Below are positions 1-64,000 of a stretch of DNA of 64,000 nt, piece by piece. The stretch comes from Phallusia mammillata (taxonomy: Eukaryota), in the NCBI GenBank assembly GCA_965637545.1, contig OZ281496.1, positions 26,288,001-26,352,000 of the forward strand, written 5' to 3'. The notes below the pieces were generated by a model that was not told the DNA's origin, did no database searches, and was given only the letters and a program-made list of their open reading frames with translations. Each line of letters starts with the position of its first letter. Position 1 is the first letter of the stretch. The translations under genes and the position numbers were made by a program.

Positions 1-399
1 TTGAGTTGGGTTGAGTTAATTTGACTTAAAAGTAATTTAATATCGTCTCGTCTCGGTTTTTAGTCTTGATTAGACCTGTTTTTTATTGTAAGGCAAAAAC
101 GACATGGTCTTTCCGCTTACCTGATTGGATAGACATTGTTGTACTTGTCCATTCAAGTTACAGTCTTCAAAACCACTTGAACTGTAACATCTCATGCATT
201 TTAGACCTACAAGCATATTATAGTTTAGACATATCATAGTTTTATTTCACTTTGCGTATTTTTAAGCATGTACGGCATTTCATATTGATCCAAACAAACG
301 CATTGTTAATTAATTTTGTGTAGCTTACTTACTTTGGACGCATAAGAGTACTTTAAAAAGCGCCAAAATCCTAATAAAAAATCTCATTCTGCTTCTCAT
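1..399 (-). CDS. Ly6/uPAR-sushi-vWA secreted protein, copy 1 (5' part only; continues off the left edge)
   Basis: Exon 399-333 encodes MRSRMRFFIRILALFKVLLCVQ followed by a GTAAGT donor. Exon 206-121 encodes (S)LKCMRCYSSSGFEDCNLNGQVQQCLSNQ with AG/GT ends. Both are homologous to exons 1-2 of the complete copies. Confidence 0.8.
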
Positions 400-899
400 T
401 AAAATTTGAAAGAGAATATTTAGGCCCTGTTGGCGACAACTAATCGGTAAAACTAAGCTGCAATCTGTCTTAACTTCTGTTTTTACCCCTCGGGGCAGTC
501 CATAAGTGCTAATTTCAAAACGACAAACTTTTAACGTAGAAACCGCGGTTGAATGAAACATCAAAGTTCATTAGTGTTGTGCGTCACGCTTTGTCCATGT
601 TATTGCACCTGTACTGGTGACAAATACTTTCTGGTCCCGTGTGTCTTGGTATTTAGCCTGTGTAAAAGTACGCAAAAAAACACAGATAACCTTCATGATA
701 ATGATAAAAAAAGTAGTTGGACGAAATCCCGCTAAAAATTTCGCTAGGAATACTTAACATTAACGCACTGCGCAAACAGTGCATTGGCATTTCTATCGAG
801 CGCGTAGTTAAAGTAAAACAGGAACTCATTTTTTGGGGTTTCCAAACATAATGTTACATATTCTTCATTCGGGCCATTGTAACTACTGCTGGTTGGTTT

Positions 900-2855
900 C
901 TATTGGTGTTCATGCATCACGTGATCGCACGGGTTGTGACAGAAGTATTTGTCCATCACATCAAGTGTTTGTGCTGTAACCGCTTCAATGTCGTCGTCAA
1001 AAATGTAGACAAGCTCTTCCGCTCCCGTGATTTGAGCCAAACGCTCTCTGTCGAACTTAGTGCTACCGGTTTGATAAGCGTTCACGTACACCTGCATAAA
1101 ACGCTTGATTTTGTAGCAATGCGTTAACGTGAATGTCCAAGTTTGATGAAATTGTTTTGGTGCAAATTAAATGTGCTTAAAACTAAATTGATTTGTCATA
1201 GGGATATTGTAGCCTACAGTAAAATTGTATGAAAACTAATGCATTTTGGTCGTATTGTTTTGAAACCCGTTTTGGATGTAACTGTGTTGTATTAAAAGTG
1301 CTGAAACCACTTACAATATAACCTCGTCTTCTTGCTTCTTCTGCCGGCCCCTTGGCGTCTTCGCTTAAGTTGGTATTTGTTATAATTCCCAAAGATTTCG
1401 GTGCTCGGCCATCCCTCATTCCAGCTTCAGGGACAAACAAATTGTCCAGAGCATACTGTATAGCATTTCCAGTGCTTAATTCTCCTGTTAGTAAGGCATT
1501 AACGTGAGAAAACAGCCATTGTGATTGATGCATTGTAGGCTGTACTTTTACCTTCGTTTACCACAGACATTCTTTTTCGTACCAACTCCACAAGGAGTGT
1601 AGCATTTTCGCCATAGTCGTTGAACTGAACTATAGATGATTCGACCGGATCACCGCTGTGATACATCGTTGAAATTTTGATCGCATCGAATGCAATAACA
1701 CCACTAAAAACATTTACAGTATACATTTGACAGGAGGGTCTTTTGGCGAAACGTAAATGCACTTACTACACGACAAACTCCAACATTTCTTGAAGTTGTT
1801 TTTCGGCATCGTTTCCAGTGACATGATAAATCTGCAGGTCGTCAAGCAAATAATAAGGCGGACAGGGTCCTTCGTAAAACAGAAACATGATAGAAGAGAA
1901 ACCTTTATTTGTTACCTAATATTTTTGCACCTACGGGCACAACATGGTGGTTCGTATGCCCACGAACCGTTACCCAAACAAACATTTGTCAAACGTCCTT
2001 TAGGCCACACGGAATAGTCCTTTCCCATGCATTGATACTCGCACACTGCTGATCCTGGTTTATTGTTACCATAACATTCAATGTTACCGTGTGGTAAGAC
2101 TGTGGATGGTTCTAGGCAATCTTGTTCTACAACTTAAAAAATTAAGTACAATGTGTAAATTTCACAAGAAGTGTCCAAACCTGGCTTGGCGTCCATGTAA
2201 AATTCAGTACATGTTGGCGGACCAACGTTGCACATATTAGTCTCACAGCAGCACGTACACAAGGAATTAATTTGATCTTTGTTGCATTGGCTTGAGTTTC
2301 CAGAGTATTTTGTGTTCTGTTTTTAATCAAAAAATTAAATCACAAATCCACAGTTTGCTACAAACAAATTTGTATGACAAAAATATTGTTAAGTGTTGTA
2401 CCTGTTGCTGATTGTTTCTGCAAGCTCCTTTGTCTTTGCATCCTTTCATTACCGTCATACGATTTCCATGCCGTCTCACGACCGTTTCACATGTCAGCTA
2501 CATGAAAAATGAATTAGATCTTAAATTACATTGGTTGATTTTTGCTGAATTTACACTTCTTAATGACCTAAATGCTAAAAAGCTTTCAACAAGACCAAAG
2601 GCAAACCCGGGAAGCCTGGAAAACTATATTCTGGTTGGTTTTTGAAGTTACCTGATTTGACATGCATTGCTCGATGCGTCCATTCATGTTGCAATCGTCA
2701 AAACTGCTTGAGCCGTAGCACATCATACACTTCAAACCTGTAGCATGTGTTTCGACGTTTATTTTTACACTGCACAGCAAAAACAAAATACATCACCTAC
2801 CTTCGGCGTTTGTCAAGACAGTTATAAGTAATCCCAATAAAATGCATTTTGACAT
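900..2855 (-). CDS. Ly6/uPAR-sushi-vWA secreted protein, copy 2 (intact, 9 exons)
   Basis: Signal exon MSKCILLGLLITVLTNAEG; LU-like LKCMMC...KGC...CTCCCETNMCN; sushi ending CLGNGSWAYEPPCC; vWA exons RPCPPYYLLDDLQIY, STGNAIQYALDNLFVPEAGMRDGRAPK, VYVNAY...FCHNPCDHVMHEHQ*. All splice phases are compatible and no internal stop was found. Confidence 0.88.
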
Positions 2856-3372
2856 TTTTCTACCTGCCTAATTTAAAATGTGACTTGCGAGTCTTGCAAT
2901 GTCTGCCACACACGGTCAGTAATCTTTGCCGGTGTTGATATGTTAAAGTTATGAGCCCTAGGCGATAAACATATTGGACGCTTTTGGTTTAGGCTTTACA
3001 CAGACCAGCAACGCAAAAGTTAATGTAAATCGCGTGGGCTTTAAGACCTTTATGTTTTCCGGATTACCAATCAATTTTGCTAAAGTTTTTGCTTGTTGTA
3101 AATTATAACCTAGTCACGATAAGTACTCGTCTTACATCTTTATATTAGTACACAATTATCGTAAAGTGTTAACGTGCATGTTAAAAGGAAAAGACAAAAA
3201 GACACGTACAACGGCAAAAAGAGGCAACAACGCACGTCGGTATACATTGTATTCCGGCATTTTTTATGAATACTGGCAATGACATCAGCGATGCAGGAAT
3301 GTGCACTGAGTATAAACAGGGTGTTCGGTAGTACGGTTTCTTTATAAAGACATGGATTGTTTTGAGTTAAGT

Positions 3373-5586
3373 CTACTCGTGGTCATGTAGCACGTGATCA
3401 CATGGATTTCCGCAGAAATAGTTGTTAATAACAGCCACGTTCTCAGTACTTAGGTTGCTGACGTCGTTATCGAACAAAAACAAGTGTTCCTCGTTCCCAG
3501 TAATCTCAAATAACTTTTTGCGGTCAAACTTGAATCCATTGGTTTCAGATCCAACCACGAAAAGCTGAAATTGTTAAACACAAAGTAAAGCTAGTTGAGG
3601 TACTTTGGCCTTGTCGTTAACGTACCTCATGTGCAAATAAACGCGATGTTTATAAATGATAAATTAACCGGACACGGAAAGTGGCCGCAAGCAACAAATG
3701 ACTGGATGCTTAAGTTTTAACGATACCTGGTAACCAAGTCTTCTTGCTTCTTCAGATGGTGTTTTCACATCATCTGCTGGATTTGCGTTGGCAATAAACA
3801 CCCATATCGCTTTGGGGACTCTGCTGTCTCTTACGCCAGCTTCAGGTGCCAAAAGGTTGTCAAGTGCGTACTGAATTGCTGCTCCGGTATTTGCTGGGCC
3901 TAAAATGAACATAATATACTCGCGATGCATTGTAACGTTCCCATCTCCTAGCTGATAGTTGGACAAATTTACTTCCGATTACAAGATCGTACGGTTTAGT
4001 TCAGTGATTCTTAACCGCGGCTCTCAGGGCCGCATGCGGCTCCCAACTACTTATTTTGCGGCTCGCACCAGACCTAAGAAAACTGCCAAAGATTGCTATG
4101 TTAACTTTCAAGGTAATTATTTTAGTGATTCTATGAGGTCTCGTTTTTTGCGGCTCCTTACACACTTAAAAAACTGCCACTTGACCCCGACATTAAAAAA
4201 GGTTGAGAACCACTGGTTCAGTTATTGATAAACATACCTGGAACAACAGATATCCTCTGCAAGGCGAGTTCAAGGAAGCGATTAAAGTCTGCTCCGTATT
4301 CGTTAAATCGAACTACACTTGTTTCTATAGGTTTTGTGGCATAATATAGGGCAGCCATCTTTAGGGCATCCTCCGCAAATTTTAAGCTGAAAAGTAGTCA
4401 TAAATATTAAAAGTAGAGCATTAAAATTATAGCTAATTTCACTTTATTACTCTCCAAATCTTCTCAGTAGTGTATCAAGCCTGTTTTGTTGATTTTCTCC
4501 TTTAAGATGAAACAATAAAACGTCATCTAAGAGGTAGTAAGGCGGGCATGGTCCTGTACGAAATACAAAATACAAAAAACTTTCAAAATTTCTTCCTCTT
4601 GCTTTTCTCTTACTTGCACAACATGGTAGTTCTCGAGCCCAACTTCCATTTCTTAAACAAACATTAACTTCTTGCCCCTTCGGCCACACGAAGTAATCTT
4701 GTCCAGTGCATTGATATTCACAAACTGAACCAGCTTTGTTCTCGTTGTTGCATTCAATGTTGCCGTGAGGAAAATTGTCTGGTACTTCAGGACAATCATT
4801 GACTGCGAAAACCAGGTAAAACCTTTGATGAGTACGTTTCCATTACAAACTCATTAAATTATTTTAGTCTGCCGTAACTTGTTTATTTTTTGTCGTAGTA
4901 TTGGAAACAGGTCCAAAATGTACATTACTTTCATATCTCCTCCTGTATTCCGGAAAAATGACTTTTGTTATTTTTTCAGTTATCTATATCGCGCATATAC
5001 CTGGTGCGCTTGATGCAAAATGGCCTGTACAAGTTGAAAATCCAACATTACAGTAATTTTTTCCGCAGCAGCAAGTACAAACTGAGTTTGGCTGATCCAA
5101 GTTACATTGAGTTGATCTGCCCGCGTATCTTGTGTTCTAAAAAATATGGAATTTCAGTGACGTTTTAAAACGCAGGTTTGCTTTTACTTGCCTGCATCTG
5201 GTTGTCTCTACACGCTCTATCATTTTTACATCCTTTCATGACTGTCATATGAACTCCATCACGCCTCACCACAGTTTCACATAATTTCTTGAGAAAATAA
5301 ATTACCAGTAGTTGGTTTGCAGTTAAAACTAAAAGCAAACTTGCAATTTTTGTTTGACCAAATCGGTCTTTTATGTACACACCTGGTTTGGCATGCACGT
5401 TAGCATTCGTCCTCGGCTGTCGCAATTGTCCAAACCCGAGCCAAAACAAGACATACATTTTAACCCTGAAACCAAAGTCAATTATTTTTATTTATTTTAA
5501 GAAGATCATCATCACTTACCATGTACTGCCGTCAGCGATCCCACCAAAACGCAAATCAAGAAAATTGTTATTGCACTTATCAACAT
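3373..5586 (-). CDS. Ly6/uPAR-sushi-vWA secreted protein, copy 3 (intact; intron 3 has a GC donor)
   Basis: MLISAITIFLICVLVGSLTAVHG, LKCMSCFGSG, sushi, TGAAIQYALDNLLAPEAGVRDSRVPK, and the tail FCGNPCDHVLHDHE*. Phases are consistent. Donor CAG|GCAAGT at 5191-5190. Confidence 0.86.
4002..4215. mobile_element. hAT-type MITE in an intron of copy 3
   Basis: TIRs CAGTGATTCTTAACC / GGTTGAGAACCACTG. Flanking 8-mers GTTTAGTT (3994-4001) and GTTCAGTT (4216-4223) form a 7/8 TSD. Confidence 0.8.
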
Positions 5587-6265
5587 CGTTGCCTTCTAAC
5601 CATTGGCAACCATTTGAAATCAAAGCCAACTTTTCAAAACCAAAGCCCTAAGGCACATATTTTACCCTAAGCCACATCGTTGCTTGTGGTGTGTAGTTTT
5701 TCTTCGGTATAATGCTACCACAGGCAAACTGTAATGCATACGTTTTTACTTTACAGTAACCGCAGCTAACTAAATCAGACACTTAGCTGTCTAAACGCAA
5801 AATAAAAGAGACTCCGGTTTTACTGTCGTTCAAACACAACAATAACGTGAAATTTATGTAAACCACAACTTTTTTAACAACGTTTATTACCAGATTGTTG
5901 TATTCAACTTATACTATAACAAGTTTTTTACTCTTTATTTCAATGTGCTAACAAGTGTAATTTTTCTAGACCTAGAAAAGGACAAGACAAGAAACGGCAG
6001 CGAAATTGTTGGACGTCAAAAACAACATAGCATACTGGTAAAAAATATTTCTATTATTTTCAGTTTAGTCGTAGTTAGTCAAACTCATATACTTTAGAAG
6101 TTTGACTAGTTTTGTAGCTTTCCAATTTTAAACTGCGTTTGGTAAGTTTTCTGGTTTGGTCACTACTTGCGAAAACAATAATTCCTAACTATACGTCAGT
6201 TTCTCGCGCATTTCTTGTATTCATTGTCAAATTTCAGTTTGTTTCTTGTTGTGAAAACTTGGCCA

Positions 6266-8431
6266 CTAGTGGTCATGCAATACGTGATCACATGGATCTT
6301 CGCAGAAATGACTGTTGATTTCAGCCACATTTTCGGGGCCTAAGTTGCCGACGCTCTTATTGAACAGAAACAAGTGGTTCTCATTTCCAGTGACTTCTAA
6401 TAACTTCTTGCGGTTGAACTCAAATCCGTCAGTATGATATCCCATGACGTATAGCTAAAAATATTGCTAGGTTAAGTTTTGTCAAGAACTTATTGCTAGG
6501 TAAAGAACTTAAATTCAATCAATTGTTTATTTTGTTCCCTAAAATATATTGCGGAGTTACACCATGACTAATATCATGGACTTGTGATTTCATTGGGGGA
6601 AAATGGTTTAGGTTTCAATTACTCTTTTTCCTACTGGATGACTTATATTGCTAAAGCATCGTTACCTGGTAACCACGTCTTCTGGCTTCTTCAGATGGTG
6701 TCTTTACATCATCTGCAGGATCCGCGTTGGCGATAAACACCCAAATCGCTTTAGGTACTCTGTCGTCTCTCATACCAGCTTCGGCTGTTAGAAGGTTATC
6801 GAGTGCGTATTGTATTGCTGCTCCAGTGTTTGCTGGACCTAAAAATAATTTACCCTTAGTTTCGAAAATTGAGAAACTGTTTTAAAACTTGCTTGGTAAA
6901 AGGTTGACTGATTGTCTTGGGTATTTTACATATTTGATATCTTAAGCAAACCTGATTCGACAGACATTCTCTGCAAAGCGAGTTCAAGGAAGCGATTAAC
7001 GTCTGCCCCGTATTCGTTAAACCGAACCACACTCGATTCGATTGGTTCCGATGTATAATAAACGGTGGCTACTTTCAGGGCATCTTCTGCAAATTTAAGG
7101 CTACAAAAAATGTTAAGTTATAATCAAGAATATACATGTTACAAAAAATACTTCATACTTTCCAAATGTTTTGACAAGCTTGTTGAGTCTCGCTTGCTCG
7201 TTTCCTCCCCGAATTTGAAACAGTAGAATATCGTCTACAAGGTAGTAAGGCGGGCATGGTCCTAAACAAATGCAAGATACTTGTACTGTCTTTTGGTGGT
7301 TGCATTTTTTTTCAGAATAAGTTTTCAGAATAAACTCTATCATGTTTTAACTTTTTCTTACTTGCACAACATGGTTGTTTGTGTGCCCACGTCCCGTTTC
7401 CTAAACAAACGTTCAGTTCCTGACCCTTTGGTGACACGAAGTAATCTTGTCCTGTACATTGATATTCACAAACCGAACCAGGTTTGTTCTCGTTATTGCA
7501 TTCAATGTTTCCATGGGGAAGGCTGCCTTGTACTGGAGGACAATCATTGGCTGTGAAAATAATTTAAATAGATGTTGAGATGAGTTGAAGGCTATTAAAT
7601 CGGAAATAGCTTCTAATATGTACGTTAATCTTCTCTTTTAAAACCTATGTCAACTTTTGTTTGAAAACAGGCAACACGATGTTTATTATTATTACTTGCA
7701 TCTGTTTTCTCACAATTACTTTATGAACCAACGCCTAACATCATACTCTTGAACCTTGATGACTTTGTTTTACCTGGTACATTCGACGTATAATGTGTTG
7801 TACATGATGGAATTCCAACATTACAATAATCCGATCAACAGCAGCAAGTGCAGACAGAGTTTAGTTCATTGGAGTTGCATTGAGTTGATCGTCCCGAATA
7901 TCTCTGGCAATGACGGAAGTTTAAGGGCTACATAGCAAAGAAACCTAACTTTTCACTTACTTGCATTTGGTTGTCCCGACAAGCTCTATCATCTTTACAA
8001 CCTTTCATGACTGTCATATGATCACCATTACGTCTCACAACAGTTTCACATGATTTCTAAACAATATAGTTTATCAATCAATTACCAACAAACATTCTTA
8101 TTTGCTTACCTGGTTTGGCATGCACATTTGTATGTGTCCATTGGCATCGCAATCGTCCACATTTAAACCCGAACAAACCATGCATTTTAGACCTGTAAGA
8201 AAGAAAAATACACGGTTAGTTTAAAAAATAAATATTTTCACATCTTTTACCTATGTCAAACATACAAATTTGATTTCAAAACAAATTTTCAACTTTCGAA
8301 ACAAAAATTCGTTAAATTTAACGAATTTGGAATCAAAATTTGTTACCAATAGGGAAAATGCATAGGGCACCGTTCCCTTGTACTCCGGTCAGTGATCTCA
8401 TCAAAACACTCAGCAAAAGAATGTCATTCAT
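6266..8431 (-). pseudogene. Ly6/uPAR-sushi-vWA copy 4, probable pseudogene
   Basis: All nine exons are recognisable. Exon 4 has an in-frame TGA at 7837-7835 (TGC TGC TGT TGA) where copies 5 and 6 have CGA, consistent with a CpG transition. The exon-1 donor position reads G|GGAAC instead of G|GT. Confidence 0.78.
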
Positions 8432-8823
8432 CTTTTCAGATTTTAGTGTCAAATGATTGTTACTATTTAGCTTTGGCTCCTACAGGTGGTCAACTAACCA
8501 CACTCTTATATGATGCCCAACGATTTGGCACGAAGCCAAGTTTATAAAAGCCCCAAGGGCATTTTTGGCTTGATCCGTAAAGCATGCGTTTCCCTTTCCT
8601 GCCGTGTTACCGCAGGCAAATTACCAGACAAACAGTTTGTGTTTAAAAAGGAGTAAATCAGGCATATCTAATTTAAATGATGGAGTGCGCATCATCACGC
8701 CCAATAAAGACACTAGATTATATTCCCTGACGGTAAATCTGACGTGAGTTGCGATATGCACTTGACTGCACTGAACATACATTTTTGTTGGCTGGTGTAT
8801 TTTTATGGTGATTCACTGCAAAG

Positions 8824-11059
8824 CTATTGGTGATCATGCAATACGTGCACACACGGATCTCCACAAAACTGTTTGTTGACTGTAGCAATGTTTTCAGGCG
8901 TGAGGTTTTCACTATCATTGTCGAACACGAACAAATGTTTTTCATCCCCAGTGATCTCTAGTAACTTTTTACGGTCAAACTTGAATCCGTCTGTTTGATA
9001 CCCGATGATATAAAGCTGAAATACATGCGGCATATGATATGTCGAGTTGTAAATTATAAAAGGTGTATGCCTCCTGTTTTAGTTTGTGTAATTTCATATC
9101 CAATGCAGCGTTACCTGGTAACCACGTCGTCTGGCTTCCTCTGATGGTGTTTTTACATCATCTGCAGGATTTGCGTTTGAAATCTGAACCCAGATTGCTT
9201 TAGGTACTCTGCTGTCTCTCATACCAGCATCGGGCGTTAGGAGGTTATCGAGTGCGTACTGAATAGCTGCTCCGGTATTTGCTGGTCCTAAAATAAACCT
9301 TGTTTACCCTAACGGTTTTGTTTAGTTAATCGTTTTGCATTATATGATGTATACCATAGGTTTGGTGTATAGGTAGGCCTAATGGTTTTGTCGCACCACA
9401 GTTTACCGAATTTACATACCTGGAACAACAAACATTCTTTCCACTGCGAGCTCAAGCAAGCGCTCGACATCTGCTCCGTATTCGTTAAACCGAATAACAG
9501 TCGATTCAACCGGTTCTGCGCTATAATATAGAGCTGCCGCCATGAGAGCATCTTCTGCAATCTTTGGGCTACAAAACAAACCGTATCAAATGAAATAAGA
9601 ATAATAAAAACACATGGAACATAATTTGCCTTCGCTTACTATCTAAGTTTTTGCACAATTTGGTTGAGCTTAACTTGTTGGTTTTCACCTCCCACATGAT
9701 ACAGGAATACATCATCCAGTAGATAGTAAGGTGGACAAGGCCCTGCAAAAAAAGCAATTGCCAGTACTTGGCGCTTAATTTACTTTCAGAAGTAAGTGTT
9801 TATTTTGTTTGGTGAAAGAAAACATTTCATCACAGTTGGAAGGCACAATTGGTATGTAATAGCTGAACGCTCTACAGCTACACCGTACTTTATTGAATCC
9901 TATCTAAAACAAATTACCGAAGTTTAGTGTCGCTGCAACATGTTTCACTTACTTGCACAACATGGTGTTTCTCGTGCCCAACTTCCATTTCCCAAACAAA
10001 CATTTACTTCTTGTCCCTTTGGCCACACGCTGTAATCTTGTCCAGTGCATTGATATACACAAACTTTGTTTGCATCATAGCATTCAACGCTGCCGTGTGG
10101 AAAGTTTGGTGTGACTTGTGGGCAGTCATTGGCTATGACAAACCATACAAACAATATGTGAAAAAATTGCCTACAATTGGCCTTAAGTCATGCCTTGACT
10201 ATATGTATTTGATACAATAATAAACAAACGATACTCCATGTTCAATTTAATCTACCCCTTTCTCAAATTAATCTCCGGTTATTATTAATTTTATATTAAC
10301 TTGTATAAAGGTAATGCAAACCTTTAATAATTTTATTGCTATTTATCAGCAAGAAACGTATGTGATTTACTTATTATCTAGTTTTTCTAAGGCTGTACTT
10401 ATGCTATTGTTTACAAACTACACTAAACGCTTCGAAACACATGATCCATGTTGTGATGTAAAAGTCAAACATTACATAAGGATAACGTTTACCTGGTGCA
10501 TTTAACGTGTAATGAGTTGTACAAGTTGGAATTCCAACATTGCAAAAATCCGCTCGACAGCAGCAAGTGCAAACAGAGTTTGGTTCATCTGAGTTACATT
10601 GAGTTGATCTTCCTGCATATCTCGTGTTCTAATTTCAAAGAAACCGACAACATTATGCCTAGAGTCGATTTTGTACAATGCTTCTTACTTGAAGCTGATT
10701 GTCTCGACATGCTCTTCTGTCCTTACAGCCTTTCACGACGCTCATATGATCACCATATCGTCTCACAACAGTTTCACACGAGCCCTAGAGAATGTGTTTG
10801 TAATTTCTTATATGCACTAGGCATTTACTTTACAAATCGAACTGATGTTGGTACCTGATTTGACATGCATTCTTCTATGTGCCCTATAGAATCACATTCA
10901 TCTATGCTGCTCGATCTTTGGCATGTTATGCATTTTAAACCTTAAAGCATTTATATTTAGTATAATAATTGACATTGAAGCCTTCTAGTGTTAAAGATGT
11001 TTACCTTGTGCGTATACCAGCCAACTGCACATCAGCACAAGCTTCCAAAGATCCTTCAT
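8824..11059 (-). CDS. Ly6/uPAR-sushi-vWA secreted protein, copy 5 (intact)
   Basis: MKDLWKLVLMCSWLVYAQG, LKCITCQRSS, sushi with a 3-aa deletion (shared with copy 6), RPCPPYYLLDDVFLYHVGG, and the tail FCGDPCVHVLHDHQ*. All phases are compatible. Confidence 0.86.
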
Positions 11060-12034
11060 TATCATGATTTTTGACAGAATTGTTGAATACCTTCCCTGAA
11101 CCTGCCTTAAATGTCTCTGGAAAAGATGTCTCGCCTACCCAAGGTTTCCTTATCGTTTGCATTATGTTGCCTTAGGGCTTGTCATGCATAACTTAGGACT
11201 TGTTATACAGGACTTCAAGCATTTTCGTGATATGATCGACCAAATAGGGCTGTACTCTGGTTCAATTAGTTATTTCTGTTAAGATCAGCGCAATAGGACG
11301 ATTGTGTGAATTCCAGTCATAAAAACGTTGTTAATTTTTTTCATAAGAACAAGACAGATTATAGCAGCAGGCGCGTTACAACCGAATGGTTTATTGTGGT
11401 AAATTAGCTGTATCGAGAAATATAACCCTGATTATTTCCGGTTTAAACGCTCCTTTTTTCTAAGAAGTTTATGCGCATAAATATACGTTCATGTGTTGTT
11501 TTGCAACACATGCGATATCGTGGCTTTAGGGTTTTAAGCAAGCCAGAAGCCTTGTCCCGTGTAGGTTTTAATGTCATTTATTGCACTCATGTGAACGAAA
11601 ATATGTTATGTGACGTTTTTTGGGGGCTTTGGTTTTTCTTAAACGCGTAAAAAAAACATATAGCAGTTGTATACACACCAACTATACAATATTATAATTT
11701 ATCCTCAATGTTTAAAGTTGTGGTTTTTTAACAAAACTGATTCTGTGTTTAGGATTAGAAATTCTTGACAACCACTAATTTTTTTAACCCGAATTCTCAG
11801 ATCATGTGACATACAATCTGTGAAATCTTATATGGTGGTTAACATAAAACGCAAATAAACATTCTAAACTTAATTTGCTAATGTCGGCTTTTCAATGATG
11901 TCACACAAATTGCTCTGTATTTATAACTAAAATGACAAAACTCCAATATACATAAGTACTGTTTATTGACATCTTAATGTGTTAGTTAGATTTCTCCTTA
12001 ATGTGGATATAACACTGTCATTAAGTATGAACAT

Positions 12035-13523
12035 CTACTGGTGTTCATGTAATACGTGAACACATGGATCTCCACAGAACTGCACGTTGATCACATCAAT
12101 AAGCTTTTTTGAGCTTAGCTTGTGGATTTTCCCCGCCAGTGTGATACAGAAAAACATCGTCTAACAGGTAGTAAGGTGGACATGGTCCTGTTTAAAAATC
12201 AAATATATGTTTCCGTATTTATTTGTCACTATTTTTTACCAAAGTTGAAAAACTGTATACATTCAATCATTTTCTTACTTGCACAACATGGTGTTTCTCG
12301 TGCCCAACTTCCATTTCCCAAACAAACATTTGCTTCTTGTCCCTTTGGCCACACTGAGTAGTCTTCTCCTGTACATTGATATTCACAAACCTTATTCCTC
12401 TTGTGGCACTCAACGCTGCCGTGTGGAAAGTTGGGTGACACTTGTGGACAGTCATTAACTATAAAAGATACAAAAGTTACATTTTCTGCAACTAAATGAG
12501 TTGTATTTGCGATCATCACAGGTAGCACAAGCTTATAATTGGGACACATATTTATCCAAACTGTACCACTAACCACTAAAACAATTGCCATTTTTCATAA
12601 AAACAGTTGATCTTCATATGTACTAGTTGCCATTTAAGCATATATTTATTAAGTGAGGTTTGTTTTTCATCAATTGTTATTTGCTGTAATCTGACTAATT
12701 TAAAGCTCGACTCGATAATTTGTATCTATATCGAGTATACATTATACCTGGTGCGTTCAACGTGTAATGAGTTGTACAAGTTGGAATTCCAACATTGCAG
12801 AAATCCGCTCGACAGCAGCAAGTGCAAACAGAGTTTGGTTCATTCGAGTTGCATTGAGTTGATCTTCCGGAGTATCTCGTGTTCTAATAATTTTAAAGGG
12901 TTTAAGTCTTATTAAAAAGCGCGATTTTACTGTACATTACCTGCATCTGATTGTCCCGACAGGCTCGAACATCTTTGCAACCTTTCATGAGCGTCATGTG
13001 ATCACCATCACGTCTCACTACAGTTTCACATGATTTATGAGAAAAATAGATGCGTTGGTCAGTTTTCGGTTTGCATGTTTTGTAATGGTTAACGTTTAGT
13101 TATTTTACATGCGGTAAATGATCATCCATTGTATTTGCAAAGAATTTAGATTTTCATAAAATTTCGTGCCGAGACGTACATTCATTTGTTCTAACGCAGT
13201 TTAGACATTTTAAGCAAAATATATATTTTCGAGTTGGTTTGACTGATCAATTCTTTCGTGTGGGTGTTTTCAGCATTTTATTCTGAAGCCTTAAACGTCA
13301 GTTAAGCCTCAAACGCCAGTTACTAGGTATACCTGATTTGGCATGCATTTTTGTATGCTTCCATTGGCATCGCAATTGTCTACGCTTGAACCATAACACT
13401 TCATGCATTTCAGACCTGAAAATGCTTTTGTGAGTTTTGCTTGTTGACTTGATTATTTTACAACTTACCTTGAATTCCGTTTAATCATCCTATTAAAACA
13501 CAGATACTGAGAATAATTTTCAT
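12035..13523 (-). pseudogene. Ly6/uPAR-sushi copy 6 with the vWA core deleted, pseudogene
   Basis: TGA at codon 13 of the signal exon (13487-13485). Exon 6 (CPPYYLLDDVFLYHTGGENPQAKLKK) is fused directly and out of frame to the terminal INVQFCGDPCVHVLHEHQ* segment. Exons 7-8 and most of exon 9 are missing. Confidence 0.82.
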
Positions 13524-15545
13524 CTTTGCTCTAAAGAATGTGTCCCTGACTGACTTTTTGCCGGCTAACTGGACCCTTGCGTGATTGCCAACTGTTTTTT
13601 AAGCCTTGGGGCATTTTTTGCAATTTGCCTTTTTTCAATTTCCATAGTTTATGGTTGTCGTTTTATTACAACAGTATACTCGCTTTCCATCGCTTTTTAC
13701 GGTCAAAAATGCATCCAAATGCGGCAAATGTCGATGCTTGAGTCGAATAAATGCGATAACATCCAACGCGAATTTCCTACGCTAGATCGATAAGATATAT
13801 TGCTTATGCGTTTCTGATTGGTTGCGATGTCTCAAGTTGTAATGGGGCTTAAATGCTACATATTTCGTCAAAAAGCTACTAAAGTTAGTTATTTACGATC
13901 ATTTACCACAAACTATTTAAGCAGTTCAAAGTGGTTTTAAACCCACTCCAATTATATAAAGTCGATCACTCTCCTGTAAATGGCAATGCTATCGGTAAAC
14001 GAAATCTTATACGTCCTTAATCAGCCTGACGACAATGTTTGGATTCAATATGTGTTCAACCCCGCGTCCCTGACACCTATCGATTTATCCGAAACGGACA
14101 TAGAGGTGTTCAAATTAAACTGAAATGAAAATATACTAGACTTTGATAATAGTTGATAAAATAAACATTGCTTAAAATATGAACTGAAATAAAAGTATGC
14201 AAGATATTGATATTTGGTTGATAAAATAAACACTGCTTTTTGTGTTTGGTTTTGGTGAGTTTGAACTGCTCATAAGATTTGCGATGTCCACTTACAGGTT
14301 AAACGAATGTTTTACATTTCGTTGATGTTGCCATTAGGCCACATAAATATAAATGCTTTTGCTGTAACGATGTTTCTTTTTGAAGCGAACTACGTTGGGT
14401 CGTATTTATTGGCGTTCTCTTTAAAAATGCGAGTGTTCTTTGGTATTTTAATGAAATGGTTGTTATTATTTGTAGCTTAAACGCAGTGTGTTTAAAAATC
14501 AGCAATCCGTAATTGTTAACATGTTGTTAACACAGGTTTACACTTCGTTTGTGTTTCTCAAGTTGGTGGGTCGCATTTTTTTAATGGGGTCATGAAGGTA
14601 TTTTTATTGGTATCACAAAAATTTTGTTCATTACGCACAATATTGTCACCTTAGTTTGTCATTTATCGGCAAAAATGATATTCAAATATTTTATTATGCA
14701 ACATATTGTTACGATATCTATATAAGTTTGGAATTTCAGCTATTAAAGTTTAATAGTGATAATTAAACTGACTTTATCATACATATCCATGTTTAAGGAC
14801 AAAATAAAAACGCTGACGATTGGTTGTAAAAATGTATATGCATGAACACACATCGATAGTTTCCTAATTATGTGTTAGTTAAGAGCACGGGGAGGAGGGT
14901 TGTGTTGAAAAACCTCCAATGTGTGCAATGTGTGTAGCAAAGATAAAAAGTCGCTGACATGATACACATTATAGTTCGGGTTAACCCTATACGCTGGTAT
15001 CCTAGAGCAACCATGCCGACTACGATTTCTATGCTACGACAATGCGTTATAGGCAAAAAATAAGACATTTTTAGATTAAAAATGATAAACTAGTATTATT
15101 TGCACTGGAGAAAATCACTAAGTGGTTGTTGTTGCATTAATGTTATCACTTCTTGTTTTGAAGGTATTCGCATATTTGTAACCACAGCCAATTTTGTTGG
15201 TCAGAGTTTATTTCACTCGGTCAAAATCGTAGCAGTACAATTGCAGTACAACAAAAATAAGCCGAAAATAAACGGGCGTCTTGTCATATCGCAGATAAAG
15301 TTCTTACTCCAGACATTTATTTTTGTGTTCAGATTCTTTGTTGTATACCGCATTTTAATTTTACTTTGTTTATAACCAACCTAAAGTAAAAAGTATAGTC
15401 TATTAGTCACAATGGTGTAATCACACATACACGAGTCCGACATAAATTTTAAATTTTATCAATCTGTGGGAGTTCAAATGTTGGTCAAAAAACCGTAAGT
15501 GTTTTAAATTATATCTTTGCAGACATTAACCAGGCTTGTTTCGTT

Positions 15546-17605
15546 TTACTCGTGTTCGTGCATTACGTGGTCACACGGATTTGAACAGAAATGATTGTTC
15601 AATTCCTTGATCTGTTCCGCTGAAAGATTGCCGGTTTCTCTGTCGAACACAAACACGTTTTTTTCGTCTCCGGTAACTTCCACTAACTTCTTGCGATCGA
15701 ACTTAAATCCGTCAAGTCCATAAGCCATGGCATACACCTAAATAACAAGTTCCAAATGTATGCAATTAGATTACAGTTATTGCGATTGGAAAGCATTTAA
15801 TTTTCGGTCGTGCAAATAGATTGTAGGGTCATATTATTTTCGATTAGAAAACAATGCAATTGCTTATAATAAGCGTTGATGGTTTATACAATGTTTTTTG
15901 TAAACACGTTCAGTCTAATGTTTTTCGTCAGATTCGTGTCAAAACTCAATATTTTAATGCTACCAAAATATAGTGGCCAAATAACCAAAAACAACATATG
16001 ATTTGCTAAGAAAAAATACTCTATTTCACTTTTATACAAAGGCTGCAGCTGTGTAACTTTTAGCACATTGATTTTATGTGATACATATTGATTCATACAA
16101 AAGGCCAACGTTACCCGAATGCCACGTCTTCTGGCTTCAGCGGACGCCCTTCTTACATCACCTGTGGGATTGGCGTTCGCAATGAGTAAAAAAATTGCTT
16201 TGGGCACTCTGTCGTCTCTCAGGCCGGATTCGCGGGTAAACAGGTTATCGATTGCGTACTGAATCGCGGGACCAACATTTGCTGGACCTATAGACGTTAA
16301 GGTTTATAGGATTTGTCACGTCATCATAGATCTTTATGTAACTTATTCTTAGTAACCTTGAGCTACTGAGATTCTTTCGTGCACAATCTCCGACAAACGT
16401 GATTTGTTTGTTCCGTATTCGTTGAATTTAACCACACTGGACACGACTGGCTCGTCGCTAAAATACATTGCTGAAATCATGATGGCATCCTCCGCTACGG
16501 CCGGCCTTAAGAAGTAACAAAAAAATGTTTACATTGTATACATGTAGGCTTAGTAACAAAGGTGAGAAAACACATCGCGCTGCTTACCAAGTAATCCTTT
16601 CGCGAAATCTATTCAGTCTTGCTTCCTGGTTGTCACCTCCAATGTGATAAGATAAACGTTATCCAACAAGTAGTAAGGTGGACATGGCCCTAAAATAATT
16701 GATATATATTTAAAAAGGTAGGTCACATTGGAACAGCACTTGGGAAATTGTAATAACGTAAAATAATATGACTTCAACCCACTTGCACAGCAGGGCCGTT
16801 CTCTATTCCACGTCCCATTTCTTAAACAAACGTTCGCTTCCTGACCTTTAGGCCACACAGAATAATCTTTGCCCGTGCACTGGTATTCACAAACTGAACC
16901 TGGTTTGTTTCCGTTGTGACACTCGACTTTGCCGTGTGGAAAATTACGTGGCACTTGTAAGCAGTCAGCAACTAATGGAATTTAAATAAGTTGAATTTAG
17001 TTACTTTTGTCGATATCGTTGCCCTTCCGATACTTATATTTGAATGTACCTCGGCTTGCTGAACTGTAAACGGAAGCGCATGTTGGCATGCCAACGTTAC
17101 AAAAATCCTTACTACAGCAACATGTGCACATTGAATTGGCTTGATCCAAGTTGCATTGAGTGGACCTTCCAGAATATCTTGTATTCTGCCAAACACAAAT
17201 GAATAATTAATCAATTAAGGAAGAAAAAAGATTTTTTCACATATGCTTGCCTGCATTTGGTTGTCTCGGCAAGCTCTTCGGTTTTTACAACCTTTCACGA
17301 CACGCATGCGATCACCATAGCGTCTCACGACAGTTTCACATGATTCCTAGATGTAGTTGTAAACATTGTCAATTGTTCTTGATACAATTTTAGATTTTTT
17401 ACCTGATTTGACATGCAGTCTTTTATCTTTCCCTTGAAGTCACAATTGTCAAAACTCGATCCAATGCGACTCATGCATCTTATGCCTGAAACCAAAGTAA
17501 TTTGTTCAAACTGACCAAAAATGCAGTTATTTGCAAAAATGTTTTACCTTCTGCCGTTTTCGTGGTAACTAAGACAATGCAAAATATTTCAAAGTGTTTC
17601 ATCAT
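15546..17605 (-). pseudogene. Ly6/uPAR-sushi-vWA copy 7, frameshifted (pseudogene or assembly indel)
   Basis: Nine exons are present. A 1-nt deletion near 16650 in exon 6 (GTT TAT CT- TAT CAC ATT GGA, versus paralog VFLYHVGG) gives an early TGA. The second LU cysteine is replaced (CMSR versus CMSC). Intron 3 has a GC donor at 17250-17249. Confidence 0.7.
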
Positions 17606-18964
17606 TGCTTCATAACGTTTTCGTAACAAATTAACCCTTTTTTGCTGGCCTTAAGTTATACAACTATAACAAAACTGTTCACATCCAGCACCTTACGGCC
17701 TGAATATAATTTTCTCTTTGCGGTCGCATAGAGCTACGTTGATTTTTCAATTGAGATTCAGTATGGTAAGGTTGGTGTGCATGAAATGTAAGATTGCCTG
17801 TGGGCAGAACGTATCTCGGCGATTAAATCGTATTTTAGGCCCTTGCTTTGTCCGTGATTGTAATGTGTGCGATTGACACATCATCCCATATATCTTCGGT
17901 ACCGATTTCCGGCATTTTTCCGCTCGCCCGTAAACGAGCGTTGCCCTTCAAAGTGGAGTGATACCTTTTTCCGATCAGCTAAAAAATAAAGGCAAAACGT
18001 ATCATCATAGACTCTTATTAACTTTTTTTGCAAAGTCCATGTCATAGTCACTTTGTGGATATTAACAGATATTTGTCAATTTTACATTATCAAACAAAGC
18101 GGTATTACCAATTTGTTTGCTCTCTTTGTCTGTTTGAAGTCCATTAATAATTATTAATCCACCTCGGCTTTTCTGTACCTAATTGTAATGAATATTGCCA
18201 GTTAAATGTTGATCTCGCCAATGTAAATGTTTCAACACTGCGGTATCATTTTATATCCGACCTTGATCTATGTAGATTATTGATTTCAGAGCCAGTATTG
18301 GTGTGAATTGCCTGTGGGCAGAACGCAGTTTGGGATCAAATTGCACTTCTAAGCCCTTCCTTGAACAGCGCACAGAAATGCCTTAACGGGTAAAATTATA
18401 TTTGAGCGACTCGTATCTTGTCTTCATTAGCATCATTTGGTCTTTGTCACAAGTTGATCTTTTTCGTCTGTTGTTCGGATGTACAATCTACAATCTTATA
18501 AACAGGCTTTTACCGTATACCACTTAAAGCTGTTTATTTCTCCTGACAGAACTTATTCCATACATACTATCTGCAGAAAACGTTTTTAATGTAATCAATT
18601 TCTGTTATATATCTACCTTGTTTAAAAAAGAAGGAAACCTTGCTTTTCCATGACATGGAATTTTTTTATTATTTTGCACGAGTCAATCCACAGCCTGTAG
18701 TGAAAAAAGGGCAATAAACACAAGGTACGAAAGCTTTTGTATAAGTTAATGAAGTGTAGGTCAATAAAATGGCAGTTTTACTTCTGCTATGTAGGCAGTG
18801 AGACAACACAGTATGTAATGGTTAAATCTTTGTAGTTTAAAAGCCAGAAAAAAAACTAAATTATTCCACGAATTTGCACACAAAAATCTTCCGCGAAAAC
18901 AATTCTCCGATTATATAACACAGACTGTGAAATTTGACCGTGCTTTCCTTCAAAGAGATTCTGA

Positions 18965-20581
18965 TTAATTCTCCTCCCGCATTCTTGCAAGAAGATCGTG
19001 GAGGTTCTTCACTAGCTGATCGGCCTTTTCATCCTGGGAAGCTTTTGGCTTGCTCTCTTGGACATCTTCTTTAGGCTTTACATCGGCTTTTGGCTTTACA
19101 TCGGCTTTTGGCTTAGGTGCATCGGCTACAGGTGCTGGTCGTCTGTTGGCATCCATCCTGGCGCGTGAATCCATTCGCATCATGTTTCTTCTGGCAATCA
19201 AGTCACGGAGCATGTGCTCACGAGCATCCATTTCATTATCGTCATCATCCTCGTCTTCTTCATCTTCATGATCACGAAGATTGCGAAGCATCTGCATCAG
19301 GAAATCCCGCTTAGATTGCTTCTCCTCAAGCTCATCGCTCTTCTCGCTGGTATCTTGATCAGCTTTCTCATCAGCAACGGGTTTCACGGCTGGTTTTTCG
19401 TCAGCGACTGGTTTCTCCTCAGATGCCTCTTCCTTTGCAGCCTTCTCATCACTCTTTTGGTTGTCTGCTTTGGCTCGTTGATCCTGCAGCATCTTCATGT
19501 GGTCTTTCAGCATCTCGAACATTTGTGCATCGAAAACATCCTCGTCCTGTTCATCTTCATCTTCGTCAAATGATGGGCGTGCACGCATCCTTTCGTCCAT
19601 CCGCATTCTTTGGTCCATCCTCATTCTGTCGCTTCTCATCATATCTCGGGAAGGTCTATTAAATATAATGCTTAAGTACATGAATCGAGCAGCGTGTGTC
19701 TTATTATAATTTTTTATTAGTAACTTTATGAAAAGTCACAGTATATTTTATGGTGTCAGTGCTGATGCCTGAAAATCATTTCAGGCATAAGATTGTCGTC
19801 TATTTTCAAACAAAACGCTTGCAAACAGTGTTATTTTTGTGATTTGGGGCCGTAACGAACATTTGCGATTTGGCAACGCACCGTTTTTATTCGAAAATTT
19901 ATTTGTGTTCTATAATGCTTCACAATATGTTTACACTGGCGCTCAGTTGTGACGTCATTTCTGACTGCGTGGCGCGTTAAGTTTGTGCGCAGGCCGCGAG
20001 ACCGGAAGCCCTTTGTTCTTTAATAATTTCCCTGTTGCGGTCGGCACACGCAGCGATTCTTTGTTTTCAGCCGCTCATCACGTGATGCCTTTTTGATCAT
20101 GTGACTTGCGCCTGCGGAAATTTCGCGAATTCTGAAACCGCACTGCACTGTTTCAAGTGCACAATCCAAAACGGTTAACGATTCCTAGACATTTGGAATC
20201 GGTGTTTGTTTTAACAAGCATCCAATGTCGATCAAAAATAAAGTATAATGTTACTATCGTTTTTTTATACCGCTTTTTGACTCCGGCGGCGCTTAGTCAA
20301 TTAAGATCATTTTTTTTTCCAGCTAGATTGTGAGCATCTATTTAGAACGATTTTTGTGCTAATACATTTTTAATTTGTCCAGATTTTACAGAAAATTAAC
20401 AAATGATTGCAATTTTAATCTAGCGCATTTTGACAATGAGGGCCGAACAGTTTGAACATTATTTCGGCATAGAGCAAAGGTACAAAAAATGAAAAGTTTA
20501 TATATAACACATAACATACCTTGCATCGGCCATCGCCATCATGGAGACGCCCAACAAAAGGCAAACAAGAAATCCCTTCAT
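18965..20581 (-). CDS. Secreted low-complexity Met/Arg/Asp/Glu/Lys-rich protein of about 250 aa, unknown family
   Basis: Exon 1 (20581-20520) encodes MKGFLVCLLLGVSMMAMADA followed by AG|GTATGT. Exon 2 (19655-18965) starts after aatag| and is in phase with the 238-aa ORF, ending ARMREEN*. Confidence 0.85.
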
Positions 20582-23279
20582 TTTCAGTTTTATTTGTTTA
20601 CAACAGTAGTAGTTGCCCAAATCTGACAAAACATTAGAAATTTGTTAACAATTTTTTAACATGTTACACTCTTAATGGCATCTGAATTCAGTTTTACATG
20701 TTAAAAACAGACCAGAATCTATAGATTTGTTCACTTTGCATCCCCTTTAAATTTTACCATCATTAAACCAAACTTAAGGTTTCAAACATAATTTATCCTG
20801 CCAGCAGCTATTCAAGTACCCTGCCTGCAGTTATTTTGTATATGATTGTCTTAGGACGATTATAGCAACCATAACAAGGAAGCAACTCTTTGTCCTAGCC
20901 AAAGCGTTTAAAGGAGGGAGGAGCGCTTGCAACGCCGCCCACCTAAACTAAAGTAAGGAGCAGACGTACTCTGACGGCATAACAAACCATACATTACAAA
21001 TATATTGTATCGAAATAACTAAATATAGTTCAAAACTACCAGGGTTTATGACTGAATTGAATATGGAAATTAATACAAATTAAGAAACGTATATAGAACA
21101 AAACTTTTCCATCGTATGCGAGATACTTTTAGATTCGAATCATGGACAACTTAAAACTCGCTAAAAGTGTTACAGAATTAAATCATGTAATACAACTATC
21201 AGCTGCTAACTTTTTTCACTGTAGTTGATAGTCCCGTCGGTTCGACTTACTAAACAATACTAAGCGTAATTTGGGCCCGAACGCCACCATATGTTTATTT
21301 TCTATTGCTTACTGCGGAGGATGCCAGCCAGCGTTCGTGGGGTTACAGCGTGTGGGAGACAAAATCACAGGAAAGAGCCCTCCGCTATTCTCATACTTGC
21401 AAACTGCCATCCTGCCTTATCATGTTCTCCATTGTTGTGACTATTTGAATTCGTGCAAACTTAATCGGGATTCGTGATTTCTGGCATGTGATGTTTTAAC
21501 ACGTCTGTTTAGAAACTTTAGATTATTCAACTAAAGCATTGTGCAAACAGATACAATTTGCCTAATGTTGGTAATATCTCATTTAGGTCCAAACTGTCGA
21601 AAAAGCAAAGATTGTCAATGTAATACGCCTGGCGACAACACTATATTAAAGTCTTGGAAACTAAAGAAATTACGACCAAAATAGTTGATGTATTTCAGTC
21701 ACATTTCATATAGTTTTCCACAAATATATTTCTTTATCAAAGACAAAATTAAATCTTATTTTTCAGCTTTATTTCTGAACTAAAAACCACATATTTTTGA
21801 CTGTATTGTCCTGACTTGTAACAAAGTGTAAAATGGTTGTATTTAAGCCCTACATCCCCCACCAACCCTAAATGACTGGAAATATCATTTTTGTTCGATC
21901 GAAAAAGTAGTCATTGCGCAAAAAAATATTTTTGGATACTGCGTAGAGGAATTTTAGTATGAGTTGTACAGTTTCTCCAAGCAAGTGTCACAGCATGACA
22001 AACGCCACGGATTCTAAATTATTCTAATATATACCGTGAGGCATAACCAAAATCAAGCCGTCGTTCAAATTTGCATCAGGAACGTTTTACGCCCTTTTTA
22101 TAGTTTAGTTCAAATGTAAAACTGTATGTGGTTTTGAATGGCCCAAGCATGGTCTCTGTTATTCGTATGCAAATATTCTCGTTTGCATATTAAATCATCG
22201 AAGTGGGTTAATTTCGGTTGTTAAACTGTTGTACTTAATTCCAACGCTTTAGTATGTTTAATGTATCGTATGGCATTAAACTCGAAACCGTTTTATCTGA
22301 AATCTGAATATGACTAAACCATTACATAATCCACACGCTGCTGAAGTGAGCATAGATTCGGTGTAAAGTTTCTCTGAAAATAATAGAACGCGCAGGCAAT
22401 TCGGTAAAACCATATGCTGATTTGCGATCTGTTGCTTAGAACGACCAGTAATGATGAAACACCATTTCTAGAAACGTGGAACTCTTTGCGCGATTATGCC
22501 ACGTGTCTTTATTCAATTTGACCATGTCTGTTTAATGCTCGTTTGGGTTTTGTCCTAGACCTAGTCTAAAGGAATATTTTCCAAAGAAATGACAACAATG
22601 ATAAGAAAGGCCTTTCGTTGTGATTTGTGAAGTTACTCAACTATTGTGTACGCAGTTGCGTTCTATGACTCGTTTCCTGAGTGAAATTATCACAAGCGTT
22701 CTAAAGCTTAACAGCTTTGTAGTCTACTGTCAGAGTTTACAACTTAAAAAGTTTTGTATACATCATTAAAGTATCTATCAACCACGCTTGCTTAGTCAAG
22801 GTCTTTTCACCATTGTATAATTGGAATTTAAAGTTTTAGCCTAAAAAATTACCACGATGGGGTGATTAAAGTACAGAAAATAAGTCATACTCCTCGCCAA
22901 TGGCTGATATGCATAGACCCTGAAAGAATACACATGGAGGGAACATGGCCGACTGCCATCCTGTCTGATCATGTGCTTTATTGTATAGAACATAGTGCTT
23001 CGTGCGAACTTATTATCCGGAGTCGTGATTTCAGGCATGTGATGTTTTAACAAGTTTTGTTGGATTATTCAACCACCACAAAACGAGTGCGTGGTACCTA
23101 TAATTGACAATAAGCATTTGAACGTAGAAAGCCTTCTTTGATATCTACAAGGGTTGTTGGAGAATTGGTTTGTAGTGTATTCCCGGTATACCAGTTGCTA
23201 TACCAGTATACCAGTCATTTTCCGTACAAGCATATGCCGCTAGGTGGTGTGCGTGCTCTCCAAAGACTGAGGCAACTTC

Positions 23280-23293
23280 AGGTCAACGGTTCA
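23280..23293 (+). promoter_or_regulatory. Candidate DR2 nuclear-receptor element 3' of Hox10
   Basis: AGGTCA-AC-GGTTCA; both half-sites match RGKTCA. Motif match only. Confidence 0.3.
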
Positions 23294-24133
23294 AACATGT
23301 CCATCTAACCTTGTACCCGCTTAACTTGACAGTATCGTATTTTTGTAGGTCCAATTTGTTCTGGAGTGAAAAGTGATAGATGCAAAAAAAATACTTTTCT
23401 CTCCTTACTTCACTATCTAAAATATATATCTGTTCTGGTTTTTTGTCGTTTGGCTCTCAAAATTCTGTTGTGGAAATGGTGTCTTTAATTAATTTTTTCA
23501 AATAAAGCTTATTGAAGAAAAATATTTGATATTAACCTACCCTTCCCTTTAGTGTGTCTGTATATCAACTTATAGCCAGTCAACAGTTGAATATTTTGTC
23601 GAATATAATGTCATAGGCTTCATAGTCTTACCACCTGCCGTAGTTTATCGTTTTAGTATTTTTACACCCATCAGGTCGTCTGAGCGCACATGCAAGAAAC
23701 ATACAATGATAAAAAGGTAGCAAAATTACACCGACGACCGAAGAACACTGACAAACGCAAAAAGCAAAATAACGATTTCAAACAGCGACACTGCGCGGAT
23801 TGCTGGCAAGATGAGCCAGGTCGTTGGGCGGCGATAAAAAGCAACGGAGATGACAAATTATCAATTGGAATGAGTTAGGTAGTCCAATGGTAGACAGAAG
23901 ATTGCAAAGAATTACAGAGTGCATCGGCTAGGGATAAATACGTAACGTTAAAACGCGCAGCGATTGGCGGATTCCAATTTTGTCTTGCAAAGCATTTTTT
24001 TAGTCATAAAACAATCGAGTATGCTTTGGAAAGGCACTCAACATCATACTGGCAACTCATGAGCTGTATCTTACCAATTGCTCGCCAAGATAAAAATACT
24101 TCAATGCCAACCCCACATATCCAGTAACTCGAC

Positions 24134-27100
24134 TCAGCTGTACATGCAGCCTAAAGGAATTGTACTGTCACGTGACATGCCACCGTACAAGAAATCGGCC
24201 GCAGCCGCCGCTGCCATTTGATTGACAGCTTGAGGGTGATGACGCGAGGCGGTCGCTATATGAGGGGGTGCCGGGTAACCGTAGTGTGACGTCATCGTAT
24301 CTGGAATCATTGCAGGAGCAGAGTTGAATGGATGGTGCGGGTGGTGGTTAAGCGGGGAAAAACCTGCCGCTGCTGCTAAGGCCGCTGCCGTGTTAGAATA
24401 ATGAGCCTGCATGCCTGGATGGTACATGCCAGGGGGCGGGCCTCCGGTCATGTGACCTGCGAGTTGTTCATGCGGAACAGACTCTCTCATTCTCTCTTCG
24501 CGCCGCTCTTTCTTCCACTTCATCCTTCGGTTCTGGAACCAGATTTTTACCTGCCGGTCTGTGAGCTTAACTGCCTTGGCAACCTGAAAAGAATACAGGG
24601 GCTGTCATAATGATAGGACTTGGTATATAAACCTTTTGTCAATTGTATTTCAAGCTACCAAAAAGATTGGAATTCCAAAAACACGTTTAAATGATTTTAC
24701 AAAGTGATTTTCTAAATCGATCGTTAAGAAACAGCGTTTGGTTTTTATATTTATGTCCTAATTTCCAGTATGTTGGAAGTTATCCTTTTACAAATATCAT
24801 TTGCTGGCGGATTTAACTTACTTCCAATCTTCGTTCCCTAGATAAATATTGGTTGTAATGAAACTCTTTTTCCAGTTCGAGGAGCTGGAACTTTGTGTAT
24901 GGCACGCGCTTCTTGCGCCCACTGGCTGTCAGCCAATTCTTTGTTGGATCGCTTTCTAAAAAGAAATGCGGTTTTGTAACAACTTGTTAGCAGTCATCAG
25001 AGAAGATACAGAATGTAAACGTAGACAAACATTTTGCGCAATATGTATGAAAACTAGTCATTTATAAAAGGTATCTTACATTTATCATTAAACATCTGAG
25101 CCACGATACAATCGCTTTTTTTAATTTAGTAATAAACGCACTAAACTCAATCGGCATAAGAGGAGTTTGGTTGCCAAACAAGTTGACTAAACCCAGTTAG
25201 AATAATACACATATACAACTTCTTTTGAAACCAGGTCATTTCAAGATATACAATGCGGTAACGCATCTTCAGTAACATGGCAAGTTCACGAAGTGGATTG
25301 TGATTGTCCACCAGTCGCCCTTTTGTTCAAGTTCAAAAGCGCCCGTAAATTGTTAGAAAGAGTCAAACAATTACGGTGAGCCGTAAATAATTTTCCCAGT
25401 AGCGGCGTGCGACTTGACCTAAACCTAAGTTACGCGACCTGGGTTTACTACAGGTCAGCGAGCAGTAAAGTGAACCGTAATAACCCCGTGCCCGGTTAAC
25501 GTTGCACAAGTGAACCCGACAGCTTCGCGAAAGTTTAGGAGGAGCAATAAAGTTGATGGCATGCGACGGCTAGGTGTGCTTTGTCTCCTGAGAAACAACT
25601 GATCTGATGCGATATTTTTTTTTTATGCCAACCGTACTGTTCCAAAATGCTTTTTTGTTTCGTAGTTTTTGCAAAAATACATTCGCACTTAATTTTTTCC
25701 AATATAATTTTTCCCATTTGTGGAAGTGTTTGTCAGGAAATATAAAAACTTGTATTTTATATTAGTGCTTATTCAATGCGTTTGTATAACTGTTGTTTGC
25801 TTTCAAAATATTATTTATGCTTGAAACTTTCGCTGTGCAAAACTTTGACAAAAATATATCCACTTGTTGAATTATTTTGTAGATTCTAGGCGGACTTTTC
25901 GCTTGACTTGGAAACATTGAATTGCCGGGGAAAAAAAGAAAAATCGCGTTGCTTTCCTTTTTGAGGTACGTAATTTTCTGAATAACTTTTTTGTACACAT
26001 GTATAATGGAGAAACGCCGTGGCCATAAAACAACAAGTTTACTCTACCCACTTTACGCACCTGCCTGATTTAGCCGAGAGGCCCAGATATCAGCCAGTTT
26101 ATTGCCCGGGAATTGGCGTTAACAAGGCCGCGGGTCGTAAACGATTTTACGATGTTTCAAAGTTCGATCCCCTACAACGGTGGAGAGCCGCCATTATGGG
26201 TTGGCGCGTCTTGTCGCTTAAAATCTTTCTCCTTTCTATTTTTGCGTTGTAAATTCGAATAAATTCTACTACTTTGTATCCGTTTACAGAAGCGAAGAAA
26301 ATTAAAAAAAAGGTAATTTTGTGCTGTACAAAACAAACCAATTAAATAAACAAAAACAATAGTTGTGTATATGATACCCTACAAAAAAATACAAACAAAC
26401 ACTTTAAATTGCATAATCACCTACTCTGATTTTAATGCAGTATTACATTCAAAATTAAGAAAACCATTTAAATTGTCAGAGAAATTGCGAACTGAAAGCA
26501 AACAATTTTTGTAAACGTTTAACAGGCGCTAATTTAGTGGCCAAAACTACCGTATCTTTTTAAGCATGGCATAAAAACGTTTACATTAAAATTGTTTCCT
26601 AAACGCGCAATGCTTTTTACAATTGCAGCTTGTAAAGCTTTGTTTATTTTCAGAAATAATTTCTGTGGTATCTCTAAACTGTTTGTCCAGTTTTACTAAA
26701 CTGTACTCGATCTTATACTTGTATTCATTGTTACCATCGATATTTTCGAGAGAAGATACATTTTCAACTCAAACTGCCTTTTATCCTTCTTTTTAGAAAT
26801 TGTTAAACATGATAGACCTACACCCTAAATTTTGTACTATTCCCTAAAACTTTAAGTACCGAAAATATCAGTCCTTAACGTCAGTGTTTTCATTTTAAAA
26901 TGTAGGCCTAATTTATTTTGAATGTATTTTTTCCTGGATAACCAATACATCTTTTCTAGTAACGTATTGTGGACTTATAAACGGTTATTAAAATATCTCA
27001 ACCCACACAGTCGCGCAGCCAAACTAAAATCCAAAGTCTTACCGTCAGTTGATCCTAAATCTCCTTTTCCATCCGCTCCAAACGGAGACACGGACGTTTG

Positions 27101-27859
27101 ATCGTTTGAAAAGGGAGAGTCAATTTTCTCAGACTTCATCACGTCTTCTTGTGGATAAGAAGACAAACTCTTTCTCAAGTCGGAAGAAGCTTCCTCGATT
27201 CCAGCGCCAACCCCCCAGCCATTATGCTGTGTCGATGTCGGAGCCGTTTTAAGGTCGGAAAGAATGGATGAAACCGGAAAAGTTGGGACAGATGTTGTCT
27301 TGTTGGCGTCAAGCGCTGCTTGAAACACAGACGTTGCTGGAATCAACGGGTTTCGATCAGGCGTTGATGCTTCTCTGGATTTTTGATTTTCCAACAAGTG
27401 ATTCTGTTGCTCCTGTTGGGAGTCTACGTTAGTACCAGTTACTCCTTCTTCGGGGTAGTACTTCTCTGGTGATGTAACAATGGGATGGGAGGGTACAGCA
27501 TGAATTGGAGGGAGGAAATTTTCACTTGTTACTTGATGATCGCGGAATAGATTTGGCCTATACCCTCCATTTGAACCTCCAGTATCGTATAAGTTGCTCA
27601 TAATGAATGGATTGTTCTTGTCTGATGCGTCCAGTCCACTTTGATTCTTTTTCTCTTGGTAAGCAACTGCAGAAAAGCCAGATCTAGGGCTTGGGTCAAC
27701 GTAGTCAAGTGAAGATACCTCGTCTACACGTTTTAGGTGATTTTGAAAAGCAGGAATGTTCGATTTTTCTGCTGAAGTTGGACAAAGTCGACTGTCGTAC
27801 ACACAAAAGTTGCTTTGGCTGTGCGAATTGGGGTCTTTGTCAGTCAGTGGAGTGCTCAT
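24134..27859 (-). CDS. Hox10: AbdB-class homeobox protein Hox10, about 466 aa, 3 exons
   Basis: Exons 27859-27043, 24955-24822 and 24583-24134 join in frame to give ...[40 protein letters not shown]|[26 protein letters not shown]. The NWLTA motif and RKKRxPY are typical of AbdB/Hox10. There is an intron between homeodomain residues 33 and 34. Confidence 0.92.
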
Positions 27860-30800
27860 TGTATCTATTACCTACAGCTGAAGCGATATTAAAATTTTAA
27901 TTTAAAAATATAATTTTAGCTAAATAAATCTTAATTTTTATTTTTTCGCAAGCTGCGTAAAAAAAGGCCAAAAACCAAAAAATATTTAACGTTAATTTGA
28001 ATAAAAAATGAAAAGTTTGAACTTATCCTCGAACAAAACAAACCAACTAAGCACAATATTTATGTTTAATAATTTAAAAATTCATACTAAACGTACGAAA
28101 ATATATTGTCGATTAAATACTGTGCGCGCAATGATTACGACCATAGATTTTTTGAAACAGGGCGAACCTTTTATACCTTTCCTCCCTCAAACGTAAAACT
28201 TAGATAGTTTATTTTTCCTGTTCCTATTCTTCTGTTGCAAATTTACATCGTCTACCTGCTACATACGCAGACATAATACTGCACACTGGTTACCTTTGTG
28301 CACTGCAGTAGCAATAAAGAAATTAGGTTTGTTTGCAAGTCCGCCATTTAACTGAGCGCTTATTTCGAGAGAAACAAAAGAAGAAGGCACTCGGTTCTCT
28401 CGAAGCCAGTTTGTTGGCAGCTAATTTCACGGACCCAGAGTCACCCATTGTCAATCATAGCATTCTCCATTTTAACGTCAAACTAAAGCATTTAATACAG
28501 CACAAGGCATTAACTACAGCGTCAAACATAGCACAATACATCATCTTCTGTTGATGACTTTTGTAAGTTTATTTTATTAAATTCGTCTCAATTTTTATTG
28601 TATTTAATGACATAATTTAAAGTAAGAACCAAAAGTCCATTTTTTGGTTTAATATTCTTTTTAATGTTATACTTTGTGCATCACAAAAGTCCAAAGTTCG
28701 TTCAACAAAAGCAATCAGCTTTATTTCAAAGAAAATGCAAGAAATTTATTACTTTACAACAATACATTTGACAGAAAACAAATCTTAGGCCAACATAGCC
28801 GGGCCAATTGTCAACAGTCGCATTGTTTTGATTGCTCGCATATTTGTAACTCGCCAGACTTCCATTGATACCCTATATCATTCTATACAGAAGTACGTTA
28901 TGGCGCTTTATAGCAAAACTATAAAGTTTGCGACTAATGCGTAAAAACGACCATAAAGTTTATTTTCCAACTGATGCGTGGTTCTATTACCGCCATATTC
29001 GACTGTCTGATCTAGATTGCAGTGCGTAACAGTTTAATGGCGCTCTTTGGTTGCTCAGTGTGCTGCCTGTCAAAACGTTATTTCGGTTTACGTTCTTTTT
29101 AAATTGCTTATTTGTTCAATTAATAGTACGCGTTGGCCAAGGTGAATACCCTTTATATTCTTATCATTTAGACTGGAAACGATTTTTCGGTACAAAAGTG
29201 TGTTTTGTTCTTTAATGTCAACTAAAACTAGACAAATTTATTTCTAAACGCTTTTTGTATTTGCTTTTTTCATGGGTCTTGAACAAATGCCAAAACAGTT
29301 TTTCTATAATATACTTACTATATTAAAAAAATGTACAATAACAAACAATATGAACGTTGAATGTTGAGCTGATATGTTTAGTGTTGCGTTCTGCAATTTT
29401 CTGCTGATTGTGCACAAATATGTCGTAACCCTTACACAAAGTTCTATTTTCCCGTCCTCGCTTAGCTGTTGACAATCAACCGGGTCCTGTATGGCTTCGG
29501 GCCCGTGCTTGGGCCTGACATATGTATTTTACGGGAACTCGTAAATACGGATCTGATAATGATTTACACGACCCAACCTGACAACATCTCATAACTCTTG
29601 CTCTTTTTAAGCTCATGCATGGACTGTTGCTGTATTTACGGATTTGCTGGAGTACATTTCCGAATGCGCCTTTTTTACATTGCCATTTAGATCAGCACTT
29701 ATCTTGCTCGTCTGGTTATAAATCTAATTGTTACGATCAGCCTTGTTTTAAAGCTGTGCTAATAGGGCGTTAAATTGTATATTTCAAGCTAGCCTTGTAG
29801 CGTGTATTCCTAACCCCATAGTTTATGGCAGCGCATATGTTACATGTTTGCTTAGCATCTTTGATTTAAATTTCACAGCACATATATAAACAAAACGCGC
29901 GTTTCTTAACTCAAACTGTACAATCTTTTGACTAAGGTTTTTTCTGCTTTTATATTGCCGCCAAGTAATTAAACAAATTCACTGACATAAAATTGAATAT
30001 GCTATGTTTGCTAACGCAACAAAACCCTATCGGCAAATAGAAAATCATACAAACATATATCTAATGTTACAGTTCATTTTCTTCCATAAAAATTCGTTTG
30101 CTATTTAAATTACGCTTTTAATCGTAACTTAAAAAAGTTCGGGCTGCGAAATAAGCAAAAGTTCTCACCGAGACGATCGAAAACGAAAAGAATTTTGTGA
30201 ATGAAGTTTTCGTCTTGGCAAGGAATTTAGCGTCGCGTGACGAGGCAATCCGTTATGACCTCATAAAAGTCATTGAGGCCTCGCAATTTGACGGAATGAC
30301 GCAAATTTATCGCCTAAAAGTCTGTACACCGGGAATCTGCCTTTATTTGCACAACGACTCGTGTCAACACAACGCCGAATCCAAACGCTCTTAATTATCG
30401 CACGAAATTAAGTCGTCCGTCCCCATTTCCATTGTGGCCCGCCAAGAAACGCTTTCGATCGGGGGGCTGAGTTTGTGACGTCAAAGAGGGTTTAGGGGGT
30501 TCTACGTCCGGTCGAATTCGCCAGCCCCCGGATACGCCGGACTTTGACGTCGTAAAAGGCTTTTCGCACATTTTATGACGCAATAAAGAGGTCGCTGCTG
30601 CTTGAGGCTTGCGTGAGCGACCCGAGCGCGATCAATACCGTTACCTGGCGACCCCAGCAATGTCATATATCGTGCGGGGCAGGTCGGTAAATATGGCTGG
30701 CCCCGCAGCCTGCTGACATGCTGGGCCTGCTCACAGAGGTAAATCAAAGTTAATAAAAGTCGTTTGCGCCGGTGGCGGAACATACGGCCCTTGGTCCCCG

Positions 30801-31260
30801 GCGCCGTTTGGGCGATGAGTCCCGTGGTAGATGCTAATTTACGAGCCCTTTGCCAATAACTGCGCTTACACCAGACTATCAGTAAATATGTCCCGTACCA
30901 AACCAGATCGACGACCGCTTTAAGCTATGTTTGGCGACCATTTTGTAGCAGATACTGATCGTAAAACGAATATCGTATGAATTTTGGTTTACCTGTAATC
31001 AGTAGGGGTCTTTACAGAAAACTTATTTGCACGCAAGTCAATTACTAAGAAATGTGGCACGTTTCCAAACAAAACTCTATCAATATTATTCATAAAGCGA
31101 TCATTAATAATCATATTATCGTTGCAGAAATATGTTTTTCTTAAACACTTAATTCCACTGTACCGTTTGATGCTCACAATGTTTACATGCTATAATGTCA
31201 GAAAACATGTCTGTAAAAGACTTGTTGCAAAATTACTCAAAGTCCCATTGCGATGTGTAG

Positions 31261-31277
31261 TGACCTCGACGTGACCT
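31261..31277 (-). promoter_or_regulatory. Candidate DR5 retinoic acid response element between Hox5 and Hox10
   Basis: Plus strand TGACCT-CGACG-TGACCT, which is AGGTCA(N5)AGGTCA on the minus strand with two perfect half-sites. Confidence 0.5.
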
Positions 31278-34200
31278 TGTGCTCTGCCCTCCGCGATGTA
31301 AACACCATGTACCAAATTTTATGTGGGTGGTGGTCGACCATGTTTAGCGGTTTTTATATCAGCGAAGTCAGTTAAGTATCAACATGGGCAATTCGCAAGC
31401 AAGTTCGAATTTAGGGCCAAAACACATGCTGTTTGTTGTTTTTAATTGTTTTTTGTTTGAATATTTGCGTCCGTGCAATGCTTTGTTACAGAAAGGCGAG
31501 ATTGAACAGTAGTCACTGGGACTCGCTCTCATGAAAATTAATTGTTTAACTACACTTTGCGATTACAATACAGTCGCACAAAATTTTAAAAATGTAAATG
31601 TTATGTCACATTATTTAGGAATTAGGACAAAAGTCAATTGTTTTCTACTAATACGTTTTAAAAAAAGCTCAACTGATCCTATAGAGTATTTTGATTGCTG
31701 ATAGCTCTTGTGAAACGCTTCCGAAAATCAAATGAATTTTAAGTAAACATCCAACCCTTTTGCTCTATACACTCTCTAACAAAATTCTTTGTCTTATTTT
31801 GACCAATTGTTTTGCCGATTTTTATCTTAAATTTTAATTCTTATCTAGCATTTTGAAAAACACCAGAATATTGAAACTCCGTCGCAAAAACTTACAAGAT
31901 AAATGTTTGTTTTTTTCGATTTCCCCCATGCTTAGTCGATCTAAGCGAGATGTCACTCAGCGACGATTTGCTATCGAAAGGATGTAAGTTTACGACCTAA
32001 AAGCAATTTCGTTTTAATGGCTGACACTACGCTGTTTGTAAGCCTCACTCCTCAATGGGTTCCGCGACAGGTGTAAAGTGATAGCCTTTAATATCTCCTC
32101 ATTGAAAATCCTAAACCTTTATGTCTTTACAAATAGCGCAACTTATGCCTTTTTCCGAACCGTATTGATTTACAGTTAAAAAACAATAATATTTGGTAGG
32201 TTTGCCAACACAGGTTCGCGCACGTGCCCGTCCAGCAGCAAAGCAATCAGCGTAATATTAGAGTCCATATAGTCTTTATGATGCCGAAAATTTATTGAAA
32301 ACAAAAATTATTGCTTTTTAACGCGACAAAAATGTTTTAAACGGATAACATTCTTTTATTTTTATTTTCCTGTATTACTTCAATTTTTTATCCAAACTTT
32401 ACTCCTTTTTACTTCTACCCTGCCATTAAGAAATCATTTTGCACAATGAGGGAACCTCATTCAATCCTGAATTAAATATCCCTACCGAGTCTAGTTAAAA
32501 TTCCAAACTGTCATATAAAATCAGAGAGAGTGATCAAAAGGGACGGACAGATTTATATTGAGTAGGAATAATTTCCAATTTCCATGTGGTATTTTCTCCA
32601 TTTTATTGCCTATATTTATTAGACAGGGGCGTTACGTCATTTTGCAGTGAGTTCACTGACCCAAACGGCTTACCTATAACTACAAAGAAATACTTAGTGG
32701 GTGTAATTGTTATGTTACACAGTTTTTTTGTGTAAATAAAAGACTGGCGTCAATGATGCGGTGCAGTGGTCTCGGCAACCGGTCGTAAAAAAGTGACTCA
32801 TGATCTGTTTAGGTGTGCAAAAGTTACCGGTAGGTAGCGCTACGTTACCAAGCAGAAGTGCATGGTATTGTTGGTGAATAGATTGACGTGCGCAACTCAT
32901 ACACACTCATAAAACAACTTATCGGGACTTGTAAAATGGAATTTTTGTGGAAGCTTCGTGGGTTCGAACCTTAAAAAACGAGCATTCTTCTAACGCAGTT
33001 CGTTGCTGTAACACCAATTCAACTCACTTGTAGAGGTTTGAAATCAATGTTTCTGAGTTTGAAAGTGATTAACGCTAATAACGTTAATATAACTTATGTT
33101 TTGCTCATTACTATGTGAGAGACAAAATTTTATAGTAATTCAATTGTCAAATAGAAGTCTTGAATTACACCACTAATGTCCTCCGCAAATCAATGAAAAA
33201 CTAGTCGATCTGTGTTTTAAATGTTTCTAGTTTACAACTTCGGCTATGGTTTACAATTGTTGTCAATATTAATCATCTCCTTCTGATGCGATGCGCGCGA
33301 CCGTACATAATATCTCTTTGTTTGCAATTAGTTGTGCTCGAGCGCTTTCCAATTCTCGGCGCGTGTCGCGACGCATTGTTACGCAACAATGGACTCCACG
33401 CCGAGCCGCGCGTGCCTTCGTAGACTGATAGCTTTCGCCTTAGAAAATAAAGTGCTAGTATATACTTAGCAAATATAAAATCTATTGCAGCTCAATCTCA
33501 ATCGTTCAGTCTACAATCCATTCGACATAGTTAAGACATCATACTGTGATCGAAATGTGATATTCATCATACAGAGCGATAAATCATAAAAGCCAGAAAG
33601 AAACTCTATGTAAAGTAGCATACTGAATTTTATTTTTTTATTCGTAAGGTATTGCGGGTGGTGTTTCCTAATGTTATACGGGCTCCACGCGCAAGGCTTG
33701 TTCGGAGGTCGTTCGGTCATGTATCCACAATAGCAACAATATGCGTTTTAATGGATTTATAATTTGTATAAACCTGTCGTGTTCGGTAGCGCTGGATCAA
33801 TGGTAGTCAATTTTGTCGTTCAGAAAACATGACACAGTTGCGATATTGAAACCGATACCTTATTAGCTATCGAATTGCACTTTACAGACTTTGGTCAGAC
33901 CGTTTCATTTGATTAACAACACATAGTAAGATGGTTAAGTTCAGAAAGCGATGCTCGCTGTATTATTTAGTACAGATTTAATTAAACTTGTGTGGTGTTG
34001 TGTGTAAAGTGCGTTACTCTGTTATAACCTTCGTATTTGCTATACCCATTGGCATTCATTTATCAGAATTTCTATTGCGAAAATTCCTTGTCGAATAAAG
34101 CAAAATCAGCAAACATGCAAACGAGTTTGGTTGTGCTTGTTTTAAATCGTCGGCAATAAGAAACCGTCTACAAGTTATAAAATGCACGTAAACACAAAAC

Positions 34201-34677
34201 AAAATCACATTGAAGAGATTAGAAGCGCGTTGTGTAATACTACCCATACATAATTGAATATGGATAACGATTTTAAACTAGAAAAAAGAAAATCTATTTG
34301 CGTCTTTACATAATCAATTATTCGGTGACGAAGCAAAACGAAACGAAATAAAATAATCATTAGCGACATCTGCCGGCAAGTGGATTGCGTAGTGCGTTCC
34401 CCCTAGCGGAACAATATTTGGGAAAATAATAGAAATCACGTACAAAAACTTGCACATACGCTCTATTCCCATTATTGATTGCGGTTTTCATACTGTAAAC
34501 TTGAAAAAAAAATCAATTACTTTATGTTTTTTAACAAATTTTGACTTTGTCATATGCATGTTGAAGTAAAAGCAGCAAGGTGACAAAAATTACCCAATGA
34601 AAGTGAGCGAAAAAGACAATGTAAAGTACATCTTTATCGTCTTTTGAAGCATTTTAAAATCTCAACCTTTCAAATAA

Positions 34678-42094
<7,417 letters not shown>

Positions 42095-45000
42095 ATTTGT
42101 GGAATTGAAAAGCACTTGTGGATTTTTGCAGCAATTTGCGAAACAACAAAAATACAACAGCCTTCCTATGTTTGAAACTCCATTACAGCTTTTATTGAAG
42201 ATCTAAATTAATTTGACTGTCAAAGAGAAGCACCAAATCAACATATGGGACGTTATGGACAAACAAAAATCGAACTACACGATTTTGGGGTGTGTATCAC
42301 ATTCTTTATTAATATGTACTCCTTAATAAAGTTATGAACTAAATATTGCTTTACTTTGCAAAAGTATTTTCCTAAAAAAGCCTTCACGAACCTAAGGAAA
42401 TTGTTCTTTTTCAAAATGGCGTCCAACGAAATCACTACCTAATAGCAAATACTTTTTGTTTGAAACAAAATCGTCTTGTCTTGGTTGTTTTAAATCTTTT
42501 CGAAAACAAGGTCTTTCAATTGTTTTCAACTGTCTGCGAAAGTTTTTATACCAGCACCAGAAAGAATGTCGATTATATAGGCTTAATGACAATGACTGTC
42601 TTTATAATCTGAAATCGGAACTTGTTTATTCCAACATAATAATTTTCTATTTTAAAATGTTTCTCTTTATATAAAAACGGGGATTAAAGAGCATCGAAGT
42701 GTTTAGCTCCTACACATTGATGTTACAAAATGGCGTTCAACGGTCACGTCGGTCAACATGATGTTTTATCAATTCTAAACCCTCGTTTTAATTGCTCGTA
42801 CCATATTACAACCATTCCACAGAACACCGTGTTCGAACCACGTAATTTAGACATAACATAACAGTTTTATTAAAAATCTTAAGGTAAAAACAAGAGAATT
42901 TACTCCTGTAACAAGGAAATTCTTTTCATCTTTCGCACTGCCTTAACCACACAATTACAACCATTCCTTGTGGTTGAAGTTGTTCTGCTAAATTCAGTTA
43001 CCAATATTTTGTAAATAAATCTAAATTTAAATTATGGGGTGCTCATGTCAAAAAGGATACTAAAAACGTCCCACCAATATTTTACTCTCAACTAACAAGC
43101 ATTTAGCAATTAATATGGTTCCAGTTGCAATTCCAACGGATCGGATCTAACAAAGTCACTTGAAAAAGGTGAAATAAACGCGTTCTGACAGCGAAGGTTA
43201 TTTAACTGTGTTTAACTGGCCAAAATAACTCAACCACAAGCAATATCTTAGCAGGAGAACCACTAACATCACTAAACAGTGTTGCTTCTTAATCTTGACT
43301 CTTCCATGAATAGTGGCCCCTTAAGGCGTCTAGACGCTGCGTAAACTCGTCCCCACTGAGCAAGTTCATATCTCTGCCCAGCCCAGCTGACTGCTCGTTG
43401 CAAATGAGACGTAGAGATAGCGAGTCCGGGTTGAAAAGTTCGGTTGCTTTTGCGTCCAAGGTCTTACGCCTTGTGGGTTTTATGGCCATTTAGTCGCCAC
43501 TGATCGCCTGGCAGAAATCAACGAAAGTCACCAGTCCATTAAATTGCATTGGAATTGGACTTGGCCCGACACACCAAATTATGATCAGCGTTTGCTGTAA
43601 GGTTACGGATTTAATTGGACGCAATGATTTGTTGTTGACAGTAAAAAAACCCAATTGACCCCTGTGCATTTGGTTTGCATTGAGAACAAGTTGGTAAATT
43701 GGATTTTGGGCTTGTTTTAATTCTCATTATTTGTCATGTGAAATCAATTAAAATGTTTTTTAAAGAAAAGTTGTTTTCAAAAATCATTTTTTTTACATTT
43801 TAATTGGTTTTGTGTAAAGACGCGGAAAATCTTATCGACCGGAAAAGTGTTTTTGATAAATTTGTGAAAGAAGATAACTTGATTGGTTTCCGTGTTTAGA
43901 AACACTAAAATCCTAACATACGATATTATACATGCCACCACTTATAACGCATTAACTAGGAATGCGCGATCAGAAAGGTTAACTGCAGGCGCAGAACAGT
44001 TTGCTTATTTATTCAACCTGATTCGGGGATTAAGTCTTTACGTACATTCGCCATCTTCCAAGGCTTCAAGGAATCACAAGCTCGCCGCGACGGCTATTCA
44101 TAAAGATCACCGCCTCTACTCTGTTTCTTCGGAGAAAAACTTTGTTAAGCCACGTTCCTCACCGTAATCTACACGGCCGCCCGCTGGTCTGCCAAAGCAA
44201 TAGGCGCTACTATGCGCGGCGCTTGTGTTGCGTTTTGATGGATGATGATTCCGTAGGCTTCACCCGCCTCAAGTGAGGTAGCGTTTTTTTGCCTTTGCCG
44301 TTTGGGTTGAGAAAATATCGTGCGTGACTGTCGGCCAGAGGCTGCGAAAGCAAAATAAGAGGCCGCGCTAGAAGGCCAAGGCCATTGTAATGAATAGTGA
44401 GTCTAATCCATCACACTCGTGTCGACACTGCGGGTTTTGCGCTTCTTTCCGCTGTGACGGAAACTGATAGACCGACCTAGGTAGGGTACTTCTTTGAACA
44501 CGCGTTTTTCTTGAAATCCAGGATAGCTCTGCGCTGTCCAGTACAGCCAACAGGAAAAACTATATTCATTACACGCTGTGGGCAGTTCGTAAAGGTTCGT
44601 TAATTAGACACATAGGCTGGCCACATGAGTTTATGTAAACACCTCGATTTCAGTAACTTAAAACGTTGAGGCGAAACCTTCAAATTATTTTTGTTTGGCA
44701 TAGTTTGTAGTTTGTGTGTTATGTCGGTGATACAGTGCCAACCTTCATTAAAAGTTTTTGCAATGGTTTGCTAATTTTTAAACCAGTGGACTTTATTTAA
44801 TAGCGAAAATGACAAATTTGTTTAATTTTTTACTGTGCTTTGTATCCTAGCTCCTTAAACCGTGACTCGTACCAACTAAATTTTGTGCAATGCACCTATT
44901 TAATTTGTCACAAAATTCTTATTACATTTTACAGAGTGGTCACCTTTGAAAAATTACAATCAGACCAAAAATATTAGTAATGGAAAAACACAACTACCGT

Positions 45001-45178
45001 ACACTTTCAGTTGGACTTTCACATTTTGGGGTAGGTATACACATTTAGCGACGGGTAAACAATAGTATAACTACTCAAGTTTGTTGTGTTTCTTGTCCTA
45101 CTGTATCAATGCAATGAATATAGGCAAGTTCAAGAAAAGTCAATTTTTTCCAACTTCTAAAGACAAATTCTGGTTTGA

Positions 45179-48100
45179 TTACTTCCTCTCCGCTTTCAAT
45201 GGCATTTCGTAAGCATCACTCGGACGTTCTTCTGTTTTACGAATTGATTCGTAAACATTCTGAAACAAAGTTATAAAGCGAACGCATTAGGCTGTGACTT
45301 TTTTGAAACAGGTTAAGTTGACGTTGTAACAGACAACTTGAAATGATTGTACCTCACCTGCCCGTTAGGCTGAGTTGGACTGAAAACCATATAACCGTGT
45401 TGGTCTGAAACGATATCAGTTACTTTTGCTGGTTTTCTTACTAGTTATCAGAAATCAGGAAGAACTAAAGCTGACCGAAGGTGTTATTTTACTTAAAAGC
45501 CTACAAAAAAATAACTTGACTTTTACCTGTCGACACATCAACGTCCTCAACTAGGTTTTCGTAAACTTTCTTCTGTGCATCATTCTGCTGAAAAAAGTCA
45601 AAGTAATATTGTTTACATTAATTGTTTGGTTGGAACTTCGCAAAAAGTCATACCGATGTCGGATGTTGCTGGTTCGGGTGTTTTTCAGGCGACTGATACT
45701 CATTTTCCGCCTCTACTATTATCTCTGCAATACATAACAAACTGAATGTCGTGCTTAATCCGCACATACCGTTAAGATTTCATTGTTCAAACTGTCGTAG
45801 CACTGATTTTGATAACTCAAACTTCTGGCAACTTTGCAAAACACGTATTGACTGTAAAGTGGAGTGAAATATAGTTTCTAAGAAAATCTGGTGGCACAAG
45901 CCCGAAACCCCGCCCTAACCCGAAGCATTTAGAGCCTAAGCGCTGTCTGACTTTAATGTCTGTACCGAATGGCGCTGTAGCCTACTACAGAGTTGTAAAC
46001 GGGCCTGAAATTGGAGCCCGTAACCGTCCCGAACCCGAAAGCACAAGCCCGAAACCCGTCCCGAAGCCCATTCCATTTTGAAAAGCCCGTTTAGGCCCGA
46101 ATCAGGCACGTTTTTTGAAGAAACCTTATCCCGAACCCGGCCGGAAAAGACCGACCCGACTTACAACTATGCTCTACTAACTGTAGATTTTCTACGCATG
46201 TGTGTTTTCTCCGAATTTATAGACCAGATATAATTACCACTAGGGTCAGGTAATTTAATCATACCGATCGAAGAAAAGCATCCCTTCGAACTTTGCTTCA
46301 TCCACAGAACCAATGTTGCACCTCCAATGACAATCAGCAATGCAGCTACACATGCACCAAGAATGGTTGGTAGATTGGAATGACTTGATTGGGTAGTGGT
46401 TGTTGCCTTGGTGATGGTGGGCGTTGCTTGATTAGTAACCAACACCTCGAATTTAATCAGCGTTTCAGAAATGGCGGATACAATTTTGAGAGTGTATGAT
46501 CCATTATCAGACTCCGTCACCTTTAGCATTACGATGTATAAGATCGATTTTAGACACAGTTCGATGCCAACGGTCCCTTCTATTTTGTCATTTATGTGAT
46601 TATTATACGCACAGGCGCCACCGGTGGTAAACCGAGGACCTTTGTGAGGGACGTTACGTGTGCAGAACAGATTTTTTTTCGTTTAACTAGTGCGCATGCA
46701 TAAAGCGTATTGGAGAAAATGATTATATATCCACAATGTAATTGTTGACCTTTTCTCTCACGAAGAAAAGTACGTGTCGGTCTTGCTGTGTTTCCAAATT
46801 GGCAATGGCATCATAGGAAATTTTCGTATCTGCAACATATATACATTTGACATGTTGGTAACTTACACACTTTTACTTCAAATTGTGAGTCTGGCTTCCA
46901 GTGACGCGTGCATGTTTTTATTTTGGCTTTGCGGTATTCTTACCGTTTTTGATCAAACTTATTTGCGTTGCTGGTGGGTTTGCAAAAAATGTAATGGAAC
47001 AATTTCCTTTTGTGCCAACAATCCATTCGCACACTGTGGTAGTATTGGAATACGCATCTGTAAAGAAATAATGACAGGTACCAAAATTGCTGGTGCTTGT
47101 ATATGTACAAACATTGAAGATGCTTACAAGAGACGTTAAGGAGGATAGTTCTGGATTGTCCTAGGTCTCCATATACTACAGTGTAGTTTGAAAAGGCTTG
47201 GCAAGCAATGGTTTTTCTGTCCCATGTGGGTGTAAGGGAAACGGTCATACTGGAACCAGCAGCCTGTGTACATTATTTTGATACAGCAACGATTTGTAAA
47301 TTTGCAGCACCAATGGCAGCTTTAAACGCTGAACTAACTTATCAACTTAGATGGCTGTTCCGAGTTTAATAATTACTTTACAAAAATTACAAGTGAAATG
47401 TAATTTACACAATTTATAACTTATTGTTTATTAGACAAATCCAAGCAATGCATTAAATGGACTTCCCACGCCAATATGGATGCCTTCTAATTATTAAAGT
47501 TGTTCTAATAGTGGGTGGACTTCGTTTAAACTCACACGAACCTTTATCTTGTTTCCGTTAATGAGAAACTGTACTGACGTCACTGGTGGATATACGTCAC
47601 TGGTATAGTTGCAAAAGAAAGCTACGTTGGTTCCGGATAAGTAAAGTTCTTCAATCACCAATACCACAGATGGCACTAAACCAATATAAATTGGCTTTAG
47701 TTTCCTTTGGCCAAAAGTAACGAATTACACTGACTAATTGAACAGTCAAGATAAAGTTATTACTGTTCCAGCATTGCAACGTATGCTGACTTTCCCAGTT
47801 GGCGGATGCAAGGCATACAGTTTGATTGGTCGCTGATGTTTTTGTTGAGTTGACGTCATGAAGAATCCCCTTGGCTCGACATTGAAAGATTCCTCTTGAA
47901 TTAAATGTGTTGGACGTCGATGTCACTGCAAGATGCCTGCTGATGTTTAATGGACATCCTGCATAGCAAAACACAAAACAGTTAACAACATGAATTACAT
48001 ACGAACAAAAATTCGATATGCGTTGATGTTTGTTTTGTCGGTCCAAAAAACACCATGGGTTCCAATCCCACCTCAGGTGTAGGTTTCTGTCAAAACTTTA

Positions 48101-49009
48101 TCCCCCACACTTAGAGCTTCAGCAATTCACTTTAGGATACGCAACCGAAAAAAAGAAAAAATGCTTTTACCTTTAACGTTCAGGACAATAGAAGCAAATT
48201 GCTTGGTGTAACTATAAATTCCAATGGACCTTCCATTTTCGTATTCAAGAACGCCAACAACTGTCATTTTGACGACAGTAGTCGTTGTTCTGTTGCCGTT
48301 CTTAGCAGTACCCCTTTGAGAATGAGAATTTAAGAATTAATCTTGTTATATGGCATTGTTCATGTAAGGTATGGCTAAACTTTTATCACTAGCGCATTTT
48401 ACCACACTTGTGTTGTGCATGAACTTATTGTGTGTTAGTAGACAGTGTGAACACATAAACGTGTCGGAGAGAAATACGTTCAAATTTTATGGACCGAAAT
48501 TCACTCACCATGAAAAGACAACAGGGCTCCCTGAATTAATGTTTGTTGGAATAAACTGCGCAGCGCCTTTTTTAATGGTAAGAGTCCCAAGGACTTTCTG
48601 TAAAATCAGTACATTTCAAGTTTGAAATACTGGTTTCTGTGGTCTATTGCAACAAACTATAGTAATGAGCAGTATTTGCTTATGCTAACATTGTATTTAT
48701 TCCATCTGACAGTATCGGAAAAGTTCTCCCAGGTGTCAAATCGAGTTGTAACGGTGAAATTCGAACCAATTGCTTGTGTTGGCCATGGAAACTTTTCCAC
48801 AACCGAAAACCGTATTTCCTCGCCGGAAACATATATAACTAAAAAAAAGGTTTTTTGCGTGTTGAAGTAAAAATGTGCTTTAAACGTTAAACACGCATTT
48901 TGGACAAACAGTTCGTAGGCTATTCTACGAGCTACTAATAAAATTTTATCTAACTTATTGCAAACTCACCTGCAAACAACAGAAATAACTTTCCCAAAAT
49001 TTTTGCCAT
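45179..49009 (-). CDS. Type I membrane receptor: V-like Ig + sushi-like + two Ig domains + TM + tyrosine-rich tail (about 14 exons)
   Basis: Signal peptide MAKILGKLFLLFA|VIYVSG (exon 49009-48970). Phase-compatible exons at 48838-48690, 48597-48509, 48313-48171, 47958-47764 (C..C..C..W..C), 47675-47536, 47263-47128, 47057-46944, from 46829, and about 46520-46265 (VTESDNGSYTLKI...TM ILGACVAALLIVIGGATLVLWM). Tail exons 45724-45654, 45587-45527, 45440-45358 and 45259-45179. Confidence 0.78.
45988..46171. mobile_element. MITE (same family as 38433-38739) in a receptor intron
   Basis: TIRs CAGAGTTGTAA / TTACAACTATG (10/11), CCCGAA repeats, and flanks GCCTACTA / CTCTACTA (6/8, a possible 8-bp TSD). 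Confidence 0.7.
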
Positions 49010-49847
49010 TTTTTCGATATTGTTTTAAAATTTTGCTTCTGAACAGGTAGGCCTATATAAAGATAAAAGGACTACAAACAAATACTTGGAAAGCATATAA
49101 CAACCTTCTCAACTTTTGCAACATCTACTTGTCAATCTGAAAAAATACTATAACGCCCATTTACGTAAAAGGTACATAAGTTACCATGTCGGATACATTC
49201 CACTTTCGCCTCTTCACTGGAAGCAGAATGTTGTGTAGGTTCTGCTTGTTATGGCGTGAGTCGTTGTGTTCTCTGACCAATTGAGGACTTTGTGTGTCCG
49301 ACTAAATCTGCCCAGACTTTTTTTCGGTATAATTTTTCTTGTTAAACGTTACTGTCCCCTCCCTATCTCGGGTCGTTGGCTTAACAATCCCATTCGGTTC
49401 ATCCCACCAATGGAATAGCCCCTAGCAAAACGACGTCTTGCAAGAGCGGTGGAGCTGCAACGCAGAAGGTCATCATAGATATGTTGTGTAATTCACTGTT
49501 TTACTTTCAATTCCTTCATAACGTTTCAACGTTGAGCAATTTCCGATTGGTAATCGTTTTGACAAGGCGAAATAAACTCAGCTCAAGTTGTTAGCTTCAT
49601 TAACTTAAAGCCAATTGAACAGATTCGCCGTGTACATGAAGCTACCCATAAGTTGTTTAATTGTGTCCAGCAAAATGAATTGTTTTTTTAACTTGTTTCA
49701 AGATTTGACCGAAGTTTCACGTTAGCTTCCATATGGGTTCAACAACATTACGCCCAGCAAAAAAATAATTACATTACACGGCAAGCTGAGTGAGAAATCA
49801 TCTTTGACTTTTACTTGCAGGCTTGAGTCAAAATCTTTCCTTTAAAT

Positions 49848-50046
49848 CAGTGGTCGGCAACCGCCGGTCCGCGAGTAGTTCGTTACCGGGCCGCATAATT
49901 TTTCAGGTTAAATGCTCTAAAACATTTTGCTCATGTATCCCGGGGATGATAAACTAATTTAGGCGTTTTTATTGCTAGATATATGTAGCTTTTTGAAGAC
50001 CGGTCCGCGATAAAATTTTAGTTTCAAAAACGGTTGCCGACCCCTG
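49848..50046. mobile_element. hAT-type MITE
   Basis: TIRs CAGTGGTCGGCAACC / GGTTGCCGACCCCTG; flanks CTTTAAAT / CTTCAAAT (7/8 TSD). Confidence 0.8.
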
Positions 50047-50582
50047 CTTCAAATAACTCTTTGATATTTTGGCAGACACCCCAACTAAAAACGATTTCCT
50101 GTTTAATTTGTCAAAAAGCAGAAGCAATGCAATGCAAGTGGCACCATCTGTTTATCGCACACAACAAAATGCAATCGTCAACACGCCAAATAAAACGGGA
50201 AATTTTGTTTTTAGGTAAAGTTAACACATGTGCACTTTTCGATGGGAAATATTTTTTAACGTAGCACATTTGACATGTATAATGTATACAAAACAGCTTT
50301 CGTTGTTACATTTTTTGCTATACTTCTAGATTTCAGAATAAAAAACAAAAACAACACAGACCTTTGCTTTTAAACATAACATAAAAAAGCAGAACCTAAA
50401 TAGAGCAATGTCAGCTTCATATATAATCAACATCATATACACAAAAGAAGGTCTAATATTTTATGCAGTTTTAGGAAAACACTGAAAGTGCATGAACTTT
50501 TTTATAACACAATCTAAAAAAGTTTTATGAAATCATGATTCATTGCACATTAACAAATAATAATGTAGTACAAGTTGATGCT

Positions 50583-52646
50583 TCATTTGTTTTCTTCTTC
50601 TTCCTTATAGCAAAAAGCAAGGTCTAAACTGTAATAAACACCCCAAAACACAAAGAAAAATGACAGCAACACTAGTAAGTGAAGGGTTCTTTCTGATAAA
50701 GCTTCAGTAACATCAAACAATAGTGGTGTTCCAGCAGGACAAGAAAAGTTTGCATTAATATTCCCACTAAATGAATTCTGAAGCATTTTTTGTCGATTGG
50801 CAATGTCTGATGTTGTCAAATTTGAACCATAAATCTGAATTTGCCAACTTTTCAGGACATTCACTTTTGCTTGCTTTCTTGAAGTGTCATAGATTTTTAA
50901 CTGATACTTCCCATAAGAGGATTCTCCCCAACATTTTACAGTCATGAAAGTCCAATCTGATAAACCAGCGTCTGATTTGTCTTTTTTCCTTGGAAATATA
51001 ATGGATTCTGTACCACTTGGGCACACAATCACAAATTTTAAGCTTCCCCTAAAACTGTGCTTGACATTAACGGTAACAAGCACTGATTCCAAAGTATTTA
51101 TCATGTGGTCTAAGCTTTGCTGAACAGAAACTTGGCACTCAACTGTCAAAGGTTTAGTTACAGATTTTACTATTGCCAAGTTGTGCCCAGGACAAGTTGG
51201 TTGGTATGTCGTCAACCAAGGAACACTTTCCCATACTTTAGCTGCATTTACCAGCCTCCAAGCATTCAACTGTCCGAATCCATGCTGGTTGCTATGAAAA
51301 AAGCCAGCAGCATTTTGAACCCAATTATCTTTGGCTGAAGATGCATATTTGTCACTGTTTAATGGTATTGATGTCAACACAATGATGTGCTGAATGTCCC
51401 TCCATTGCAAACAAGGCCTCACTTCAAGCATCAGTGCTATCATGCCAGCAGCCAAAGGGGTAGCAGCAGATGTTCCTGTATGTTGTGTTGTACACTGTTG
51501 TGAGCGATGGCCAAGAGTCCAATCAGTTGTGGCAATGCTTCGACCAGGGGCACCACTGCTAACAGTACAAGCTAACATTGATGTGCACTGTTCAGCATAG
51601 GAAGGTGTTTGTCCATATTCATTTATTGCACCGATGGTTATTGTATAAATAGAGTTTGCATAGCCATCATAATTACAGTTATCATCATTGTCTCCACCAT
51701 TTCCACTGGCAACAACAAAAACAGAACCAAAACCAGACCTTCCTGCAACAATTCCATGTTTTAGAGCAGTTTGGGCAAGGTTTCTTGGTCCATCAACAGT
51801 TTTTCCATCATCCTCGGGACCCCATGAACAGCTGTATACATCATTGACATCCATGTGCTTATTGAATGCAGTTGCTTCCAGTGAGTCTGTCATTGGACCA
51901 TCTAAAATTCTGATCCCACTAAATCGTGAATCATATGCAATGCCAACTCCACATACTGAGTTTCTCACAGCTGAAATTTCACCAGCACATCTAGTCCCAT
52001 GCTTGTTTTCTTCTGCTTTGTCATATTCTGGAGAAGGATCATCATCATCTGAATTTAAATCAAAACTGCCATTTGCACAGTAGTTGTCTTTTAGATCTGG
52101 ATGCCTCCATTCCACCCCATCATCTATGATAGCAACAACCACTCCTTTTCCAGTGATACCCATGCCCCATACACCAGTCACATTGCAGTCTAAGCCAGAT
52201 GCCTTTGAATTATACAAATGCCATTGCTCTTGAAATAAAGGGTCCCGAAATGAACTCATATCAAACAGTTTGTTTTTATTATTTATAAAGCGCCGCTTGT
52301 CTCTTTTGAGAATTTCTTGATGTTCTGTCCATTCTATTTTTGGATGATCAAGCATCTGTTTGTTAGAAGACCTTGTGTCATTTGGAACAAATACATAGTA
52401 CCCCTTGAGCTCACCAACTTGACCAAGATTGATGAAACCTAACTCATTTGCTACATAATTTGCTTCTAAAATGAGTGAGTCCTTTTCCTGACTTGAATCA
52501 GAATTCAGTTTTACGGACCAAGTGTAAGACAGGCTGGATGTTTTATGTGTTTGCAAGTAACTATTAATTGTAGGTAATATGTGCAATTCTGCTTTTACAA
52601 TTGTTAATACCAAAAGCTGCACTCCAACAAAGAACAAACACACCAT
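50583..52646 (-). CDS. PCSK7: Proprotein convertase 7-like subtilisin/kexin protease, 687 aa, single coding exon
   Basis: Signal peptide; prodomain ending KRDKR; catalytic motifs IIDDG, HGTRCAGE, SGNGG and HTGTSAA; PC7-like segments GPMTDSLEATAFNKHMDVNDVYSCSWGPEDDGKTVDGP and HSNQHGFGQLNAWRLVNAAK; P domain; C-terminal TM. Confidence 0.92.
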   Translation of the reverse strand: MVCLFFVGVQLLVLTIVKAELHILPTINSYLQTHKTSSLSYTWSVKLNSDSSQEKDSLILEANYVANELGFINLGQVGELKGYYVFVPNDTRSSNKQMLDHPKIEWTEHQEILKRDKRRFINNKNKLFDMSSFRDPLFQEQWHLYNSKASGLDCNVTGVWGMGITGKGVVVAIIDDGVEWRHPDLKDNYCANGSFDLNSDDDDPSPEYDKAEENKHGTRCAGEISAVRNSVCGVGIAYDSRFSGIRILDGPMTDSLEATAFNKHMDVNDVYSCSWGPEDDGKTVDGPRNLAQTALKHGIVAGRSGFGSVFVVASGNGGDNDDNCNYDGYANSIYTITIGAINEYGQTPSYAEQCTSMLACTVSSGAPGRSIATTDWTLGHRSQQCTTQHTGTSAATPLAAGMIALMLEVRPCLQWRDIQHIIVLTSIPLNSDKYASSAKDNWVQNAAGFFHSNQHGFGQLNAWRLVNAAKVWESVPWLTTYQPTCPGHNLAIVKSVTKPLTVECQVSVQQSLDHMINTLESVLVTVNVKHSFRGSLKFVIVCPSGTESIIFPRKKDKSDAGLSDWTFMTVKCWGESSYGKYQLKIYDTSRKQAKVNVLKSWQIQIYGSNLTTSDIANRQKMLQNSFSGNINANFSCPAGTPLLFDVTEALSERTLHLLVLLSFFFVFWGVYYSLDLAFCYKEEEENK

Positions 52647-54101
52647 AGTGTTCCTGATGTGTGTGTCCTCCTATTCATATCTAGGCCAGCATATGCTTAT
52701 GTAAGACATGATTTATGATTAGCATATATCAACGCCAATCGCATGACTACAAATTGCCCATTTATAAATTTCAGGGCAATAGCATGCTAAAAAACCTTTA
52801 AAAAGTTTGGAAAAGTTAATGTAAAACTGTCACAATTTGAAACATCACCCATTTCTTAAATCTACTTATGGTGTAGTAGTTAAACTAAAAATCGTTACAA
52901 TTGGACAAATATCGTCTTTTTAAGTCAACGTAAAAAAGAAGTTTCTCAAACAATAATATTATTTTATAGACTGAAAAAAACACCGCTTTTTTAGATGTCG
53001 GATGAGACGAAGGTTCCGCGAAATTATTCATGCGTGCTACAATCCACGTTTGCGGCAAACTTTGTTCGCAAAGCACAAACTGACGTTGTTTCTGAAAACG
53101 AAGTAAAAAGTTCAGTTTGTCTTTCGTTGAAAAGCGGCGGTAACAATTTTGATGGCGTTTAGATAAGTACCATAATTTGGTGTGAAATTTTTTGATTTGC
53201 TTTCAGGAATAATTAAAAAAAAAATGTTAGTGTTGTGAAATTTCACCAGACTCCAACATTGAACAACATCCAATGATCAAAACAATATACAACCATGGTC
53301 TTGCCTGTGTCCATTCCTGCACAAGAGGATATTAATTCAATATAGTATCAACTGGCTTTGATTTTGGTATTTGGTACAGCATTAATATATGTTTGCATCT
53401 ATTTTGACTTGTGACGGTACCAAATGGTTCTTTTCGGACAGTGATTGAGATTGGACAGTGATTGAGATGAAAATGAGATTTCATTTATGACATGAAGTGA
53501 TTCTTGCATCAGTAATTAACTCAATAAAATGGTGAGTATATGTTTACTATAGAATCTTTACAAAAAACAGGGTCCTTATTTGTCGCAATGTTTTAGAAAT
53601 TCATCACCACACTAAAAAATAGCAAGCTTACACATCTTTGGGGAAGTCCACATTTTACCAACGACTTTATGTGTTGCATCAAAATGCTTCTGGATCAATT
53701 TGAAAACTTATCCTCGAAACATTAAAGGTAATGCATTGGTATTAGTTCAGTTTGTTTTTATTTCAAACCCCTACTGCTACTGGTAGATTGATATAAGTGA
53801 AAACCTAAAATATGCTAAGCAATTTTAAAAGACTACAGATTACAAAGCAAGTAAAGATTGCCTTCTTCAAAAGTCAATTGGAACTCTGATGAATTGCTGG
53901 AAATTAAACTTTGGGAAAGTGACAGCAACAGTTATGTGAAATTTTCATCTGATGCATTGATCTCAGAAAAGTTGACTGAAAAACAGCTTTTAGGCATAGT
54001 TAATTGAAACCAATGAAAAAATAATGAGCTAATTCTAACAATATTTCAAATTACTTTCAATGTGGGCAAAAAGATTCAAGCCAGTATTTAGGTGAAAAAC
54101 A

Positions 54102-54141
54102 TCACAACGTTTCGACTGTTTCTTCTGTCATCGTCAGGTGA
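54102..54141 (-). ncRNA. Minimal type I hammerhead ribozyme motif (Penelope-like-element type)
   Basis: The minus strand reads UCAC-CUGACGA-U-GAC(AGAAGAAACA)GUC-GAAAC-GUU-GUGA. This gives an intact core CUGANGA/GAAA, helix I UCAC/GUGA, helix II GAC/GUC and a palindromic AACGUU helix III. Confidence 0.6.
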
Positions 54142-54377
54142 ATTAAAACCAACAGAAGGGATGTGACTTGGTAAAAGTTACGGCAAAGTTAAAGATAAAA
54201 GCAACTTTCACTGTGTCGGTGGTAACAGTCGTCTTCCCACTTTCAAAATAATTAAGTCAGTGCCTCCTTAGCCGACAGGCAACCTGGAACCCCACAAAAG
54301 TGAAATGATATCAAAACACAACCATTCTGTTGTGTAACACCACTGCCTGCTTTTTTGCATGTCCAACATGTATATAT

Positions 54378-54874
54378 CAGGGAGTCGAACCGCTTGTCAT
54401 ACGGGTTCAGGTTCGGTTCGGGTTCACTTGGTTTTGTTTTTAACGGTTCGGGTTCGGTTCAGGTTTTTAAAAATGTATATTTTCGGGTTTTGTTCCGGTT
54501 CGGGCAAATTATCCGGTCCGAACCGGTTTGCGGTTTTTAAACCGGTTCAAATTTTTATTTGTTTTAATTCCAATTCCACCCATCATCACCCTGGCCTAAT
54601 CAAACTCCAAAAAATTTTTGCCCGAGCACTGTTAATTTTGACACGCCCTATAAGTGTTATCTCGCGTATTTTTCAGTGCGCTGTTTTGAAAAAAATCACA
54701 AATTAAAAAAGACCGCATTTTTTAGTGGTTCGATTCCGGTTCGGGTCCAACGCCAAACAAAATATAGGGTTCAACTCCAGTTCGGGTTTTTGAAAAATCG
54801 TAATTAGCGGTTCGGGTTTACAGAAATTAACCGCTCAAACCGGTTCGCGGGTTCAGTTCCGGTTCGACTCCCTG
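54378..54874. mobile_element. hAT (Ac-like) MITE with many GGTTCG subterminal repeats
   Basis: Perfect TIRs CAGGGAGTCGAACC / GGTTCGACTCCCTG and a perfect 8-bp TSD GTATATAT (54370-54377 and 54875-54882). Confidence 0.92.
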
Positions 54875-54976
54875 GTATATATATAGCGAGACGTCATAAA
54901 TTGTTTGGCAAAACTTTTGTCAGAGGGAGACCAAACGCTGGGCTACTGTACAGAACGCAGTGTCAGTATTTGTGTG

Positions 54977-55792
54977 TGTTACGAATAAAATTACAACTTT
55001 CTTTATTGCACTGTTTTGCCACTTGTTTAGTTTGTTGTTTTGTCACTATATGTTTTCCTTTTCTCGTAATATGATTTATTGGTTTATTGCACAGTTTTGT
55101 TATTGCTTTGGTCTGTTGGTTCGTCGACATACGTTCATACGCGATTCATTTCCATATGTTGCGAACATTATTATCTTTGTTTATTCGTTTTCTGTCCCGG
55201 CACTACGTTTGGTTGTTGCACTGTCACTATATGTTATCCGTCTTTTCTGTTTGTGTTTCACCATTGGTGTTGTTTTACGTAGGTTTCTCAACCTACCTTG
55301 CGTATATTTGTTTCTCACAGCAGACTTTCATTTTGTTTTATTTCCTATTCGTTTCGAATGCAACCCACCGTGTTGCCTTGGCATTCCTGCGCGTGTCCCT
55401 AATTACGAACATCCTCGGGACTTAGCTTAATTTGCCTCAAGAATAACTGCTGTTTTCTCCTCGTGGCTGGCTCCCTAACGTGAGGGCTGTGAAAATGTGA
55501 TCAGGCAGACTTGGTTGGTCGGCCTTGGTAGAACGTGCTTTTTGGCTTGTGAGATCTTTTATCTATTTGTCCGTTTTTACATCGTGTTTTTAAGTGCTAC
55601 GTTGGCCCGATTGTGTTGTCGAGAACCGTGCTTATTTTACTCCGCTTTTATAATAAGAACAAAGGATATATTGCATATTTTGTTACTGTTTTGCAAAAGA
55701 ATTAAGAGTAGCGCGCGGTCTAGTTATTGGTTTTACCGGCTAGCCGTTAGAGCAGCGTCCTGAACCTTAGGCGCAGAAATAGTAGCGCTACA
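54977..55792 (+). repeat. 5' LTR
   Basis: TGTTACG...GCTACA, 816 bp, matching 60708-61523. The only mismatch noticed is 55424 A versus 61155 T. Confidence 0.95.
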
Positions 55793-55795
55793 AAT

Positions 55796-55813
55796 TGGCG
55801 AGCACGCCAGGAC
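55796..55813 (+). other. Primer-binding site, probably tRNA-Arg
   Basis: TGGCGAGCACGCCAGGAC begins 3 nt after the LTR. It closely resembles the complement of the metazoan tRNA-Arg(ACG) 3' end (TGGCGAGCCAGCCAGGAG). Confidence 0.7.
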
Positions 55814-55872
55814 GCTGCAGCCGCGCACGACCGCGCGCTTCACTGCCGACCAAGTAAGTTGATTTTATTTTC

Positions 55873-57259
55873 ATGGCTTTGAACGTGTGTATGAACCCGC
55901 CCCGATTTATGATCGGTGATGATTTTAATAGTTTTATTGAAGTTTTTAATTCGTATTGTGCAAGCGTGAAAGCGACAGAAGAAGTCAAAAAACATTTACT
56001 GCTTACGCACGTCGACAAAGATTTTTTGTGGGACTTAACTGATGGTGCTAATGTGTATAAGTACTCCTTTGACGAATTGGTATCCAAAGCAAAAGAACAT
56101 GATTTTAACCACGGCCAAGTGCTGCGCCACGATCTTATGGATAGGGTACAACAACCAAACGAATCCCCACGGGCCTTCGTATATGCACTGCAATCACTGG
56201 CCGATAGAGGGTACCCTAAGGCAGAAGACGCCCACGTTAAGAACGAAGTGCTATTTCTGGCGCTTGTCAAGGGGCTATCTGATCGAAGTTTGGCTTCTGA
56301 CGTTGTGCGCAACGTAAAGTCCAGAGAGTTTGTCGCTGCAGCAAAGGTCGCCATAGGCGCCGGGCCCCCAAATCCCTCCTTGCGTTTTCCAGTTTCAGGG
56401 TTGGAAAAGCGACCGGAGACCCAAGAAGTGCCGAGATGCCATTCAGCGGATTGACGCCAACCTTCAACAGTGTATGTCGTCCTTCAGACGCGATTTAGAC
56501 GCCATGCGCGCGGACATTGTTCAGTTTCGGGCAGACATATGTACAAAACCGGATAGGTACAACCGCACTGCACCAACAAGGAACGGTAAGCCTAGTATAC
56601 GTGCATGTTTTGCGTGTGGTTCACGAGAGCACCTGGTTCGAAGTTGTACAATGGGCAGACCAAACAGACAAACAAGCAAAGATTTAATTCCGGTTGTTCG
56701 TAGCGCAACAAGGCCATCTGCAACGTCACCCCGGGTGGTGAAGAAAAGAGAGGAAACTTGTCCAAAGCAGCAGCATGTCGCCGAAACGTGCAGCGTCCGT
56801 GAAAAACTCTACCGGTATGTAAATATTAAGATCTGCAAACGTCGGGTATGTGCCCTGGTTGATACGGGGGCGTCTGTAACTGTTATTCACAAGCGCGTAT
56901 GGGACTCGCTGTCCAAAGGCGAAGCTTGTCTATCGCCTGTTCCCAATACCGTTAGGTTTTCTAATGCCGACGGGGGCGAGCTACTTATAAACGGGCAATG
57001 TAACCTGACGATCGAAGTCGGCAACATCACTGACGAGTTTTTGGTGTACGTGACCTCTAACATTCAAGAAGATTGTATACTTGGTTTAGATTTCCTGCAG
57101 CGTAACCACTTTAACCTATGTTACGAAAACCGAACACTTTGGAGCAGGAGTTGCACGTTACCGCTACTGAGTTCGCGATTCAACCTGAAAGGAGCTGACG
57201 TGTGCTTGATTCAGCAAGCAACTCTTCCTGCACACACTGAGGTATGTGTCTGGGGGTAA
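55873..57259 (+). CDS. gag: Gag (capsid-like + CCHC knuckle) and aspartic protease, split by a frameshift near 56431
   Basis: Gag motif RVQQPNESPRAFVYALQSLADRGYP, zinc knuckle CFACGSREHLVRSC, and protease active site ALVDTGAS. Removing one C at 56431-56432 joins TQEV to RDAIQRIDANL. Confidence 0.88.
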
Positions 57260-60200
57260 ATTAGACCTTGAGGTGGATGAACAACACCTTCCTATAAACA
57301 CGACTGTTATGATCGGAAAGCTTTCCGCCTTTCAGGCAAAATACGGCGCGTTGGGTGCTACATATCTAACTAACTGTAAAAATCACAAAGTACCGGTGTA
57401 TCTGGCGAATTTAACAGACGACCCTATTCGTTTGTCGAGCGGGTGTCGAGTAGCAAGGTGTTGCCCAGTGACGGGTACGGGGGACGACACTGCCTTAGGA
57501 AATGATACGTGCGAAATAACCGGCCAAACTGCCCCGCAACCATGTGCTTGTAATGGAGGCCGGTGTGTGCGTTCTTATTCTGTAAGTCGTGTTTCCAGGT
57601 CCGAAACCCAACAGGCCACATACGCGAACTCGGAACGCCAGGTGCTCGAAGATATAAAAGTTGGGGACCACATAACCGAACGACAACGCAATCGAGTCTT
57701 CGATCTAGTGCGTGCGAAGCTACAAGCTTTCACGACCGAAGGAGGGAGCTTGGGCCGTACAGACCTGGTCCGGCATACCATTGACACGGGCGATCATCCA
57801 CCAGTAAGACAGCCACCTAGGAGGATGGCGCCTCATGATAAAAGAAAAGTAGAAGAAATAGTAAGAGGTATGCAAGACGACGGACTTATAAGACCTTCGC
57901 AGTCGCCATGGTCAAGTTCAATTGTACTTGTGCGTAAGAAAAACGGCGAAACTAGGTTTTGCATAGACTACCGACAAGTAAACCACCTCACTAAGAAAAA
58001 CAGCTATCCTATTCCTAGGGTAGACGATAGCCTGGACGAGATGTCCAACTGCAAATATTTCTCAACCCTCGACTTAAAATCTGGTTATTGGCAGATACCC
58101 ATGGAGAATAAATCTAAAGAGAAAACTGCGTTTGCGAGCCATCTTGGTTTGTACGAATTTAATGTCATGCCCATGGGTTTATCAAATTCTGCGGCTAGCT
58201 TTCAGCGCCTCATGCGCATCGTTTTAGCTGGGGTCGAGTGGAAAGGAGCTTTGGCCTACTTGGACGATGTTATTGTGTACTCTCGTACGTTTGATGAACA
58301 CCTGACACGGCTTGAAACGGTGCTAGATCGTCTTATAAAATCTGGCCTAACTTTAAAACCTTCAAAATGCTCGCTACTACGAAAAAAGGTTAGTTTTCTT
58401 GGGCACATCGTGTCGGAAGAGGGAGTAGCGTGTGACGCAAGTAAGGTCGAATCAGTTCGCTCGTGGCCCACCCCAAAGAACGTACGTAACATACGACAGT
58501 TTGTAGGGTTGACGTCATACTATCGACGATTTATTAAACGTTATTCTCAGATTGCCGCACCGCTTCACAGGTTAACAGAAAAAGGGGTAAAGTTCCAATG
58601 GACTGATAAAGAACAGGACGCCTTTGTGGAGTTAAAGAACCGACTGACGACTGCTCCTATCCTGCAGCACCCGGATTTTAATAGAAGTTTCGTCCTTGAC
58701 ACAGACGCATCAGATACGGCGGTAGGGTGCGTTCTCGCTCAAATTGTTGATGATAAAGAGTGTGTAATTGCCTATGGAAGCAGGACGCTATCTAAAGCTG
58801 AACGCAACTATTCCACGACACGCAAGGAACTACTGGCGATAGTTTATGCGTTTAAACTGTATCGTTGCTACCTTTTAGGACATAGATTCTTGCTTCGGAC
58901 AGATCATTCATCCCTCCGCTGGCTATGGAAATCCCGTGAGCTTTACGGACAGTGTGCCAGATGGATAGAGAAACTGGCTGAATACGACTTCGAACTTGTA
59001 CATCGCCCAGGGAAACGGCATGCCAACGCTGATGCCTTGAGTCGTGTGAAGTGTGATGACGAGGGCGACCCCATGCCTTTTTCAATAAACACCGACTATA
59101 ACAAAGCCACTGGATATGCAGGTACTGCTAATGTTATCGATTTTCGGGAAACAGTGGGGTGGCCAGTACAAAAAATAGCGGAAGCCCAACGGGCAGATCC
59201 TGAAATTGCTCCAGTATTCGAGTGGCTAGACGCAGGAAAGCGCCCGCCTTATCGCGGGATTAAACGATTGTCCTCTATGACACGGCACCTTTGGGGTCAG
59301 TTTGGTAAACTTGATGTTAATGAAGGGGTCGTGTATTATCGAAGCGATAACCCTCACCAACCAGGAGTTGACATTAGCCGTTTACTCACTCCCCAATCTA
59401 TGCGTCATGATGTGGTTACCGCCTTACACAACTGCCCCCATGGGGAGGACATTTAGGGATTGCAAAAACTGAGTCTAAAGTTATGGAAAGGCACTATTGG
59501 CCGGGGTGGCGCACTGACGTGGAAACATTTGTTAGGAGTTGCTTGGTGTGTGAGCAAAGCAAGAAGTTTGTTGTAAAACCGAGAGCACCTTTAGTGCCAT
59601 CAGATGAAATGGGCCCCATGCAGCGTGTAGAGATAGATGTTCTCGGTCCTTTGCCACAATCTATGGACGGTAACGTGTTTATTCTCGTGGCTTGCGATGT
59701 GTTTACTAAATACGTGCGCGCGTGGCCTCTTAGGAGCCAGAAAGCACCTGAAGTTGCCAGTTTGTTGTTTCATAGGTGGTTCACAGTCCATGGCGTACCC
59801 GACGTCCTTCATTCCGACCGAGGCACAAATTTCGAGTCGCAACTGATCGCAGAACTATCGCGGTTAATGGGTTGCCGTAAGACCCGAACAACCTCTTACC
59901 ACCCCGAGGGGAATGGGGGGTGCGAACGAAATAATCGAACTATTGTATCTATGATCCGCAGCTATGTCCAAAACGATCCTCGAACCTGGGACGAAGCGTT
60001 GTCAGCGGTGGTGGCGGCATACAACGCAAGCGCGCACGAAAGTACATCGATATCACCACATTATCTACTCAATGGGCATTCTCTTCGGTTGCCAGCCGAC
60101 CTGATGGGTGCACCAACACAATCGCAGAGACCTGAAGCATACGTAGAAGGACTACGGTCAAGATTGCAATTGGCACAGGGAGTGGTGCAGGAAATATTAA

Positions 60201-60667
60201 CGCGGCAGCGGAAAAGGATGGCAGACCATTATGATCGCCGATGCAAGGGTGAACCGCATCAGGTTGGTGACGTGGTGTGGCTGACTAATCCCGCCGTACC
60301 AGTGGGGACTTGTCGCAAGTTCCATATGCCATTTAAAGGGCCCTTCCGCGTTACCGACATCAAGCCTCCGGTGAACTATGTTATCGAAGACGACGCTGGT
60401 CGACAGCAGACCGTACATTTCAATCGATTGAAGTCCAGCAGTGCGAAATGGGAAGACGTCGGCGGACAAGACCGGCATCAAGAGGAATCACCAGGAGAAC
60501 AAAGCATTAATCCACCTCTCGTCACGTGCTTCGTAACACTGCCGGTTGCGGAAGAAGCACAAGGTGACGTTACGATAGAGTGTGGTGACGATTCGACTGA
60601 TGACGGCCCGATTGCAAGTCGTCTTAGGGCACGCACGCAACGAACCCATTGTAACGGCGAAACATAG
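57246..60667 (+). CDS. pol: Pol (RT, RNase H, integrase with GPF motif), split by a frameshift near 59440
   Basis: RT motifs FCIDYR, LDLKSGYWQI, MPMGLSNS and YLDD. RNase H motifs LDTDASD, ELLAIV and TDHSSL. Integrase HHCC plus IDVLG / HSDRGTNF / GGCERNNR and the GPF motif. One extra nt in the C5/G4 run restores the GGHLG motif. Confidence 0.92.
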
Positions 60668-60694
60668 TTTTGTTGCCCGGGAGTGCAACAACGC

Positions 60695-60707
60695 GGGAAG
60701 GGGGGTG
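60695..60707 (+). other. Polypurine tract
   Basis: GGGAAGGGGGGTG immediately before the 3' LTR. Confidence 0.85.
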
Positions 60708-61523
60708 TGTTACGAATAAAATTACAACTTTCTTTATTGCACTGTTTTGCCACTTGTTTAGTTTGTTGTTTTGTCACTATATGTTTTCCTTTTCTCGTAA
60801 TATGATTTATTGGTTTATTGCACAGTTTTGTTATTGCTTTGGTCTGTTGGTTCGTCGACATACGTTCATACGCGATTCATTTCCATATGTTGCGAACATT
60901 ATTATCTTTGTTTATTCGTTTTCTGTCCCGGCACTACGTTTGGTTGTTGCACTGTCACTATATGTTATCCGTCTTTTCTGTTTGTGTTTCACCATTGGTG
61001 TTGTTTTACGTAGGTTTCTCAACCTACCTTGCGTATATTTGTTTCTCACAGCAGACTTTCATTTTGTTTTATTTCCTATTCGTTTCGAATGCAACCCACC
61101 GTGTTGCCTTGGCATTCCTGCGCGTGTCCCTAATTACGAACATCCTCGGGACTTTGCTTAATTTGCCTCAAGAATAACTGCTGTTTTCTCCTCGTGGCTG
61201 GCTCCCTAACGTGAGGGCTGTGAAAATGTGATCAGGCAGACTTGGTTGGTCGGCCTTGGTAGAACGTGCTTTTTGGCTTGTGAGATCTTTTATCTATTTG
61301 TCCGTTTTTACATCGTGTTTTTAAGTGCTACGTTGGCCCGATTGTGTTGTCGAGAACCGTGCTTATTTTACTCCGCTTTTATAATAAGAACAAAGGATAT
61401 ATTGCATATTTTGTTACTGTTTTGCAAAAGAATTAAGAGTAGCGCGCGGTCTAGTTATTGGTTTTACCGGCTAGCCGTTAGAGCAGCGTCCTGAACCTTA
61501 GGCGCAGAAATAGTAGCGCTACA
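60708..61523 (+). repeat. 3' LTR
   Basis: 816-bp direct repeat of 54977-55792, followed by the TSD TGTG. Confidence 0.95.
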
Positions 61524-62163
61524 TGTGTGACGGTTTTGTCAAGTTTATTTCGCTTGGTAAAAGCACGTATAGCGTCACAATGGCACTGAACAATCACCAA
61601 GTTAGCTACGCACTTCGAAACTTTGTGGAACGCAAATTAGTGAATGGCACAGTTAGTGGATCATGACTAAATGCGCTGCAGCTACACCGTAGGGCAGGCT
61701 ACTATGTGGCGGGATTGAGTTTGGCGGTGTCAGTTTATGCAGAACGTTTTGTTTTAAAAGTACAAATTTAAATACCCGGTTGAAAAAAAAAATATGTATG
61801 TTTAAGAGTGGCAGGCGATGTTAAATGTTAGGCAGTTTTTTTGGTATTTCATCTTTGCTTTAACATCGGGTAGGCTACTCGAGAAAACGGTGGGGTGAGG
61901 TCGTTTTAAACACACTTTGGAAACGACTGATGGAACTGATCGACTTTAAAGAAAGATTACTTCCGACACAAATGTGTTAGAACGTACCCAAACGTGTGCG
62001 AAAATATTTTAATGGCCTTATTATTTAGGAGGCAACCCCTTTTTAACGTGAAATTGCGTATTGTAACGTCATTACGTTTTTAACAATTGCTATGAACAAA
62101 TTTGTCGTTCAACTGGTGTAATGCTGAACAAAATACTAATTGTTGTTTTTAAGAACTTGTATT

Positions 62164-62209
62164 TCGCTAACGTTTCGTCCACCAGAACGGTAGGGCTTCA
62201 TCAGAGCAA
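62164..62209 (-). ncRNA. Second minimal type I hammerhead ribozyme motif
   Basis: The minus strand reads UUGCU-CUGAUGA-A-GCCCUACC(GUUCU)GGUGGAC-GAAAC-GUU-AGCGA. The core is intact, helix I has 5 bp, helix II has one C-A mismatch and a bulge, and helix III is the palindrome AACGUU. Confidence 0.62.
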
Positions 62210-63357
62210 TGAACGATATAGTGCAAGCACAACAGGCGAAAATGCACAAGCGCAGCGGGATATAACGTAAAGTAATTATAAGAGAACAAAGGCTTATCGT
62301 GATGGGTTGAGTGTGCTATATTGTGACAGTGCGTAACTAATGCCCGATATTTGAAGAGGAAGTCGAACGCAAAATGTCGCGGAAAACTGGGCTGAGGTTT
62401 TTGCCGTCGTTACGGTTTAAAACATTTGAATTAGAATTTATGAGGCAATTTAGTATTTTGTTCAGCATTACACCAGTTGAACGACAAATTTGTTTAAATA
62501 TGCAACCTGGTGGACGAAACGCCTGTTCAGTATTTTCAATTGCTATGAATTTGACAAGTTATAAAAGTCCCCTTTGATATGTGCTCTTGGATTGCGCCTT
62601 TGCACTATAAAGAATGTAGTGTCCTTGCGGGTCGTGTTGATTTACCAAGACAGCTAAAGTCAAAACAAAAACAAGGTGCTACACATTACGAGTATTCTTG
62701 TATTTCCGTTGTTCTTTTGCGTAGTGGTTGTCCTTTGATGCGTTGGTAATTCAAATGACGTTTCCATTTGCTATTGTTTGGTTAAGCAAACTATGTCGAC
62801 GCTTTATTACGGTACGATAACACAGGACAATAGTTTTGACATGGACAATAACGCGTCATCCGAAAAACAAATGTACGCCGGCAGTTTTCTTAAAACGATT
62901 GTTCGTTTGATAGACACGGACAGCGCCATGCTCTGTTTTGTGTAGGCTATATGGTTGTGAACTGCAAGATTATTTAACGGCGATTGATTTTCTTGCGTGT
63001 ACAGCTAGGAAAATCACAACCCTTCGTTCGAACAGTTTAGTTTTTTGATGCAAGTGGTCACTAAAGGCAACTCGTTTTCATGGATATTGTCATTGTATGC
63101 AGACTAACCAATAAGTTATTCTGACGAAGGCCGCGATCGGCTAAAAGTTCTAGATAGTCAGCTAAAAACAGATAGCCTAGTAGATAAGCAGTGTGGACAT
63201 GGGCGCCGGCAGAAATGTTTCCAGAGAAGGTCAAATTTTGACAAATACACACTTGCAGGGATAGATTACTATATCAAGTAATTATGTAAACACCTGGCAT
63301 AAAATAATGCAGTGGATTTGAGTCAACGATGAAAAATCCCCGCACAGTCACGCAACT

Positions 63358-63919
63358 ATGAACCATTTTGTCCGTTCAAAAAGCATAAAAACGACAGAGG
63401 CTATGGAAACAACACCAGATAAGTAAACAAAGCAGACGTCGTTAAAGTCGCTTGTTTAGACATTTGCTTACCATCAACTTCCTTATTAGAGCAATAGCGT
63501 TTTGCGGTAGGCCTACTTTGAAACTCCAAAGGGGGGCAAGTGCCTCCGCTTGGCCCTACGTGCCGGCGCCCATAAGTGTGGACTTAATTTAAAGGTAGTC
63601 CAGGATATGTTGATGTAATGATCAAATAGGTTGTTATTATTAATCATGCAGCTTACTATAATAATCATGTTCTTCCTTCATATAGCCTTAGTAGTAAGTG
63701 GAGTCTAGGTTTACTACATGTTTATAAGAATTCTTTACCTAAAAGCAGAAAAAAACTACTTGTTGTCTGCTTACATTTTCAAGGACTATGGACGCTCCGA
63801 GTGATTTAAAGTTACGAGTGGCGGCTTTACTTACTGCTAGGAAAATTCGCAATCTAAATTTCACAGTCATAGTATTGAACGTTGCGTTGATTGTGTTCGT
63901 TTTTCTTATGTTGGACCAG
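63358..63919 (+). CDS. Probable first coding exon(s) of a type II membrane protein, continuing beyond the window
   Basis: Exon 63784-63919 follows ttttcaag| and encodes TMDAPSDLKLRVAALLTARKIRNLNFTVIVLNVALIVFVFLMLDQ, then a GTGAGA donor: a basic stretch followed by a TM segment. A possible upstream exon 63358-63422 joins in phase 2. Confidence 0.42.
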
Positions 63920-64000
63920 GTGAGAATAGCACTTGTTTTGCGATCAAACCTTTTAAAGTTGAGGTGTAGCTTATACACTGCAAGGTAATTTTCTTTTGTG

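Follow-up and report, generated by a model that had tools for sequence, protein, structure and literature searches.

A tandem array of LU-sushi-vWA genes in Phallusia mammillata is one cluster of an expanded, apparently secreted protein family shared with Ciona

Results

Seven copies of a nine-exon gene lie in tandem

The window, a 64,000-nucleotide stretch of the Phallusia mammillata genome (contig OZ281496.1, positions 26,288,001 to 26,352,000), carries in its first 17,605 positions seven minus-strand gene copies (c1 to c7), which are spaced 2.3-4.5 kb apart and share a single 9-exon plan. This arrangement, already proposed in the original prediction, was recovered by tblastn, where the exon peptides of c2 as queries returned seven ordered sets of minus-strand matches, by a repeat search, which found in-register families of four to seven copies (starting at 117, 2648, 5379, 8106, 10851, 13329 and 17399), and by gene models. 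The c2 model was built by hand from the sequence with GT-AG introns, and phase-constrained modelling of c3 and c5 led to the same plan. The features of the array are:

1..399, minus strand: c1 (5' end), intact; exon 1 at 399/387-333 (signal peptide), exon 2 at 206-121
900..2855, minus strand: c2, intact, 393 aa, 9 exons
2855-2801, 2737-2652, 2497-2402, 2316-2181, 2126-1935, minus strand: c2 exons 1-5, from high to low
1869-1767, 1703-1552, 1484-1315, 1091-900, minus strand: c2 exons 6-9, from high to low
3373..5586, minus strand: c3, intact, 395 aa, 9 exons; GC donor at exon 3
6266..8431, minus strand: c4, disabled by a single in-frame stop, its remaining exons clean (in the assembly sequence)
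7835..7837, minus strand: TGA stop of c4 in exon 4, immediately after the CTCCC motif (from a three-frame listing)
8824..11065, minus strand: c5, intact, 391 aa, 9 exons
12035..13415, minus strand: c6, a dead copy without exon 1 and with its vWA exons lost
15546..17605, minus strand: c7, disabled; a 1-nt deletion shifts the frame of exon 6 at about 16648-16652 (in the assembly sequence)

The rest of c1, exons 3-9, extends beyond the left edge of the window as far as C3:26286158, and reading this DNA showed all nine of its exons to be clean, so that the intact copies number four (c1, c2, c3 and c5); the earlier tally of three intact copies, three disabled ones and one running off the edge was exact. 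The lesion of c4 appears to be recent or allelic, since the dN/dS of this copy against c3 is 0.14. In c7, the second LU cysteine is replaced by arginine (17468-17466), and exon 3, like that of c3, has a GC donor. The dead copy c6 carries an AG to AT change in its exon-3 acceptor (13038-13037) and an out-of-frame deletion (about 12095-12125) by which exon 6 now abuts the final part of exon 9, and is a mosaic, with exons 2-3 closest to c4 and exons 4-5 closest to c5.

Neighbouring copies came out as sisters in a quick IQ-TREE tree, which was confined to loci with six or more clean exons and did not include c6. The array formed by duplication in place and some of its copies died, and the birth-and-death history suggested earlier is upheld by the sister neighbours, the dead copies and the c4/c5 mosaic. 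A count of seven genes is too low: two divergent copies left of the window bring the local cluster to nine genes, and the whole family comprises at least 56 loci in the P. mammillata genome, nearly all of them on the chromosome that carries the array.

At least three copies are transcribed and spliced as predicted

Four runs were compared with the gene models, two of them RNA-like (X1 and X2, the runs with spliced contigs, guessed to be RNA) and two of them DNA (X3 and X4). In c1, an RNA-like contig joins 204 to 331, skipping 126 nt with CT..AC ends, which matches the predicted intron 1. Joints in X1 match six of the eight c2 introns exactly (introns 3-8), and contigs of X1 and X2 connect exons 9-8-7-6 of c3, as well as its exons 3-2, at the borders that the model predicts, the 3' UTR of this copy extending to at least 3152. 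Joints at the predicted introns were not found in the DNA runs X3 and X4. At least three copies (c1, c2 and c3) are thus transcribed, as judged from RNA-like contigs.

Ascidian genomes are highly heterozygous, and an array of this kind could in principle consist of collapsed or duplicated haplotypes rather than paralogues, a concern that the original prediction had itself raised. The data contradict it: neighbouring copies stand at a dS of about 1 and differ by 15-40% in protein sequence, far beyond alleles, a 10.5-kb DNA contig of X3 that covers positions 1-4042, including c1, c2 and some of c3, shows 5 differences, and c1, c2 and c3 each have their own distinct spliced RNA-like contigs. We consider the chance of an assembly artefact to be next to negligible.

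The encoded proteins combine LU-like, sushi and vWA domains

The encoded proteins are ~390 aa long with 24 cysteines, and consist of a signal peptide, a 14-Cys LU-like domain, a 6-Cys sushi domain, a vWA domain and a conserved C-terminal end, CxNPCDHVLHxH. All 24 cysteine columns are essentially invariant in an alignment of 56 sequences, and the motifs CxCCCxxxxCN, CPPYY and AIQYALDNL, together with the His-rich end, are present as first noted. The sole strong hydrophobic stretch lies at the N-terminus, whereas the C-terminal end is hydrophilic; no GPI signal or TM helix was detected, the maximum 19-residue hydropathy past residue 25 being 0.8-1.42 and the last 20 residues polar and His-rich. 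The proteins therefore look secreted, in agreement with the earlier reading of a signal peptide and no TM or GPI segment. The LU-sushi-vWA order was likewise borne out, namely by Pfam matches for the sushi and vWA domains and by a LYPD1 profile match and Atlas structure matches for the LU domain.

For the sushi domain, exon 5 scored above the gathering cut-off of Pfam Sushi/CCP (PF00084, 20.7 bits) in c2 (25.0), c3 (27.2), c4 (29.6) and c7 (28.9), the match spanning model positions 1-56 in the first three and 3-56 in c7; c5 (17.5) and c6 (15.4) fell under it. Pfam recognised the sushi domain in database homologues as well, and a family profile also matched DAF and CR1 in the PDB.

For the LU domain, an LxCxxC start, a CCxxxxCN end and the cysteine framework are found in every intact copy, c7 being without the second cysteine. 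Neither the full-length database homologues, searched up to E = 10 against UPAR_LY6, Toxin_TOLIP and Activin_recp, nor the LU exons of the window, scanned singly against Pfam, matched an LU family. The family profile matched LYPD1 (6zss) over the whole domain (E 4.5e-4, residues 2-86 of 86), and the Atlas ESMFold model of homologue P0129 (residues 18-118) matched nine LU-clan clusters with TM 0.59-0.74. In an AF2 model of homologue P0089 the LU part has a pLDDT of 88-95, and the PDB fold lists for the whole model are filled by vWA. Profile and model evidence thus support a predicted three-finger (LU) fold with two extra disulfides. It resembles LYPD1, CD59 and PSCA in its LxCxxC start and CCxxxxCN end, and differs from them in having 14 rather than 8-10 cysteines, in the absence of a GPI anchor and in its fusion to sushi and vWA domains. 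A 2026 survey of invertebrate LU domains did not cover tunicates.

The vWA domain is collagen-VI-like and has lost its metal site

Exon 8 alone scored 28-36 bits against Pfam VWA (PF00092; 36 bits in c2), above the gathering score of 23.8 bits, and full-length database homologues scored 45-63 bits. In the AF2 model of P0089 (pLDDT 86, with the C-terminal residues 384-386 under 50), the vWA domain is nearest to collagen VI alpha-3 N2 (Z 22.9, rmsd 2.0 over 178 residues), with PTMP1 of the mussel byssus matrix at Z 21.6, the I domain of integrin alpha-1 at Z 21.3, and C2a (Z 16.5) and factor B (Z 15.8) further away. The family profile, too, matched the collagen VI alpha-3 vWA domain in the PDB. 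This vWA domain is collagen-VI/matrilin-like and not factor B-like, its best sequence and fold matches being of the collagen VI, matrilin and PTMP1 type; unlike those proteins, the family members have only one vWA domain, carry neither collagen nor EGF nor coiled-coil segments, and no longer have the MIDAS motif. A functional MIDAS is missing: DxSxS is replaced by H-x-(T/K/G)-x-(N/E), the threonine is kept, and the beta-4 aspartate is asparagine in the window copies.

The array belongs to a family also present in Ciona

Word-based protein searches returned nine relatives, all from Ciona or Phallusia. They include Ciona savignyi proteins (H2ZPS8, H2YTD1 and H2YH32), Ciona intestinalis proteins (XP_009862474.1, named 'matrilin-2', and a 'matrilin-3-like' protein) and three P. 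mammillata entries, among them CAB3263660.1 ('MUP-4-like'). Over the aligned columns, P0066 is identical to the P. mammillata locus C3:29110958. At 30-60% identity the relatives share the architecture, the cysteine pattern, the CCARPCPP junction and the CxNPCDHVLHxH end. The array is thus one cluster of a Phallusia-expanded family that is also present in Ciona, where it has few members against the at least 56 loci here. LU, CCP and vWA are known modules, and a small secreted protein that combines them in this order was found only in ascidians, a restriction that we regard as provisional, the database coverage of other tunicates being unsure.

The relatives are automatic predictions with misleading names, and the search yielded no already characterised single-copy ortholog, a finding that the original prediction had named as speaking against it. 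We found no published study of an LU-sushi-vWA family, nor any for 'LOC100175501'; the 'matrilin-2' of the Ciona literature is gene model KH.L132.4, for which no link to this family was established. A conserved Hox linkage in Ciona was considered and dropped, since the homeobox gene adjoining P0131 carries the non-Hox motif WFQNRRAK. A large, transcribed and constrained family conserved between Ciona and Phallusia very likely has a function, and with so few members in Ciona it would offer a manageable way into the extracellular biology of ascidians (tunic, blood or epidermis).

The copies are under purifying selection

The original prediction described the family as fast-evolving and proposed that dN/dS be computed across copies. 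Of 14 independent sister pairs, 13 had a dN/dS of 0.08-0.28 (the remaining pair was saturated), and window copies taken per domain gave 0.09-0.34, values that are rough, since many pairs are near dS saturation. No 15-codon window exceeded 0.65, and the maximum fell in the LU-sushi linker, not in the LU loops. With dS values of 0.3 or more, mostly near 1 (and about 1 for the closest intact pairs of the window), these comparisons indicate an old, constrained family under purifying selection, in which a few sites may be positively selected; the term fast-evolving does not hold.

The same data bear on a role in gamete recognition or allorecognition, in which the paralogues would provide specificity. 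Such a role would suit many secreted, Cys-rich tandem paralogues, and sushi domains do occur in tunicate recognition proteins; purifying selection throughout and the absence of any hypervariable segment in the alignment of 56 sequences make it very improbable.

Discussion

The tempting label for this family, 'fast-evolving complement-like', is corrected by these results in both of its parts. A humoral immune family would unite a CD59-like LU domain, a regulator-like CCP and a factor B/C2-like vWA domain in an opsonin, convertase decoy or regulator. Like factor B and C2, the proteins appear to be secreted and have a CCP upstream of the vWA domain, and immune families typically show large tandem expansions that include pseudogenes. 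Foldseek placed about 300 model columns on C2 in C4b2, but with an rmsd of 14-15, and an Atlas feature search ranked a C2 cluster second (0.85), which serves as a lead only. Factor B and C2, however, have three CCPs, a vWA domain with a MIDAS and a serine protease, whereas here there is one CCP, an LU domain in front, and no protease, the gene stopping after the vWA domain and an RNA-like contig continuing into the 3' UTR. The MIDAS, which factor B and C2 use for binding C3b and C4b, is destroyed, the vWA domain is closer in fold and sequence to collagen VI, integrin I and vWF A domains than to C2 or factor B, and dN/dS values of 0.08-0.28 with no hot region are unlike those of arms-race genes. 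We therefore regard a complement-like function as unlikely; of the functions first suggested (recognition, complement-like or tunic/adhesive), this part is weak, and a matrix or tunic adaptor is the one we favor.

The altered metal site could also be read as a gain, in that the histidine at the MIDAS position and the C-terminal H-x-x-H-x-H would serve as ligands for a metal such as zinc, nickel or copper, in a new metal-dependent switch or metal-carrying site. Phallusia is a genus known for metal accumulation, and the expansion is specific to it; the first MIDAS aspartate has become histidine in almost every member, in Ciona as well as in Phallusia, and the CxNPCDHVLHxH end was kept across that divergence. 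If so, the more than 50 Phallusia copies would represent an ascidian-specific extracellular metal-handling or metal-gated adhesive system. Against this, no ligand residues have taken the place of the DxSxS serines, the beta-4 aspartate is asparagine here, the tail residues 384-386 of the AF2 model have low confidence, and the C-terminus of the vWA fold lies on the side opposite the MIDAS face, so that we rate such a metal site as decidedly unlikely.

The explanation that best accounts for the data overall, to which we give a probability of about one half, is a real, in-place array of a constrained secreted family whose products would act as extracellular binding adaptors. By analogy with the nearest vWA domains, the adaptors would bind the matrix or the cell surface: the vWA domain would attach to a partner in the matrix, in the tunic or at the cell surface and, since its metal site is lost (DxSxS to HxXxX, beta-4 Asp to Asn), would do so without a metal ion, much as vWF A1 and A3 bind their partners metal-free. 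The head formed by the LU and sushi domains would engage another partner, and paralogues may differ in their partner or their site of expression. The cysteine pairs that flank the vWA domain, in CC-x-R-P-C on its N-terminal side and in C-x-N-P-C on its C-terminal side, probably clamp its two ends to each other.

The seven-copy array

The array proved to be a real, partly transcribed and constrained tandem set of genes for predicted secreted proteins, each encoding an LU-like (Ly6/uPAR three-finger) domain, a sushi domain and a vWA (von Willebrand A) domain. A tblastn search of the window (C3:26288001-26352000) with the exon peptides of one copy yielded seven ordered match sets, all on the minus strand and within 73-17498, and a repeat search revealed in-register repeat families of 4-7 copies at a spacing of 2.3-4.5 kb. 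We read a gene model manually from the sequence of the second copy from the left (c2), obtaining nine exons with GT-AG introns of phases 1,0,0,1,1,2,1,0 that join into a 393 aa ORF, and a phase-constrained exon finder recovered this plan in the remaining copies. Lesions and ORFs were then read copy by copy, and the tally of the original prediction, with three copies intact, three disabled and one running off the edge, turned out to be exact.

Family copies in the window (c1-c7, numbered from its left) and to its left
399-1, extending left to C3:26286158, minus strand: c1, intact, all nine exons clean
2855-900, minus strand: c2, intact, 393 aa
5586-3373, minus strand: c3, intact, 395 aa
8431-6266, minus strand: c4, in-frame TGA at 7837-7835, immediately after CTCCC
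11065-8824, minus strand: c5, intact, 391 aa
13415-12035, minus strand: c6, exon 1 missing, exon-3 acceptor mutated (AT instead of AG), deletion running out of frame from exon 6 into exon 9
17605-15546, minus strand: c7, exon 6 lacking 1 nt near 16650, Arg in place of the second LU cysteine
C3:26280875-26283743, minus strand: extra copy, very divergent
C3:26277107-26280435, plus strand: extra copy, very divergent

The two extra copies lie tail to tail on opposite strands (C3:26277107-26283743) and branch near Ciona sequences in our tree; given this position and their divergence, they may be old founders of the local cluster. The C-terminal exon peptide also gave a weak tblastn match at window 63185-63253 (E 0.006, 23 aa), probably by chance.

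Transcription and assembly integrity

Four public runs were compared with window 1-5800, the c1-c3 region: X1 and X2, whose contigs are RNA-like and whose kind we guessed as RNA, and X3 and X4, which reach across the introns but show none of the joints described here and are thus DNA. Contigs of X1 and X2 contained joints with CT..AC ends at 204/331, 1089/1313, 1483/1551, 1703/1767, 1868/1934, 2126/2181 and 2316/2402, the first coinciding exactly with the predicted intron 1 of c1 and the other six, again exactly, with c2 introns 8 through 3. Further contigs of these runs linked exons 9-8-7-6 and 3-2 of c3 at the predicted borders, and one RNA-like contig continued into the c3 3' UTR, as far as 3152. 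Among the DNA contigs, one of 10.5 kb from X3 covered 1-4042 with five differences. Taken together, these joints and DNA contigs show that splicing of c1, c2 and c3 follows the gene models and that the copies do not owe their tandem order to a haplotype artefact.

One 3992-nt RNA-like contig (X1 record 1) covers window 121-2320, goes back 2200 and mixes exons of c1 and c2; we read it as a chimera that de Bruijn assembly made from paralogous transcripts rather than a real trans-spliced RNA. Intron 7 of c3 (3881-4268) holds a very high-copy repeat, with a summed contig depth ~700x that of its flanks in both DNA runs and many loose contig ends at 4002-4060.

Domain composition and predicted role

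Domain searches used single exons, or database homologues found with them. Pfam Sushi spans exon 5 end to end, exceeding its cut-off in c2, c3, c4 and c7, and exon 8 by itself exceeds that of Pfam VWA. An exon 8 profile had 126 matches among 1.84 billion representative proteins, multi-vWA collagen VI chains ranking first, followed by a few ~390 aa proteins (Ciona savignyi H2YH32 and H2ZPS8, and a Phallusia mammillata 'MUP-4-like' protein) that carry the window genes' motifs and consist of a ~110-residue N-terminal domain lacking an assignment, then Sushi, then VWA. Searched against PDB sequences, a family profile matched the collagen VI alpha-3 vWA, integrin I, vWF A, DAF and CR1 sushi domains and the whole LU domain of LYPD1 (6zss, E 4.5e-4). 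Pfam LU models gave no match to the full-length homologues even at E 10, while residues 18-118 of the homologue P0129 (ESM Atlas model) matched nine LU-clan clusters at TM 0.59-0.74; LU membership is thus suggested by motif, profile and predicted fold, and not by a curated model. The nearest ESM Atlas cluster, 'P-selectin-like' (score 0.97, 878-aa representative, 52 chordate members), combines VWA, Sushi and an LU-like N-terminal part, and may be the cluster of this very family, with a model that fuses two genes as its representative.

The mature protein has 24 cysteines (14 in LU and linker, 6 in sushi, 2 in a C-A-R-P-C preceding the vWA and 2 in a C-x-N-P-C following it), all essentially invariant across 56 sequences, and the CxNPCDHVLHxH terminus is kept from Ciona to Phallusia. 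Neither a second hydrophobic segment nor a GPI-like end was found in the window proteins. We infer that the protein is an extracellular binding adaptor, whose matrix-type vWA would hold one partner with no metal ion involved and whose LU-sushi head would contact another. A role in metal handling is a weaker reading. The MIDAS, the vWA metal site, is lost, with HxXxX in place of DxSxS and, in the window copies, Asn in place of the beta-4 Asp. In the AF2 model of homologue P0089 (pLDDT 86), the vWA aligned with collagen VI N2 (Z 22.9), PTMP1 (21.6) and integrin alpha-1 (21.3), compared with 16.5 for complement C2a and 15.8 for factor B, and we likewise hold complement-like recognition to be less well founded than a binding adaptor.

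Family size and genomic setting

Six-frame searches of the 240-Mb assembly identified at least 56 vWA-exon matches and at least 56 sushi-exon loci with near-constant exon sizes, nearly all on C3 (clusters at 17.97-18.63, 20.09, 20.41, 25.69-25.76, 26.28-26.305, 27.11-27.15, 29.05-29.12 and 29.86 Mb) and one more on C8. The locus at C3:29110958 corresponds to the Phallusia mammillata protein P0066, identical over aligned columns. Database relatives bear automatic names only, and literature searches found no study of the LU-sushi-vWA architecture.

Two homeobox exons lie on the minus strand at window ~24541 and ~34788, consistent with the Hox10/Hox5 pair noted originally. The Ciona intestinalis homologue P0131 (L034:17076-19546) has a homeobox gene ~4 kb away whose motif, WFQNRRAK, is not of Hox type, and we therefore rejected a conserved linkage to Hox.

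Mode and rate of evolution

A quick IQ-TREE run made c1 and c2 a sister pair (SH-aLRT 100), gave (c7,(c5,(c4,c3))) a support of 98, grouped the six window copies it contained in one clade (85) and left the Ciona proteins outside a 44-gene Phallusia expansion. The c6 copy (12035-13415) is a mosaic: c4 is the closest copy for exons 2-3, at 81% and 88% nt identity, and c5 for exons 4-5, at 93% and 86%, a sequence pattern that points to unequal exchange, by crossing-over or gene conversion, inside the array. Tree neighbours, the c6 mosaic and the lesions all support the prediction that the genes duplicated in situ and that some of them died.

The family had also been described as fast-evolving, but Nei-Gojobori estimates do not support this: dN/dS per domain was 0.09-0.34 among window copies, with dS 0.96-1.1 even for the pairs c1-c2 and c3-c4. 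Family-wide, 13 of the 14 independent sister pairs, with dS of at least 0.3, gave dN/dS of 0.08-0.28, the remaining pair being saturated, and the highest 15-codon window, within the LU-sushi linker, reached 0.65. Gamete or allorecognition is again a weaker account of the protein than an extracellular binding adaptor. Constraint was not relaxed in c4 and c7, indicating that their lesions are recent or allelic.
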